DNA of 64,000 nucleotides, from positions 18,635-82,634 of the forward strand of contig CAIVAT010000006.1 of NCBI GenBank assembly GCA_903903985.1, written 5' to 3'. A model generated the notes under the pieces. The model did not search any database and was not told the origin of the DNA. It saw nothing but the letters and a program-made list of their open reading frames with translations. This document shows positions 1 to 64,000 of this stretch, in pieces. The DNA is from an uncultured Bacteroidales bacterium (GTDB taxonomy: Bacteria; Bacteroidota; Bacteroidia; Bacteroidales; FEN-979). How positions within the stretch are numbered: position 1 is the first letter of the stretch; each line of letters opens with the position of its first letter. Both the position numbers and the translations under genes were made by a program.

Positions 1-1
1 T

Positions 2-646
2 GCTGCCTATCCCCTGGTGAATACAACCTATTTTGTTGAAGCATCCGATGGCGTATTCCATGCCTATGATACAGTAAAAGTGACTGTTACCGAGGTTAAT
101 CCTTTGGTTGACATCCTGCCGCTCAACAACGTTACCATACCGGTCGGACAGGGTAACTGCTATAATGCTATACAAACTATCGCAGTTGCTGGCAGTGGGA
201 CAACATTCCTAGTTGAAAGTGGCGGCAGCGCTCAGTTTGTTGCCGGCCAGAATGTGAGATTCCTGCCTGGAACCAAAGGTAACCTGGGATCATACCTGCA
301 TGCTTATACCACCGCAACCGGACCATATTGCTGCAGTGTCGTGGCACCAGTTAAGGATGCCACCGTGGTTGAATCAGCTACGATATTGACAGATGGAAAC
401 AAACCATTTTACAAAGTCTATCCGAACCCGACTACAGGTACTTTCACTTTAGAACTTAACAACGTTGAGGAGTCTTCAATAATTTCCGTGGAGATCTACG
501 GGATCCTCGGTGAAAGAATACTGAATAAGGAAATGTCTGGTTTAAAACAACAGGTGTTTGACCTGTCAGGCAGACAGCATGGTGTTTACCTGATCCGTGT
601 GATCAATGGCGCTGAAATGGGAATAACAAAGATTATCAAGCAATAA
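2..646 (+). CDS. C-terminal part of a secreted protein ending in a T9SS (Por) C-terminal sorting domain; the 5' end lies outside the window
   Basis: The frame is open from the window edge; the track's M at 17 is a GTG inside an open frame. The last ~80 aa (YKVYPNPTTGTFTLEL...GVYLIRV...KIIKQ) fit the Bacteroidota T9SS CTD pattern. Confidence 0.8.
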   Translation, partial: AAYPLVNTTYFVEASDGVFHAYDTVKVTVTEVNPLVDILPLNNVTIPVGQGNCYNAIQTIAVAGSGTTFLVESGGSAQFVAGQNVRFLPGTKGNLGSYLHAYTTATGPYCCSVVAPVKDATVVESATILTDGNKPFYKVYPNPTTGTFTLELNNVEESSIISVEIYGILGERILNKEMSGLKQQVFDLSGRQHGVYLIRVINGAEMGITKIIKQ

Positions 647-745
647 GTGTTAATTGAATAAGTTGCTTTCTTTTTTAAACCCTCTTCAACCCAGCTATGC
701 TGTGAAAGGGTACCTTTGCAGGAAAAATATCAGAAACTGAAAATA

Positions 746-2509
746 ATGGAGGTCCAAAAGAAAATCACCCTTTCAGGATTGCGTAAACTCATCAAGCTGT
801 ATAGTTATATAAAGCCATACAAATTTGAATATGGCCTGGGTATGCTTTTCCTGCTTGGGTCGAGCGGGGCCAGCCTGATCTTCCCGAAATTATTGGGTGA
901 ATTGGTCGATCTGGGAAACCAGGGAAAGCTTGCCAATGAAATTAACCGTATTGCCTTGATTCTGATTGCAGTGCTTCTTGCTCAATCTGTTTTTTCCTAC
1001 TTTCGCATATACCTGTTCGTTCATGTGGCTGAGAAGACCTTGGCCGATCTGCGGCAAAGCACTTTTAACCATCTGATCCGCCTTCCGATGACTTTCTTTC
1101 AGCATCGAAGGGTCGGGGAACTCAACAGCAGGATATCCTCCGACATCACCTTGTTGCAGGATGCCCTGACAAGCACCCTTGCTGAATTCCTTCGACAACT
1201 GATCATCATCATCGGCGGAGTCAGCCTGCTGATGTTCACTTCTTTTAAACTGACTGTTTTCATGCTGGCCATCGTACCGGCAATCATGATCATGGTGGTT
1301 TTTTTCGGAAAGTATATCCGTAAATTAAGCAAACAGGCTCAAAGCCAGGTTGCCGATTCAAATACCATCGTGGAGGAGACCTTGCAGGGTATTCAAAGTG
1401 TGAAAGCATTTACTAACGAATTTTTTGAAATGGCCAGATATCGTGGTAAGACTATTGAGATTGCTCAAACAGGCATTAAAAATGGCAAACTGCGTGGGGC
1501 ATTTTCATCATTTACTATCCTTGGGCTCTTTGGCGCCATGGTTGCGGTAATTTGGAAAGGGTCGGCGTTGCTGGCTGCCGGGGAACTCGCTACCGGTGAA
1601 TTATTTTCATTCGTGATCTATTCGATGTTTATCGGTGGTACCATCGGAGGCATGGCGGATGTGTTCTCCCGGGTCCAGAAATTCATCGGTGCCACCGAAG
1701 ACCTGCTCGAGATTTTTAATGAACCTGAAGAGCAGATAGAAACAATTATCCAACTCTCCACAGATGAGATGCTGCATGGGGGAATTCGATTTAGCCACGT
1801 CTCTTTTCACTATCCGGGGCGCCAGGAGATGCAGGTACTTTCTGATGTGAGTATAAGCATTAAACCTGATACCCTCATTGCATTGGTTGGCCCGAGTGGT
1901 GCCGGAAAATCGACCTTTGTTTCCCTTTTATTGCGGCTTTACGACCCGGATTCAGGCCAGATTCTCTTCGATGAGCGGCAGAGCCGGCTGATGTCCCTTT
2001 CTGCCTTGCGCAGCCAGATGGCGGTTGTTCCCCAGGATATTTTTCTTTTTGGCGGCACCATTCGTGAGAATATTGCTTACGGAAAACCCGGGGCTACAAA
2101 CGATATGATTAAAAATGCTGCCATAAAAGCGAATGCGTGGGAATTTATTTCTTTGTTTCCCGATGGGTTGGATACATTTGTGGGTGAGCGTGGCACCCAA
2201 CTGTCTGGCGGACAACGTCAACGCATTGCCATTGCCCGTGCAGTGCTGAAGGATCCAAAGATCCTCATTCTCGATGAAGCCACATCCTCGCTCGATTCAG
2301 AATCAGAACGGCTGGTACAGGATGCACTGGAAAAGTTGATGAAAGGACGAACTTCCATCGTTATTGCCCACCGGCTTTCCACCATCCGCCAGGCAGACCA
2401 TATCCTTGTACTCAACAATGGACGTATCGTCGAACAGGGAACACATGAACAGCTGATCATGGTTGCCGACGGTTTGTACAGGAACCTGAGCGAACTGCAG
2501 TTTGCCTGA
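746..2509 (+). CDS. ABC exporter, fused permease/ATPase (MsbA-like type I exporter)
   Basis: N-terminal multi-TM domain, then Walker A GPSGAGKST, signature LSGGQRQR and Walker B ILILDEATS. I prefer the ATG at 746 (MEVQKK) to the TTG at 716. Confidence 0.9.
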   Translation: MEVQKKITLSGLRKLIKLYSYIKPYKFEYGLGMLFLLGSSGASLIFPKLLGELVDLGNQGKLANEINRIALILIAVLLAQSVFSYFRIYLFVHVAEKTLADLRQSTFNHLIRLPMTFFQHRRVGELNSRISSDITLLQDALTSTLAEFLRQLIIIIGGVSLLMFTSFKLTVFMLAIVPAIMIMVVFFGKYIRKLSKQAQSQVADSNTIVEETLQGIQSVKAFTNEFFEMARYRGKTIEIAQTGIKNGKLRGAFSSFTILGLFGAMVAVIWKGSALLAAGELATGELFSFVIYSMFIGGTIGGMADVFSRVQKFIGATEDLLEIFNEPEEQIETIIQLSTDEMLHGGIRFSHVSFHYPGRQEMQVLSDVSISIKPDTLIALVGPSGAGKSTFVSLLLRLYDPDSGQILFDERQSRLMSLSALRSQMAVVPQDIFLFGGTIRENIAYGKPGATNDMIKNAAIKANAWEFISLFPDGLDTFVGERGTQLSGGQRQRIAIARAVLKDPKILILDEATSSLDSESERLVQDALEKLMKGRTSIVIAHRLSTIRQADHILVLNNGRIVEQGTHEQLIMVADGLYRNLSELQFA

Positions 2510-2595
2510 CCTCTGCAAAACAGGTCCCTGGTAAAATCCGGTTTTTAACCTGAGCTAACCTTACAATTGCGATTTTCATCGATTTTCTATAAAAA

Positions 2596-2618
2596 ACAAC
2601 CAGGTCGGTTGTATTTTT
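2596..2618 (+). terminator. Weak candidate intrinsic terminator after the ABC exporter
   Basis: 6-bp stem acaacc/ggttgt with a 5-nt loop, followed by atttttac. Confidence 0.3.
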
Positions 2619-2708
2619 ACATTTCCAAATAACGTCATGTTTCTGTTCAGGAGGAAGTTTGCAAGGAGATATCAGATCGAAAATTTATATTAAAAAACCT
2701 GCATTAAA

Positions 2709-3479
2709 ATGAGAGCAAACCTGCTTATGGAATGTTTGCTGATATCACTCACCCCATTGCTGCTTCTTTTCTCATCAACTGTGAAGGCTCAGGAAGTAAA
2801 CCCTGAAATGGTTTTTGTTGAAGGTGGAAAATTCAAGATGGGTTCCAACGTCGGTGGAACAGATGAACATCCGGTACACTTGGTAGTGGTGAATGATTTT
2901 TATATTGGGAAATATGAAGTCACCCAGAGACAATGGAGGCTGATCATGGACCAGGATACCAACAAGTGCTACTTTGAAGGTTGCGACAGTTGCCCGGTTG
3001 AACGCGTGAGTTGGTTCAATGTGATGGAATTTATTGACCGGCTCAATCAGAAAACACAGATGAATTACCGCCTTCCAACGGAATCGGAATGGGAATACGC
3101 TGCAAGGGGAGGAATGCATTCCAAAGGATATAAATACAGTGGGAGCGATGTGGATATCACGGTAGGCTGGAAAGTTGGGACTTCCAATGCAAGGACCCAC
3201 CCGGTTGGCAGGAAAAATCCAAATGAATTGGGGATATTTGATATGACCGGCAATGTGTTTGAATGGTGTTCAGACTGGTATTCGTCAACGTGGTACGCGA
3301 TTTCACCACAAACGAACCCAACCGGCCCGGATGAGGGAAACTTTCGCGTAATCCGCGGTGGAAGCTGGTTTTATGACCATGCAGGTTTACGGGTAACAGA
3401 TCGTGAAAGCGCTAATCCATCCTTCAGATATGGATATGTCGGGTTCCGGTTATCCAGGTCGCCTTCAAAAATTCCATAA
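2709..3479 (+). CDS. Formylglycine-generating-enzyme (FGE/SUMF1) domain protein, secreted
   Basis: Signal peptide, then motifs YIGKYEVTQRQW, RVSWFN, RLPTESEWEYAARGG, GNVFEWCSDWY and RVIRGGSWF, all typical of the FGE-sulfatase domain. Confidence 0.85.
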   Translation: MRANLLMECLLISLTPLLLLFSSTVKAQEVNPEMVFVEGGKFKMGSNVGGTDEHPVHLVVVNDFYIGKYEVTQRQWRLIMDQDTNKCYFEGCDSCPVERVSWFNVMEFIDRLNQKTQMNYRLPTESEWEYAARGGMHSKGYKYSGSDVDITVGWKVGTSNARTHPVGRKNPNELGIFDMTGNVFEWCSDWYSSTWYAISPQTNPTGPDEGNFRVIRGGSWFYDHAGLRVTDRESANPSFRYGYVGFRLSRSPSKIP

Positions 3480-3909
3480 CCATATTTGTACCCGGTTTTG
3501 CTGCACTACAGCAATGAATTTCAATGACGAAGATCATCCAGGTCAGATAAAATCAAGTGACTTTATTACCATGATTTTATTTTGTCCCCTTATCTTAAAA
3601 TGACTTTTTATTGCCATGGTCCATAGCGCATTAAAACAACTCCACCTGCTTTTTCCTTCCTGCGATGGTTGTGTCCCCGGCGGAATAACGCTCATGATAT
3701 TAAAGTAATATCATTTGAGGCTGCAAGAGGATCTCCCCGGGTTTCTTTCCGATATCGCCTTCGCCAACCATTGCTAAATTCCCACCGGTTATCAGGTAAT
3801 ATATACCGACTGCCAATTCTCCCTTTTCTTCCCCTTTCTCACGACTTATATTTGTTTCATTACAAAACGTGAACCGTAAGTAAAGATATCGTAAATCAAA
3901 TCCCTGATC

Positions 3910-6900
3910 ATGAAAACAATTACTTTTCTTTCAGCAATCCTGCTTATTGCAGATGTATTGTTTGCCCAGATTATCCATATCCCGGCCGATTACGCCACCA
4001 TCCAACAGGGTATCAATGCTGCAAACTCCGGTGATACGGTATTGGTAAGTCCTGGAACTTATCAGGAAAATATCAATTTCAACGGAAAAATGATCACGGT
4101 GGCTTCCCTGTTCCTTACCTCGCAGGATCCTTATTATATATTACATACCTTGATTGACGGGCAACAACAGGGAATCGTGGTGACCTTTGGAAATGCAGAG
4201 GATTCTACATCCATATTGTCGGGGTTCACGATTACAAATGGTGGAAATGTAAATTATTTGATGATGGGGGGAGGCATTCATTGCTATACTGCGAGCCCAA
4301 AACTCACCAATTTAATCATCACGGGCAATTCGGTCAATTTTCAGGGTCCGTATAATAACTGGGGTGGAGGAATAAGTTGTACTTCTTATTCCAGTCCAAT
4401 ATTACTTAATGTTAAGATTACCGGCAATCATTCCAACTATGGCGGAGGATTAAAGTGTGATTATTACTCAAACCCGGTCCTCTCAAATGTATCGATCTCC
4501 GATAACAGTGCTTCTGCATCAGGGGGAGGAATATACTGTGATGAGACCTCGCGTCCTGTATTTGACAGTATCAACCTTTGTAATATATTTTTTAATTCGG
4601 CATCTGATGGTAATGATATTTATTCAAATGCTTTCCTTGATGTAATTGTGGATACCTTCTCCGTGCTCAACCCCACAGAATATTATGCCTCACCGTTTGC
4701 CAACTTTTCCTTCGATATCCGGCATGGAAATTTATTACCGGTAAATGCCGACCTGTTTGTTTCACCTTCAGGAAACAATAGTAACAGTGGTCTAACCGCA
4801 TCAGATCCGTTGAAGACCATTCATCATGCCATAGCGATCATGTCTGCCGACAGTTTACATCCACATACCATCCATATGCTGGAAGGGAAGTATAGTCCAA
4901 CCACCAACAACGAAATCTTCCCCATTCTTCTTCCCGCTTTCATGAGCCTTGCCGGGGTGTCTGATACCTCCGTCATCCTTGATGCGGAAAATTCTTCAAG
5001 GGTCCTCAAAGTTGTTAACAACACATCTTCACATATTTCGGGGATGACCATCACCCGGGGATCAATTTCCGGCGAAAACGGAGGTGGGGTTTTTTGCAGC
5101 AATTCAAACCCTGTTTTTGAGCATGTGATCATAACAGGCAATTCCGCTCAAAGAACTTTTACCGGATGGTGGGGTGTGGAATTTTGGTATGGCGGGTTTG
5201 GTGGGGGAATTTACTTTGAGAATTCCAGTCCCAAACTGCAGCATGTTCAAATTACCCATAATACCGCCAGTTATGGCGGTGGGATTGCATATTCCGGAAG
5301 CATTCCAACCCTGGAAGATATTGAGATTGCTGACAATTTTGCTCAAATTGCTTATGGTTGGTGGTATGGAAGCGATGGCGGGTTCGGTGGTGGTATGTAC
5401 TTCACTAACTCCAGCCCTAAGCTGCATCGCATCAAAGTGACTCAAAATACAGCTAATTCCGGAGGTGGAATCTCATATTCAGGGAGCAATCCGAATCTGG
5501 GAGAAGTTACGGTAACTTACAATAAAGCTGCATCACGAGGTGGCGGGATTCTTTTTGGCGGGTCTGGCGGGGTTTTCGACAGTATTAACCGTTGCAATAT
5601 CTATTTCAATATAGCACCCGAAGGCCGTGACCTGTATTCGGATTCGTACGTTAAAGTGGTTGCCGACACATTCACCGTGCAGCATCCAACAGCCTATTAT
5701 GCCGAACCGTTCAATAATTTCTCTTTTAATGTCCTGCATGGAAAGATTCCGCAGGTAGATGCCGACCTTTTTGTCTCAGCTTATGGGGATAATGCCAACA
5801 GTGGACTTTCAGACACTGTTCCGCTAAGAAATATCAGCTATGCATTCCCCTTCCTCCGTGCCGACAGTTTGCATCACCATACCATTCATATGCTTGTAGG
5901 ATGGTATAATTACTGGAGTACGAGCGAAACTTATCCGATCATGATTCCTGATTACATTGACCTTGCCGGAATAAATACCAGAAATGTACTGGTTTACGGT
6001 AACGATACATCGGAAATCTTTCTTTTCAGGAACAACACATCATCCCATCTTTCAGGTATGACAATCGGGGGAGGAAAAAATAGCGGCGTCGTATGCCTCC
6101 ATTCAAGTCCCATCCTGGAAAATTTATATATTTCGTACAATTCAGGTAACAAGGGCGGAGGCGTGAATTGTGATCAATCAAGTCCGACCCTGCGAAATGT
6201 AACAATTACAAACAATTCGGCTATTGATTTTGATTGGTCACTGGGGAATGGTGGCGGAATTTATTGCGGCGCCAATTCAAACCCTGTCCTGGAAAATTCA
6301 ACGATCAGTTACAACCAGGCTTCTTCCGGGGGAGGAATTTACTGCGGGATCAATTCCAGTCCCATTCTGAAAAATACTGTTTTATCTCACAATTCAGCTG
6401 TTGCATCTGGTGGTGGTGCCTGCATTGACAATTTTTCCGGTGCATTATTTGACAGTGTAAAGGTTTTTGGAAATTCAGCTTTCTATGGAGGTGGGGTTGG
6501 CTGTTTGCCGAATGCAATGCCAACTTTGAAAAATGTGTTCATTACGAGCAACACTGCTGAATATGGTGGTGGAATGAGTTGTACCAACAGTAATTCCGGG
6601 TTATTGACAAATGATTTCATTTCCGGAAATACTGCATCCCGGCAAGGTGGCGGGATCTTTTTTGATGGACAATTCTCGGTTTTTGACAGCATCAACCGCT
6701 GCAATATTTATTTTAATGAAGCACCGGAAGGTCGTGATTTATATTCAGCAACGAAAATCAAAGTGGTTGCAGATACCTTCTCTGTATTGCATCCAACTGC
6801 CTACTATGCAGAACCGATAGACAATTTCACTTTTAATATCCTCCACGGGAAAATTGCACAGGCTGATGCCGACCTGTATGTTTCCCCAGCCGGGAATAAT

Positions 6901-8439
6901 GCCAACAGCGGCATCACCGCCGGCAAGCCGCTGAAAACCATTCAGCATGCCAATGCAATTATGCGGGCCGACAGCAGCCATCATTACAGGATTCATCTTG
7001 CCGATGGCCGGTATAGTCCTTATACCAACAATGAACCTTTCCCGCTTAAGATCATTAATTACATCGACCTCCAGGGCACCGACGCCAATAACGTCATCCT
7101 CGATGCCGAAGGAAAAGCAAGGGTTGTTGTGTTTAATAACAATTCAACCTCGCACCTTTCTGGCATTACCATCACAGGGGGATCGGTTACCAATGAAAAT
7201 GGTGGTGGTATATTGTTTACCAATTCAAGTCCCACCCTCGAAAATATGACTATTACCGGTAATATTGCTGCGTCAGGTGGCGGAATTTTGTGCAATGTGA
7301 GTTCCAGTCCGAAATTTCAAAATGTCATCATTTCCGGTAATAATGCTTCTTTATCAGGCGGAGGAATTGAATGTCATTCCACCTCCAGCCCGACCTTTGA
7401 AAATGTTAGCATTACAGATAATTCAGCTCCACGTGGAGGCGGAATCGGTTGTTATGATGTTGCTGCACCTGTTTTTAAAAACGTGAACATAACGGGAAAT
7501 TCAGCCTTTGATGGTGGTGGTATCATCATTTCGGGTTCCGGAGATATTAGTTTCTGGCCCCTGGTTAAAATTGAAAACGGAACAATCTCTGGAAATTTTG
7601 CAACGAGGGGTGGCGGATTGTATTGCGAAAATTCAAAACTGACAGGCATCGATCTGGCAATCACCGACAACGAAGCTACGTGGGGTGGAGGCTTTTTCCT
7701 GAACAGTTCGAGGCCCACACTCAGAAACATGACCCTTGCCGGAAATAAGGCCGACAGTGCCGGAGGGGGCATTTATAGCCGCAGCGATAATAAATTTACA
7801 ATGTCAAAAATAGTGAACAGCGTTCTCTGGAATAATCTTCCCCAGGAAGTCTATTTCAGTCAAAGTTATAATATGAATGCAATGATAATTTCTTATTCCG
7901 ACCTCAAAGGAGGACAAGGAAGTATTATTACCTCAGGGATGGATACGGTCGTATGGCAGGAAGGAAACATCCCAGCTGATCCATTATTTGTCGGCGGTGG
8001 TGCCTATCCCTATTCATTCATGGCGGGCTCGCCTTGCCGCGATGCAGGCATGCCTGATACGACCGGGCTCCGACTTCCATTGACCGACCTTGCTGGCGGC
8101 CCCAGGATATGGAATGAGCGGGTCGATATGGGCGGGTATGAGTGGAATAACGTGGGTATTGGGGATTTACGTACTACGAATTACGATTTGCGAATTACCA
8201 GTTATCCAAATCCTTTTTCTGACCAAACAACATTCTCCTATGAGGTGCCTGAATCCTCAAGGGTAACCCTTCAGGTATTCAATAGCATCGGGCTTTTGGT
8301 AGCTGATCTGGTGAATACCACTCAACCCAAGGGAACATATAAAATTGAATGGAATGCTGGCGGACTGCAGGCAGGAGTATACTTTTACCGGGTTCAGGCC
8401 GGGAAACTGGCAGGGGGAGGGAAATTGGTGAAACTATAG
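3910..8439 (+). CDS. Giant secreted right-handed beta-helix repeat protein with a T9SS C-terminal sorting domain
   Basis: Signal peptide. Dozens of N/S-x-A-x-x-GGGI beta-helix turns. Three ~340-370 aa modules start at nt 4561, 5575 and 6682 (FDSIN[LR]CNI[FY]FN...DADL[FY]VS..G.N.NSG...ADS.H.H.IH). The tail YPNPFSDQTTFSY...GVYFYRV is a T9SS CTD. Confidence 0.9.
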   Translation: MKTITFLSAILLIADVLFAQIIHIPADYATIQQGINAANSGDTVLVSPGTYQENINFNGKMITVASLFLTSQDPYYILHTLIDGQQQGIVVTFGNAEDSTSILSGFTITNGGNVNYLMMGGGIHCYTASPKLTNLIITGNSVNFQGPYNNWGGGISCTSYSSPILLNVKITGNHSNYGGGLKCDYYSNPVLSNVSISDNSASASGGGIYCDETSRPVFDSINLCNIFFNSASDGNDIYSNAFLDVIVDTFSVLNPTEYYASPFANFSFDIRHGNLLPVNADLFVSPSGNNSNSGLTASDPLKTIHHAIAIMSADSLHPHTIHMLEGKYSPTTNNEIFPILLPAFMSLAGVSDTSVILDAENSSRVLKVVNNTSSHISGMTITRGSISGENGGGVFCSNSNPVFEHVIITGNSAQRTFTGWWGVEFWYGGFGGGIYFENSSPKLQHVQITHNTASYGGGIAYSGSIPTLEDIEIADNFAQIAYGWWYGSDGGFGGGMYFTNSSPKLHRIKVTQNTANSGGGISYSGSNPNLGEVTVTYNKAASRGGGILFGGSGGVFDSINRCNIYFNIAPEGRDLYSDSYVKVVADTFTVQHPTAYYAEPFNNFSFNVLHGKIPQVDADLFVSAYGDNANSGLSDTVPLRNISYAFPFLRADSLHHHTIHMLVGWYNYWSTSETYPIMIPDYIDLAGINTRNVLVYGNDTSEIFLFRNNTSSHLSGMTIGGGKNSGVVCLHSSPILENLYISYNSGNKGGGVNCDQSSPTLRNVTITNNSAIDFDWSLGNGGGIYCGANSNPVLENSTISYNQASSGGGIYCGINSSPILKNTVLSHNSAVASGGGACIDNFSGALFDSVKVFGNSAFYGGGVGCLPNAMPTLKNVFITSNTAEYGGGMSCTNSNSGLLTNDFISGNTASRQGGGIFFDGQFSVFDSINRCNIYFNEAPEGRDLYSATKIKVVADTFSVLHPTAYYAEPIDNFTFNILHGKIAQADADLYVSPAGNNANSGITAGKPLKTIQHANAIMRADSSHHYRIHLADGRYSPYTNNEPFPLKIINYIDLQGTDANNVILDAEGKARVVVFNNNSTSHLSGITITGGSVTNENGGGILFTNSSPTLENMTITGNIAASGGGILCNVSSSPKFQNVIISGNNASLSGGGIECHSTSSPTFENVSITDNSAPRGGGIGCYDVAAPVFKNVNITGNSAFDGGGIIISGSGDISFWPLVKIENGTISGNFATRGGGLYCENSKLTGIDLAITDNEATWGGGFFLNSSRPTLRNMTLAGNKADSAGGGIYSRSDNKFTMSKIVNSVLWNNLPQEVYFSQSYNMNAMIISYSDLKGGQGSIITSGMDTVVWQEGNIPADPLFVGGGAYPYSFMAGSPCRDAGMPDTTGLRLPLTDLAGGPRIWNERVDMGGYEWNNVGIGDLRTTNYDLRITSYPNPFSDQTTFSYEVPESSRVTLQVFNSIGLLVADLVNTTQPKGTYKIEWNAGGLQAGVYFYRVQAGKLAGGGKLVKL

Positions 8440-8973
8440 TGTGTAAATTCCAATTTCGTCACGGCATTTCGGGCAAAGATGCTGATCTTTCAGGTCTATG
8501 TCTTCCACATAGGTGCTTGAACGCATGACACAGGTTGGATGATGGCAATGGATCAGCCCAAGCGTATGTCCGAGTTCATGAATTACCTCCTTCCTGAAAC
8601 GATCCAATACAAAACGGCTGTCTTCAATCATTCCGTATCGTTCGTTGCTAAACCGGTAGAGTGAAGCAATTCCAGACCGGCCTCCTAAATAGGCCTGTCC
8701 GAAGATAAAAGTAAGGATGGGAATAAAAAGGTCGACGTTAAATAATCCAAGAGTTTTTGAATAATCAGGAACAACCATGGAATCGACCTGTCTCAGCAAT
8801 GAGTTCCCATCGTATTGCCTGCGTGCCGCATCATAAAAATCACTCAGATCGATATGCCCTTCCTTTAACAAAACCGGAGTGGAAAACTCCTGTTTCACCG
8901 CGTCTGCGGTCATTTCAAGAAGATCTTTCTCGAAGTATCCAAAGGAGATTAAGGCGATGTTTTGCAGATTCAT
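8434..8973 (-). CDS. amzA: Archaemetzincin-type zinc metallopeptidase (family M54)
   Basis: Signature HELGHTLGLIHCHHPTCVM...CPKC, i.e. HExxHxxGxxxCxxxxCxM followed by CxxC. Confidence 0.8.
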   Translation of the reverse strand: MNLQNIALISFGYFEKDLLEMTADAVKQEFSTPVLLKEGHIDLSDFYDAARRQYDGNSLLRQVDSMVVPDYSKTLGLFNVDLFIPILTFIFGQAYLGGRSGIASLYRFSNERYGMIEDSRFVLDRFRKEVIHELGHTLGLIHCHHPTCVMRSSTYVEDIDLKDQHLCPKCRDEIGIYTL

Positions 8974-8979
8974 CAGACA

Positions 8980-10326
8980 CTATTGTTGGTCTGCGGGTTT
9001 TAAATCATATTTTTTGATTTTATGATAAAGTGTCACCCGGTCGACTTTTAATGCCTTTGCTGTACGGGAAATATTCCAATTATATTTATGGAGGACCTGG
9101 AGTATAAAGGCTCTTTCGAAATCATCAAGGCTTTCAGTGGAGTTGGTCACAATCGTTTTTTCAAGGGGGAGGTCTTTCAACCCGATTTTCTTGCCATCTC
9201 CAACAACGATAGCCCGTTCAACCATGTTCTCAAGCTCACGGATATTCCCGGGAAAACTGAAATCCTGCAATCGTTTTAAAGCCGTTTGATCTATTGGGAT
9301 CGGAGGTTTGTTCATGGAGGTGCAATACTTTTTAATGAAATAATCGACAAGCAGGGGGATGTCAGTTTTACGTTCTCTCAATGGTGGAATATGAATGTTT
9401 ACTACGTTGAGCCTGTAAAAAAGATCTTCTCTGAAGGTTCCATTTTCCACCATCATTTTCAAATCCTTGTTTGTTGCACAGATTACCCTGAAGTCGGAGG
9501 TGATTTCCTTGTTTCCGCCAACCCGGATAAACGTTTTCGACTCAAGCACCCTCAGCAGTTCAACTTGCATTTTTGTAGAAATGGTGGCGATTTCATCCAG
9601 GAAGATCGACCCGCTGTCGGCCATTTCAAACCGCCCTTTGCGATTGTACATGGCTCCGGTGAAAGCTCCTTTTTCATGGCCGAATAACTCGCTTTCGAGC
9701 AGGCTTTCGGTCAATGCCCCGCAATGGACACTTACAAAGGGAAAAAATTTCCTGGGTGAATTGGCATGAATGGCCCTGGCGACGAGTTCTTTTCCGGTGC
9801 CACTCTCGCCGGTAATGATCACGGAGGAATTGGTTTGTGCGACACTCTCAATTTCCCCAAGCACAATTCTCATGGCTTCACTGTTCCCGATCAGGTCTTC
9901 CACATTCTCCAGTGCGACCACCTTGTTTTTTAAGGTTTCATTTTCTTCAGATAAAGAAATTTGTTTGGTAGCGTTCCGGATCAAATGTGTTAAATCATCC
10001 GGATCAAAGGGTTTTGTGACATAATCAAAGGCACCGTCCTTCAGCGCCTTAACAGCAGTATCAACCGTTGCAAATGCGGTCATGACAATGACAATGGAAT
10101 CTTTTTTCAACGCCTTTATCCTGCGGAGCATCTCAAGTCCATCCATTCCTGGCATTTTAATATCAGCAAGAATGATATCAAACTGGTCGGATTCAAGCAT
10201 GGTCAATGCTTTCTTTGCATTTTCGGCGCATTCAACACGATATCCGTCTTCAATAAACCAGTTGAAAAGCGAATCTCTTACAGATTCTTCATCGTCCACA
10301 ATCAGTATGGAAATTTTTTTCGCCAT
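8980..10326 (-). CDS. Sigma-54-dependent response regulator (NtrC family: receiver + AAA+ + Fis-type HTH)
   Basis: Receiver motifs LIVDDE...DIKMPGMDG; Walker A GESGTGKE; sigma-54 contact loop ESELFGHEKGAFTGA; C-terminal HTH NISRTAKALKVDRVTLYHKIKKY. Confidence 0.92.
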   Translation of the reverse strand: MAKKISILIVDDEESVRDSLFNWFIEDGYRVECAENAKKALTMLESDQFDIILADIKMPGMDGLEMLRRIKALKKDSIVIVMTAFATVDTAVKALKDGAFDYVTKPFDPDDLTHLIRNATKQISLSEENETLKNKVVALENVEDLIGNSEAMRIVLGEIESVAQTNSSVIITGESGTGKELVARAIHANSPRKFFPFVSVHCGALTESLLESELFGHEKGAFTGAMYNRKGRFEMADSGSIFLDEIATISTKMQVELLRVLESKTFIRVGGNKEITSDFRVICATNKDLKMMVENGTFREDLFYRLNVVNIHIPPLRERKTDIPLLVDYFIKKYCTSMNKPPIPIDQTALKRLQDFSFPGNIRELENMVERAIVVGDGKKIGLKDLPLEKTIVTNSTESLDDFERAFILQVLHKYNWNISRTAKALKVDRVTLYHKIKKYDLKPADQQ

Positions 10327-10338
10327 CAGGTTTTCTCC

Positions 10339-12006
10339 TTAATTTTTTATCAAAGGTAACGTAACTGAAATGGTCGTACCATGCCCAAGTTCAGATTTGA
10401 CGAGTATTTTCCCTTTGTGGTTCTGAACAATTCCATGAACAATGGCCAGCCCTAATCCGATGCCGCTGGCATCCTGTTTTGTCGAAAAGAATGGTTCAAA
10501 AATGTGCGGAATATCTTCCGCGGCAATACCCAGTCCGTTATCAATAATTTCAAAGTTAACTGTTTCATCATCATTATTTTTGGTCTTGATCTGGATCTCC
10601 CCGTTTTCAAGTACCGCTTCGGAGGCATTTACGATCATTGCCACACATGCCTGCTTGATCTGGTTCGGGCTGCAGTATATCAGATCGGACCTGGCAGAAA
10701 GATCTGCAATGAAACTGATATTGGCAATTTTTATCGGATGGATCATCAAATCATAGGTATCCTGGAGTATGTCATGCAGATGCCTGGGCTCAAAATCATC
10801 CTGATCTTTTCTTGAAAAATCCAGCAGGCTTTTAACGATGTCTCCGCACCGTTTTGTTTCATTTTCTATCAGCTTTAAATGTTTGAGCATCGAATCCTTT
10901 TTAGCATCGTTCAATTCGGGGTTGCTCAATTGCTTATAGAGTAGTTTTGTGTAAATCAGGATTCCCGACAAGGGGTTATTGATCTCGTGGGCAACGGAAG
11001 AGGATAACTTTCCAAGCGAGGCCAGCCTCTCCACATGCATCAGTTCATTTTGCGCTGCACCCAATTCCTCCGACTTTTTCTGAACTTTGTATTCAAGTTG
11101 CTGCGACCAGTTTTCCAGCTCGTTCGTTGCTGCTTCAAGGTTATCAAGCATTTCATTGAATGCTTTGGAAACCATCCTCATATCGTCCAGCTGATTGGGC
11201 TTAATTTCAACCCGGGTGCTTTTATCTCCGTTGGCAACAGCAATGCTCGCTTTGATCAATGCGTTTAAGGGGTCTTTGATGCGCCTTCTCGTAAATAAAA
11301 TTAAAAATGAAAAAAGAAACAATGTAATGAAAATGGCAAGTAAATAAAATTCGATGGACGACTTTTTTACAGCCCTATCGAGCTCTTCCAGGGGAATTTT
11401 AATGATCAGTGAACCAAGCACTACATCAGTTGCCTTATGTGCATGACATGAACTGGCATAGCACGACTTTTCATTCAGGATAGGCGATCGGATCAACAGG
11501 TGCCGGCTCCGGTTATCATTTTGAATCATCTTGCAATCACTGTTTACATCGATGATTTTATAGGAAGTGTTTTTGCCGGGAAACATTGACCTGATGTTGG
11601 CATGGCAGCTGATACAATTGGGGTTGCTGTGGCTGCGGCTTGTATCAGAGGCAATGGATGAATAAACCAGGTAATCTTCATTATCATACATGTTCACTTC
11701 GTCGATTCCCGGCAGGGTGTTGATAATATCAAGCGTGAACTGGAGTGAACTTTTATTGTTCTCCAGCATGGAATGATACAACGCGCCCTCAACGATGGAG
11801 CCGATGTTGCTGCCACTCTGCCGGATGACCGTATTCAGGTACTGCTCATTGACCGATCTGAAGATGATGCTGAAGGATACAAAAAGGAAAACAGATAAAA
11901 TAGTGATCGCCAATACAACACGGCCATAAATCGAAGATCGGAATTTAACATACTTTTTATAAATTCCATTCCCATTGCTGTTCGGTTGTTTTTTCCTTAA
12001 AAACAT
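10339..12006 (-). CDS. Sensor histidine kinase (2 TM, periplasmic domain with CxxCH and Cx4CH motifs, HAMP, HisKA, HATPase_c)
   Basis: TM helices at about aa 28-50 and 219-238. CISCH at aa 131-135 and CYASSCH at aa 182-188 lie between them. H-box SSVAHEINNPL. C-terminal G-boxes DNGLGI and GIGLGLAIV. Confidence 0.9.
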   Translation of the reverse strand: MFLRKKQPNSNGNGIYKKYVKFRSSIYGRVVLAITILSVFLFVSFSIIFRSVNEQYLNTVIRQSGSNIGSIVEGALYHSMLENNKSSLQFTLDIINTLPGIDEVNMYDNEDYLVYSSIASDTSRSHSNPNCISCHANIRSMFPGKNTSYKIIDVNSDCKMIQNDNRSRHLLIRSPILNEKSCYASSCHAHKATDVVLGSLIIKIPLEELDRAVKKSSIEFYLLAIFITLFLFSFLILFTRRRIKDPLNALIKASIAVANGDKSTRVEIKPNQLDDMRMVSKAFNEMLDNLEAATNELENWSQQLEYKVQKKSEELGAAQNELMHVERLASLGKLSSSVAHEINNPLSGILIYTKLLYKQLSNPELNDAKKDSMLKHLKLIENETKRCGDIVKSLLDFSRKDQDDFEPRHLHDILQDTYDLMIHPIKIANISFIADLSARSDLIYCSPNQIKQACVAMIVNASEAVLENGEIQIKTKNNDDETVNFEIIDNGLGIAAEDIPHIFEPFFSTKQDASGIGLGLAIVHGIVQNHKGKILVKSELGHGTTISVTLPLIKN

Positions 12007-12074
12007 GGCATCACATTGTTTGGAATATGAACTAAATACTGAGGATCAACAAGTAACTTTTGATTGCAAATTAC

Positions 12075-12099
12075 AAAAAAACTGGTGGAAATACACCAG
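12075..12099 (-). terminator. Candidate intrinsic terminator closing the NrfCD/GcvH-like unit
   Basis: Minus strand reads ctggtg-tatttc-caccag followed by TTTTTTT. It lies between the stop at 12277 and the kinase start at 12006. Confidence 0.5.
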
Positions 12100-12276
12100 T
12101 TTTAAATTTATATTTTCAGGTCGGATGTCCGATATATATGGTAAGGTGAATTGCAATATTTGTCCCTGGTGCACTTAGAGCTTGTTTCGCTAACATTGTG
12201 GTTCAATGATTTAACTTATTGCCACCAATGGACGCAAAATTTTTTATAAATGGCACAAAGACTTTTCAACCTTCTG

Positions 12277-13005
12277 TCACACGGGCAAACGATAGAGGTT
12301 TAAAAATTCTTTCTGGAAATCCTTCCATATTTCCTCGGGCAAGGATGCCAGTGTGTGATCGGATAATTCGCCTCCATCCTGCAAAACAACCATGGATGTT
12401 TCCGGTGAGCAGGATTTCATGGTCGTTGCCAGGAAATCCTTGAATCGGAGTAGTTCATTGGCAGACCAGTTTGTTGCATCATCGGCAAAATAACATGATT
12501 TTATCTCCGCGATCCAGTTGGTGGGTTTAATCTTATAAATCCATCCTTTGCCATATGGATCTTCATTCAGCACTTCAGTGCGTTCACTCAGCAGGGAGTT
12601 CGTACTCAGGATTTTCCCTGAAACTGGTGAGAAAATGCTGAGCAATTTGCCGTTCTGATCTATTTCAGTCAGCAATTCCCCTTTGCTGATCATCTCACCG
12701 GGCTTTTTAAGGCTGGTGAATTTCACCTCTCCGGTAATATGCAGTAAAAGATCATCAAGCCCGATTGCAGCGGCTCCTGACTTTTCCATATACATCCACG
12801 TGTGGTTGTTGCTGTAAAACAATCCCTGCGGAATTTTCAGCATGCTGGCTGAAAGGATACCCAGTGCTTTTTGAATCCGGGTGCCAATTTTTACCTGTTT
12901 GTTCAATGCGATCGAAAAAGGGACCAGCAAGGCCAGGAAAGCGATGATAATGAGATATTCCAACCCCTTGGTTGCGAAAATATCGTAATAACTGAATCCG
13001 TCCAT
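12277..13005 (-). CDS. N-terminally membrane-anchored GcvH-fold (glycine-cleavage H-like) protein with a conserved C-terminal extension
   Basis: One TM helix (LEYLIIIAFLALLVPFSIAL) followed by a K/R-rich stretch. HTWMYMEK..AAIGLDD...PVSGKI...EDPYGKGWIYKIKP aligns by eye with the E. coli GcvH pattern HEW...VGIT...PVSGEI...PYAGGWIFKIK. Confidence 0.8.
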   Translation of the reverse strand: MDGFSYYDIFATKGLEYLIIIAFLALLVPFSIALNKQVKIGTRIQKALGILSASMLKIPQGLFYSNNHTWMYMEKSGAAAIGLDDLLLHITGEVKFTSLKKPGEMISKGELLTEIDQNGKLLSIFSPVSGKILSTNSLLSERTEVLNEDPYGKGWIYKIKPTNWIAEIKSCYFADDATNWSANELLRFKDFLATTMKSCSPETSMVVLQDGGELSDHTLASLPEEIWKDFQKEFLNLYRLPV

Positions 13006-13013
13006 AATTTTAT

Positions 13014-14240
13014 TTATTTGTTTTCATTAACCCATGATGGTGAATCACGCAATACTGGCATGCGTTGAATGACCCACCTGAAAATCCATATTTCTGTAAA
13101 TATCACGGCCAGGGTAACGGTAAATTCCATCCATGACGGAACATATCGAATGGCCATATCCCACCTGAACCCGATAACCGTGACATTTAACCTGTTTAAA
13201 ATGACGCCTGCCATGGTGATGATGGCTGCAATTTTAATTAGTTTAATATTATTGGTCCTGTAACTGATGAAGAACAGGATCATTGGAAAAAGGACAAACC
13301 CGAGCATTTCAAGCAGGAACCAATACCCCATCGGGGTGTTGAGAAGATCCCAGTTTTGCCCGTGAATAAAGACAAGCAATTGAAGGAAAAAATAAGCAAA
13401 CATGGCACCTGCACAGATCTTGGATAACCCGCGTATGATGTCTTTCTGTGCCTGATGATTTTTTTCACTGATCTGCGCGAAAAAAACCTTGTGGCTGATG
13501 GATCCTTCAAAAATGACCATGGATAACCCGGCGAAAATACTGGATACCAAAAACATGATTGGAATAAATTCCGAATACCACAGCGGATGTATCTTATCTT
13601 TGGCCATGAGGTAAAGCGCACCCAATCCCGATTGATGAAGGGTCGACAGGGTGATTCCAAAAATAACAGCAGCAATGGTCATCCCTGAAAGGATTTTTCG
13701 GGCTCGTCTTGCCCCAAGCCATTCTGCCACAGCTGGTGAAAATTCAATCAATTCGGCAATCATGTATAAAAGAAAATGCCACGCCACCAGGAAAAGAACA
13801 GAACTGGTACCAAAACCGTTCCCGATAATAGGGTTGATCACATGCCATGGCCGCCCCAGATCGAGAAGGAGCGCCCCGGCATAGAACACATAGGCGAGAA
13901 AACCATTCAAAACGGTAACTCTGACGATTGAATGGTACTTGCGCATATTCAGAATATAAACCATGAACGTAAGTACATAGGCCCCGCCGGCAAAAGCTAC
14001 TCCGGTGACCACATCGAAACCAATCCATAATCCCCACGGGATCTCCTGCGTCAGGTTTGTAATAGAGCCGATTCCCTTCCAGAAACGGATGATAATTAAC
14101 ACCAATCCCAAAAGCATGACCGGAATCGAAATAATGTTAAAAGGCGTCAGCCACTTTCCTTTGGGCCTGAATTCGCTTACCAGGAATTTCCACATGGAAT
14201 TCCCATCGCGGTCACCGATGATCTGAGGACTGTTACTCAT
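13014..14240 (-). CDS. NrfD/PsrC/HybB-family polytopic membrane (quinone-interacting) subunit
   Basis: About 10 hydrophobic helices and the position directly after an NrfC-like Fe-S gene. I prefer the start ATG at 14240 (MSNSPQ), which overlaps the upstream stop by 8 nt, to the ORF-track extension to 14315. Confidence 0.8.
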   Translation of the reverse strand: MSNSPQIIGDRDGNSMWKFLVSEFRPKGKWLTPFNIISIPVMLLGLVLIIIRFWKGIGSITNLTQEIPWGLWIGFDVVTGVAFAGGAYVLTFMVYILNMRKYHSIVRVTVLNGFLAYVFYAGALLLDLGRPWHVINPIIGNGFGTSSVLFLVAWHFLLYMIAELIEFSPAVAEWLGARRARKILSGMTIAAVIFGITLSTLHQSGLGALYLMAKDKIHPLWYSEFIPIMFLVSSIFAGLSMVIFEGSISHKVFFAQISEKNHQAQKDIIRGLSKICAGAMFAYFFLQLLVFIHGQNWDLLNTPMGYWFLLEMLGFVLFPMILFFISYRTNNIKLIKIAAIITMAGVILNRLNVTVIGFRWDMAIRYVPSWMEFTVTLAVIFTEIWIFRWVIQRMPVLRDSPSWVNENK

Positions 14241-15099
14241 CTTCTTTCTCTTCGTTAAGGTGACTGTCTTTTGTGGATTGATGGATTCCCAGTAACAATG
14301 CCGGTACAAGCACAAATACGGAAGGAACGGTGTAGAGAAATCCTTTTGTCAGTGCGGGGTAAGAAGACTGCTGAAGGTTTGTATTCATCCCCAATTCTTC
14401 AAAAGGAACCGGCGAAAGGTACAACCATCCCGTACCACCCGCGGCATGTTCTCCATAGATTTGATCGACATACAACCCTGGCTTTTCTGAAATTCTGCGA
14501 TGTCCTTCTTTGATCAGGTCCCTGCGCTTTCCATATAGCAGTGCTTCATTGGGGCAATTGAAGGCACAGGCAGGGCTTTCTCCGGTTTTCAGCCTTTCAA
14601 AGCACATGTCGCATTTTTGAATTTTCGGGTTTGCACTGTGAAATTCAAATTTCGGCATGTCCCAGGGGCAGGAAACCATGCAGTAACGGCATCCCATGCA
14701 TTTATTGCCATCCCAGGTAACCGGTCCCATTTTTGTTTTATGCATGGCTTGCGTTAAACATGCAGCGACACAGGCCGGTTCATTGCAATGCATGCATTGC
14801 CGTTTTATAAAAACTTCCCCTTTAGATGTTTTATACTTGTTAACAACGGTGTTACAGGTTTCATCTGTTTTACGCACGGCTGCGATCTTATTTGAGGGCA
14901 GAGGTTCCGGTAAATGATGCGCCTCCTCGCAGTCATATTCACATCCACGGCAACCCTTGCAACGGGTTGAATCGTAAAGGATGCCGTAGAATTCCACATC
15001 ATTTTTGCCTTTGGAAGCGGCAATCGTATCTTTCCCAATGGCCAGTGTCATCCCAGTGACGCCCAACACTTTTAAAAAGCCTCTTCGGTTAAGTCCCAT
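14233..15099 (-). CDS. Tat-exported 4x[4Fe-4S] ferredoxin-type subunit (NrfC/HybA/DmsB family) with a C-terminal TM anchor
   Basis: Twin-arginine signal NRRGFLKVLG. Four Cys groups: CKGCRGCEYDC, CMHCNEPACVAAC, CMGCRYCMVSCP and CDMC...CAFNCP. C-terminal helix LYTVPSVFVLVPALLLGI, as in HybA. Confidence 0.88.
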   Translation of the reverse strand: MGLNRRGFLKVLGVTGMTLAIGKDTIAASKGKNDVEFYGILYDSTRCKGCRGCEYDCEEAHHLPEPLPSNKIAAVRKTDETCNTVVNKYKTSKGEVFIKRQCMHCNEPACVAACLTQAMHKTKMGPVTWDGNKCMGCRYCMVSCPWDMPKFEFHSANPKIQKCDMCFERLKTGESPACAFNCPNEALLYGKRRDLIKEGHRRISEKPGLYVDQIYGEHAAGGTGWLYLSPVPFEELGMNTNLQQSSYPALTKGFLYTVPSVFVLVPALLLGIHQSTKDSHLNEEKEDE

Positions 15100-15120
15100 G
15101 ATTCAACATTTTTTATATAA

Positions 15121-15200
15121 AACCACCTCTCCCGAACCCTATCGTCTAAGAAAGGGAATACTCCCGTCTCCCATGGGAGACGGGGTTGGGGGATGAGATA
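15121..15200. repeat. REP-like intergenic element, family D copy 1
   Basis: agggaatactcccgtctccc-at-gggagacggggttgggggatgag shares its flanks and a hairpin with the copies at 34421-34496 and 53560-53735. Confidence 0.8.
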
Positions 15201-15203
15201 AAG

Positions 15204-16901
15204 TTATCTTGCGTTGTCAATAAATTTTGTCTGAAAATCTTCCCAAACCTCAGGTCCCAGATCTGCAAGCAAGTTGTCTTTCAATACACCACCATCCTGG
15301 AGCACAACAGTGGCAAATTCAGGAGTGGTGATCTTTGCCATAAAGGATGCCAGGAAATCTTTTAGCCTTGAAAATTCTCCTTTTAACCAGGTTGTATATT
15401 TTTCAGACATATTAAGAAATTGGATTTCACGCATCCAGTTTGCAGGCTCGATCGTGTATACCCAGCCATCCGTATAAGGTGCGGAGTTAAGGAATGTGGA
15501 ATTGGTAACCACCGCTTTATTATGCGTGGTAATCGTACCGGATACAGGAGCGTAAACCTTCAATTGCTTTCCTTTCTGAACCAGGGTGAGCAACCAATCT
15601 CCTTTTTTTATCTTGTCTCCGGCATTTTTCAATTCGATTCGTGTGATGGGGCCTGTTACATGCTGAAGGAAATCATCGATGCCAATTTTCACCAGGCCAT
15701 CCTTTTCCATGAAAGCCCAGGTATGGGTTTTATCAAAATATAAGCCCTTCGGGATTTTCACGGAATTTTCATCAAACGCAGCAGTAAAATGGGTAGGAAT
15801 AGGAGCGGCAGCCCCTTTATTCTTTCTGGTTTGCCTGTAAGCCTGCATCATGATAACACCAATTACCCCTAATGCGATTAAAACTAAAAGCAATATCCTG
15901 GTATTGGCGTAAGATTTATTTTCCGTGGGGGTTAAATAAATTGCAGAACCATTGATTTTAGCAAGTTGTGTTTCTCGTTCATTGTTAACAAGATCACAAT
16001 ATCCATTCATGCTCAAATACTGTTGTCCATCAGCGAGTACCCAATTCAGGAATGACACTGCCGTTGCATTTATCGGTTTTGCGGGAGAGATAGAATAAAT
16101 ATTGCCAGAGAGGGCTTTGGGATATTTTCCAATCCAGACTCCCCGGGAGAAATCCTTGAGGTTGTCATAAATATTTTCCATATAATCAATCTTCCTGTTG
16201 CCATTTTTATCAATCGGTAGAAGTTGAATATTTTCGCCAAAACATTGTTTATGAACATCAACAATATCAACCAGTTTGCAAAAGCCAATTGCATCCGGAT
16301 CATTTTGCACAGCTGAGATCATTTCTTTACTGGTCGTTAATTTTATTCCTGGAAATTTACCCTGGCTGGTTTTCAGAAAATGTTCCACAGCAGACCCAAC
16401 AGATGCCTCATCCGTGTAATATAAATGCAATGGACGATCATGGCCGGCTCCAAGGACCATTTCCCAATTTTGTTTATCCGGATTGTTAAATATTCTTGAT
16501 AAATCTTCTGTTGCAACCCCCTTCCGGTTGATTTCATCCAGAAAAGGATTTTTTGAATTTATTATGGGTACGGTCACGTCGCGGCCTACAATTATTGTCC
16601 AGAGGGATTGATTGTCAATTGCTGTAATTGATTCACCCGTGACAAATCCAACTTCAGCATTGTTGGCCGACATATCGGACATATTGATAACCGGAGATTT
16701 AATCACATTGATTTTCAAGCCCGGGTTCAATTTAGAATATTCACTGGCTAACCTTTGGGTCAGATTATATAAATCCGGTGAGGACAGCACATTCATTGAA
16801 CCATTCTGGGAGAGACGGCTATCAGTTAATGTTTTATTACTGATTGCAATACTGCAATTTAGCAGTAAAAATCCGATAATTAAAAAGATCCAGGTTTTCA
16901 T
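15204..16901 (-). CDS. Fusion protein: periplasmic PstS/PBP-like-2 substrate-binding domain, one TM helix, then a cytoplasmic GcvH-fold domain
   Basis: Signal/lipobox-like N-terminus. PBP-like blocks (IFNNPDKQNWEMVLG...PLHLYYTDEASVGSAVEHFL...AIGFCKL). TM helix ILLLVLIALGVIGVIMM followed by RQTRKNK. Then HTWAFMEK..VKIGIDD...APVSGTI...PYTDGWVYTIEP. Confidence 0.8.
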   Translation of the reverse strand: MKTWIFLIIGFLLLNCSIAISNKTLTDSRLSQNGSMNVLSSPDLYNLTQRLASEYSKLNPGLKINVIKSPVINMSDMSANNAEVGFVTGESITAIDNQSLWTIIVGRDVTVPIINSKNPFLDEINRKGVATEDLSRIFNNPDKQNWEMVLGAGHDRPLHLYYTDEASVGSAVEHFLKTSQGKFPGIKLTTSKEMISAVQNDPDAIGFCKLVDIVDVHKQCFGENIQLLPIDKNGNRKIDYMENIYDNLKDFSRGVWIGKYPKALSGNIYSISPAKPINATAVSFLNWVLADGQQYLSMNGYCDLVNNERETQLAKINGSAIYLTPTENKSYANTRILLLVLIALGVIGVIMMQAYRQTRKNKGAAAPIPTHFTAAFDENSVKIPKGLYFDKTHTWAFMEKDGLVKIGIDDFLQHVTGPITRIELKNAGDKIKKGDWLLTLVQKGKQLKVYAPVSGTITTHNKAVVTNSTFLNSAPYTDGWVYTIEPANWMREIQFLNMSEKYTTWLKGEFSRLKDFLASFMAKITTPEFATVVLQDGGVLKDNLLADLGPEVWEDFQTKFIDNAR

Positions 16902-16936
16902 TTTTTTTCAAATTATTTTGATGATGACACTTGCTG

Positions 16937-16952
16937 TTCAATTATAGTGCCA
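16937..16952 (-). promoter_or_regulatory. Candidate sigma-54 (-24/-12) promoter for the PBP-GcvH/NrfCD unit
   Basis: Minus strand reads TGGCAC-TATAA-TTGAA about 36 nt upstream of the ATG at 16901. The -24 box is perfect, but the -12 box is TTGA rather than TTGC. Confidence 0.4.
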
Positions 16953-17008
16953 AACCATAATTCAATGCTTAAATAGCATATAATCAATGTTATATAGAAT
17001 TAGTGTGG

Positions 17009-17058
17009 AAAAAATAAGCAAATGAAAGTGCTGATATTTTCAACACTTCCATTTGCTT
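17009..17058 (-). terminator. Intrinsic terminator after the choice-of-anchor-L gene
   Basis: Imperfect ~14-bp stem (aagcaaatgaaagtg / cacttccatttgctt) followed on the minus strand by a TTTTTT tract. Confidence 0.55.
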
Positions 17059-17155
17059 GTGAATCTAATAAACAGATTATTAGGAGTTTAACGATGGTGT
17101 AAATATTTTATACACCTGTTGAATTATTCAACATATTCTCTGTCTCAACTAAAAA

Positions 17156-19534
17156 CTATTGAATAACCAGTTTTGCTGAACCGGTGAAATTCTCACTTTG
17201 GACACGTAAAATATACATCCCGGGAGGAATGCCTGAAATATCGAAAACATGCTCCATCATTGGATTTGTATCTCTTTTGATTGTGGCACCTAATAATTTT
17301 GTACCGAACATGTTAATGAGTTCTGCATATACATGGTCACTGACATTCCGGATAAACACCCTGAAAGTTCCATGTGCCGGATTTGGATAAACTGAAAAGT
17401 TGGCGTTCCTGGTGTGTTCCTCCAGTCCAACACAATTATCGAAGACAAATGCAATATGGATCGTTGCTGTATTGCTGCACCCATCTTTGTTGGTCACCAT
17501 GACGGAATAGGTTTGCACATCGTAACCGATTCCGGCTGTTGAAACTGTAAGATAGCGGCTTGTTGATCCGGTCGACCATGAGTAGGCGATCCCCTGGTTT
17601 CCTGCATCAAGGCGAATTGTGTCATAAATGCAAACAGAAGAATCGGCCGGACCGAGATAAACATAAGGCAAAGGATAAACCACCACGCTGGTATACCCGG
17701 TAAGCTGGTTGAAGCCATCGGAGACTACAACATGGTAAGTGGTTGTTTCATTTGGGGTAACCAGTGGATTAGCCTCCTGTGATGTAAAATCACCCGGAGC
17801 AGAACTCCAATGATAGGAATAGTTGCCGGAACCACCCCCGGATAAAACAAAAAGTTGCGCCGTATCACCGAGGCATATTGCATTGGGAGTTGAAACGGGG
17901 TTGATCGAGAGTGGTCCTCCCTCTACCGTTATGATCACCTGCGAAGGAAAACTTTCACAACCACTTGCAAGGTCTTTAACCCGGAGAATATAAATTAATG
18001 TCTGGCCCATGTTGCCCGTGGACGGGTCAGGTACCGATGAGTTAAATCCGGAAGGATTTGAAGTCCAGGAGTAGCTGTAGTTTCCATACCCTCCACTTGC
18101 GGTTCCATGCAACGTAGTGCTGGTACCATTGGCAATGGTAACATTGCTGCCGGCATCGGCCAATGGAACCGGATGGACCAAAGCGATGGTCGTATCGTAT
18201 ACCGAATGAGCACACACATCAGTTACTTTCACCGTATATATATTGGTCCCCACGGGCGGAGTAATGACAACAGTGCTGTCATTTCCCGGGATATTCCAGT
18301 AGTAATTCAATGGCATAATCCCTCCGCTGGTATTTGCCTTTAGTTCAACAGTACCGCCATAACACAGGGTTGTATCCGGATTTGGGACAAGAGACATAGG
18401 GGTATAATCATCAATGTAGACCGTATCCCTTTTGATTATTCCATCGCAGGATATCTGATTCAATGTGATGATGACCATCTTTTGGCCTTCAGGAATGTTG
18501 TCAGGAATAGGGTGGATGACAACATTGACACTATCCTGTCCTGGACGAAAAGTCACGAAATCGCCGATTGTTGAATAATCAATGCCATTCACGGCAGTGC
18601 CACCGATTGTATAATGAATGGTGTAAGGGTAATCAAGTAATGCCATCAGCCTGAAATTAATGGCAACATCATTGCATCCTTCAACTGCTTTGCTGCCAAG
18701 TTGAAGGATTGAATTGCTGTTGATCATATTTACACCCGGGCTGCTGAAACTGTTTTGTTCAAGAAAAACCCCGGAGTCCAACTTTTTATCAACCGCATCA
18801 CCGATGGCCAGTTTGATATGGTATGTTGAACAGGGTTGAACCACATGCCAGGCACTGAAAACATAGGTCAGTCCATCGTACTGGTAATATTGACCACCCG
18901 GGTTCGCCCACCTGGATGCAGTGTTCGCACAAATATTGTTGATGGTCACAAACGTGTTCATGGAACCGGGCATGAGAGCGATATTGACACTGTTGTTGGA
19001 ATAAGGTCCGCTGATCCCGGGTCCGCTGAGGAAAAATCCGAATGCGTCGTTAAATTCGTTACAATATTCGAAAAACTCCTCAGAACCAAAAACATAACGG
19101 AACCGGACTGTGTCAAATTGCGGAATGAAATCAAATTCTATCACAGCTTTGTCAAGCGTGTTTGACCCTGACAGGGAATTCAGGTCCGGGTCACCTGGTC
19201 CTCCAACCTGAGCACCTGCACCACTTTCATCATTTGGTCCAATGGCAATGCTTGCACTTCCCGTTGTCATAAGGATTCCGCCTGTCAGGCCTAACTGTGA
19301 GGCGGCAACACCTGCAGTGGCGAAGGATCCAACCTGGTTGGATGAAATGACACCCGATGTACCGTTAAATGTAACGTTACTGATGGTAATGCCTTCGCCA
19401 ACCAGGTAATTCTGAACCAATTGCTCGGGAGTCATGTTCATAGCGGAACCCTGTACCACCGTCAGTTGCGCATGTACAAGGCTGGTGAGCATCAGGCATG
19501 TTCCAATGATAAATATGTTAAAATATTTTGCCAT
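17156..19534 (-). CDS. Secreted choice-of-anchor-L domain protein with a Calx-beta-like domain, Ig-like repeats and a T9SS CTD
   Basis: GDPDLNSL...IEFDFIPQFDTVRFRYVFGSEEFFEYCNEFNDAFGFFLSGPG (choice-of-anchor L). YTIGGTAVNGIDYS...VIHPIPDNIPEG (Calx-beta-like). Tail VYPNPAHGTFRV...GMYILRV. Confidence 0.85.
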   Translation of the reverse strand: MAKYFNIFIIGTCLMLTSLVHAQLTVVQGSAMNMTPEQLVQNYLVGEGITISNVTFNGTSGVISSNQVGSFATAGVAASQLGLTGGILMTTGSASIAIGPNDESGAGAQVGGPGDPDLNSLSGSNTLDKAVIEFDFIPQFDTVRFRYVFGSEEFFEYCNEFNDAFGFFLSGPGISGPYSNNSVNIALMPGSMNTFVTINNICANTASRWANPGGQYYQYDGLTYVFSAWHVVQPCSTYHIKLAIGDAVDKKLDSGVFLEQNSFSSPGVNMINSNSILQLGSKAVEGCNDVAINFRLMALLDYPYTIHYTIGGTAVNGIDYSTIGDFVTFRPGQDSVNVVIHPIPDNIPEGQKMVIITLNQISCDGIIKRDTVYIDDYTPMSLVPNPDTTLCYGGTVELKANTSGGIMPLNYYWNIPGNDSTVVITPPVGTNIYTVKVTDVCAHSVYDTTIALVHPVPLADAGSNVTIANGTSTTLHGTASGGYGNYSYSWTSNPSGFNSSVPDPSTGNMGQTLIYILRVKDLASGCESFPSQVIITVEGGPLSINPVSTPNAICLGDTAQLFVLSGGGSGNYSYHWSSAPGDFTSQEANPLVTPNETTTYHVVVSDGFNQLTGYTSVVVYPLPYVYLGPADSSVCIYDTIRLDAGNQGIAYSWSTGSTSRYLTVSTAGIGYDVQTYSVMVTNKDGCSNTATIHIAFVFDNCVGLEEHTRNANFSVYPNPAHGTFRVFIRNVSDHVYAELINMFGTKLLGATIKRDTNPMMEHVFDISGIPPGMYILRVQSENFTGSAKLVIQ

Positions 19535-19538
19535 TTTG

Positions 19539-22500
19539 CTACTTCGCTATTTCGCTATATCCTTCTTTCATTACCTCGCTGCTCAATAATGCTTCATAAA
19601 GCACCTCAATGGGATGAAGCGCCTTTCTCCCGGTACCATCCATGATCTGGTGACGACAGGAAGTTCCGGGTGCGGCGATGATTACATCCCTTGCGGCCTT
19701 TCTGATTTCAGGGAATAACACGAGTTCTCCGACCTGCATCGACACATCATAATGTTCTTTCTCATAGCCAAATGACCCGGCCATTCCGCAACAACCCGAC
19801 TTAATTTCCTCCACCCTGTAGTTCACAGGAATTGACAGCATCCTTTTCATCGGCTCCACCGATGCCAGGGCTTTCTGATGGCAATGCCCGTGTAGTTTGA
19901 TGATCCTTTCCCGATCCGTAAAAAGTCCGGATAAGGGGTGAATATGCTCCTGCTCCTTTATGGGGGAGGACCGAGTTGGGTGTTGCAAAATAAACTCATC
20001 AAACATAAGTGCGTTCTTTGCAAGTTTTAAAGCGGCTTCTTTCAAAGGGGCATCGACCAGGTCGGGATATTCATCACGAAAAGTAAGAATCGCGGATGGT
20101 TCAATCCCAATTAACGGGGTCTCCGGTGTGATCAGGTCTTTTAACTTCTGAACATTATCATTGGCCAGCTTTTTAGCTTTTCTGATGAGTCCTTTCGAAA
20201 GAAAAGTACGGCCACTTTCACAATGATCCGGAATGAGGACGCGGTAACCGAAAGCATTGAGCAATATGATCGCCTTTATGCCAACCTCCACATCGTTGAA
20301 ATTTGAGAATTCATCAGCAAACAAATAAACGATCGGTCCTGAAGTTCCTGCGCCGGCAGCTTGTGGTGAAATTCTGCCATCGTAAAGATTTTTTACGGCC
20401 CATACACGGAGTGTAGTATTGTATAGCAATGGAACATGCCTTTCCGGTGCAAACCGAAGGAGTTTTTTTGTGATCCCTGAAAGGAATTTATTTGTCTGGA
20501 AGATATTGAAGAGGGCAGGAGATATGGTTCCCAATTTGTTGATCAGGCTGATGTTAGCGATAAGCCATGACCTGAGCGGAATTCCATTGGAGTCATACCA
20601 GTGCTGAAGGAATTCTGCTTTTAATTTGGCGATATCCACGTTCGAAGGGCATTCTGATTTGCAGGCCTTGCAGGAGAGGCAAAGATCCATCACTTCATAA
20701 ATCTCCTTATGATCAAAGGGATTCGTTTTGGATGAATTGGTGAGGAACTCCCTGAGAATGTTCGCTCTTGCACGGGTAGAAGTATTTTCATCTTTTACAG
20801 CCATATACGACGGACACATATATCGGCCGGTGATCACGGTGTTACGGCAGTCGCCTGAGCCGTTGCACTGTTCTGCCGCACGCAGGATCCCATGGCTTCC
20901 CGAAAAATCAAATGTTGTCGGGATGTCACGCGATGGTTTTCCAGGCACAAACCGCAGGCTGGTATTCATTTTAGGAGTATCAACAATTTTATTGGGATTA
21001 AAAATGTTTCCCGGATCCCAAACCTCCTTTATACTCTTGAACAGGTCGTAATTCTTCTGTCCGAGCATGAATGGGATAAATTCACCTCGCAGCCTGCCAT
21101 CGCCGTGTTCTCCTGAGAGCGATCCATTGAATTTTTTCACCAGTTTTGCTGTCTCCTGGGCTACGGTATGAAAGAGTTCAACATCTGCAGGATCTTTGAG
21201 ATTCAGTACAGGCCGGAGATGCAGCTCCCCTGAACCGACATGGGCGTAATAAACGCAGTCAAGTCCCAACCGGGCAAGCATAGTATTGAATTCTCCGATA
21301 TACTCAGGAAGTACTTCCGGGTTTACAGCGGTGTCTTCTGTTACCGGAACAGGCTTACGGTCGCCGGGATAGTTGGAAAGCACTCCCAGTCCTGCCTTAC
21401 GCAGATCCCAAACTTTTTTAACATCCGGCGGAAAGATGATCGGGAAGTGATATCCAAGGCCGGCAGCGCGCATCTCTGCTTCAAGCCGGTGAAAAATGTC
21501 CATGATCTCCTCCCTTGAATCGCGGGCAAACTCAACAATCAGGATTGCCCCGGGATCGCCATCAATGAAAAAACGGTTCTGCCGCTGCGTAATGTTATCT
21601 TTGGTGCAGTCCATGATGGCTTTATCCATCAATTCCACCGACCCCGGTTGATATTTTAATGCTACAAGATTGGCTTTCAATGATTCAGCAATAGTGTGGC
21701 AATGAATACACACCAGGGCTTTCTCCACCGGAGGCAATGGAACAAGGTTCAGTTTTATTTCGGTGATAAACATGAGCGTACCTTCACTGCCGGCAATAAG
21801 TTTGCTGAAGTTGAACCGAGACGGGTGACGGGTGACGGGTGACGGGAATCCTGATATATGTGATTCGTGAAGGGTGGTGGCTGATTCATAATTTGGTTCC
21901 AGGTGATTTTCACTTGTCACCCGGATCGCATCACCTTCAAATGGTTCTGTTTCCAGCAGCAGGTCAAGCGCATAACCGGTATTTCTCCTGTGAATAGAAG
22001 GATCAGGGTATTCTTTGCGGATGTTTTCCTGTGTCGCGGGGTCTGAAAGAATTTCATGTATTTGCCGGTAGATTTTATTTTCAAGAGCATTCCCCTGGCA
22101 TTTGTTCCTGAACTCATCTGTGGAAAGTTCCTTAAATTCCACGTCGGAGCCATCACTCAGGAACCCTTTTACAGAAATCACGTGATCACGGGTACTGCCA
22201 TAAAGGATTGAGTGGGCTCCGCAGGAATTGTTTCCAACCATGCCCCCCATCATGCAACGGCTTGAGGTACTTGTTTCGGGGCCAAAGAAAAGGCTGTATT
22301 TTTCAACTGCTTTGTTGAGTTCATCCAGGATCACCCCGGGTTGTACACGGACCCATTTTTCGGCGGGATTGATTTCCAGGATGTTGGTCATATAACGCGA
22401 TATGTCCACTACCAGTCCCTGCCCGACCACCTGACCGGCAAGGGAGGTGCCTGCTGCACGTGGAATCAGGGGGATTTTTATTTCATTTGAGAACCGGATC

Positions 22501-22676
22501 AGTTTCTGAATGTCCGATGAATTCCTGGGACGGGCCACCCCTGCCGGGACTTCGCGATAGGCAGATGCATCGGTGGCATAAAGCAGCAGTTGAATTTCAT
22601 CAGTATAAATCTCCCCCTCGAGGTCAGGCAGTAATTTTGCTATTTTTTCAATAAACTCTTTATGCTGCATCATCAT
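19539..22676 (-). CDS. YdiJ-like fusion: FAD-linked (PCMH-type) oxidase + 4Fe-4S + cysteine-rich GlcF/GlpC-like domain; probable D-2-hydroxyacid dehydrogenase
   Basis: 1045 aa. FAD-binding N-terminal half (IPRAAGTSLAGQVVG, GSEGTLMFITE). CLSCKACKSECP Fe-S motif. C-terminal CCG-type motifs (HGHCHQKA, SGCCGMAG). Confidence 0.85.
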   Translation of the reverse strand: MMMQHKEFIEKIAKLLPDLEGEIYTDEIQLLLYATDASAYREVPAGVARPRNSSDIQKLIRFSNEIKIPLIPRAAGTSLAGQVVGQGLVVDISRYMTNILEINPAEKWVRVQPGVILDELNKAVEKYSLFFGPETSTSSRCMMGGMVGNNSCGAHSILYGSTRDHVISVKGFLSDGSDVEFKELSTDEFRNKCQGNALENKIYRQIHEILSDPATQENIRKEYPDPSIHRRNTGYALDLLLETEPFEGDAIRVTSENHLEPNYESATTLHESHISGFPSPVTRHPSRFNFSKLIAGSEGTLMFITEIKLNLVPLPPVEKALVCIHCHTIAESLKANLVALKYQPGSVELMDKAIMDCTKDNITQRQNRFFIDGDPGAILIVEFARDSREEIMDIFHRLEAEMRAAGLGYHFPIIFPPDVKKVWDLRKAGLGVLSNYPGDRKPVPVTEDTAVNPEVLPEYIGEFNTMLARLGLDCVYYAHVGSGELHLRPVLNLKDPADVELFHTVAQETAKLVKKFNGSLSGEHGDGRLRGEFIPFMLGQKNYDLFKSIKEVWDPGNIFNPNKIVDTPKMNTSLRFVPGKPSRDIPTTFDFSGSHGILRAAEQCNGSGDCRNTVITGRYMCPSYMAVKDENTSTRARANILREFLTNSSKTNPFDHKEIYEVMDLCLSCKACKSECPSNVDIAKLKAEFLQHWYDSNGIPLRSWLIANISLINKLGTISPALFNIFQTNKFLSGITKKLLRFAPERHVPLLYNTTLRVWAVKNLYDGRISPQAAGAGTSGPIVYLFADEFSNFNDVEVGIKAIILLNAFGYRVLIPDHCESGRTFLSKGLIRKAKKLANDNVQKLKDLITPETPLIGIEPSAILTFRDEYPDLVDAPLKEAALKLAKNALMFDEFILQHPTRSSPIKEQEHIHPLSGLFTDRERIIKLHGHCHQKALASVEPMKRMLSIPVNYRVEEIKSGCCGMAGSFGYEKEHYDVSMQVGELVLFPEIRKAARDVIIAAPGTSCRHQIMDGTGRKALHPIEVLYEALLSSEVMKEGYSEIAK
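21818..21924. repeat. Family C 'GGGTGAC' word element lying in frame inside the YdiJ-like CDS
   Basis: gagacGGGTGACGGGTGACGGGTGACGGgaatcc ... cacttGTCACCCGgatc has inverted ends. It encodes about 36-39 aa (GDAIRVTSENHLEPNYESATTLHESHISGFPSPVTRHPS) just before the conserved FN..KL.AGSEGTL block. Confidence 0.6.
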
Positions 22677-22679
22677 ACG

Positions 22680-24095
22680 TCATTTGATTGATTTCAGCAG
22701 GTCGATCCATGCTGGAGAACTTTGCATTGCCAGGAACTCAGGCTGGACGGATAACCGCTGTTTATCAGAAAAACCTTTGGATGCAGCAATTTTAAGCTGG
22801 TCAATTGCATGGTCGTATTCAGTACGGCGTGCGAAAAGGATGGCTCGCATATAATTAGGCTCTGCGTTGGGGGCGTCTGCCATCTCGTAAATTGCAATGA
22901 TCTTTATGGCTGCATCTTCATTTTGCTTAGCAAGTGCGGCGTTGGCATTCATGTAGCAATAGAGGCTGAGGAAGGCAAGCAACCTTCTGTCCTTCAAGGT
23001 GTCTTCAGGGTTGATATTTTCGTGCCGCGTGACATGTGCCGCGTGACTTCGAATCCATTCTTTCCACCATGACAGGTCCTTTGACTGCAACGCCTGCATG
23101 AGTTGCTGCTTTTCTTCTCCCTCTTTTTTCAGGACATTATTGCGATAGGCGACCTGTGATTGGTATGCCGGTTTCATCTCCAGGGATATCAGTTCTGATT
23201 TCCATTTTTCGGCAGAGCCCAGGCCGGTTATAAAAACAACCGCTTCCCTGCATGCATCGGCCGCAGCGATCAATTGGTTTTTCGCCGTTAACATCTCAAT
23301 CCGTGAGTTGAAGGTGTTCATTAAATTTGATATGAACGCATCATCCTTTTTAATCATGCCGTCGCGCATGGCATTCAGGGTGATCCATGAAAATGCTTCG
23401 TCCATTTCTTCAACCGGTGGCCATTCATGTTTGCCGGGGAAGGCAGTGATGACATGACGCACACCGGCATGTGATAAAGGTTCGTCCAGTTCAAGCAATT
23501 CGCTCATGTTGAAATCAGCTGTTCCGGCTATGCCGAAATAATCAAATTTATAACGGATCGGCTGGTCTCCGCCGCCAAACCCTGCACCACACCCGATCAC
23601 CCCTTTCACAGGGACCTGGTACATCGCAGCCATGGTGGCGACCCTTGCCCCGCCTGAAAATCCAAGAAAATAGATCCGGTTCGTATCGACCGGATATACG
23701 GTGAAAACCTCCTTTATCAGGGCAGCGACGATTTCCCTTACTTCTTCCTGTGGGAGCCCGTTCTTTGCATCCATTGAGCCCATCATGATAAAGCCGAATT
23801 TGTCGGCGAGTTCTTTGTACAAGGACAAGGGCAATTTTCCATCTCCATGCGGATCAAATGCTATGATCACGGGATAAAACTGTTTCCCATTCTTCCCGCT
23901 CCCTTGTGGGGTCTGTAAAGGGGGAACATACAAGGCATAAGACCTGCCGGGATTATCGGTACAGGCAATTGTATGCAATACACCTGCCTGCGGCAATGAC
24001 TTGTTTGTGCAAACCCGGTCGTGACCTTTATAGGTGCAGGAAATAGAAAAGGCTGCAAGGACGCAACCTGCAACGAGAATTGAAATGGCCCTCAC
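22680..24095 (-). CDS. Lipoprotein alpha/beta-hydrolase (esterase/depolymerase-like) with a helical TPR-like C-terminal half
   Basis: Signal with Cys (FSISC). Nucleophile elbow GFSGGA. Helical repeat-like C-terminus. Confidence 0.7.
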   Translation of the reverse strand: MRAISILVAGCVLAAFSISCTYKGHDRVCTNKSLPQAGVLHTIACTDNPGRSYALYVPPLQTPQGSGKNGKQFYPVIIAFDPHGDGKLPLSLYKELADKFGFIMMGSMDAKNGLPQEEVREIVAALIKEVFTVYPVDTNRIYFLGFSGGARVATMAAMYQVPVKGVIGCGAGFGGGDQPIRYKFDYFGIAGTADFNMSELLELDEPLSHAGVRHVITAFPGKHEWPPVEEMDEAFSWITLNAMRDGMIKKDDAFISNLMNTFNSRIEMLTAKNQLIAAADACREAVVFITGLGSAEKWKSELISLEMKPAYQSQVAYRNNVLKKEGEEKQQLMQALQSKDLSWWKEWIRSHAAHVTRHENINPEDTLKDRRLLAFLSLYCYMNANAALAKQNEDAAIKIIAIYEMADAPNAEPNYMRAILFARRTEYDHAIDQLKIAASKGFSDKQRLSVQPEFLAMQSSPAWIDLLKSIK

Positions 24096-24901
24096 TTCTT
24101 GTAAAAGTTCGTAGATTCAAAGATCTTGTCGGCCGACTTTGCAATAAACCCACTGTAAATCTTTCCATTGCTGTCGGGATATCGTTTGGCGAATTCGTAA
24201 TAGCAACCTGGTATTTCAAACAGCCCTTCCCTGAAATTGAACTGAACCATTCCGGCACGAATGCTTGACTGTTCAAGCAACTCTTCAGGAGTTCCCTGGA
24301 TTTCGCCACCTGCATCATTCATCTGAAATCCATGCGATTTCAGGAATGCATTTACTTTCTGTAAAGAGTCAAATTTTTTAAGCCGGTTCACACTCACCGT
24401 GAAATGGTTGGCACAAAAACCGTTCACATAAAGCCAGGCCGCGTATTCTGATTCCGACCGCAGTTTCTCATAGATCTCAAAGGATGGGATTCCCGACAGG
24501 TTGCCTGCATAAATCAAATCATCAGAATTGTGAACAGTGGCAGGGATTTTGACGATCCAATCCCAGATGGTTTGCTGCAAAAACGGGCTGAACTCTTCGG
24601 TAAGCAGTTCGCTGATGAACACCCTCGGTGCTTCCCTGTCGGTTTTATGCTCAAAATGTTTCGCATACAATTTTTTTGCATCGAAATGGTAGTCGCCCTT
24701 GAATTCATAGCCGTTTTTCAGGAAAATCCCTGCCAGTTTATTCACACCGATGGAAGGATGTCTGAATGTACGGAATGCGATGTGGTCGTTGATTACGGTT
24801 TCACCCTCGTCAACGAAAAGATCAAAAATCTTCTTGGTTGATGGATTCTGCTGGATGTAACCAGACCAGAGACGGTCGAAGATATCGGAGTAGAGCATCA
24901 T
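24092..24901 (-). CDS. DUF1338 family protein (HglS-like 2-oxoadipate dioxygenase/decarboxylase)
   Basis: The length and the motifs NDHIAFRTF, ISELL, ANHFTVSV and YYEFAKRY are characteristic of DUF1338. Its stop overlaps the next gene by 4 nt. Confidence 0.7.
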   Translation of the reverse strand: MMLYSDIFDRLWSGYIQQNPSTKKIFDLFVDEGETVINDHIAFRTFRHPSIGVNKLAGIFLKNGYEFKGDYHFDAKKLYAKHFEHKTDREAPRVFISELLTEEFSPFLQQTIWDWIVKIPATVHNSDDLIYAGNLSGIPSFEIYEKLRSESEYAAWLYVNGFCANHFTVSVNRLKKFDSLQKVNAFLKSHGFQMNDAGGEIQGTPEELLEQSSIRAGMVQFNFREGLFEIPGCYYEFAKRYPDSNGKIYSGFIAKSADKIFESTNFYKK

Positions 24902-25027
24902 GATTCAGGATTTACGATTTACGATTGAAGTGCTGATTTCAGGTTTCGGTACAAGAATTTTCTTTTCGATTTACCGGGGCATTTGGTTCTTCAAAAATCG
25001 AAAATCCAAAATCGTATATCCGAAAAC
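24902..25027. repeat. Family A MITE-like spacer element with TTACGAT-word inverted ends
   Basis: The left end is ggatttacgatttacgattgaag. The reverse complement of the right end is ggatatacgattttggattttcgatttttgaag. It is the same family as 59454-59582. Confidence 0.65.
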
Positions 25028-25459
25028 CTACAGATATTCCGGGAACCTTTTTAGAATGATCTCATTGAGCATTTCAAGCGTCAATGGTTTATAATGAAAA
25101 CAGCCATTTTCCAACATTTTTTCAGCTCGTATTTTATCGGTAGGATTTAAGGAGGTGGTGAGCATAATGAAAACGATTTTACCTTTTTGTGCCTCTTCCA
25201 GTTTGCGATATTCTTCCAGGAATTCCCACCCATCCATCACAGGCATGTTGATATCCAGGAAAATCAATTCCGGTTGGGCATATCCATTTTCATCATGAGC
25301 TGATTTCGATCTATTGGTCAGGAAATCAAGTGCTTCCTTGCCATTCAAGGCGATTTCAATGCGGTTGGCAATATCAGCTTTTGCAATAACCCTTTTATGG
25401 AGAAAATTGTCAGATTCATTATCATCCACGAGCAACACACAGTTCAGTTTTTTCTTCAT
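25028..25459 (-). CDS. Stand-alone CheY-like response-regulator receiver
   Basis: LLVDDNESDN...FLDINMPVMDGWEF...MLTTS...KP. There is no output domain. Confidence 0.9.
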   Translation of the reverse strand: MKKKLNCVLLVDDNESDNFLHKRVIAKADIANRIEIALNGKEALDFLTNRSKSAHDENGYAQPELIFLDINMPVMDGWEFLEEYRKLEEAQKGKIVFIMLTTSLNPTDKIRAEKMLENGCFHYKPLTLEMLNEIILKRFPEYL

Positions 25460-25691
25460 CTGTTTATCGTTTGGAGATTTTAAAACTAAATTCGTTTGTT
25501 TGCAATATTTACCAATGCCATCGATGGAACTTTCAACCGTTCTTGTAAATGGTCAAATTTGGTTCCGGTGTTAGGGCGTAAAGGTAACATAAAATTCAAA
25601 GAAATGGGGTACCATTCAAATGATTTCTTTCACTTCGCTTTCCACTTTTCAGAGCCTGCCGGCCGGATAGCCGTTACAGCCATTCAAAACC

Positions 25692-27143
25692 TTATCCCAT
25701 GGCTGGTATCGTAAACATGAAGGTCGCTCCAACCTCCTTTCCAGGTTCCACCCAAATTTTACCCCCATGCAGCTCTACAATTTTTTTACAGTGGGCTAGG
25801 CCGATACCTGTTCCGGCATATTCATTCCGGTTGTGCATTCGTTTGAAAATATCGAAAATTTTCACTGCATCTTTTTCATTAATTCCGATTCCATTGTCTT
25901 CAACCGAAAACAGCCATTCCAACCCAAAAATTTCGGCGGAGACTTTAATGACGACAGGAACATTTTTTTTCCGGAATTTTATTGCGTTATTTATCAGATT
26001 CTGGAACAGCAATCGCAACTCTGTCGGATACCCATTGACCATGGGAAGATTCGTAACAGATATATCCGCGCCACTTTCCTTAATCGAATCGGCCAGGTCA
26101 TCAAGTACCTCTTCCACGATTATATTGCAGTCAACGAGGGTCACCATCCGCTCTTTACCCAGCAGGGCATAGGTAAGCAGCCCATTTACCAGTTCATTCA
26201 TCCGCCCTGCCGAATTATAAATAAACTCAATGTATTTATTGCCGTTTGCATCCAGGTTCCCGGCATACTCCTCCTGGATGAGCTGTGTGAAATTGGTAAG
26301 TGTGCGCAATGGTTCCTGGAGGTCATGTGAAGCGATATATGTGAACTGTTCTATTTCCCTGGTGTGAATAGCCAATTCCCTGTTGATGGTTTCCAACTCG
26401 CTGGTGCGTTCGGCAATCCGGGTTTCAAGTGTTTCATTCAATCGGGAGATTTTTTCCTCCGCCGCAAGGTGCTCTGCGACAGCCTGACGCAATGAGTCGT
26501 TTTTTACACTGATGAAGATAACTAAAAGGATGGCCAGAAACAGGAGGAATGTCAATACACTGGATTCAATTATTTCGTACAATAACATTTCATCCCATGA
26601 TTGAGCACTAAAATCAAGTCCCAAAACGCCGATTGTTTTGCCGGAGTATCCATCTTTTAATGGGATCAGCACACTCCGCCATGTCCCCCATCGGTCGGTG
26701 GTTGGCCCCGAAAACAACTCTTTGCCGGTCCTGAATGGCAGGAAATCCTCATGTTTGGCCTCTGTATACTCTTGTCCCGGAGGTGAATAGTCTTTGGAAT
26801 CTTCCGGTTCAGAATCTGCCATGAAAAATATCTTCCCATTTTGTTCGGCATAGATATAGGCAAATCTTGCTTCTGGATTAACACGGATTATTTCTTTGAG
26901 GATCTTTTTTACGACTTGATATTGTGGTTTACCGGTATCGCCGGGTTTTACCTCCAACACCTTCAGATTCTCTAATGGAAAAGTCGCCGCAATCGACCTG
27001 GCTACCTGCAGAATATCATCCTTTTCATCCTTTTCAAACCGGGTATAAGTGAATCGGATGTAAAAGAAAGAAAGAACGGAAATTGCTAATAGCAGAATTA
27101 TTTCCGGTATTGGTTTTCTTATGAATTTGAGCAACTTCATCAA
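25692..27143 (-). CDS. Sensor histidine kinase with a periplasmic Cache/PDC-like domain
   Basis: Two TM helices flank a ~170-aa extracytoplasmic domain. Coiled coil, H-box FTYIASHDLQEPLR, and GTGIGLAHCKKIVELHGGKIWVE. Confidence 0.9.
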   Translation of the reverse strand: MMKLLKFIRKPIPEIILLLAISVLSFFYIRFTYTRFEKDEKDDILQVARSIAATFPLENLKVLEVKPGDTGKPQYQVVKKILKEIIRVNPEARFAYIYAEQNGKIFFMADSEPEDSKDYSPPGQEYTEAKHEDFLPFRTGKELFSGPTTDRWGTWRSVLIPLKDGYSGKTIGVLGLDFSAQSWDEMLLYEIIESSVLTFLLFLAILLVIFISVKNDSLRQAVAEHLAAEEKISRLNETLETRIAERTSELETINRELAIHTREIEQFTYIASHDLQEPLRTLTNFTQLIQEEYAGNLDANGNKYIEFIYNSAGRMNELVNGLLTYALLGKERMVTLVDCNIIVEEVLDDLADSIKESGADISVTNLPMVNGYPTELRLLFQNLINNAIKFRKKNVPVVIKVSAEIFGLEWLFSVEDNGIGINEKDAVKIFDIFKRMHNRNEYAGTGIGLAHCKKIVELHGGKIWVEPGKEVGATFMFTIPAMG

Positions 27144-27382
27144 AAAGCAGTTTTTAGTCCATGATTGGATAAAACATCCCTGTTTTCAACAATATGGATC
27201 ATCCCCTGCCGGGCCATCCCGGGCTTCCACTGGGATAAAAGCGGGAATCCGGGATATTTCTTTTTCTGTGCATTCGGAAATTTCATAAAGCTCTTGCTGG
27301 CGGTGACAATCCCGGAACCATCTGCATATAGCCGGTAACTTCCTGCAGGAGAATTTTTAGAGAGGTGGCTGTATTTCATCAT
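27140..27382 (-). CDS. Hypothetical 80-aa protein
   Basis: It fills the gap between two kinase genes, and its stop overlaps the downstream start by 4 nt. No recognisable motif. Confidence 0.3.
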   Translation of the reverse strand: MMKYSHLSKNSPAGSYRLYADGSGIVTASKSFMKFPNAQKKKYPGFPLLSQWKPGMARQGMIHIVENRDVLSNHGLKTAF

Positions 27383-27394
27383 GAAGTTTCAAAA

Positions 27395-29842
27395 TTAACA
27401 CGGAATCGTAAAATGGAAAGTTGATCCTGCCTCCCTGTCGCTTTCAACCCAAATCCTGCCACCGTGCAGTTCGACTATCTTTTTACAATGTGCCAGACCG
27501 ATCCCGATTCCCGGATAGTCCTTTCGGTTATGCAATCGTTTAAAAATAATGAATATCTTTTCTGTGTCTTTTTCATCGATCCCGATGCCGTTGTCTGTTA
27601 CTGAAAAGTGCCAATCAAGATGGTTTTTAATGGCTGAAATTTTTATTTCCGCAGGAAGATCCTTTTTCCGGAATTTGATTGCATTGTCTATCAGGTTGTA
27701 GAACAGTATTTTCAAGGTTCCGGCGTCGCCATAAAAGGAGGGCAGATCAAGGACTGTTATTGTTGCATTATTTTCCCTGATCATCGAGTTCATGCTGCTA
27801 AGCGTTTCATCAATTATTTTATTGCAGTCAACGATTGTTTTCAAACTTCCTCTTCCCAACAACGAATACTCAAGCAAGCCTTTAATCAGGTCTTTCATCC
27901 TGTCTGCTGCTCCGGTGACAAAGTCAAGGTATATATTGCCGTTCTCGTCCAGTTTTCCGGGATATTCCTCTATAAAAAGTTTGGTAAAGTTGGTTATGGT
28001 CAGCAACGGTTCCTGGAGGTCGTGGGAGGCGATAAAAGTAAACTGTTCCAATTCCTTGTTTTTCAATTCAAGTTCCTCATTCAATGTTTGTAGTTCAAGC
28101 GTTCGTGCCGCCACTCGTTGCTCCAGTGCATTGGTTGCATCCAACAGCGCCTTTTCTGCCAGTTTCCGTTCCGTGATATCCCGGATAATCAATTGAACAG
28201 CCGGTTTATTTTCAAGCCGGATGGCGATCGCTTTTACCTCCACATCAACTTCTGACCCATCGAACCGTAAAAATCTTTCTTCAGTGAGCGGCAAGACATG
28301 TTCATCATTTGCAATTTTTTTCATTCTATCAATTACCACAGGGCGGGAATCGGGGTGCACGAACCGGATCACCGGTTTCCCGATCAATTCTTCCGGGTTT
28401 GATGCAGCCATCAAACGGAGACATTCCTTGTTTATGAACACAATGATCCCATCCACATAAATCGTAATGGCGTCGGGAGAATTCTCAACCAGGTTGCGGT
28501 ACTTGATTTCACTTTCTTTCAGGGCCTCCGCTGCCTGTTGGCTGGTGGTGATATCGAGGAACGACCATACCCTCCCTTTGGGCACACCCTCTAAGTACAT
28601 TGGCTTTGAAATGCGTTCGAAGATTCGTCCATCCTTGAAGTACAACAAATCGTATGTTTCAGATTCGGGTTTACGGTATATATCAGAGATGTTGCCAATA
28701 AATTTTTCGGGATCGATGAGTTGGTTCTCCACAAAATCCAACAGCATTTTGTCGTTTCCCGATGAAAGAACCTCCTCGGTTATACGCCACATCCTGACAA
28801 ATTCAGCGTTCGTTTTGATAACCGATCCGTTGCGATCGACAGCAAGGATGCCACTGCGGATTGACTCAATGGTTGCCTTTGTCAGAGACAGTGAATTTTG
28901 CAATGCCTCTTCTGCCTTTTTGCGACTGGTAATATTTTCGATAAAGCCCTCTATACGCACCAAACGCCCTTCTGAGTCAAGGACCGGCATGGTGTTCAGA
29001 TTTCCGATAAATGAACTGCCGTCCTTGCCGCGATATAAATTCTCGAACGTTTTCAAATCCGGGTTTATCTCCATCTGCCGGATTATTTCCGTACGGCGGT
29101 TTGGGTCAACAAATACATCGGTAGAGATGTTTTTTATCGTTTTAAGGGCATCTTCCACTGAATCGTAGCCAAACATTGCTGCAAATGCCGGATTGACTGA
29201 AATTACTTTCCCATCAGGAGTCGATTGAAAAATTCCGAAACTTGAATGTTCAAAAAGCCTCCGATATTTCGCCTCACTTTCACGCAATGCCTCCTGTATC
29301 CTCATCCGTTCGGTGATATCAACCATGGTAACAATAGCATGTTCGCCATTTTCGCCGACAACACCTGACATGTGAACCCGTGTTGACCTTTTTTCATCAT
29401 AAGAGAGCGTCACATCACAGGTGTTTTTTGTTTTACTTTCAAAGATATTTTCGAGAAATTGATTGAATTCTGGTATTGTATCAACGAAGAGGAAAAAGCG
29501 GATCTTTGTGTTTTTCAATCGCGATCGCTCTCTGCCCAATAATAGAGAGCCATGCAGGTTAATTTCAACAATGCTGCCATCCCTGGTCAGTGTAACGTAC
29601 CCGGTAGGGGCATGGTCATACAGTTCAGTATACCGGTTGCTGGCAACCTCTGCCATGGCCCATGCATGCCGGAGTTCACTGTTCTGCAACTCCAGCTCCA
29701 TCTTGTTGATTTCAAGTTCGCGAATGAGTTCCTGGGTTTCGGCTTCAGTCAGTTGGTGGCTGAATGCCGTTGCCTTTCTTTTATACAGTTCTTCTGCCCT
29801 CTGGCGATTGATTGATACGGGTTTTTTATCGTCTTTTTCCAT
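27395..29842 (-). CDS. Multi-PAS sensor histidine kinase (cytoplasmic)
   Basis: Several PAS-like repeats (ITERK/ITSRK junctions), H-box FTFIASHDLQEPL, and GIGIGLAHCKKIVELHGGRIWVE. Confidence 0.9.
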   Translation of the reverse strand: MEKDDKKPVSINRQRAEELYKRKATAFSHQLTEAETQELIRELEINKMELELQNSELRHAWAMAEVASNRYTELYDHAPTGYVTLTRDGSIVEINLHGSLLLGRERSRLKNTKIRFFLFVDTIPEFNQFLENIFESKTKNTCDVTLSYDEKRSTRVHMSGVVGENGEHAIVTMVDITERMRIQEALRESEAKYRRLFEHSSFGIFQSTPDGKVISVNPAFAAMFGYDSVEDALKTIKNISTDVFVDPNRRTEIIRQMEINPDLKTFENLYRGKDGSSFIGNLNTMPVLDSEGRLVRIEGFIENITSRKKAEEALQNSLSLTKATIESIRSGILAVDRNGSVIKTNAEFVRMWRITEEVLSSGNDKMLLDFVENQLIDPEKFIGNISDIYRKPESETYDLLYFKDGRIFERISKPMYLEGVPKGRVWSFLDITTSQQAAEALKESEIKYRNLVENSPDAITIYVDGIIVFINKECLRLMAASNPEELIGKPVIRFVHPDSRPVVIDRMKKIANDEHVLPLTEERFLRFDGSEVDVEVKAIAIRLENKPAVQLIIRDITERKLAEKALLDATNALEQRVAARTLELQTLNEELELKNKELEQFTFIASHDLQEPLLTITNFTKLFIEEYPGKLDENGNIYLDFVTGAADRMKDLIKGLLEYSLLGRGSLKTIVDCNKIIDETLSSMNSMIRENNATITVLDLPSFYGDAGTLKILFYNLIDNAIKFRKKDLPAEIKISAIKNHLDWHFSVTDNGIGIDEKDTEKIFIIFKRLHNRKDYPGIGIGLAHCKKIVELHGGRIWVESDREAGSTFHFTIPC

Positions 29843-29956
29843 GTTCTTCAGGTTGCGTTAACCCGGTAAATTCTTCAGCGGCTGAAAAATCCCTCTTGTA
29901 AAGGTAATCAATAAATCAATGGTTAGTAAACAGAACCTAAAAAGAGGGTGAATAAC

Positions 29957-32425
29957 TCATTCTGCAAAAGGAATCGTAAATCTGAAAGCTGATCCGGTAC
30001 CTATTACGGATTCTACCCAAATTTTGCCGCCATGCAATTCGACAATTTTTTTACAATGGGCCAAGCCGATGCCGGTTCCTTCATAATCGCTTCTGTTTTG
30101 CATTCGTTTAAAAATTACAAAAATCTTTTCGTAATCTTTTTCACCGATTCCGATGCCATTGTCCTTTATCGTGAACAGCCATTCGGTTCCGAGGGATTCT
30201 GCAGAAACAGTTACCTCCGGGCGAATCTCCCTCTTACTGAATTTGATCGCGTTGTTGATCAGGTTCTGGAATAACAGCCGTAACTCAGTCGCAAAACCAT
30301 ACACCCTTGGAAGTTCGTTTACTGTGATGACCGTATCGTTCATTTTAATGGAATCTGCGATGTCATCGAGCACCATTGCAACAACTTGATTGCAATCCAC
30401 CATGGTGCGTTCACTTTCTTTTCCCAGCAAGGAATATTCGAGCAATCCGGTGACCAGTTCGCTCATCCTGGTAGCAGATTTGTTTATAAAATCAATGTAA
30501 TTATTCCCATCGTCATCCAACCTGCCGGCATATTCCTCGTGGATCAACCTGGTAAAGTTTTTAAGGGTATTCAGCGGTTCCTGGAGGTCGTGTGTGGCAA
30601 TATAAGTAAACTGTTCAATTTCCCTTAGATGGAATGAGAGTTCCCGGTTGATGGTTTCAAGTTGATGGGTGCGTTCGGCAATACGTTGCTCAAGGGTCGC
30701 ATTGACATTTTGCAGTTCCTCCTCAACTTTTTTACGCATGGTAATATTTTGGCCTTGTGCGATGGTGGCGATCGGCGTCTGGCCATCCGGCGTAAAGATT
30801 GTGGCCGAATTCCACAACACAGTGTTAATTGATTGGTCCAGGTTCAGGATTTCAATCTCGACGCTCTCCCATCGCTCACCAGAAAATGTTTTGCGGATAA
30901 GTTCCATATACCTTTCAACCTGTTCGGGAGGGAAGAGTATCTCCAGCGGTTGTCCGATGACATCAGCCTCCAGCCAGCCTGTAAGGAATTCAAAAGCGTG
31001 ATTGAAGCGAGTGATGCGGAATTGCGTGTCCCATACAATGATGGGTGCATTTGCATAGTTGATCAGGTTTTCCAGGTAGGCATTGGTCTCCCTAAGCACC
31101 TTTTCAGCGAGCTTTTTTTCGGTGATATCATGGTAGGTGATGACAACGCCATATCCGTCCAGTGCCAATGGCGCAGCCGATACGTTTATCCAGGTGACCC
31201 TGTCATCACTTTTAAAAATGCCCATCTCCACATTGTCCACCTGGGTTTGTTCTTTAAGTGCCCGGACACTGGCATACTCTTCAACCGGCATGGGTGTGCC
31301 ATCGGCCCTGACGATCGTCCATTCTTCACCGCTGATTGAACGACTCTCGTGTTCGTCACGCGAGATGCCCAACAGGTTTTCCGTAATCTTGTTTGTTTCG
31401 ATGATATTTCCGAGGGAATCCGAAATTGTGATGCCAACAGGAAAGATATCAAACAACTTCTGGTATTTGGTGAGGCTTATGCTTAACAGTTGTTCTGACT
31501 TTTTCCGCTCTGATATATCCTGGAATACCGTGGCAAAGTTGCCCAGTGAAGGACAATAGACCGAAATTGTGAAATATTTGTCAAGAGGAGGGAAGTAGGA
31601 TTCAAACTTAACAGGCTGGCCAGTTGTGGCCACATGTAAATAGACGTCAAAATAAGGCGGTTCACCGACGCTGTATGCTTCCCGGCCTGTTTTCCCGATG
31701 ACAGTTTCCCTGGAAATACCGAGGGTTCGCTCAAAAGCAGGATTGATTTCAATAATGATATAGTCATTCGGGATACCTTGATCGTTGTAGGTTAGTTTAT
31801 GAAGAGCCGCACCTTCTGCCATATTCATGAACAAATTTTGAAATTTGGCTTCACTTTCCTTTAACAACTTGTTATGATAGGCTTTTTCAGAAATTCCCCT
31901 GGCAAATGCAGCCAGCATTTTTGAAATTTTGTCAAACTGTTGGGTTGACATCACTGGAACTTCATTCAAAGCGGCCATGAAATCCTCCCTGTTTGCTCCA
32001 ATTTCATCCGCATATTTGTTCAGGCTCACTTCATCCAGATCTTCATTCCGAACCTGGCCGATCATCCAGTTGGCGATATGGCGTCCGCCAACGGTGATGA
32101 TCGTGCCAGTTTCCTGCAATCCCGCAATCAAACATGTGGAACTCGTCCTATCTGATGCACTTTGCAGGCCATGAGATGCAGCTGTCAGGTAGCATTTTGA
32201 GAGTCCTTTGCCCGTTTTCCTGATAATTTCCTCGCACAACCTGCAAAAATGACTGGGTTTGGTAATGGGTGTTCCATCAGGATGGGTAATGATGGAAGCA
32301 ACGCCGGTAGCATCAGAAAACAGATCCTGTAATTGCTGGATTTCATCCAGGTTGAAAATGTCTCCGAACTTCAGAGCGGTTTCTTTTTTTGCAGCTGAGT
32401 TTATATCATCATCCCCGGTTTTCAT
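29957..32425 (-). CDS. PocR-domain + PAS sensor histidine kinase
   Basis: The N-terminal FSDATGVASIITHPDGTPITKPSHFCRLCEEIIRKTGKGLSKC fits the PocR sensory domain. PAS repeats follow, then the same transmitter core as 25692-27143. The start is set at ATG 32425 by analogy with the paralog at 36588. Confidence 0.88.
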   Translation of the reverse strand: MKTGDDDINSAAKKETALKFGDIFNLDEIQQLQDLFSDATGVASIITHPDGTPITKPSHFCRLCEEIIRKTGKGLSKCYLTAASHGLQSASDRTSSTCLIAGLQETGTIITVGGRHIANWMIGQVRNEDLDEVSLNKYADEIGANREDFMAALNEVPVMSTQQFDKISKMLAAFARGISEKAYHNKLLKESEAKFQNLFMNMAEGAALHKLTYNDQGIPNDYIIIEINPAFERTLGISRETVIGKTGREAYSVGEPPYFDVYLHVATTGQPVKFESYFPPLDKYFTISVYCPSLGNFATVFQDISERKKSEQLLSISLTKYQKLFDIFPVGITISDSLGNIIETNKITENLLGISRDEHESRSISGEEWTIVRADGTPMPVEEYASVRALKEQTQVDNVEMGIFKSDDRVTWINVSAAPLALDGYGVVITYHDITEKKLAEKVLRETNAYLENLINYANAPIIVWDTQFRITRFNHAFEFLTGWLEADVIGQPLEILFPPEQVERYMELIRKTFSGERWESVEIEILNLDQSINTVLWNSATIFTPDGQTPIATIAQGQNITMRKKVEEELQNVNATLEQRIAERTHQLETINRELSFHLREIEQFTYIATHDLQEPLNTLKNFTRLIHEEYAGRLDDDGNNYIDFINKSATRMSELVTGLLEYSLLGKESERTMVDCNQVVAMVLDDIADSIKMNDTVITVNELPRVYGFATELRLLFQNLINNAIKFSKREIRPEVTVSAESLGTEWLFTIKDNGIGIGEKDYEKIFVIFKRMQNRSDYEGTGIGLAHCKKIVELHGGKIWVESVIGTGSAFRFTIPFAE

Positions 32426-32479
32426 ATAAACTTTGTTTTTAGCTTTGGCAATATAACCCGGAACCAAGAGCCCATGGGG

Positions 32480-34396
32480 TCATGGTTTGTATTCAACAGG
32501 AATGTCAAATCTGAAGGTCGAACCAGCATTTTTTCTTGATTCTACCCAAATATGCCCTCCAAGCAATTCAACAAACCCTTTTGCAATCGACAGTCCAAGG
32601 CCATTGCCTTCATGGGTGCGGTTCAGGTCGAATTCTTTTTGCATAAAGGGCTCATAAATTCTTTTTTGGGTTTCATCGCTCATCCCGATCCCGGTATCTG
32701 TCACGTACCATTCAAGAACCGTCTCTTTTATTTCGCAGCCCAGGGTGATCGATCCTGTACTGGTAAACTTTACGGCATTATCAACCAGTTGGCCTAAAAT
32801 ATTGCCAAGGATGTCTTTATCCGAACCGATGTAAAAATCAGCGGAAGGAACCTGTGTGGCAATGATCAGCGACAGTTTTTTTTCTTTACAGGGCTCCCTG
32901 AACTTTTTCTGAATTTCATGAAGTACGGTAACCGGAGAAAATGAGCTGATTTTCAGTTCTTTATTTCCTGAAACGATGAGTGAAATATCCATGATGTTGT
33001 TTACGGTTGAAATCAGCCTGTTGCTGCTGGTATTCAACATGGCAAGATATTCTTCTCTTTCCTGGCTTGAAAGGGATGGGTCGGCCAGCATGGGCCCGAA
33101 TCCAAGGATCCCGTTCAAAGGGGTGAGAATTTCATGCCTGATATTGCGGATAAAGGCAGTTTTTAGCCGGTCGCTTGCTTCTGCTTTTTCTTTTGCTTTA
33201 AGCAGTTCATCTTCAAACCTTTTCCGGTCAGTAATGTCTCTCGAAATTCCAAAAGTCCCGATGATCTTCCCATCTTTGTCACGGAGTGGCATTTTTGTTG
33301 ACAACGCCCAGGTGTCGGGCCGATCGGCCCAGGTTTCTTTTTCTTCGGTGATCAAAGGGTTCCCGGAACGGATAATTTCCTGCTCATCAAGGTAAGCGGC
33401 CTGGGCATGCTCGCTGGTGAAGAAGTCGAAGTCGGTTTTACCAATGGCTTCGGCGGAGTTGCTGATGCAGAACGATTTGTTGTTGGATTTGCTGATCCTT
33501 AAAAACCTGCTGTCCAGATCTTTGAAATACAGGTGGTCAGGGATATTGTTCATCATGGCATCCATCAGGTACTTTTCCATCCTCAGTGCATCTTCTGCCT
33601 CTTTGCGCTCGGTGATATCAATGAAGCTGATCACTATTTCGGTGATGGCATTGTTGTTGTCCAACACCAGGGAACCATTGACTGCAAGCCAAACGATGTC
33701 ATCGGTGGAAGGGCGATAAACACCGACCCGGAAATCTTTGATTGGTTTTTTGGCTGACAGGACCTGGTTCACCGGAAACTTTTCTACGGGCAATGTGGAA
33801 TAGTCTTCATTCAGAAATTTCCAGTACGGATCAACATCCATCCTGCCGATCATTTGGGCTTCACTTAATCCCAGCAATTCTGAAGCTTTAGGATTGCTGA
33901 TGATGATGGAACTATCCGGTGCATGAAGGATAACACCGGCATCAAGATTCATGAGCAAGCCCCGGTATCTTTTCTCGCTTTCGCGCAAAGCCTCCTCTGT
34001 AGCCTTTCGCTCCTGGAGCAATTCCGTTTCATGCATCACCCTGATGATGGAAGGCAACAGCCTTTCGTGTTTTGATTTCAGGACATAATCCGTTGCACCA
34101 TTCAGCAGTGATTCGATGGCAGCGTCTTCTCCCATTTTCCCCGTTACGAAAATAAACGGGATGTGCGGATAATGGTTTTTTACCAATTGTAATGCTTCCA
34201 ATCCTGAATAATCCGGAAGTTCATAATCCGATAAAACAATATCTACCTTTTTTTCCTTCAGTACCTTCTCAAAATCATCCTCATCATCAACAACATAATA
34301 CTCATTGATGTCGCATGCGTTGGTAAGATAGGATTTTATCAAAATAGCGTCTGCTTCCTGATCTTCGAGATGAAGAATGTTGATCTTTTTATTCAT
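32480..34396 (-). CDS. Hybrid protein: N-terminal receiver + PAS domains + histidine kinase
   Basis: ILHLEDQEAD...LSDYELPDYSG receiver, PAS repeats, H-box IRNIRHEILTPLNGI, and GNGLGLSIAKGFVELLGGHIWVES. Confidence 0.9.
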   Translation of the reverse strand: MNKKINILHLEDQEADAILIKSYLTNACDINEYYVVDDEDDFEKVLKEKKVDIVLSDYELPDYSGLEALQLVKNHYPHIPFIFVTGKMGEDAAIESLLNGATDYVLKSKHERLLPSIIRVMHETELLQERKATEEALRESEKRYRGLLMNLDAGVILHAPDSSIIISNPKASELLGLSEAQMIGRMDVDPYWKFLNEDYSTLPVEKFPVNQVLSAKKPIKDFRVGVYRPSTDDIVWLAVNGSLVLDNNNAITEIVISFIDITERKEAEDALRMEKYLMDAMMNNIPDHLYFKDLDSRFLRISKSNNKSFCISNSAEAIGKTDFDFFTSEHAQAAYLDEQEIIRSGNPLITEEKETWADRPDTWALSTKMPLRDKDGKIIGTFGISRDITDRKRFEDELLKAKEKAEASDRLKTAFIRNIRHEILTPLNGILGFGPMLADPSLSSQEREEYLAMLNTSSNRLISTVNNIMDISLIVSGNKELKISSFSPVTVLHEIQKKFREPCKEKKLSLIIATQVPSADFYIGSDKDILGNILGQLVDNAVKFTSTGSITLGCEIKETVLEWYVTDTGIGMSDETQKRIYEPFMQKEFDLNRTHEGNGLGLSIAKGFVELLGGHIWVESRKNAGSTFRFDIPVEYKP

Positions 34397-34420
34397 TTGA
34401 TTGTTACCAAAGTGATATAG

Positions 34421-34496
34421 ACCTCGCGCTAACCTTCTCCCTGCAGCAGCGGGAATTCCCCTTCTCTTTTGGGAGCAGGGGCCAGGGGATGAGACA
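34421..34496. repeat. REP-like element, family D copy 2 (overlaps the 3' end of the kinase CDS)
   Basis: ctaaccttctccc...gggaattccccttctcttttgggagcaggggccaggggatgag. Confidence 0.7.
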
Positions 34497-36588
34497 TATT
34501 CGGCAAACTAAAATAAAAGGTTGCGCCGACTTCCTGTTCGCCTTCGGCGCCACATCGGCCCCCATGACGGCCAATGATCCGCTTTACATTGGCCAGGCCT
34601 ATCCCGACTCCCTCGAAATCCCTGGTTTTGTGCAACCGCTGGAATACTCCGAATAATTTCTCGGTGTACTTCATCGGGAAGCCTGCCCCGTTATCTTTTA
34701 TAAAAAATGTTGTTTCATTGCCGTTTGAAGCACTGCCAATATGGATGAGTGCTTCAGGCTTTTTCCCGGTATACTTGATTGCATTTGAAATGAGGTTGGT
34801 CCACACCTGCCTGATCAGTTCTTCATCACCGTATACATCAGGCAAGGATTCTATTTGAAATGTGATCGACCTGTTTTGCAACTCGGGTTCAAAAAATTTG
34901 ATGACCTTCTGGACCATCGGAGCCGATTGGATCCTGGATTTTCGCAATTCAGCCTGGTTCAGTCTTGAGAAGGACAAAAGTGCATCAATCAGTTGTGCCA
35001 TCTCGAAGGCTGAACTTGAAATCCTTTGCAGGTACCCGATTTTTTCTTCAGTCAGTTCAGTGGATTGATTATTCATGATCAGATCGATAAAACCCCTGAT
35101 ATGCCGCAGGGGGGCTTTTAGATCATGTGATACCGAGTAAGAAAAGGTTTCAAGTTCCCTGTTGACCTCTTCAAGTTCGGATGTGCGTTGTTTGACGCGC
35201 TGATCCAACTCCTGATTTAGTTCCCTGATTTGATTCTCTGCGATCTTGCGTTCAGAGATATTCCGAAAGTTAATGACAATGGCCCCGACGCTGGGCTCCA
35301 TCAGTAAATTTTTAAAAGTGCTCTCAATCCATATCCAGGATCCATTCTGATGCCTGAAACGATATTCCAGGGTTAATATTCGCACCGGATTTACCATTAT
35401 TTCATTCAGAAGTTTCAGTACAGCAGGGAGATCGTCGGGATGCGTGAGGTCGTTTGGGCTCAGGTCATGAAAAGACTGATTCAAATATCCAAACATCGTA
35501 TAGGAGGAGGGGCTTGCGTATTTGAACTTTCCCTGAATATCGACCAACACAATGCCATCCGGGGCATTCTCGATCAGTGCCTGGAAGTGTGTTTCGGTTT
35601 GTTTTATTTGCTCCTGGGCCTGCTTTTGTGCGGTAATATCGGTTGTGATCCCTATGAGCGCGATCGGCTCGCCACTTTCATTATGAATGATGGATGATGA
35701 AACGAATACAGGAAATTCACTCCCGTCTTTTCTTTGATTCAACAGTTCGCCATGCCAGCCTCCGCGCAACGTTGCAGGAAGAATGTCTGCTACATCCGAA
35801 AGGGAATTGCCTGGCGAGCGAACAAAACTGATCGGCTGGCCCAGCAATTCATGTTCCTCATACTGGTATGTTTTCAGAAAGGCCCGGTTGACAAAGACAA
35901 TCCTTTCATCCATGTCTGTGATGCTCACACATTCACCGACGCTTCTGACCGCATGCGCAAGCATGAGTATTTTTTCTTCAGCCTCCTTCTGGGCTGCTAT
36001 TTGCATTTTAAGTTGCAAATTATTGAAAGCACTGATTGAAAGTTCGTTAGCAAGAGTATACAGCATGTCTGATACCTTGATGAACTGTTTCATCGACATC
36101 ATCGGAACTTCAGCCAGGGCCTTTATAAAATCCTCTTTATCGGCACCGATTTCTTCTGCATACCGCACTATCCGTTCATCATCCAGTTCTTCGTTCCTTA
36201 CCTGACCGATTAACCAGTTGGCAATGTGTTTGCCGCCAACGGTAATGTCAACTCCGGCATCCCACAATTCTCCGCTAAGGCATGGCAGCACAACCGGACC
36301 TGATGAATTCCTGCTGCCAAGTGCGGCATCGGACAGGTAACAGTTTGAAAGTCCTTTTTCAGTTTTACGGATGATGTCCTTACATAGCCGGCAAAAATTA
36401 CTGGGCCTGGTGATCGGTAAGCCGTCAGGATATGTAATGATTGAAGCAACACCTGTTGCATCAGAAAACCGATCCTGCAGAAGCTGGATGTGTTCAAGGT
36501 CAAAGATGTCGTTGAACCGGAGATCGTTGTTAATTTCAGCAGTTGAAAACTCCGAAATGGAATGTATTATATTCTGCGCATTTTTCAT
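34429..36588 (-). CDS. PocR-domain + PAS sensor histidine kinase
   Basis: FSDATGVASIITYPDGLPITRPSNFCRLCKDIIRKTEKGLSNC, PAS repeats, H-box FSYSVSHDLKAPLRHI, and GVGIGLANVKRIIGRHGG. The last ~23 aa are encoded by the family D repeat. Confidence 0.88.
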   Translation of the reverse strand: MKNAQNIIHSISEFSTAEINNDLRFNDIFDLEHIQLLQDRFSDATGVASIITYPDGLPITRPSNFCRLCKDIIRKTEKGLSNCYLSDAALGSRNSSGPVVLPCLSGELWDAGVDITVGGKHIANWLIGQVRNEELDDERIVRYAEEIGADKEDFIKALAEVPMMSMKQFIKVSDMLYTLANELSISAFNNLQLKMQIAAQKEAEEKILMLAHAVRSVGECVSITDMDERIVFVNRAFLKTYQYEEHELLGQPISFVRSPGNSLSDVADILPATLRGGWHGELLNQRKDGSEFPVFVSSSIIHNESGEPIALIGITTDITAQKQAQEQIKQTETHFQALIENAPDGIVLVDIQGKFKYASPSSYTMFGYLNQSFHDLSPNDLTHPDDLPAVLKLLNEIMVNPVRILTLEYRFRHQNGSWIWIESTFKNLLMEPSVGAIVINFRNISERKIAENQIRELNQELDQRVKQRTSELEEVNRELETFSYSVSHDLKAPLRHIRGFIDLIMNNQSTELTEEKIGYLQRISSSAFEMAQLIDALLSFSRLNQAELRKSRIQSAPMVQKVIKFFEPELQNRSITFQIESLPDVYGDEELIRQVWTNLISNAIKYTGKKPEALIHIGSASNGNETTFFIKDNGAGFPMKYTEKLFGVFQRLHKTRDFEGVGIGLANVKRIIGRHGGRCGAEGEQEVGATFYFSLPNMSHPLAPAPKREGEFPLLQGEG

Positions 36589-37012
36589 TGATTTCTGTTT
36601 AAATTAACAGTGTAATTGTTACCACCTGGAACTTTGGCTGGGAAAAATTACAGGTATAAACAGACACTATGAACTGTTCAATGTTATAGCAAATATATAA
36701 GTAAATATGTTAATTTGGCACGACTTTGTAAAATCTCCTGATGAATTTAAAAAGCTTGAATGTATATACCTCCCGCAGGCTCTGTAAAAAGGAATAAAAT
36801 TGCACTTTCGATCATCGTGTTTTGAAAGGAGAGATGCCAGGATGAAGATTCCCGATTTAGTCTTGAAAATCCCTGGAAAATTCAGTGAAAATCAGCAGGT
36901 AATAACTTATATCAGACATATCTGGGATGTTATCATTAAAATCCTCTATTTTTGATGCAGTGAAACGATGCATCGGTATTAAAATGAATATACCGGAATA
37001 AAAAAAATAACC

Positions 37013-37951
37013 ATGCAGACAATTTTAGGCGCCGGAGGGGTCATCGGCATTGAACTTGCCAAAGCCCTTCCCAAATATACAGGAGAAATTCGCCTGGCAG
37101 GAAGAAACCCTAAGAAAGTAAATGAAAATGATTCGCTTTTTATTGCAGACCTGACGAAAAGAGAGGATGTTTTCAAAGCAGTGGAGGGTTCTGAGGTTGT
37201 TTATCTCACGGTCGGTCTTGAATATAAAACCCGCATATGGCAGGAACAATGGCCGCCGATGGCAGAACATGTGGTGGATGCCTGTGTCCATCACGGGGCA
37301 AGGCTGGTTTTTTTCGATAATGTTTATGCAATCGGGCGGGATCATGTCAGTCATATTACCGAAGATTCGCCCATCAGCCCTACAAGTAAAAAGGGGGAAG
37401 TAAGGGCGATGGTCGACCGGATGATCCTTGATAAAATAGCTTCAGGCAGGCTGAATGCCATCATTGCCCGTTCTGCTGATTTCTATGGGGTCGGGAACAA
37501 CATGATGCTGATGGAATTGGTGTTTAAAAACCTTGAGAAGAATAAAAAGGCACAATGGTTGTATACGGTAAAAACTAAACATTCATTTACTTACACCCCT
37601 GACGCCGGTATTGCCACTGCTCTGCTCGGGAACACTCCCGATGCTTTCAACCAGGTGTGGAACCTGCCTACCGACCCGAACAGCATGACCGGAGCAGAAT
37701 GGATCGACCTGTTTGCCAAAGAAATGGGTAAAAGCAACAAATACCAGTTGATGCCATCCTGGATGGTAAAGGCCGCCTCTTTGTTTGTTCCGCTGTTTGC
37801 CGAATTATATGAAATGCGCTACCAGTTTGATCGTGATTTCTTTTTAGACAGCAGTAAATTCGGGAAACGTTTTAATTTTACACCAACCACTTACCAGGCA
37901 GGGGTAAGGGAGATCGTCTGTCAGTATTCCGGGATCCCCCGCATTGGTTGA
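37013..37951 (+). CDS. NAD(P)-dependent epimerase/dehydratase-type (atypical SDR) protein
   Basis: N-terminal Rossmann motif ILGAGGVIG and a length typical of extended/atypical SDRs. Confidence 0.75.
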   Translation: MQTILGAGGVIGIELAKALPKYTGEIRLAGRNPKKVNENDSLFIADLTKREDVFKAVEGSEVVYLTVGLEYKTRIWQEQWPPMAEHVVDACVHHGARLVFFDNVYAIGRDHVSHITEDSPISPTSKKGEVRAMVDRMILDKIASGRLNAIIARSADFYGVGNNMMLMELVFKNLEKNKKAQWLYTVKTKHSFTYTPDAGIATALLGNTPDAFNQVWNLPTDPNSMTGAEWIDLFAKEMGKSNKYQLMPSWMVKAASLFVPLFAELYEMRYQFDRDFFLDSSKFGKRFNFTPTTYQAGVREIVCQYSGIPRIG

Positions 37952-37994
37952 TGATTGCAAAGACAGCAGTTCCCTGGTTTAATTTTAATCATGT

Positions 37995-38615
37995 ATGATG
38001 GGAGATTATCGGTTACCTTTTACTGCAATGTTTGTATTTATGCTTGGAATTTCCATTTCGATGTTTGCCCAATCCTGGGATTTTATCAAAGAAAAGGATG
38101 GCATAAAACTTTATACCTGCAAGGATGCCGGAAAGTCATTGAAATCCTATAAAGGGGTTACTGATATCAAAGCGCCGGCAGATAAGGTTTTTGCACTGCT
38201 TGAGGACGTGAATCATACGGAATGGTGGGATAAGAACGTCAACCAGATCAAAGTGCTGCTTTATGAAAAATACAAACGGGCGCAGTACTACATGGTATAT
38301 GATTTACCCTGGCCGGTAACTGATCGTGACCTTTGTGTGGATGTGACCGTTACTACCGACCGGGTAACCGGTGTGAGCAGGATCATGGCGGTTCCGCTCA
38401 CCGGTGTCGTTCCTGAACGCGAGGGCATGATACGCATCAAAGATTACCGTCAAACCTGGACCGTCAAACCTGCCGGCAACGAGTTGACCCATGTGGTGCT
38501 CGAAGGTTTTGTTGACCCGGCAGGAAGCATACCTGACTGGATCTCCAACATGCTGATCGTCGATTCACCGCTGAAGGTCATCAATGGGGTCAAATTGCGT
38601 CTGGAAAAAAAATAG
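37995..38615 (+). CDS. Secreted START/SRPBCC lipid-binding domain protein
   Basis: Signal peptide, then W.FIKEKDGIKLY...YKGV..I.A....V..LL.D......W (a START-like pattern). Confidence 0.65.
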   Translation: MMGDYRLPFTAMFVFMLGISISMFAQSWDFIKEKDGIKLYTCKDAGKSLKSYKGVTDIKAPADKVFALLEDVNHTEWWDKNVNQIKVLLYEKYKRAQYYMVYDLPWPVTDRDLCVDVTVTTDRVTGVSRIMAVPLTGVVPEREGMIRIKDYRQTWTVKPAGNELTHVVLEGFVDPAGSIPDWISNMLIVDSPLKVINGVKLRLEKK

Positions 38616-38674
38616 GCCTGTTCATTATGGTTTCCCTGTTAAAAAAGGATCTGATCAAAAAATAAACCAGCATC

Positions 38675-39319
38675 ATGGATTCATACCTGCAAATATTCGA
38701 AAACAACAAAGCGTGGGTGAAAAGTAAACTTGCTCTTGATGAACATTTTTTCGAAAAACTTTCCAGGGAGCAAAAACCGCATTACCTGTACATTGGCTGC
38801 TCCGACAGCCGGGTACCGGCCAATGTGATCATGGGGCTGGATGAAGGCGAAGTGTTTGTTCACCGCAACATTGCAAACCTGGTTGTTGCTACCGACACCA
38901 ACATCAATGCGGTGATCCAGTATGCGGTTGAATTCCTGGAAATACAGCACATCATTGTTTGCGGGCATTATGACTGCGGTGGCGTGAAGGCGGCATTGCA
39001 CCCCACGGACATGGGACAACTGAACAGCTGGCTGCAAACCTTGCGCGATGTATACCGCATCCATCAGAAGGAACTGGATGAAATGACCGATCCGCATCAT
39101 AAATTCGACAGGCTGGTTGAACTGAATGTGATTGAGCAATGTGTCAATATTGCCAAGATCGATCATGTTCAGCGCAGATGGTACCAAACCGGCTTTCCAA
39201 AAATCCATGCCTGGGTGTACGACCTTCAAAACGGCCTTCTGAAAGAGCTGGACGTGAACCTGGGAGATTATTTCTCGGGCATCAGGAGTATCTATGACCT
39301 GCGCATTGCCGAGGATTGA
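38675..39319 (+). CDS. Beta-class carbonic anhydrase
   Basis: Zinc ligand motifs CSDSRVP and GHYDCGG, with a typical length. Confidence 0.9.
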   Translation: MDSYLQIFENNKAWVKSKLALDEHFFEKLSREQKPHYLYIGCSDSRVPANVIMGLDEGEVFVHRNIANLVVATDTNINAVIQYAVEFLEIQHIIVCGHYDCGGVKAALHPTDMGQLNSWLQTLRDVYRIHQKELDEMTDPHHKFDRLVELNVIEQCVNIAKIDHVQRRWYQTGFPKIHAWVYDLQNGLLKELDVNLGDYFSGIRSIYDLRIAED

Positions 39320-39358
39320 TCCTTGACAATTTACGATTTAAGAAACAGGAGTAAATGG

Positions 39359-40060
39359 TTATTGGACTAATTTCCTGAATGATAATTTCATTCCGATCAC
39401 CGGATTTTCGATGATGATTTTTAGCGGGAAACCATCTTTATATTTATCAAAGGTGATGATCGCCGGGTCGGCAATGTTTGACCTGGCAGCAATGCGATAC
39501 AGTGTGTCGCCTGCCGCAGAATAGGTTTGCCAGGCATGGTACTTCCCGGCTTTTCCTAAAACAACCAGGTTGTTGGTAGTGGCCTGGCGATAGAAATTCT
39601 CATTTTTTAATGCACCCGACCAGAGGAGAATTCTGAAATCGGTTTCGAAGATATGCATGAGTGCTTTTTTATTCAAAGATGCAAAACAGGAAATTACGTT
39701 AAAACTGTCCGCTTTCATTTCCAGGTCAAAAAAAGTCATCCCAACCTCATTTACAAAAACAATCCGATATGTGGCAGCACAAACTCCCCTCCCTGTTTGG
39801 GGAGGGGCCGCGGGTGGGGTATTCCCTTTTTGGGCCGGAGGCGGGGTGAACAGTGAATCCATCCTCTTTATGACCAGCAATCCTGTAAGATGGTGCTTTT
39901 TAATGTCGAGCGTGGCTTTGAAAACGTGGGACGTAAGACGTAAGATGTCCAAACTCTCATGTCTCATCTCTAACGTCTCACGTTTCAAGTTCTCCGGTTT
40001 AATCGAAACACAGCCGGCTATCAGCAACAGCATCAGACTAGCGTACCGTAAACATTTCAT
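39359..40060 (-). CDS. Hypothetical lipoprotein, last gene of the pigment-type cluster
   Basis: Lipobox MKCLRYASLMLLLIAGC at the preferred start ATG 40060. It contains the in-frame family B repeat. Confidence 0.6.
   Translation of the reverse strand: MKCLRYASLMLLLIAGCVSIKPENLKRETLEMRHESLDILRLTSHVFKATLDIKKHHLTGLLVIKRMDSLFTPPPAQKGNTPPAAPPQTGRGVCAATYRIVFVNEVGMTFFDLEMKADSFNVISCFASLNKKALMHIFETDFRILLWSGALKNENFYRQATTNNLVVLGKAGKYHAWQTYSAAGDTLYRIAARSNIADPAIITFDKYKDGFPLKIIIENPVIGMKLSFRKLVQ
39920..39986. repeat. Family B palindromic element (GAAACGTGAGACGTAAGACG words) in frame within a CDS
   Basis: gaaaacgtgggacgtaagacgtaagatg...catgtctcatctctaacgtctcacgtttc is an imperfect palindrome. A half-copy gaaacgtgagacgtaagacgt lies at 61230-61250. 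Confidence 0.65.
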
Positions 40061-40706
40061 CTGCAATGGGTTGGTTGAGTCTCTTGGCGGAGAAGCTGAT
40101 CCTGGTAAAATCGCCGCCGGCTTCATTTATTTCAATCCGGGTCACTGTAACATCTTTCCGGTCGAACCAGATCACAATTTCAGACAGAGATTCTTTCAGT
40201 TGAGGTGCCAGTGTTTTCAGCCTGACCATCCAGGAAGCCGGGGTTTCAAAAAATGAGGCACTGAAATTCTGTTCATCGGTAAGCAGGGTTCCCTGGATAC
40301 TGCCAAGGATAATGCGGTTGATTTCAAGAAAGATCTTGTTCGACTTCAGGCTGATCTGATTTATCTTTTCCTCATCCCTGATGTATATTTTGTCGTTGTT
40401 GATGATGATGAGATATGCAAACGGTGACAGGTATTCCCAACGGAGCTTTTTCTCTTTTTTGAGATAGAATTTACCTCTGGAAATGATTTTCTCTGATATC
40501 ATGTTCATCTCTTTTTCCTGGATGAAATCACAGGAAATGGTGGTAGTTTGCTGCGACACCTCTTTTACACGGTTCCTGAGTGAAGCGATGGATGGAGCAT
40601 CCATGGGTGTGTTCTGGGAAATGGCCCGGAGCGGGAACAGGGCCGGCAAACCGGCCATGATATATAAGATCAGCCTACAGGTAAAAGAAACTTTATTCTT
40701 GTGCAT
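40038..40706 (-). CDS. LolA-like outer-membrane lipoprotein carrier family protein
   Basis: Signal peptide, a size of ~200 aa and this position are as in flexirubin/aryl-polyene clusters. The pattern F.Q.K........S.G.....K....RW.Y is LolA-like. Confidence 0.65.
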   Translation of the reverse strand: MHKNKVSFTCRLILYIMAGLPALFPLRAISQNTPMDAPSIASLRNRVKEVSQQTTTISCDFIQEKEMNMISEKIISRGKFYLKKEKKLRWEYLSPFAYLIIINNDKIYIRDEEKINQISLKSNKIFLEINRIILGSIQGTLLTDEQNFSASFFETPASWMVRLKTLAPQLKESLSEIVIWFDRKDVTVTRIEINEAGGDFTRISFSAKRLNQPIADEMFTVR

Positions 40707-41499
40707 GAGCAGGTATATTCAGCAATTTATCCAGCGGTACAACCGTATATCCCGCTTGCCGGATGGCAACGAGCAGTTCATCGAGATGATTCCCGGTGAA
40801 GAGCGTATCATCGTGCAGCAGGATGATTGATCCGGGTTTCAGTTTCCTGATAATCTTTGTTTTAATTTTTTCAGGATTATTGTTTAAGGTGTCAAATGAG
40901 CGGATATTCCAGCAAACCGCCTTCCAGGGCATGTGTTTCAATGCATTGCTTACCATCGGGTTCACTACCCCGTATGGAGGCCGGAAAAACAACGGCGATT
41001 TGCCGGTGATATTTTTCAGGAGGTGGTCTGTCTCCAGCAATTCGGCTCTGATCTTGTGGGCCGGGAAAAAATCGAACCATTTGGAATGGGAAAACGAGTG
41101 GTTGCCGATCACATGTCCATCATCAATCAATCGCTTTACGATCCATTCATTGCCAGCAATTTTTTTGCCTATGACAAAGAAGGCGGCGTAAACCTGGTGT
41201 TTTCTTAAAATCTCAAGAACCAGGGGAGTTTTAACCGGGTCAGGCCCATCATCGAAGGTGATGGAAACTGATTTTTCATCAGTTGTTCCGCGGCAAAGAA
41301 CCGGGTGATGAAAATTGGAGCATGGAAGGAAAGCCATGGCGAAGGAACATCCAAAATAGCAGGAGAACAACAGGCTGTATAACAGGACGGCATTTATGTT
41401 TACAAAGCTCACGGCGGATTTACCGGGAATAACATTCCACAGGTTCAGGCAGAGGAGGATAATAAAGAAAAACAGGGTCAGGCGTCGAAATGTAAACAT
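40693..41499 (-). CDS. Membrane-anchored polysaccharide deacetylase (NodB homology domain)
   Basis: ITFDDGPDP, AAFFVIG, GNHSFSH and RPPYG motifs. Confidence 0.85.
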   Translation of the reverse strand: MFTFRRLTLFFFIILLCLNLWNVIPGKSAVSFVNINAVLLYSLLFSCYFGCSFAMAFLPCSNFHHPVLCRGTTDEKSVSITFDDGPDPVKTPLVLEILRKHQVYAAFFVIGKKIAGNEWIVKRLIDDGHVIGNHSFSHSKWFDFFPAHKIRAELLETDHLLKNITGKSPLFFRPPYGVVNPMVSNALKHMPWKAVCWNIRSFDTLNNNPEKIKTKIIRKLKPGSIILLHDDTLFTGNHLDELLVAIRQAGYTVVPLDKLLNIPAHAQE

Positions 41500-42588
41500 T
41501 TACGGGCGGCTTAGCAGGATGAATGCATGGTTGTTTCCCATGAAATGATTGTAAATGAGCACATGTTCATAAATGGTTGATTTTGGTGAGGATTTCAGAC
41601 ACACTGCCCCGGGAACCAACTGTGTGCTGATAACCTGTGCAGCCAACCAAGCAGCAAAAGCCGATGCTGTGTGATATTCGCCGCAAAGGTGCTTGAAATA
41701 AGCCAGCGGTGTATCCGCAAAATCTTTGCCTGCCAGGAACTTGTATACCTGGTCCGTTCGCGGATTCCCATTTAACCCCATGAACACCAGGTCTATATCG
41801 TTCGTGGTCAGTCCGGCGGTTGCAAGAAAATCATGGACCCTTTTGCTGACTTCTTTTTCTGACGCGGGTTTCAGAAAGGTGGTGACCCCCATCAGCCTGG
41901 CATATGTATGTTCATTCTGATAATTTTCGAGGAAAAAAAAGGTGGCGCCTTCACCGGCGATGGTCCCACGCTGCCGATCATCGAGCAGGTTTTTAGTATC
42001 AACAGGTTTTCGTTTCCAGTAGCCCAAACGGGATGTGATGGCAAAGGAATTCACCGTGAGTTCATCGGTGCCACCCACAAGGGCATCAGACAATTCACCC
42101 ATCTCAAACTGCGTCATGGCATCGAGCAGGGCGCTTTCGAATGAAACTCCCCGGTGCACATAGGTGAAATTATAACCATGGCATTTGATCAACAGGGCGA
42201 TCTGGCCGGCAACCGTATTGTGCGTGCTCTGAATAAAGGAAGTTGGAGTGAGAAACTCTTCCTTGTTCCTGATCATGGAAGTGAGGAATTTTTCCGTATC
42301 CTCCATGCATCCCAACCCGGTACCTGTGATGATGGCCTGGGGAATGATTTCCCGTTCCATGTTTGAACCGGAACTGCTGCCCGCATCCCTGAGGCATAAT
42401 TTTGATGCGGTGACCCCCATTTTGATGATGCGGCCCATTCTCCGGATCATTTCAGCCGGGATGAATTCCTTATAACCCGGGTCGGCACACCTGAGCTGAT
42501 TGGCCTCAAAAAACAGCGGTTCTACCAGTAATGCCTTTTGTGGCGATACACTGCCGAGCCCGTTGATGTATACTGGTGTGTTGGTCAT
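41500..42588 (-). CDS. KS-like protein lacking the active-site Cys (chain-length-factor-like partner)
   Basis: Thiolase-fold pattern, but the nucleophile position reads IQSTHNTVAG. It is a paralog of 44020-45078. Confidence 0.8.
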   Translation of the reverse strand: MTNTPVYINGLGSVSPQKALLVEPLFFEANQLRCADPGYKEFIPAEMIRRMGRIIKMGVTASKLCLRDAGSSSGSNMEREIIPQAIITGTGLGCMEDTEKFLTSMIRNKEEFLTPTSFIQSTHNTVAGQIALLIKCHGYNFTYVHRGVSFESALLDAMTQFEMGELSDALVGGTDELTVNSFAITSRLGYWKRKPVDTKNLLDDRQRGTIAGEGATFFFLENYQNEHTYARLMGVTTFLKPASEKEVSKRVHDFLATAGLTTNDIDLVFMGLNGNPRTDQVYKFLAGKDFADTPLAYFKHLCGEYHTASAFAAWLAAQVISTQLVPGAVCLKSSPKSTIYEHVLIYNHFMGNNHAFILLSRP

Positions 42589-42628
42589 TGGTGTTTATTG
42601 TTTTAAAGGGGTAAAACCTTGTCCCGGG

Positions 42629-43846
42629 TCACGCGTCACCTGTTACGTAACGTGACAGGACCACGGCAGAATTATTTCCGCCAAATCCGAACGAATTGGA
42701 CAGAACGTGGCGTATCGATGCGTTATGGTTGGTTGTTACCGGCCTGTTGTGCAATTCCTTCATCGGGATCGAAAAACCCAGGTTGGAAAAAACAACCTGG
42801 TGTTTCAACGCCAGGACAGAGATCACGGCTTCAACAGCCCCGGCGGCTCCGAGTGTATGTCCGGTAAATCCTTTGGTAGAACTGTAGGGTGGCACATGTT
42901 CCCCGAAGATACGCTCGATGGCAATCCCTTCGGAGAGGTCGTTGTTTTGCGTACCGGTGCCGTGTACGTTGATGTAATCGATGTCGTTGGGCTGAAGTTT
43001 GCTCATGGCAATGGCTTTCGACATGGCCATGAAGGCCCCTGTGCCGTCGGGCGAAGAGGCCGTTTGATGGTATGCATCATTGGCATTGCCATAGCCTGAA
43101 ACTTCCGCCAGGATGTTTTTCCCATCTTTCATGACAACCTCTTCCGATTCCAGTACCAGGAAAGCTGCTCCTTCGCCCAGCGTGAGCCCGGCCCTGTTTT
43201 CGTCAAAGGGATGGCAACCGGTTTTGTCCAGGATCATCAGGGTATTGAAACCATTGAGCGTGAATCTGGTAACGGCATCGGTACCACCCACTACCACTCG
43301 GTCAAGTTGACCGGTTTTGATGAGGTTCGAGCCGAACATCAGGGCATTTACCGATGAGGAGCAGGCCGTGCTGATGGTGGTGACCAGGTCGCTGATCCCC
43401 AGGTGGCTGGCAATCCGTTCGGTGCTGTCGCCACAGTCGTGGTTCACCACATCGATGAGGCGGCCTCTGGCTGGATCGGAGAGGAATGACGCGTAGAAAT
43501 CTTCGCTCCGGTCCATGCCGCCAACGGTAGATGCAGAAATAAGACCGGTTTTATATTGATGGATATTGCTGATTCCAGCTGATCCCAGCGCTTCCTTTGC
43601 AGCCTTCATCCCCAGCAGGGCGGTACGGGTGAGATTTTTTTTGCCTGCCTTGCCAACCTCTTCAAGCAATTCTTCTGTGGTCATTTTTACTTCGGCCATG
43701 GGGATGATCCCCTTATGCATAGTGTTAAACAATGTAATTTCTCCTATTCCTGTTTTCCCGGCAAGCAGGGATTGGAATGTTTCTTCAACATTTTTCCCGA
43801 TGGCACATACAATCCCGATGCCGGTAATAAAAACCCGTTTTGACAT
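42629..43846 (-). CDS. Beta-ketoacyl-ACP synthase (FabF-like KS)
   Basis: [12 protein letters not shown] (Cys nucleophile), [11 protein letters not shown] and [14 protein letters not shown]. Confidence 0.9.
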
Positions 43847-44019
43847 GAAGCAATTCAATAATTTAAATGCAAAATTAACAGAATAAAATCAACCAGGGAA
43901 ATCCGGGACGAATTGGTGAAGCTACCCACCACAGTTCCTTTGGCGAAACGATGCACCCCCGGACCGTTCGGTGAATCTAACGATCCCTGCTTCTTGGGTA
44001 ACAATAATTTACGAACCTA

Positions 44020-45078
44020 CTAACATCCCTGTACCAGCATAAACGAATGGTTCACATCCCTGAATTGGTTATAAATCAAAATATTCCTAAGCTTTCCAGG
44101 AACGACTTGATTTAAATGTAAAACCACCGGGTAAACTGGCCTCCTCAGGATATTGGCAGCAACATACAACCCGAAACCAGTGGCCGTGTGGTACTCACCA
44201 CACAGGTGTTTGTACCATGCCTGCGCTTTCCCGGGGAAAAATTGGTTGGCAAAATGTGTATAAACCTGATCGTATTTGCAATCACCATTTACCCCAAGGA
44301 TCACCAGATCTATGTCGTTCGGTGACAGTTCATTTTTAGCAAGAAATTCCGGTAAAACCACTTCGGGCCGGAATGAACCATTCAGGTTGATGCAGGTCGC
44401 TACATCTTTCAGTTCAGCATAGGTTGACGAGCGCTTTTCGGTACCCAACACAAAAAAAGCAGCGCCTTCGCCAGGAAGCGCCCCGGGCGATTTTGTTTCA
44501 AGCAAGGCCAGGTTGTTTACGGGCTCCATCTTCCATTGCCCGATGCGGCGGGTGATCTGAAGGTGGTTCATGGTCATCTCATCGATGGCGCCAATAAGCA
44601 CATTCCTGGCCATTTCTTCCTCGATCTGCATCATCCCGTCAATCAATCCGCTCTCAAAAGAGAAAGTACGATGCACGTAGGTTGAGTTGTAGTTGTGGCA
44701 TTTCAGCTGGATGGCCACCTGAGAGCTGATGGTGTTGTAAGTCGATTGAATAAAGGGAGTCGGGTTCAGAAACCGTTCTTCGCTGGAAAGATCACCGAGG
44801 ATTTTTTCAGTATCCTCCACACTTCCCAAACCCGTCCCGGTAATGATGGCATCCGGCATGCTGCAACCTGCATCAGCCAGGCTGATTTTTGCAGAAGCAA
44901 TCCCCATTTTAATCAGGCGGCTCATGCGCCTTGACTGGATCGGGTCGATATAGGTCCTGTATGCCGGTTCAATGCACTTCAGGTAATCGGACGTATATTC
45001 CATGATCTCCGGCAGAAATTCCGTCGGGTCCACAGTCTTTTGGGGGGAAATTAAACCGATGCCGTTAATATATGCCAT
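44020..45078 (-). CDS. KS-like protein lacking the active-site Cys (chain-length-factor-like partner)
   Basis: IQSTYNTISSQ at the nucleophile position. Collinear with 41500-42588. Confidence 0.8.
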   Translation of the reverse strand: MAYINGIGLISPQKTVDPTEFLPEIMEYTSDYLKCIEPAYRTYIDPIQSRRMSRLIKMGIASAKISLADAGCSMPDAIITGTGLGSVEDTEKILGDLSSEERFLNPTPFIQSTYNTISSQVAIQLKCHNYNSTYVHRTFSFESGLIDGMMQIEEEMARNVLIGAIDEMTMNHLQITRRIGQWKMEPVNNLALLETKSPGALPGEGAAFFVLGTEKRSSTYAELKDVATCINLNGSFRPEVVLPEFLAKNELSPNDIDLVILGVNGDCKYDQVYTHFANQFFPGKAQAWYKHLCGEYHTATGFGLYVAANILRRPVYPVVLHLNQVVPGKLRNILIYNQFRDVNHSFMLVQGC

Positions 45079-45089
45079 TAACCTGATAA

Positions 45090-46304
45090 TTATAAAATGT
45101 CAGCATTGACTTTTTTGAAGATCAATGAAGTATCATTTCCCCCAAACCCGAACGAATTCGACATCACCACATTCACCGGAATATTGGTCATGAGCTTTTC
45201 AACAGGGGAGAAGCTGAGTTCTTCAATGCGCTCCTGGAAATTCAGGTTGGGCCAGGCCACCTGGTGCTGCAAACACATGATCGAAAGGATCGCTTCTGCA
45301 GAGCCTGCAGCGCTGGTGGTATGCCCGGTGAATGGTTTGGTTGAACTGACCAGGGGCATGCGGTTACCGAAGAGTTTTTCAAGAGCACGGCCCTCGGAGA
45401 GGTCGTTGTTGTCGGTACCGGTGCCATGTGCATTCACATAATCAATATCTTCGGGAGCCAATCCGCTGAGTTCAAGGGCTTTTTTCATGGCCAGGTAGGC
45501 CCCGGTGCCGTCGGGAGAGGAGGCTGTCTGATGAAAAGCCTCGCAGGCGTTACCCCAGCCCACCAGCTCGCACAAGGGTGTGTTGCCGGTTTTCCCGAGG
45601 CTTTCTCCCGATTCAAGAACCAGGTAGGCAGCGCCTTCGCCCAGGTTGATCCCGGCACGGTTCTGATCGAATGGCCTGCATGGATTTTTATCCAGGATCT
45701 TCAGGGCATTAAATCCATTGAGATGGAATTTCGTGAGTGCTTCGCAACCGCCGGCCAATACACGGTCAAGCCTGCCTGTACGGATCATGCGTGCACCGAG
45801 CATGATGGCATTGGCTGCAGATGAACAGGCCGTGCTGATGGTGGTCACAAAATCACTGATACCGAGCAGGCCGGCAATTTTTTCCGTACTGTCAGCACAG
45901 TCATAAGAATCAATGTAAGCGTTGCGGCTATCGTTGGTAAGGAAATCGCTGTAATAATTTTCGCAACGATCCATGCCACCCACGGTTGTAGCGGAGATCA
46001 GCCCGGTTTTTAATTCCCGGCAGTTATTCATACGGCCATTGACAAAAGCTTCCCGCGCGGCAATGATACCTAGCAAGGCATTTCTTGAATAGCCATCGGT
46101 GGGAGGGATGGCCGCCAGGGTAAAAAGCTCTTCCAGCGTTTTTCGAACTTCGCCGACAAGCAATTCGTTCTTAAGATAGGTGTCAACATAATGAACACGT
46201 CCTGTTCCAGGTTTTGACTGAAGCAGGGATTCAAGATGTTCCTCGATGTTGTTGCCGATGCAGGAAATGATGCCGAACCCGGTAATGAAAATCCGCTGAG
46301 GCAT
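45090..46304 (-). CDS. Beta-ketoacyl-ACP synthase (FabF-like KS)
   Basis: [23 protein letters not shown] and STKPFTGHTTSAAG. Confidence 0.9.
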   Translation of the reverse strand: MPQRIFITGFGIISCIGNNIEEHLESLLQSKPGTGRVHYVDTYLKNELLVGEVRKTLEELFTLAAIPPTDGYSRNALLGIIAAREAFVNGRMNNCRELKTGLISATTVGGMDRCENYYSDFLTNDSRNAYIDSYDCADSTEKIAGLLGISDFVTTISTACSSAANAIMLGARMIRTGRLDRVLAGGCEALTKFHLNGFNALKILDKNPCRPFDQNRAGINLGEGAAYLVLESGESLGKTGNTPLCELVGWGNACEAFHQTASSPDGTGAYLAMKKALELSGLAPEDIDYVNAHGTGTDNNDLSEGRALEKLFGNRMPLVSSTKPFTGHTTSAAGSAEAILSIMCLQHQVAWPNLNFQERIEELSFSPVEKLMTNIPVNVVMSNSFGFGGNDTSLIFKKVNADIL

Positions 46305-46310
46305 CGGGAC

Positions 46311-46565
46311 CTATTTTTTATGCTCTGTAATGTATTCTGCCATGGAACGGATGGAGAAGAAAATTTTCTTACCGTCTTTCGGATCCTCAATTTTTATTCC
46401 GTAATTCTTCTCCAGTAAAACAATCAGTTCAAGTGCATCAATCGAATCCAGCCCTAAACCTTCGCCAAACAATGCGGAATCCGGATTTATGTCATCGGGA
46501 GTAATATCTTCCAGGTTTAATTGCTCTATTACTTCTTTTTTAAGTTTTAAAATCAATTCATCCAT
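46311..46565 (-). CDS. Acyl carrier protein
   Basis: 84 aa, with the phosphopantetheine site LGLDSIDALEL. Confidence 0.9.
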   Translation of the reverse strand: MDELILKLKKEVIEQLNLEDITPDDINPDSALFGEGLGLDSIDALELIVLLEKNYGIKIEDPKDGKKIFFSIRSMAEYITEHKK

Positions 46566-46574
46566 AATATCAGA

Positions 46575-47225
46575 TCAGTTACGTTTCATTATAAAATTGA
46601 GATTTTCTGCGTTAAAAAGCATCGGTTTCATCCCGGATGCTCCGCCATTGCGGCAATGGTCTTCCTTTTCAACCATTACCATCATGGCATCGCATTTGTT
46701 TGCCAATACTTCAATCCAGCCGCATAAACAGGCTTCCACCCGTTCATTGTTAAATAACTCAGAAACATAATCATGCAATAAGCTGGCATTGAATGTTTCC
46801 GAGATCAAAAAGGCATTTTCTCCTTTGATTTTATTCCTGATGCATACCTCCCCGATGACGATGTTGGGCAGGGTATAGACAAAAACAGAAGGGCTCGGGA
46901 AATAACCTGAACGGTCCCTGATCGTTTCGTTATGGGCAAGGTCAGTATCAAGACTTGAACTTGCGTTTGACAAAACAACCCCGACCGATTCTCCCGGGTA
47001 TCCTGCTAATTTTGCATCCTTTAAAACCAGTTCAGTTGCAATGAACCCAAGCTTACTAACGGCATCCATCTTGTAAAACTTGGGATAAACAGTCTGCTCC
47101 TGTTTGAACACTGTTTTTATAAAGTCTGCAAATTTAATAATATTTTCCTGATAAAAGATGAGACGCCCGTTCACAATAACCTTGTTATCATGGAGACGAC
47201 TGTAGGAAGTGATGAAACGGTCCAT
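46575..47225 (-). CDS. Short KS-N-terminal-like partner protein of the kind seen in aryl-polyene/flexirubin clusters
   Basis: About 216 aa and no Cys nucleophile motif. It starts 1 nt after the stop of the upstream KS. The assignment rests on context and weak thiolase-like patterns. Confidence 0.5.
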   Translation of the reverse strand: MDRFITSYSRLHDNKVIVNGRLIFYQENIIKFADFIKTVFKQEQTVYPKFYKMDAVSKLGFIATELVLKDAKLAGYPGESVGVVLSNASSSLDTDLAHNETIRDRSGYFPSPSVFVYTLPNIVIGEVCIRNKIKGENAFLISETFNASLLHDYVSELFNNERVEACLCGWIEVLANKCDAMMVMVEKEDHCRNGGASGMKPMLFNAENLNFIMKRN

Positions 47226-47226
47226 T

Positions 47227-48399
47227 TTAATCTTTCTGATAAATGATGGCGGCATTGCACCCGCCAAAGCCGGATGCAGTTTTCAAACAGGAAGTTAATT
47301 CCGCAGGCCGGTTGCTTGTAACAATATCCAGTGGTTCTGGAACTCCCGGAGTTTTAAAACCGGCAGATTTGTAGAGGATGTTATTCCTGAGAGAGGATAT
47401 TGCAGCAATTGATTCTACAATACCGGCTGCACCAAGCGTATGGCCCCAGTATCCTTTGAAACTGTTGACCGGGACCTCAGCCAATCCGCTCAGCCCGATG
47501 GCTTTTGATTCCATTTCGTCGTTGAACAGTGTTGCTGTTCCATGAGCCGAGATGTAACCGAGTTCCTTTGGTGTCAGCAAAGCCTGTTTCATGGCCTGGT
47601 TAATTGCCCAACTCAGTTCTTCCCCTGTGCGGGATGGCCCTGAAATATGATTGGCATCATTGCTGGTTGCAGCGCCTGCGACCCTGATCATTTGAGCAGC
47701 GGATGGGCCTGGCTCCGTTGAAAGTACCATGGTCCCGCACCCTTCACCGAGTGAAAGCCCGGTGCGGTTCAGGTCAAAAGGTTTGCAAGGTGCGGGGCTG
47801 ATTGCCTGGAAGGATTGGAACCCGGAGATGACGAATTCCGAGACAATGTCACCACCGGTCACCACGGCCTGGTCGTATGCTCCCGATTGCAGGAACCTGG
47901 TTGCAGTCATCACGGCCACCAACCCTGAAATACAGGCGTTGGAGATAATAACAGGTGTATTGGCGAATCCGAAGAAATGCTGAATAACCCTTCCCAATTC
48001 CCAGAGGTAAAGGCGTTTGTGACTGAATATTGCTTTGTACCGGTTTTCCAGTAAATTGATGTTGCCCTTGGTCGTGGAGATCACCAACAGGGTTCTATGA
48101 TTTCCCGGCATGATCGTACTGTTCCGGAGTACATCATTGATGGAAACGATAAAAAATTTTTCGAGACGCGTGAAGGATTCCGGAGAGATGTTCTTATTGA
48201 GGGCAGCAAGGATATCAGAAACTTTTTGATCCAGTTGAGCGGTATCAACCTGCGAAAGCGAAACCGGATTCGGATATAGAACTGGATCGTTCATAGTACG
48301 GATCCCGATGGCACCACCTGCGATGGCGGCAATATTTTCCGCTGTTGAAAATCCAAGCGAGGTGATGAAATTATCATTCAGGATGTAAACCGGTTTCAT
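47227..48399 (-). CDS. Beta-ketoacyl-ACP synthase
   Basis: ISNACISGLVAV (Cys), SAHGTATLFND and [12 protein letters not shown]. The start ATG 48399 (MKPVYIL) is preferred. Confidence 0.85.
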   Translation of the reverse strand: MKPVYILNDNFITSLGFSTAENIAAIAGGAIGIRTMNDPVLYPNPVSLSQVDTAQLDQKVSDILAALNKNISPESFTRLEKFFIVSINDVLRNSTIMPGNHRTLLVISTTKGNINLLENRYKAIFSHKRLYLWELGRVIQHFFGFANTPVIISNACISGLVAVMTATRFLQSGAYDQAVVTGGDIVSEFVISGFQSFQAISPAPCKPFDLNRTGLSLGEGCGTMVLSTEPGPSAAQMIRVAGAATSNDANHISGPSRTGEELSWAINQAMKQALLTPKELGYISAHGTATLFNDEMESKAIGLSGLAEVPVNSFKGYWGHTLGAAGIVESIAAISSLRNNILYKSAGFKTPGVPEPLDIVTSNRPAELTSCLKTASGFGGCNAAIIYQKD

Positions 48400-48472
48400 G
48401 CGATCAACCATTAGCTGCATTTTGAATCTGGCCTTTTACTTTTGCATTTTGCATTTTACCAATTTTACTCTT

Positions 48473-48886
48473 TTACACTCCCCATTTCCGTTTCCATCCG
48501 GTGAAAAATTCCGGGGCAGTCAGCAACAGTTCCCCCTGTGGCGTGAGGAATACCTGTGTAGATGTACCGGTGGCGGCCACTTCATTGTCTTTTTTCCGGT
48601 AAATGGTATAATCAAACATGATTTTGGCAGCCTCTGCCGGCACAAAGCGGGTTTCTACGATGGCAATATCTCCATATTCCAGCGGACGTTTGTATTCACA
48701 ATTGATCTTCACCAGCGGGATCATTACATTGTGTTTATAAACATCCAGGTAACCAAGGTTATACTTCAGACCGAACGATTCCCGGCCATCTTCAAAATAT
48801 TTCAGGTAATTGCCATGCCATACAATGCGCATGGAATCAACCTCTGAAAACCTCACAATTATTTCTTTCCGGTCGGATAGTATCAT
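48473..48886 (-). CDS. 4HBT/YbgC-type hotdog thioesterase
   Basis: VRFSEVDSMRIVWHGNYLKYFEDGRE matches the 4HBT N-terminal catalytic pattern. Confidence 0.8.
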   Translation of the reverse strand: MILSDRKEIIVRFSEVDSMRIVWHGNYLKYFEDGRESFGLKYNLGYLDVYKHNVMIPLVKINCEYKRPLEYGDIAIVETRFVPAEAAKIMFDYTIYRKKDNEVAATGTSTQVFLTPQGELLLTAPEFFTGWKRKWGV

Positions 48887-48888
48887 AA

Positions 48889-50190
48889 TCAGTTGTTCAT
48901 TGGACTTTTATACCGGTAGTAAATGCCGGTAATGAAGACAGTGGATAAGAAAAACAGGAATAATTTAATGGCCTGGGGAGCTATTTGCCACAGGCTGCCT
49001 CCGCGCAGAAAAATACTGTAATACCCGGTGATGGCCCAGTTCAGCGGACTGATCAGGGATACGGCCCGCATGAAGGGGGGCATGAGGTAGATTGGAACCC
49101 ACAACCCGCCCATGGCAGCAAGGATGATGACGGAAATAGACCCGAAGGCAGCTGCCTGCTGGTGTGTTTTCGCAATTGTTCCGATCATGAGACCGTACCC
49201 CACAGATGCCAGGGCAACAACCGTGGTCATGAGGAACAACCCAAGGATGTCGTCACCCAAAACCAGCGTTGGAAGTCCGAAAAGCGGCAAAAGCAGGATG
49301 CCGGCCAGTAACATGGCTACCGTTTGGGCAAGGCACACCATGAGGTACACGCCGACTTTTCCCATCAGCAGGGTCATATAGGATACGGGCATGGTGAGTA
49401 AGCGGAAAAGGCTTCCTCCTTCACGTTCCTGGATCAGACTTTGTGTTAGCGGTATCACGATGAAAAACATGGCAAATATCGTCCACGCCGGCACATTGTG
49501 CTGGGTTGAATTGGGTATCAGTTCCACTTCCCTGAATGATGGAAACTCCTCTTTAAATTGAAGGATTTCCCTGAAGCCTTCCCTTGGTGGTTTATACAGG
49601 GGCATTTGCATGGCAAGTTCCTTGTTGAATGTTGCAAAAACCCATTCAGTCTGTATCTTGTAGTAATTTTCCCTGACCGAGCTGATCAGTGCATTTTTAA
49701 ATGTTCTTTTAACCGTAGGGTCGAAGTAAATAATCACATTCACCGAATCCCTGAAAACGATCCCATCCAACAGCATCGGGTTACCTACCCCAAAGCCTGC
49801 CAGGGTTTTTGCAACATTAAGCCTGACATTGGCGCGCATGGTGCTGGTTGCACCTTTCGGAACAACGATGGCAATGAGGTAATCCCCTTTTTTTACTGCG
49901 TTTTTTGCATCAGCAGCGGTGATGGGCCTTTGGTTTAAACGATCGACAACTTCAAAAGATCCGGAACCATTGAACCCGTTTTTAATCCTCATCCCAAGGC
50001 TGTCGAGGTCGTTATCGACAAACAGCACCTGTACGCTGGGATCTTTTGTTAGCGTGCCCCATCCGGATTCCTGCATCAGCGATGAAATCACGATAAGCAC
50101 CACCGGCATGATAAAAAGCATGGCCAACCCCGATTTATCACGAATGAGCAGCAGCATCTCTTTGCGGCACACCGACAAATACTTCTTCAT
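48889..50190 (-). CDS. ABC-2 type exporter permease
   Basis: N-terminal TM helix, a large loop and a C-terminal 5-TM bundle. It lies directly downstream of its ATPase. Confidence 0.85.
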   Translation of the reverse strand: MKKYLSVCRKEMLLLIRDKSGLAMLFIMPVVLIVISSLMQESGWGTLTKDPSVQVLFVDNDLDSLGMRIKNGFNGSGSFEVVDRLNQRPITAADAKNAVKKGDYLIAIVVPKGATSTMRANVRLNVAKTLAGFGVGNPMLLDGIVFRDSVNVIIYFDPTVKRTFKNALISSVRENYYKIQTEWVFATFNKELAMQMPLYKPPREGFREILQFKEEFPSFREVELIPNSTQHNVPAWTIFAMFFIVIPLTQSLIQEREGGSLFRLLTMPVSYMTLLMGKVGVYLMVCLAQTVAMLLAGILLLPLFGLPTLVLGDDILGLFLMTTVVALASVGYGLMIGTIAKTHQQAAAFGSISVIILAAMGGLWVPIYLMPPFMRAVSLISPLNWAITGYYSIFLRGGSLWQIAPQAIKLFLFFLSTVFITGIYYRYKSPMNN

Positions 50191-50192
50191 GA

Positions 50193-50948
50193 TTAGTCCC
50201 TCATGTCTTTACCGGTGAGATGGATGAAGATGTTTTCCAGGTTTTTAAATTCCGGATGCCTGGCAAGAAGCTCGTTCGGATTACCCAGGGCAATGATGTT
50301 TCCCCGGTCGATGATCGCCACCCTTGTACAAAGGTGCTCGGCCTCTTCCATGTAATGGGATGTGTAAATGATCGTCACACCCTTTTTATTGATCTCCTTG
50401 AGATATTCGAGGATCACCACCCGCGACTGCACATCAATGCCGACAGTAGGTTCATCCAGGAAGAGAACCTTCGGATCATGCAACAACCCGGCGATGAGAT
50501 TTACCCTGCGTTTCATCCCTCCGGAATATTTGTTCACCGTTTTGTTTGCATGTTTTTCAAGTCCGAATTCATGCAGGTAATGGTTTATTTTGTCGCGCAG
50601 TTCCGAACCATACATCCCATACATGTTGCCGAAGAATGCAAGGTTCTCCCTTCCTGTAAGGGTTGGATAAAGTGCGATGTCCTGCGGAACAACCCCGATG
50701 ATCTGCTTGATTTTTTCAAGGTTTGTATGGCTGTCCATGCCATCGATCATCACACTCCCTTTTGTTGCAGGGAACAAACCGCAAAGGATAGAGATCGTCG
50801 TCGTTTTACCTGCCCCGTTGGGCCCAAGCAAACCGAAGATTTCATTGGGGAAAATATCCAGGGATATTGAATTCACTGCAGGTTCCTCTGCCCCTTTGTA
50901 AATTTTAGTAAGATCCCTTATTTCTATGAGGGGTTGCCCGGACATCAA
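50193..50948 (-). CDS. ABC transporter ATP-binding protein
   Basis: Walker A GPNGAGKTT, signature YSGGMKRR and Walker B LFLDEPT. Confidence 0.92.
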   Translation of the reverse strand: MMSGQPLIEIRDLTKIYKGAEEPAVNSISLDIFPNEIFGLLGPNGAGKTTTISILCGLFPATKGSVMIDGMDSHTNLEKIKQIIGVVPQDIALYPTLTGRENLAFFGNMYGMYGSELRDKINHYLHEFGLEKHANKTVNKYSGGMKRRVNLIAGLLHDPKVLFLDEPTVGIDVQSRVVILEYLKEINKKGVTIIYTSHYMEEAEHLCTRVAIIDRGNIIALGNPNELLARHPEFKNLENIFIHLTGKDMRD

Positions 50949-51973
50949 AATTTGATTTTTTTTAATTTCTGGTAAACTTTTTCTTCACTTACGGCGATGT
51001 CCAGAAGTTTTTCTGAGAGTGTCCCGTAATCTTCTTCGGGTTTTGAGCGGTTTTTACAATTTCGAGCACCCATATAGGTAAAATCGCGCCATTTGTTGGC
51101 GGTTTTACCCATCATATCCGATGCCTCTAGCAACTCCATATGATTCCCGAACATCTCACCGGCTTCTTTCAGGAAGGCTCCATAAATATATCGGAATCCT
51201 GCACCGCCGGTACCGAAATCTTCCGCCATGCGCAGAATTTGTCCCAGGTAAAAAGCAGCCTTGTCATCACCGTGTTTCCTGGGCCATTTTTTAAGGTCAC
51301 GTGCCATCCATCGCAACCCTTTCACGCCGATCAGCGGGAACGGGATACCAATCATTTCATAAACTGTCTTCTTTATCCCAAGGACGATGGCAGGTTTCAG
51401 GTCAACCGGTTTGTCAATGGCATGATTGATCCAGTACATCTTTCCCTGGGGAGCAAAAGCTCCTTTTGCATAACGCACGCGCAGAAGGTCTTCATAAGTG
51501 ATCAATTGGGGAAACTCCATCACCGTGTCACTCACATGATACATGTTTCCCTCCTTGCCGAAAACCACAAGGTTGTGCATGTTATAGTGCATGCGGTACT
51601 CGGGAGGAAAGAAAGTCAGTTGAAAAACACCCACCTGGCAGCCTGTGGGAATTCCCTTCTCCAGGTTGCGGTCAAGCATTTGCATGGCTTCCCTGGGGTC
51701 TTTGATCTTTTTAACCACGGTAGATTCGATGCCCAGGTATGCGGTAGACCGTTTAAATACCGTATTGGGAAGATTACGGAACGAGATCATCGGTGCAAAC
51801 TGGATCTTCAGAAAGGGAATATAACTGAAATACAGGCCATTCCCAATTCCAAAGGCCATCGGTTCAGATAATTCCAACCCATTGAATTTAAAAAGGTTCG
51901 ATGTGGCGCCGCTTTCACAATGCCCTGCCTGGCGGTGTGTATAGTTGATGATTGTTTTTGTTGCATCCATCAT
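50945..51973 (-). CDS. BtrH-N-terminal-like (papain/C39-like fold) protein, copy 1
   Basis: Conserved RQAGHCESG near the N-terminus, the candidate catalytic Cys. It aligns over its full length with 52511-53512. Its stop overlaps the ABC ATPase start by 4 nt. Confidence 0.65.
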   Translation of the reverse strand: MMDATKTIINYTHRQAGHCESGATSNLFKFNGLELSEPMAFGIGNGLYFSYIPFLKIQFAPMISFRNLPNTVFKRSTAYLGIESTVVKKIKDPREAMQMLDRNLEKGIPTGCQVGVFQLTFFPPEYRMHYNMHNLVVFGKEGNMYHVSDTVMEFPQLITYEDLLRVRYAKGAFAPQGKMYWINHAIDKPVDLKPAIVLGIKKTVYEMIGIPFPLIGVKGLRWMARDLKKWPRKHGDDKAAFYLGQILRMAEDFGTGGAGFRYIYGAFLKEAGEMFGNHMELLEASDMMGKTANKWRDFTYMGARNCKNRSKPEEDYGTLSEKLLDIAVSEEKVYQKLKKIKF

Positions 51974-52104
51974 TTGAATTCAATTATGATTAAACATTTG
52001 TAAAATATCATTGTCATTTTTTTCCGCGAAGATGCAAAGGTCCAAATTCAAAATTTTTTTACCTCTAAGCGCCTGAGCGGTGAAGGATAATTTTCATAGC
52101 AGGC

Positions 52105-52503
52105 TCATGATTCAATCTTCCGGAGTTGATCAACAGTAATGTTGAATGCTTCGGCATATTTCTGTAATGTTTTATCATTCAATCGTTTAAATACTCCGGG
52201 TTTAAAATGCCATTTGACCCGCCACAAAGAAATTCCGGCCATCATCGACAGGTTCATCGGGTCGAGCAGGTTTTTTTCCATGAAATAAACCACGGGGCTG
52301 GCTTTACCGGCCAGTACGCGTTGCCGCGCCTCTTCAATCCTTTCATGAAATAAATCCCATGCCTGTTGAAGGATAAGGCGGTCGGCTTCACCATGAAAAC
52401 CTACCGTTTTTTCAAAAGTGCCTCCATCCCCGTAGGAATAGGAGAGTTCACGATGTTGGCCATAAGCCTTGTCTTTGTAGACCGGATTGAGATTTTCTTC
52501 CAT
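52105..52503 (-). CDS. Small protein with a C-terminal HTH-like segment, copy 1
   Basis: Shares GKASP..Y.MEK...W.VK.H.K..VFK....L.KYA..F.ITV..L with 53736-54158. The start is set at ATG 52503 (MEENLNP). Confidence 0.55.
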   Translation of the reverse strand: MEENLNPVYKDKAYGQHRELSYSYGDGGTFEKTVGFHGEADRLILQQAWDLFHERIEEARQRVLAGKASPVVYFMEKNLLDPMNLSMMAGISLWRVKWHFKPGVFKRLNDKTLQKYAEAFNITVDQLRKIES

Positions 52504-52510
52504 TGTAAAT

Positions 52511-53512
52511 CTATTTGATGGTTGAAAGTTTTTTAAAGATCTTCTCCTCCCTGTTTGCGATTTCAATCAGCATATCTGCAAGAAAATCATATGATTGGTC
52601 AGGTTTTCCCCTTTTTTTGCAATTTCGCGAACCAAGATATGAAAATTCCCGCCAACTATTTGCATTTTCACCCATTTCAAAAGATAATTCCCTGAGCCAT
52701 GGCTGGTTCAATACCGTCGATGCTTCTTCAAGAAAAGCACCATAGATAAACCGGAAACCCGCACCTGCCGTGCCAACCTCTTCTTCCATGCGCAATACCT
52801 GGCCAAGATAATAGGAAGCTTTTGCCTCGCCAAGTTTTTTTTCCCATTTGCGCATCCGGCCGGCAAGATAACGGATCCCTTTCACCCCGATGAGCGGGAA
52901 GGGAATACCGACCATGTTATTTGCCGTTTTCCTGATACCTTTGACGATCGCTGGTTTGATATCGATCCTGGCAGGCACATGCGTGGGATAATACATCCGT
53001 CCCTGGGGTGCAAAAGCCCCTTTGGCAAATCGTACGCGCATCAGGTCTTCATAGTTGATCTCTACAAGGTTTTCCATCAGGGTATCGCTGATGAAATAGG
53101 TGCCGTTTTCATGACCATAAACAATCATGTTGTGCATGTTGTAATGCATGCGATACTCCGGGGGAAAGAATGGCAAATGAAAGGTGCCAACCTGGAGACC
53201 GACGGGATAACCCTGTTCCAGCACTTCGTTCAGCTTATCCATCGAATCCTTTGGATTACGGAACGTGTGAACCGCTGTTTTGACGCCAAGTTCCCTGGTT
53301 GCCCGGTCGAATACCTGTCCGGGCCAGACCCTGAAAGAGGTGGTTGGCGCATGTTGCATCTTCAGAAAGGGCAGGTAACTGAAAAAAAGCCCGGCGCCAA
53401 TTCCGAAAGCCATGGGCTCACTGATCTTAAAATGATGATAGTTGAGCAGGTTGCGTGTTACGCCACTTTCACAATGTCCGGCCTGCCTGTGTTCAAATGC
53501 TAGTTTTACCAT
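52511..53512 (-). CDS. BtrH-N-terminal-like protein, copy 2
   Basis: RQAGHCESG. Blocks identical to copy 1 include FFPPEYRMHYNMHN, AKGAFAPQG and GIPFPLIGVKG. Confidence 0.65.
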   Translation of the reverse strand: MVKLAFEHRQAGHCESGVTRNLLNYHHFKISEPMAFGIGAGLFFSYLPFLKMQHAPTTSFRVWPGQVFDRATRELGVKTAVHTFRNPKDSMDKLNEVLEQGYPVGLQVGTFHLPFFPPEYRMHYNMHNMIVYGHENGTYFISDTLMENLVEINYEDLMRVRFAKGAFAPQGRMYYPTHVPARIDIKPAIVKGIRKTANNMVGIPFPLIGVKGIRYLAGRMRKWEKKLGEAKASYYLGQVLRMEEEVGTAGAGFRFIYGAFLEEASTVLNQPWLRELSFEMGENANSWREFSYLGSRNCKKRGKPDQSYDFLADMLIEIANREEKIFKKLSTIK

Positions 53513-53559
53513 TTGTTGTCATTTTTTTACCTGTTCCGATCGATCCTTACTTGCCTAAC

Positions 53560-53735
53560 TCTGACCCTCTCGTCATGTACCTCACCCGGAGCCTCTCCTG
53601 AAGTACCTCATCCTAACCCTCTGCTGAAGTACCTCTCCCTAACCCTCTCCTTCAGGAGAGGGAATACTCCCCTTCTCCCCGGGGAGAAGGGGCTGGGGGA
53701 TGAGGTATTTACCCCATCGCCGGGGGATGAGGCAC
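53560..53735. repeat. Compound REP-like element, family D copy 3, with three 26-nt sub-repeats
   Basis: 26-nt units at 53577, 53603 and 53629 (gtacctc.c...cctct.c.t.a), then agggaatactccccttctcccc|ggggagaaggggctgggggatgagg (a perfect 12-bp palindrome) and an extra gggggatgagg. Confidence 0.8.
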
Positions 53736-54158
53736 TTACTTTAAAAACCCCGGATGCTTCAACTCCTCCACCGTTATTTCGAAAACCGAGGCATATTTGA
53801 CCAATGTCTCTGGTTTAATTTTTTTGAAAACTTTACTCTTCAAATGCCTTTTTACACGCCATTTTGGTATCTCCATATAAGCTGCAAGCATGGGAACCTC
53901 CATCAGAATCTTTTCCATGTAATATGCAATGGGACTTGCCTTTCCCTGGATGACAAGTTGCCTGACCTCGTCGAGACGCTGTTCTGCCGCATCCCAGCCC
54001 TGCTTGATGATCACCTGGTTGTTGGGATTCTGGTAGTCTACTTTTTGGGTAAACCCTTTGTCCTTGTCAAAATGGTAAAACAGTTCACGGTTATATTTGT
54101 ATATCAGTTCATTATCACTGGTCATTTTACCATTAGCTTCACTATTTGTATCTCTCAT
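53736..54158 (-). CDS. Small protein with a C-terminal HTH-like segment, copy 2
   Basis: Paralog of 52105-52503. The start is uncertain (54158 or 54125). Confidence 0.55.
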   Translation of the reverse strand: MRDTNSEANGKMTSDNELIYKYNRELFYHFDKDKGFTQKVDYQNPNNQVIIKQGWDAAEQRLDEVRQLVIQGKASPIAYYMEKILMEVPMLAAYMEIPKWRVKRHLKSKVFKKIKPETLVKYASVFEITVEELKHPGFLK

Positions 54159-54202
54159 GCATGTACATTTTAATTCCTGTTGCCTGGTGCCTCTTTTTTT
54201 TT

Positions 54203-54613
54203 CTAGCTGACCAGGAAAATTTTCAACTCGCAGCCTGCGATCAACTGGTTTCCTAAAAAGACCTCACCAAGCACAATGGTGGCATCAAACACCTCGTGCA
54301 ACACAGTCACGTGCGTCATGATCTCCTGACCGACCTTTGGAAAGGCATCAATTTTGAGGTTTCTGATCCCCCCTATAAAGCCCAGGGGGGCTTTCCCGTC
54401 TATAACTCCCGGTTTTGCCCCAACTCCGGCGGCAGCGGTCTGTGCCATGTTTTCGATCAGTCCGGGTTCCCGGAATTCACTGTTTACACAAAAAATATTT
54501 TCCTCACGGATCAGGAAAGCAGTCACCGTTGTTTTATCAACGATCTCCACCAACCTGTCCACCATCACCATCGGTGGTTTTTGCGGTATATTTACATTTT
54601 CAAATGATGCCAT
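54203..54613 (-). CDS. Hotdog-fold (FabZ/FabA-like) 3-hydroxyacyl-ACP dehydratase
   Basis: PQKPPMVMVDRLV...ENMAQTAAAG pattern, ~136 aa, and cluster context. Confidence 0.7.
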   Translation of the reverse strand: MASFENVNIPQKPPMVMVDRLVEIVDKTTVTAFLIREENIFCVNSEFREPGLIENMAQTAAAGVGAKPGVIDGKAPLGFIGGIRNLKIDAFPKVGQEIMTHVTVLHEVFDATIVLGEVFLGNQLIAGCELKIFLVS

Positions 54614-55956
54614 AAGGATCCTTTGCGTTTTCGTTTTCGCATGCGGTTCATTGCTGTTGCAACATCCTCATCAGGGAAAACCCATCTGCGCCCTGTATTG
54701 AGGGCACGTTCCTTGAGTGTTGCATAGTCGATGCCGGGAGCAATATAATATACCGGGGTCAGCAGGTTGTCGTCAGCATGAATGATTCCCTGTTCAATTG
54801 CAATTTTATGCAGTACGGTCCCTGGATAGATCCGCATGCCGATAAAGGGAAAAAAAACAGTATTTTCAATACGTTTTGAATTTTCAAAACTCTCATTGAT
54901 GGTTGCCTCCGTCTCGCCATAACCGCCGATGATCATGAAGTGGCAGAAATAGATCCCTGCCTGGTTGCAATAATCAGAAACCCTTATAACTTCCTCCACA
55001 TCAAAGTGTTTACCATATTTTTTCAAAGTGGTGTCGGAAAGTGATTCAGTGCCGAATTCGATATGTGTGAGCCCGGCTTCTGCAAACAATTTTAAATTTT
55101 CCAACGACAAATTATGCGGAGAAAAGTATGCTCCCCAGTGCATCGGAAGTTCGGCGGCGATCATCTTTTTAGCCAGTTCCACATTAAAATTGTTGCTGAT
55201 GTTGAACACTGAATCGGTAAAAAAGACATAATCAACCTTGTACTTTTCATAAAGCTGCCGCAATGTATGAACAATTTTATCCGGATCGAGCGTCCGCACA
55301 TTGTGGCCTTCAATGAGGGGATAGGTGCAATAAATGCAGTTATACGGGCATCCCCGCTTGGTCTGCACATTGACCATGCCTGCCTTATCCCAGTAAAATT
55401 CCAGGAGGTCTGTGTCAAAATCGAGGTCAGGAGTTTTGATGAAGTGTTGCCTGCCGTTCATATGGATCCCTTCTCCATCGCGGTACACAAGACCCTCAAT
55501 GAGAAGATCCGGGTTGCCCCTTTCAAGGCTGAGCAGGAGGTGGTAAAGGCTCTCTTCACCCTCACCCTGTATTCCATAATCGGGGTCAAGGTAGGAAAAT
55601 AATTCACGGGGATAAATGGAGAAGGCAGAACCACCAATGATCAGGCAGGTACTTGAAGTGTCGCGCACGATATCTGCAACCGACTTGTAACCATTGATGA
55701 AACTCTCCTGGCTGTAAAAATTCACATCATCGACATTCCGCAGGGACAGGCCAACATAATCCGGTTGAAAATCGCGGAGGCAGGCTCTGAAGGAATCGGG
55801 CACCTGGAGGTTGAAATCGAATATCCGTATATCGAAATCAGGGAGACGTTCGCTGAGGTAAGTGAAAAGGTATGAAATGCCCAATGGATAAACCGGGTAA
55901 GGATTGACATACCTGTTGGCCGAAACAAAGAGTAGTTTTTTCCCCGGCATTTTCAA
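54592..55956 (-). CDS. B12-binding-domain radical SAM protein
   Basis: N-terminal B12-binding-like domain and the radical SAM motif CPYNCIYC. Confidence 0.85.
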   Translation of the reverse strand: MKMPGKKLLFVSANRYVNPYPVYPLGISYLFTYLSERLPDFDIRIFDFNLQVPDSFRACLRDFQPDYVGLSLRNVDDVNFYSQESFINGYKSVADIVRDTSSTCLIIGGSAFSIYPRELFSYLDPDYGIQGEGEESLYHLLLSLERGNPDLLIEGLVYRDGEGIHMNGRQHFIKTPDLDFDTDLLEFYWDKAGMVNVQTKRGCPYNCIYCTYPLIEGHNVRTLDPDKIVHTLRQLYEKYKVDYVFFTDSVFNISNNFNVELAKKMIAAELPMHWGAYFSPHNLSLENLKLFAEAGLTHIEFGTESLSDTTLKKYGKHFDVEEVIRVSDYCNQAGIYFCHFMIIGGYGETEATINESFENSKRIENTVFFPFIGMRIYPGTVLHKIAIEQGIIHADDNLLTPVYYIAPGIDYATLKERALNTGRRWVFPDEDVATAMNRMRKRKRKGSLWHHLKM

Positions 55957-56867
55957 AGGTTCTTTTCTTGCACGTGTGCATCCGGAAGTTTCCAGAAATC
56001 ATAATAGTTGAACCATTGAAGCGGGTATTTACGCAGGATTTCTTCAAATTTCCGGGTATAAACCTCCAATGATTCTCTGAAATTTCCTTCCCGCTGCTTC
56101 AGGTTTGAAGTATAAGCTACCCTGATCAGGGGAGTCGCATAAAAATGGTAATGGCTGCTGGTCTCTTTTACTGCAAAAACAAATGAAACAGGAACTTTGA
56201 ATTTGGCAGCCATGTTCACCGGTCCGATGGGGAAAGCCGCTGGTTTGCCCATGAAATCCAGCGTGACTGTCTTGTTCCCTTCAATATACCGGTCGCCGTG
56301 CATGGCGATGATCTCTTTGTTGGCAAGTGCCTGCCTGATCTCAATGAGGTGTGAAAAATCATCGCGGATCACGATGAAGTTGACCGTGCGTGAGGTCATC
56401 ACATCCGACAGGTAGCCTTTGATCCGCTGATGTTCCGCATCGAATAAGATAATGTTGATCCGTTTTTCGAGCCGGGTAAGCAATTGTCCGGCTATTTCCC
56501 AATTTCCAACATGCGCACTCACCAGCAACCCTCCATCCTGCATCTGGCGCAGGTACTCTTCTCCTTCAAAATCAAATGTGAATTTTTGCTGGAAACCCGC
56601 GAGCATTGCTATTTTATCAAGCAGTATCTGCCCGAACATATAATAGTTCCGGTAGATACTGATGAAAGCCCTGAACCGGTTGTACTTCATCACCTGGTGG
56701 TAAAAGTTAAAAATTGCCCTAAAAGCTTTACCTGATGCGGCCACAAAATAGATGACGACGAAGGAGAGGAGGAAGTATGCGAAACGCAGCCCGAGGTGTT
56801 TCAGGGTCCAGACAAATATGCTATATCCCAGAACCCCTCCGCGGGTTTTGCCTTCCCATGATGACAT
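55953..56867 (-). CDS. LpxL/HtrB-family lysophospholipid/lipid A-type acyltransferase
   Basis: N-terminal TM helix and the acyltransferase motif SAHVGNWEIAG. Typical length. Confidence 0.75.
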   Translation of the reverse strand: MSSWEGKTRGGVLGYSIFVWTLKHLGLRFAYFLLSFVVIYFVAASGKAFRAIFNFYHQVMKYNRFRAFISIYRNYYMFGQILLDKIAMLAGFQQKFTFDFEGEEYLRQMQDGGLLVSAHVGNWEIAGQLLTRLEKRINIILFDAEHQRIKGYLSDVMTSRTVNFIVIRDDFSHLIEIRQALANKEIIAMHGDRYIEGNKTVTLDFMGKPAAFPIGPVNMAAKFKVPVSFVFAVKETSSHYHFYATPLIRVAYTSNLKQREGNFRESLEVYTRKFEEILRKYPLQWFNYYDFWKLPDAHVQEKNL

Positions 56868-56873
56868 GTACGA

Positions 56874-57131
56874 TTAATTTGGGTTGATGCGGTTGATGAT
56901 GTAACTGTAAAAATCCTGCAGCGATTTGACGTCTGCCATCTCCTCTGCCTTCATCTTGAAGCCAAAATTGTTTTCAACGATCACAAACAAATCAACAAAG
57001 TCAAGGCTGTCGATCCCGAGATCATTCTTCAGGTCGGCAGAGGGGTTTATCTGGGTTTCCTCAATTTCAATCTCATCGATCAGCAGTTGGTTTATTTTCC
57101 TGATGATCTCATCATTTTGCATCATAGTCAT
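56874..57131 (-). CDS. Acyl carrier protein
   Basis: 85 aa, with LGIDSLDFVDL. Confidence 0.9.
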   Translation of the reverse strand: MTMMQNDEIIRKINQLLIDEIEIEETQINPSADLKNDLGIDSLDFVDLFVIVENNFGFKMKAEEMADVKSLQDFYSYIINRINPN

Positions 57132-57399
57132 TCGTTAACCGATGCAAAAATAAGAATTTTTCTCGAAGAAACAGGAGCGAGCTTCAACTAATTCAGCGAC
57201 ATGATTTACAGATGGTTCTTACCAGGAAATATATGGGGTTTACTGAAACTCACTAAAGGGAGTTTCGTGCTGAGTTCCATCAGCCACACTCAAATATATA
57301 CCTGATAGCCAATAGTCTGCGAAAACCTGCGTAGAAAATCTGTGCGCATCTGCGTGAAATATTTTCTTTTTGGCCGGTTCCCCGGGTATGGTTGAAATT

Positions 57400-58620
57400 T
57401 TATCTGGATTTCCGGATAATCAGTGAAGAGTTAGTGCCGCCAAAACCAAACGAATTGGAAAGGAATGCATTGATTTCGAAGGGAGTAGTTTTTGTGGCGA
57501 TATTTAATTTTGCCGTCACCTCATCGGGATGGTCTAAATTGATGTTTGGAGCGACAAACCCGTTATTCATCATAAGGGTCGAATAGATCACCTCACTGGC
57601 CCCACCCATCCACATTTCGTGCCCGGTCATCGATTTTGTGCTGCTGACAAGGGGTCTTGAACTTCCAAAGACCGTGTTGATCGATTTTGCTTCGTTGCTG
57701 TCGCCTGCCGGTGTTGATGTGGCGTGGGCATTGATATAATCGATTTCAGATGATTTGATCCCCGCATCTTGGATTGCTTTCTGCATGGCGCGCACAGGGC
57801 CTTCCACGTTTGGCATGGAAATATGTTCCCCGTTCGATGAGAAACCGTATCCGATCACTTCGCCATATATCGTGGCGCCGCGTTTCATGGCCGATTCATA
57901 GCTTTCGATGATCACCGTGGCAGCGCCTCCGCTGGGAACCAATCCATCGCGGTCGCGGTCGAACGGACGGGATGCCCTGGTTGGCTCTGATTCCCTGATT
58001 GAAAAAGCATTGAGGGCATCAAAACTGGCTGTTGATTCGGGGTTGATCTCCTGGGCACCCCCGCAAATGATCATCTCCTGTAAACCTTGTTTGATTAAAA
58101 GATAACCGATGCCAATGGCATGTGAACCGCTGGCACGGGCCCCGCTGAGGGTGAAGTTGACCCCCTTGAGCCGGAAGATAACGGAGAGGTTCATGGAAAC
58201 AGTCGAATTCATCGATTGAAAGATGTATCCCGATCCGATCATCATGGTATCTTTCTTCTGCCGCAGGATGTCAACAGATTCCACCACCGGTAAAGCGGAA
58301 CTGTCATTGCCGAAAAGGATGCCGACCTCATGCGCATCCAGGTAGGATTGCTCAATGCCGGCATGTTTGAGTGCTTCCAGGGTCGAAATGTAAGCATATT
58401 CACCCTGTTCAGGCAAACCGATCCTCATCCTTCGATCAAGTACTCCCTTCAATTGCGGTCGTGAAACCATACCGGTCAAGGCAGAACGGAATCCCATCTC
58501 TTTTCGCACAGGATCAAAAATAATCCCCGACTTCCCCTGCATCAGCGAATCTTTGACCTCGGAGAGGTTCTGTCCGATTACGGAATAAATACCCATGCCT
58601 GTGATGACAACCCTGCTCAT
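57400..58620 (-). CDS. FabB/FabF-like beta-ketoacyl synthase with Arg at the nucleophile position
   Basis: MSRVVITGMG start. NAHATSTPAGD and STKSMTGHEMW (both catalytic His) are present, but the Cys position reads LSGARASGSHAIG (codon CGT at 58135-58137). Confidence 0.85.
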   Translation of the reverse strand: MSRVVITGMGIYSVIGQNLSEVKDSLMQGKSGIIFDPVRKEMGFRSALTGMVSRPQLKGVLDRRMRIGLPEQGEYAYISTLEALKHAGIEQSYLDAHEVGILFGNDSSALPVVESVDILRQKKDTMMIGSGYIFQSMNSTVSMNLSVIFRLKGVNFTLSGARASGSHAIGIGYLLIKQGLQEMIICGGAQEINPESTASFDALNAFSIRESEPTRASRPFDRDRDGLVPSGGAATVIIESYESAMKRGATIYGEVIGYGFSSNGEHISMPNVEGPVRAMQKAIQDAGIKSSEIDYINAHATSTPAGDSNEAKSINTVFGSSRPLVSSTKSMTGHEMWMGGASEVIYSTLMMNNGFVAPNINLDHPDEVTAKLNIATKTTPFEINAFLSNSFGFGGTNSSLIIRKSR

Positions 58621-58724
58621 ACTAATTGGCGAAATAGTGAAAAAGTGAAATAAGGTAGTGAGATAGCGAGGAGGTGTGGGAACGAGGTGGTGAAATTCAT
58701 AAATCAAAAATCGTTTATCGTAAA

Positions 58725-59453
58725 TTAAGTATAGAGTCCTCCATTCACATTCACGACCGTTCCTGTGATGTACGATGCTTCCTCCGAAGCAAGGAAACCA
58801 ACGATTGCTGCAACCTCTTCGGGTTTACCGAACCGTCCCATCGGGATCATGGCTTTCAGTTGTGCTTCATCAAGATCTTTGGTCATGTCCGTTTTGATAA
58901 AACCCGGTGCAACGGCGTTGACCGTCACATTTTTCTTGGCAACCTCCTGCGCGAGCGCTTTTGTTGCACCGATCACACCCGCTTTGGCAGCCGAATAGTT
59001 GGCCTGCCCAGGCAATCCCTTCAGTCCGGAAAGAGAAACCACATTGATGATCCTTCCCTTTTTATTGATGATCATCTCCTTGATCAGAAATCGGGTAACA
59101 TACAGGAAACTATGGAGGTTCGTATTCAGGACGTCGTGCCACTCTTCATTTTTCATCCACATCACCAGGGCGTCCTTCCTGATGCCGGCATTATTCACAA
59201 GTGCCTGGATATAAGCTCCTTCATGGGCGGTTAACCATTTTCCGAGCACATTTTCCACTTCCTCCTGGGAGGAAACATCGAAATTGAGGATCTCTCCGTC
59301 ACTGCCTTTCTCCCTGACCAGTTGCAAAGTGATTTCAGCTTCCTCCGGGCTTGCATGAAAGTTGACCAGGACGAAAAAACCCATCTCTGCAAGTTTGATG
59401 CAAACGGCCCTGCCAATGCCGCGGGAGCCACCGGTGACTAATGCGTATTTCAT
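58725..59453 (-). CDS. fabG: 3-oxoacyl-ACP reductase (FabG-type SDR)
   Basis: TGGSRGIGRA, NNAG and the YSAAK catalytic motif. Confidence 0.9.
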   Translation of the reverse strand: MKYALVTGGSRGIGRAVCIKLAEMGFFVLVNFHASPEEAEITLQLVREKGSDGEILNFDVSSQEEVENVLGKWLTAHEGAYIQALVNNAGIRKDALVMWMKNEEWHDVLNTNLHSFLYVTRFLIKEMIINKKGRIINVVSLSGLKGLPGQANYSAAKAGVIGATKALAQEVAKKNVTVNAVAPGFIKTDMTKDLDEAQLKAMIPMGRFGKPEEVAAIVGFLASEEASYITGTVVNVNGGLYT

Positions 59454-59582
59454 GCAATTTTCGATTTACGAATTTCGATTTATGGTTTAAGAGTTGATTT
59501 TATATTCTCCTTTTAATAGTTTTCTCTATGATTTTAGGAAAAGTACTTTTTCCCAAGCGTAAATCCCAAATCGTAAATCCAA
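59454..59582. repeat. Family A MITE-like spacer element
   Basis: The left end is tcgatttacgaatttcgattta. The reverse complement of the right end is ggatttacgatttgggatttacgc. Confidence 0.6.
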
Positions 59583-61133
59583 TTATCCTTCCAGCGGAAA
59601 CTTTGGTTTATTTTCCAGGATATAGTTGGCAATCTGCTTGATTTCCTTGTATTTGGTTGTGTCGTCGGTAAATTTCGGCACGATTTTCCGCAGGTCTTCA
59701 AATTTTTTGCGGGAATAACCCGAAAGTTTTGGTTTGAACTTCATGAAATCGATGGCCTGGAGAACGGCGATCATGTGAATTGACAACACGATGTAGGTAT
59801 GGTCAATCACGCGTTTGGTCATCATGGCTGCGTTGGTGCCCATGCTGACGATGTCCTGGTTATCGTTGTTATTGGTGATGCTGTGGATGGACATCGGAAA
59901 ACAAAGGGTCTGATTTTCAGCCACCGTGGATACCGCTGTAAACTGCATTCCCTGCATGCCAAGGTTGAAACCGAGTTTTCCTAGGTTGACAAACGGGGGA
60001 AGTTTTTGGTTTAATTTGTCGTTCATGAGGTAATTGAGCTGGCGTTCGGCAAGCATTGAAAGTTTCGTGACGGCAATCTTCAGTTTATCCATTTCCAGGG
60101 CGACATAATCGCCATGAAAATTTCCTCCATGAAATACGTTTTTTGCATCGCTGTCGATGATCGGGTTATCGTTGGTGGAATTGACCTCGTTGATCAGCAC
60201 CTTTTCAGCATACAAAATGGTGTCGAGGATCGGGCCCAGTACCTGCGGAACGCAACGCAGCGAGTAGTATTCCTGTACCTTATGGGTGAATACCTCCACC
60301 TGTTCTGTTTTTCCGTTGTACAGATGATCGGCCCGGCGGCGGATAAGCTGGCTGTCCTGGAGTATTGATCGCATCATCCTTGCCACCTGGTTCTGCCCGT
60401 AATGGCTTTTTACCTTGTTCAGTCCATCGGAAAAATGATCGTCATAGGACTCTACGATCTCGTTGATCATCGAAGATGCCAGTACAGCCCAGTCGAGCAG
60501 GTTCTTTGCGTGAACGAGGTTGATCATGCCGATGCCGGTCATGGCCGAAGTGCCATTGATCAGGGCAAGCCCTTCGCGGATGTGCATTTTCACCGGGGTA
60601 AGTTTTTCTTTCTGAAAAACCTTTTCGGTTGGCTGCAGCTCGCCATTGTACCAGATTTCGCCTTCGCCGATGAGGTTCAGTGCCAGGTGTGCCAGTTGGA
60701 CCAGGTCGCCGCTGGCGCCAACGCCGCCATGTTCGGGAATATGCGGATTGATGTTCCGGTTGATCAGCTCTTTGAGCAATTCAACCACCTCAATATGAAT
60801 TCCTGATTTAGCCTGCATAAAGGTATTGAGCCTTGCAAGCATGGTCGCTTTGGCGTATATCTGGGCCAGGGGCGTTCCGCATCCGGAACTGTGGCTGCGG
60901 ATCAGGTTGTACTGGAGTTGAAGTTCGTTGCTGCCGGTTATCTTATATTGTGCCATCGGCCCGAGGCCGGTGTTGATTCCATAAATGACTTTTCCCTTGG
61001 CAAATTCCTTAAGGAACTGATAATTTGCCTTTACTTTTACTACTGCTTTCGGATCCAGTTCGATCTTTTCATCCAGAAAAAGAATCTTGTAAAAATCGTC
61101 GGGAGTAAGTTTCTGTATTCCTACGCTTATCAT
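59583..61133 (-). CDS. HAL/PAL/TAL-family aromatic amino acid ammonia-lyase, probably tyrosine ammonia-lyase (flexirubin FlxA type)
   Basis: MIO-forming GASGDL. YGINTGLGPMAQY and LQYNLIRSHSSG blocks, as I recall them from Flavobacterium TAL. It is the first gene of the cluster. Confidence 0.85.
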   Translation of the reverse strand: MISVGIQKLTPDDFYKILFLDEKIELDPKAVVKVKANYQFLKEFAKGKVIYGINTGLGPMAQYKITGSNELQLQYNLIRSHSSGCGTPLAQIYAKATMLARLNTFMQAKSGIHIEVVELLKELINRNINPHIPEHGGVGASGDLVQLAHLALNLIGEGEIWYNGELQPTEKVFQKEKLTPVKMHIREGLALINGTSAMTGIGMINLVHAKNLLDWAVLASSMINEIVESYDDHFSDGLNKVKSHYGQNQVARMMRSILQDSQLIRRRADHLYNGKTEQVEVFTHKVQEYYSLRCVPQVLGPILDTILYAEKVLINEVNSTNDNPIIDSDAKNVFHGGNFHGDYVALEMDKLKIAVTKLSMLAERQLNYLMNDKLNQKLPPFVNLGKLGFNLGMQGMQFTAVSTVAENQTLCFPMSIHSITNNNDNQDIVSMGTNAAMMTKRVIDHTYIVLSIHMIAVLQAIDFMKFKPKLSGYSRKKFEDLRKIVPKFTDDTTKYKEIKQIANYILENKPKFPLEG

Positions 61134-61185
61134 CGTTTCGTTTAGTTTTACCGCACCGGACCTTCACATCCGGGAATCAAATTTG

Positions 61186-61193
61186 CAAAGGTA
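61186..61193 (-). promoter_or_regulatory. Candidate Bacteroidota -7 box (TAnnTTTG) for the pigment-type operon
   Basis: Minus strand reads TACCTTTG, about 55 nt upstream of the ATG at 61133. Confidence 0.35.
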
Positions 61194-61215
61194 CAATTTT
61201 TTTTGAAAAATATGT

Positions 61216-61223
61216 TATCTTTG
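61216..61223 (+). promoter_or_regulatory. Candidate Bacteroidota -7 box upstream of tRNA-Arg
   Basis: TATCTTTG on the plus strand, ~100 nt upstream of the tRNA. Confidence 0.3.
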
Positions 61224-61229
61224 CACCCC

Positions 61230-61310
61230 GAAACGTGAGACGTAAGACGTTCTATTAAATCGTTCATCGTACATTCTACATTGTCAATTGTCAATTGTCC
61301 ATTGTCATTT
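61230..61310. repeat. Family B half-copy followed by a TGTCAAT heptamer tract
   Basis: gaaacgtgagacgtaagacgt ... ttgtcaattgtcaattgtccattgtcattt. Confidence 0.7.
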
Positions 61311-61322
61311 ATAAAAAGACCA

Positions 61323-61396
61323 GGCCCCGTAGCTCAACTGAATAGAGCATCTGACTACGGATCAGAAGGTTGGGGGTTTGAATCCCTCCGGGGTCA
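61323..61396 (+). tRNA. tRNA-Arg (anticodon ACG)
   Basis: 74-nt cloverleaf by hand: acceptor GGCCCCG/CGGGGTC, D-arm GCTC..GAGC, anticodon stem TCTGA/TCAGA with loop CTACGGA, T-arm GGGGG-TTTGAAT-CCCTC (one internal G-T pair). CCA is not encoded. Confidence 0.9.
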
Positions 61397-61405
61397 CTGA
61401 AAATC

Positions 61406-61429
61406 AGCCACTTGGGAAAGTGGCTTTTT
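61406..61429 (+). terminator. Intrinsic terminator after the tRNA
   Basis: agccac-ttgggaaa-gtggct followed by TTTTT. Confidence 0.6.
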
Positions 61430-61631
61430 CTTTTATAGCAATAAAACATCGCGTCTGCCAGATTGCGTCCTTCCCATGTCTGCCATTACCCGCAGAAGAA
61501 ATGCTGCCAGATGAGCTGTCAAACCTAAAATCTCCGGCAGGAGGGATGCAAAGACAGTAATCCATTCCCCGATTGGCCAGTTGCCTCATCAAGAATCCTG
61601 GATGCTCCTTTAGAACCAGGCAAACAAGGTC

Positions 61632-61871
61632 ATGAAAACGGTGAAGGTTTTCGAATGCGGAATCTCCGGCACCGTGGTTGGTCCTAATAAGATATTCTGC
61701 ATTGACCTGGAGGAGCATGTATCATCAATTTTGCACGGTCACAACCACGCTTCTGGACAGCCAACCCCAGGTGAAGCCGATTTTAAGATCACTAAAAAGA
61801 TCAAAGATGCCGGCGCTTTTCTTGATACATCAGGACTTGATCACATCATTGTTGCCCATGATGACTTTTGA
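61632..61871 (+). pseudogene. radC: RadC-like JAB/MPN domain fragment (C-terminal ~79 aa only)
   Basis: ILHGHNHASGQPTPGEADFKITKKIKDAGAFLDTSGLDHIIV matches the RadC C-terminal HNHPSG...PS..D...T..L...L.I...DH.I pattern. There is an in-frame stop just upstream and no N-terminal half. Confidence 0.6.
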
Positions 61872-62061
61872 GGCAACCTCACACTGAATTGCCCGCAACA
61901 TATAATGATTGGTGTTTCCGCGGTAGGAAATGGTACTGCTTTATCGAACGTTGAATCATCCTCAATAAACGTTGAACGCTTATTGAAAATTATTTACGGT
62001 CCCTTACAATTAGTAAGCATACTTTGAGTTTATATAGCTGAAATACAATAAACTGAGTGCC

Positions 62062-63297
62062 ATGAAAGAACAAATCATTGAGAACATCGGCGACCCCGAA
62101 ATGCTTGAAATGTTGTACCGGAGGGATAAACCCGCCTTTATTCGCGATTTCAATGAAGCCACCCGCGGCACTGACACCGATCTCGTGAAATTCTGGCAGA
62201 TCAGGTTGACAAGTGCGGAGGGAACCGGGCAACATACGGCGCTGAAAACCGGAATGGTCGTTGTAGCGGTCATTTCCGTCATTACCGCCTTGCTGGCGAG
62301 ACTGCCCCTGGTCCTGAAGTGCATGACCCCGGAGGATTTTTACTTCCGTAACCTCTGCATCATCATCTTTGCCGGGCTTACATCCTGGTTCATCATTAAA
62401 AACAGGCTCACAGGCTGGAAGAACATCCTGTTTCTAGCCATTCCTTTCATGGCGCTGGCCATCTTTATGAATCTGCTGCCGGAAAAACTGACCGACACCA
62501 CCAAACTGGCAATGATCCATGCCCCGCTCTTCATGGGGTTCATTTTCGCACAGGCCTGTGTTTCCTTCGACTTCAGAAACACCGGTAAAGTTTCAGGATT
62601 CATCCGTTATTGCGGCGAACTGGCTATCATGACCGGATTACTGGCCATTGCCGGAGCGATTTTGTCGGGCATGACCATCAACCTGTTTGAAATCATCGGG
62701 ATGAAAATCGGCCCGTTCTACATGGAAAATGTGGCGATCATTGGCGTGACGGTTTTACCGGTGATCGCAGCATGGCTGATTGACATCTACCCGGGCATTA
62801 CCGACAGGATCGCACCGGTTATTGCAAGGATCTTTACTCCGCTGGTTCTCCTTTCAGCCGTTATTTACCTTGTGGCCATCTCCATCTCCGGGATCAGCCT
62901 CTCGGGAAACCGTCAATTCCTGATGGTTTTCAATATCCTGCTGCTGGGTGTAATGGCAATTATTGTCTTTTCCCTATCCGAACTGGATAAATCAGATGTC
63001 AGAAAACTGAACGTCATCATGCTGTTCCTTCTTGCGGTGGTCACATTGATGATCGACCTTTTTGCGCTCTCTGCCATCATTACCCGGCTGTCGGAAGGAT
63101 TTACCCCTAACCGGACCGTCATATTGGTTTCCAACATTTTGATACTGGTCAACCTGTTGCTTGTTTTACCTGACCTTTACCTTGCAGGTTTAAGGGGAAA
63201 ACCGCTTGACCGTGTGGAAAGGATCATCAACGGGTACCTGCCGGTGTATTTCATCTACAGCATCGTGGTGATTTTCCTTTTCCCTTTGATCTTTTAG
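62062..63297 (+). CDS. Hypothetical polytopic inner-membrane protein
   Basis: A ~60-aa soluble N-terminus followed by about 10 hydrophobic helices. No family recognised. Confidence 0.6.
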   Translation: MKEQIIENIGDPEMLEMLYRRDKPAFIRDFNEATRGTDTDLVKFWQIRLTSAEGTGQHTALKTGMVVVAVISVITALLARLPLVLKCMTPEDFYFRNLCIIIFAGLTSWFIIKNRLTGWKNILFLAIPFMALAIFMNLLPEKLTDTTKLAMIHAPLFMGFIFAQACVSFDFRNTGKVSGFIRYCGELAIMTGLLAIAGAILSGMTINLFEIIGMKIGPFYMENVAIIGVTVLPVIAAWLIDIYPGITDRIAPVIARIFTPLVLLSAVIYLVAISISGISLSGNRQFLMVFNILLLGVMAIIVFSLSELDKSDVRKLNVIMLFLLAVVTLMIDLFALSAIITRLSEGFTPNRTVILVSNILILVNLLLVLPDLYLAGLRGKPLDRVERIINGYLPVYFIYSIVVIFLFPLIF

Positions 63298-63344
63298 GAC
63301 GAACGGGCAATGTGCTGTAAATAAGCAGGATGCAGGCCTGATCC

Positions 63345-63450
63345 CCTGTCACCCTGTTCCCCTGTCACCCTGTCACCCTGTTACCCTGTCACCCTGTCAC
63401 CCTGTCACCCTGTCACCCTGTTACCCTGTCACCCTGTTACCCTGTCACCC
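63345..63450. repeat. Tandem array of 13 copies of an 8-bp unit (CCTGTCAC, with variants CCTGTTAC and CCTGTTCC)
   Basis: Counted directly: units start at 63345 and then every 8 nt up to 63448. Confidence 0.95.
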
Positions 63451-63896
63451 TTCCAGGTGGCAAGCACGCATCCGACCGCGCTCAGTCCGCAGAGGAACAG
63501 GGTATTGCTCCCTGTGGTTTTGATGACCTTGTCAAGGTCGGTCTTGTTGAAGCCGTCGGCGTAGGTTTTAAGCACTTTCGGATCGGTGGGCAGGATCTTT
63601 ACCGTTGCGGGGTATTCAAACCCTTCGGAGCCTGGAGTGACGCCATATTCATCATTGGTTTGGTAGACCCTGATAACAGGGTAGCCATGTTTGCGAAAGA
63701 GGTCGATCAATGCGTTGATGTATTCCATCGCCATCTCCTTATCCGGGAACATCCTCGGCAGGAAGGCTTTCTGGATGTCGATCACCAGCAGGGCGGGATT
63801 GATGGGTTCTTTAGGCTTTTCGGCTTTATCCTGGGCAAAGGATGGCATGGCAACGACCATTAACAGGATGGCCAGGAAGGTGGTCAGTTTTTTCAT
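63429..63896 (-). CDS. Secreted isochorismatase-family (cysteine hydrolase) protein, 3'-truncated by the 8-bp array (possible pseudogene)
   Basis: Signal peptide, LLVIDIQKAF and the catalytic-Cys block LFLCGLSAVGCVLAT. The ORF then runs straight into the repeat (WKGDRVTG-stop). The usual ~40-50 C-terminal residues are missing. Confidence 0.65.
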   Translation of the reverse strand: MKKLTTFLAILLMVVAMPSFAQDKAEKPKEPINPALLVIDIQKAFLPRMFPDKEMAMEYINALIDLFRKHGYPVIRVYQTNDEYGVTPGSEGFEYPATVKILPTDPKVLKTYADGFNKTDLDKVIKTTGSNTLFLCGLSAVGCVLATWKGDRVTG

Positions 63897-64000
63897 GGTT
63901 ATTGGTATTTGTTGGTTTTTTTCACGCTCTCCAAATTTACCGAATTCTTCTCAAATATCTGTGTTCATGCCATTTGCATTTTAATTATATACACAGCAAC

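Follow-up and report, generated by a model that had tools for sequence, protein, structure and literature searches.

An arginine codon at the nucleophile position of a flexirubin flxC ketosynthase gene is private to one metagenome assembly

The flxC gene and the flexirubin cluster around it

The window (by which we mean the whole 64,000-base stretch of DNA analysed here, from an uncultured Bacteroidota bacterium) carries a flexirubin cluster whose starter end is arranged as follows:

59583..61133, minus strand: flxA, tyrosine ammonia-lyase (TAL; NF053541 FlxA_rubin_TAL, 830 bits, over the cut-off)
58725..59453, minus strand: flxB, SDR ketoreductase (NF053542 FlxB_rubin_SDR, 393 bits, over the cut-off)
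57400..58620, minus strand: flxC-type FabB-like ketosynthase (KS), 406 aa from the ATG at 58620 (PF00109 and PF02801)
56874..57131, minus strand: acyl carrier protein (ACP), downstream of flxC (PF00550)

The KS gene lies directly downstream of the flxA TAL and flxB SDR genes, which is the gene order that marks flxC in flexirubin/dialkylresorcinol clusters, and its neighbors are flxB and the ACP gene, with no KS partner gene adjacent to it. An earlier note on this DNA had taken the region for the TAL/FabG/ACP end of a polyene cluster, and that description holds, since it corresponds to the flxA-flxB-flxC arrangement of flexirubin clusters. Further downstream of flxC are genes for an LpxL-like acyltransferase, a B12/radical-SAM protein, a hotdog dehydratase, two DarG-DarH pairs, an ABC exporter, a deacetylase and a LolA-like protein, as well as the following KS genes and their partners:

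47227-48420, minus strand: KS with Cys-His-His
46575-47267, minus strand: Cys-less partner after KS 47227-48420, Thr at the Cys column
45090-46304, minus strand: KS with Cys-His-His
44020-45078, minus strand: Cys-less partner after KS 45090-46304, Thr at the Cys column
42629-43858, minus strand: KS with Cys-His-His
41500-42588, minus strand: Cys-less partner after KS 42629-43858, Gly at the Cys column

The first His is absent from the two longer Cys-less partners, and we assign these three KS genes with their partners (41500-48420) as the putative elongation KS/CLF-like pairs of the same flexirubin cluster. With three such Cys-less proteins (Thr, Thr and Gly) encoded in it, the cluster already has dedicated CLF-like subunits.

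The stop-to-stop open reading frame of flxC spans 57400-58707 on the minus strand. Public annotation pipelines are split over its start, some calling 435 aa from a TTG at 58707, which lies 18 nt past the flxB stop, and others 406 aa from the ATG at 58620. The ATG, from which the product opens MSRVVITGMG, is probably the correct start and is favored by the lengths of the orthologues (405-407 aa). The product contains both ketoacyl-synthase domains, PF00109 and PF02801 (E 5e-31 and 1e-30, respectively), and its best NCBIfam match is FabB PRK07967 at 391 bits, which is under the equivalog cut-off of 630 bits. In phmmer searches it matches the solved FabB structures 4xox, 3oyt and 1fj4 over its full length at about 48% identity (E 1e-92 to 1e-94), and it also matches the Acinetobacter baumannii ApeR structure (AbApeR, 7F27) over its full length (E 3.7e-70). 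Judged from these matches and from synteny, the gene belongs to the FabB/FabF-type KS fold and is the flxC orthologue of the cluster. Its product is a stand-alone FabB-like KS that corresponds to the ApeR of aryl-polyene clusters, and it is encoded at the end of the flexirubin cluster that deals with the tyrosine-derived starter.

The active site and its counterparts in other genomes and assemblies

The catalytic positions of the flxC product are encoded as follows:

58135..58137, minus strand: codon CGT, Arg162, at the nucleophile position (TGT, Cys, in all other assemblies)
58137 (C6:76771): the differing base; G on the plus strand here and A elsewhere (coding strand C versus T)
57724..57726, minus strand: His299 codon, first catalytic His (NAHATSTPAGD), intact
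57634..57636, minus strand: Lys329 codon (STKSMTGHEMW), intact
57619..57621, minus strand: His334 codon, second catalytic His (STKSMTGHEMW), intact

The plus strand reads ACG at 58135-58137, which gives CGT (Arg) on the coding strand, and the translation around Arg162 is ...VNFTLSGARASGSHAIG... In the phmmer alignments to 4xox and 3oyt, Arg162 is aligned with FabB Cys163, the Cys in SSACATSAH, and His299, Lys329 and His334 fall in their family columns. The earlier note had reported an Arg where the FabB/F nucleophilic Cys is expected, a codon one transition away from TGT, and intact catalytic His motifs and Lys; codon, translation and structure-based alignment agree with the first of these, the TGT of the other assemblies with the second, and the presence of His299, Lys329 and His334 with the third. 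The window's flxC thus has the two-domain fold and the His, His and Lys residues of elongating Cys-His-His ketosynthases, and has Arg162 in place of their nucleophilic Cys.

Is the arginine shared by related ketosynthases? The same note had proposed checking the residue in orthologues, and when this was done Cys proved to be uniform, the outcome that the note had named as refuting its more interesting readings. Among the best 120 protein matches, one is the window's own translation and the other 119 homologues (80-91% identity) all carry Cys. Likewise, TGT or TGC stands at this codon in all 26 orthologues (65-92% identity, none with an internal stop) from 25 related genomes, of which 23 belong to the same genus, so that Arg occupies the nucleophile position in 0 of 145 orthologues and homologues. 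The remaining assemblies of this clone also all read Cys (below).

The wider family was sampled by 59 representatives, defined as the single-domain proteins of 340-700 aa among the best 150 matches in a 50%-identity library of 1.84 billion proteins. Cys is present in 58 of them and Arg in one, P0216, and there is no Arg-type ketosynthase clade among the 59. P0216 is a 410-aa JGI metagenome protein from a 2,210-bp contig; it is FabF-like and unrelated to flxC, its nucleophile region reads TVAARVSSS, and its His-His-Lys residues are intact. Of the 119 relatives listed for it, 118 have Cys and one has Gly, so its Arg is a singleton within a Cys family. Its occurrence indicates that isolated Cys-to-Arg cases turn up sporadically, at a low background rate, in public metagenome data. 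In the literature that we searched, no KS with an Arg nucleophile and intact His-His was found.

The population from which the window derives is extremely clonal in public data, with at least six separate assemblies 100% identical to the window over tens of kilobases (JGI 3300022555, Logan SRR5754711, ERR4194907, ENA ERZ27313068, ERZ27245625, ERZ18624653 and others). Three independent contigs from such assemblies cover the flxC nucleophile codon:

L001, ENA ERZ27313068: 8,140 bp compared; one difference, at window 58137, where it reads T
L045, ENA ERZ27245625, part of a 160,661-bp contig: 21,308 bp compared; one difference, at window 58137, where it reads T
L046, Logan SRR5754711: 13,957 bp compared; one difference, at window 58137, where it reads T

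Each of these contigs is identical to the window's contig except at 58137, where T gives TGT and Cys. The exact Cys protein is found on two further records, which places it on at least five contigs, and a cluster representative (P0002) is the window protein except for R162C. By contrast, the Arg protein is found only on the window's own 92,542-bp contig, C6. That contig carries CGT in the window's own genome, and the Arg form is on public record (NCBI and ENA) only as a 435-aa call from the TTG start, on a contig of exactly that length, whereas the 406-aa Arg form gave no exact match in the collection; the deposited MAG therefore truly reads CGT, and the base is not peculiar to the window copy.

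Contigs from other assemblies (JGI 3300022555, Logan SRR5754711, Logan ERR4194907 and a number of ENA assemblies, all compared as assembled consensus) overlap 63,620 of the window's 64,000 bases, and the window stands alone at position 58137 only. Over about 75 kb (C6:12544-87341) there are three single-base differences in total, namely window 58137, one private to L013, and one that separates L016 from C6; over this span the window assembly lacks indels relative to the other assemblies and departs from them at no more than one further base. Arg162 is private to one assembly and is not a property of the strain. As a separate observation on these assemblies, JGI contig Ga0212088_10000757 (73,185 bp) ends, as judged from locus ranges, at about window 57036, inside the ACP gene (56874-57131) and a little short of the 268-nt spacer that precedes that gene, and several short assemblies also break near the flexirubin cluster.

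Origin and consequence of the arginine codon

The above comparisons place the arginine on a single contig, so what produced it there? The reading we favor, with a probability of roughly 0.6, is that this is an ordinary flxC ketosynthase gene in which a very recent and private T-to-C transition has changed TGT to CGT in one MAG. A T-to-C transition would have arisen in the sampled population and converted the codon of the nucleophilic Cys. Because the Arg-bearing gene and the approximately 75 kb around it have no other fixed difference, the change would be younger than any other fixed difference, and such youth would have left no time for an adapted Arg-type function to evolve.

Cys-His-His ketosynthases work by a ping-pong mechanism, and from this established mechanism we infer that condensation is lost if the base is real: loss of the thiol that carries the growing chain would mean that no acyl-thioester intermediate forms and, hence, that no Claisen condensation follows. 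A pigment gene would then have a loss-of-function allele that segregates within a population clonal in other respects. Strains that spontaneously became flexirubin-negative have been described (PMC3992019, citing McBride 2009). In the ApeR system, delta-apeR E. coli stays pigmented, and in vitro the full polyene can be made by ApeO-ApeC alone (PMC8253772, PMC8358021). By analogy, a dead FlxC/ApeR-type KS may be tolerated, and its effect on pigment may be partial, given the three intact KS/partner pairs that remain in the cluster. Counting against this reading, the flexirubin cluster shows no second lesion indicative of decay.

The principal competing explanation is a consensus or base-call error in one MAG, in which case the organism has TGT and its FlxC is a normal active ketosynthase; we consider this a serious contender, with about one chance in three of being correct. 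It is consistent with the T that every other same-clone assembly has at window 58137 (three DNA contigs and two protein records), with the confinement of the Arg form to a single contig, with the draft state of the source genome (MAG G000: 195 contigs, 87% complete, 3.8% contamination), and with the sporadic singleton replacements of the nucleophilic Cys in other public metagenome proteins, of which P0216 is an example. The base is seen in the assembled consensus alone, and it may be absent from the cells, which weighs against a real mutation. On the other hand, the consensus error rate of this assembly looks very low (in about 75 kb, no indels and not more than one further difference), and an error that strikes a catalytic codon at random is just as unlikely as a mutation that does so.

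We favor a real mutation modestly over such an error for three reasons. Measured against the others, this assembly has no flaws elsewhere; the populations do differ from each other by single bases at about the required rate, real differences being present at one each in L013 and L016; and a hit on a catalytic codon is more easily explained by selection for, or tolerance of, loss of the pathway than by chance. The probability that one random change in about 64,000 bases strikes the nucleophile codon is approximately 4e-5, and that it strikes any conspicuous catalytic residue is perhaps 1e-2. These low odds of a chance strike on the nucleophile codon fit selection for pathway loss and prove nothing.

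The earlier note had offered four readings, of which the recent inactivating mutation and the base-call error survive, and the novel priming decarboxylase and the non-catalytic partner are unsupported because the orthologues and the same-clone copies all have Cys. An evolved Arg-type KS maintained by selection, whether as a priming malonyl-ACP decarboxylase (KSQ/CLF-like) or as a non-catalytic partner subunit, might draw on the intact malonyl-decarboxylation residues His299, Lys329 and His334 and on the established decarboxylase activity of Cys-to-Gln/Ala ketosynthases, but it is highly improbable in view of the 0 of 145 orthologues and homologues with Arg, the lack of any other substitution between the Arg-bearing gene and its Cys-bearing copies, the position of the gene between flxB and the ACP gene with no adjacent KS partner, the three dedicated Cys-less partners already in the cluster, and the lack of both an Arg clade among the 59 family representatives and an Arg-nucleophile KS in the literature searched. 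We regard as equally far-fetched the idea that a real R162 protein is not simply dead and instead has kept or altered malonyl-ACP decarboxylation, is dominant-negative, or acts as an ACP-sequestering subunit; if true, it would provide a natural example of a Cys-to-Arg ketosynthase that influences pigment synthesis through regulation or priming.

For enzymology little is at stake: there is no Arg-type KS class here, and what we see is an ordinary flexirubin flxC with a lesion, or an error, of one base. The finding has a modest use as a quality flag on a public MAG, and it serves as an example of how a private change can be told from an evolved active-site variant by means of near-identical assemblies and orthologues. 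A real recent mutation would amount to a naturally occurring knock-out of an ApeR/FlxC-type KS in a clonal and widely sampled population, and it could reveal whether this type of KS is dispensable for pigment production.

Relationship to known ketosynthases

KSQ loading domains and chain-length factors (CLFs) have Gln instead of the nucleophilic Cys, a replacement that their orthologues share, and CLFs form pairs with a KS encoded next to them. The window's FlxC resembles them in being a thiolase-fold KS-like protein without a nucleophilic Cys, but its residue is Arg and not Gln or another family-typical residue, the replacement is private to one assembly and not conserved, and gene order places no KS next to it. 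On these grounds we conclude that it is not a KSQ/CLF-type protein. With E. coli FabB (KAS I; Cys163-His298-His333, Lys328) it shares about 48% identity over its full length and His, His and Lys residues in register, and it differs from this enzyme in the Arg at the nucleophile position, its location in a pigment cluster, and its score of 391 bits versus the 630 bits of the FabB equivalog cut-off.

The closest parallel in gene organization is the flexirubin cluster of Chitinophaga pinensis, flxA-flxY, for which five ketosynthases are postulated, FlxC among them (Schoner et al. 2014, PMC3992019). The C. pinensis flxC has the same place in the flxA (TAL)-flxB (reductase)-flxC (KS) order (PMC3992019), and the likeness of the two clusters extends to FlxA and FlxB proteins over the NCBIfam cut-offs and to downstream DarG/DarH, ABC exporter, LolA-like and deacetylase genes. 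The difference from C. pinensis FlxC, whose role is only postulated (PMC3992019), is the Arg that the window copy has at the nucleophilic Cys. ApeR of A. baumannii (7F27), a FabB-like homodimeric KS of aryl-polyene (APE) clusters with Cys164 as its nucleophile (PMC8358021), is likewise a stand-alone FabB-like KS beside KS/CLF-type pairs. By sequence the window's FlxC matches housekeeping FabB (E 1e-92 to 1e-94) more closely than it does ApeR (E 3.7e-70), and the starters of the two pathways differ, being tyrosine-derived 4-coumarate for flexirubin and 4-hydroxybenzoate for the aryl polyenes of the ApeR system.
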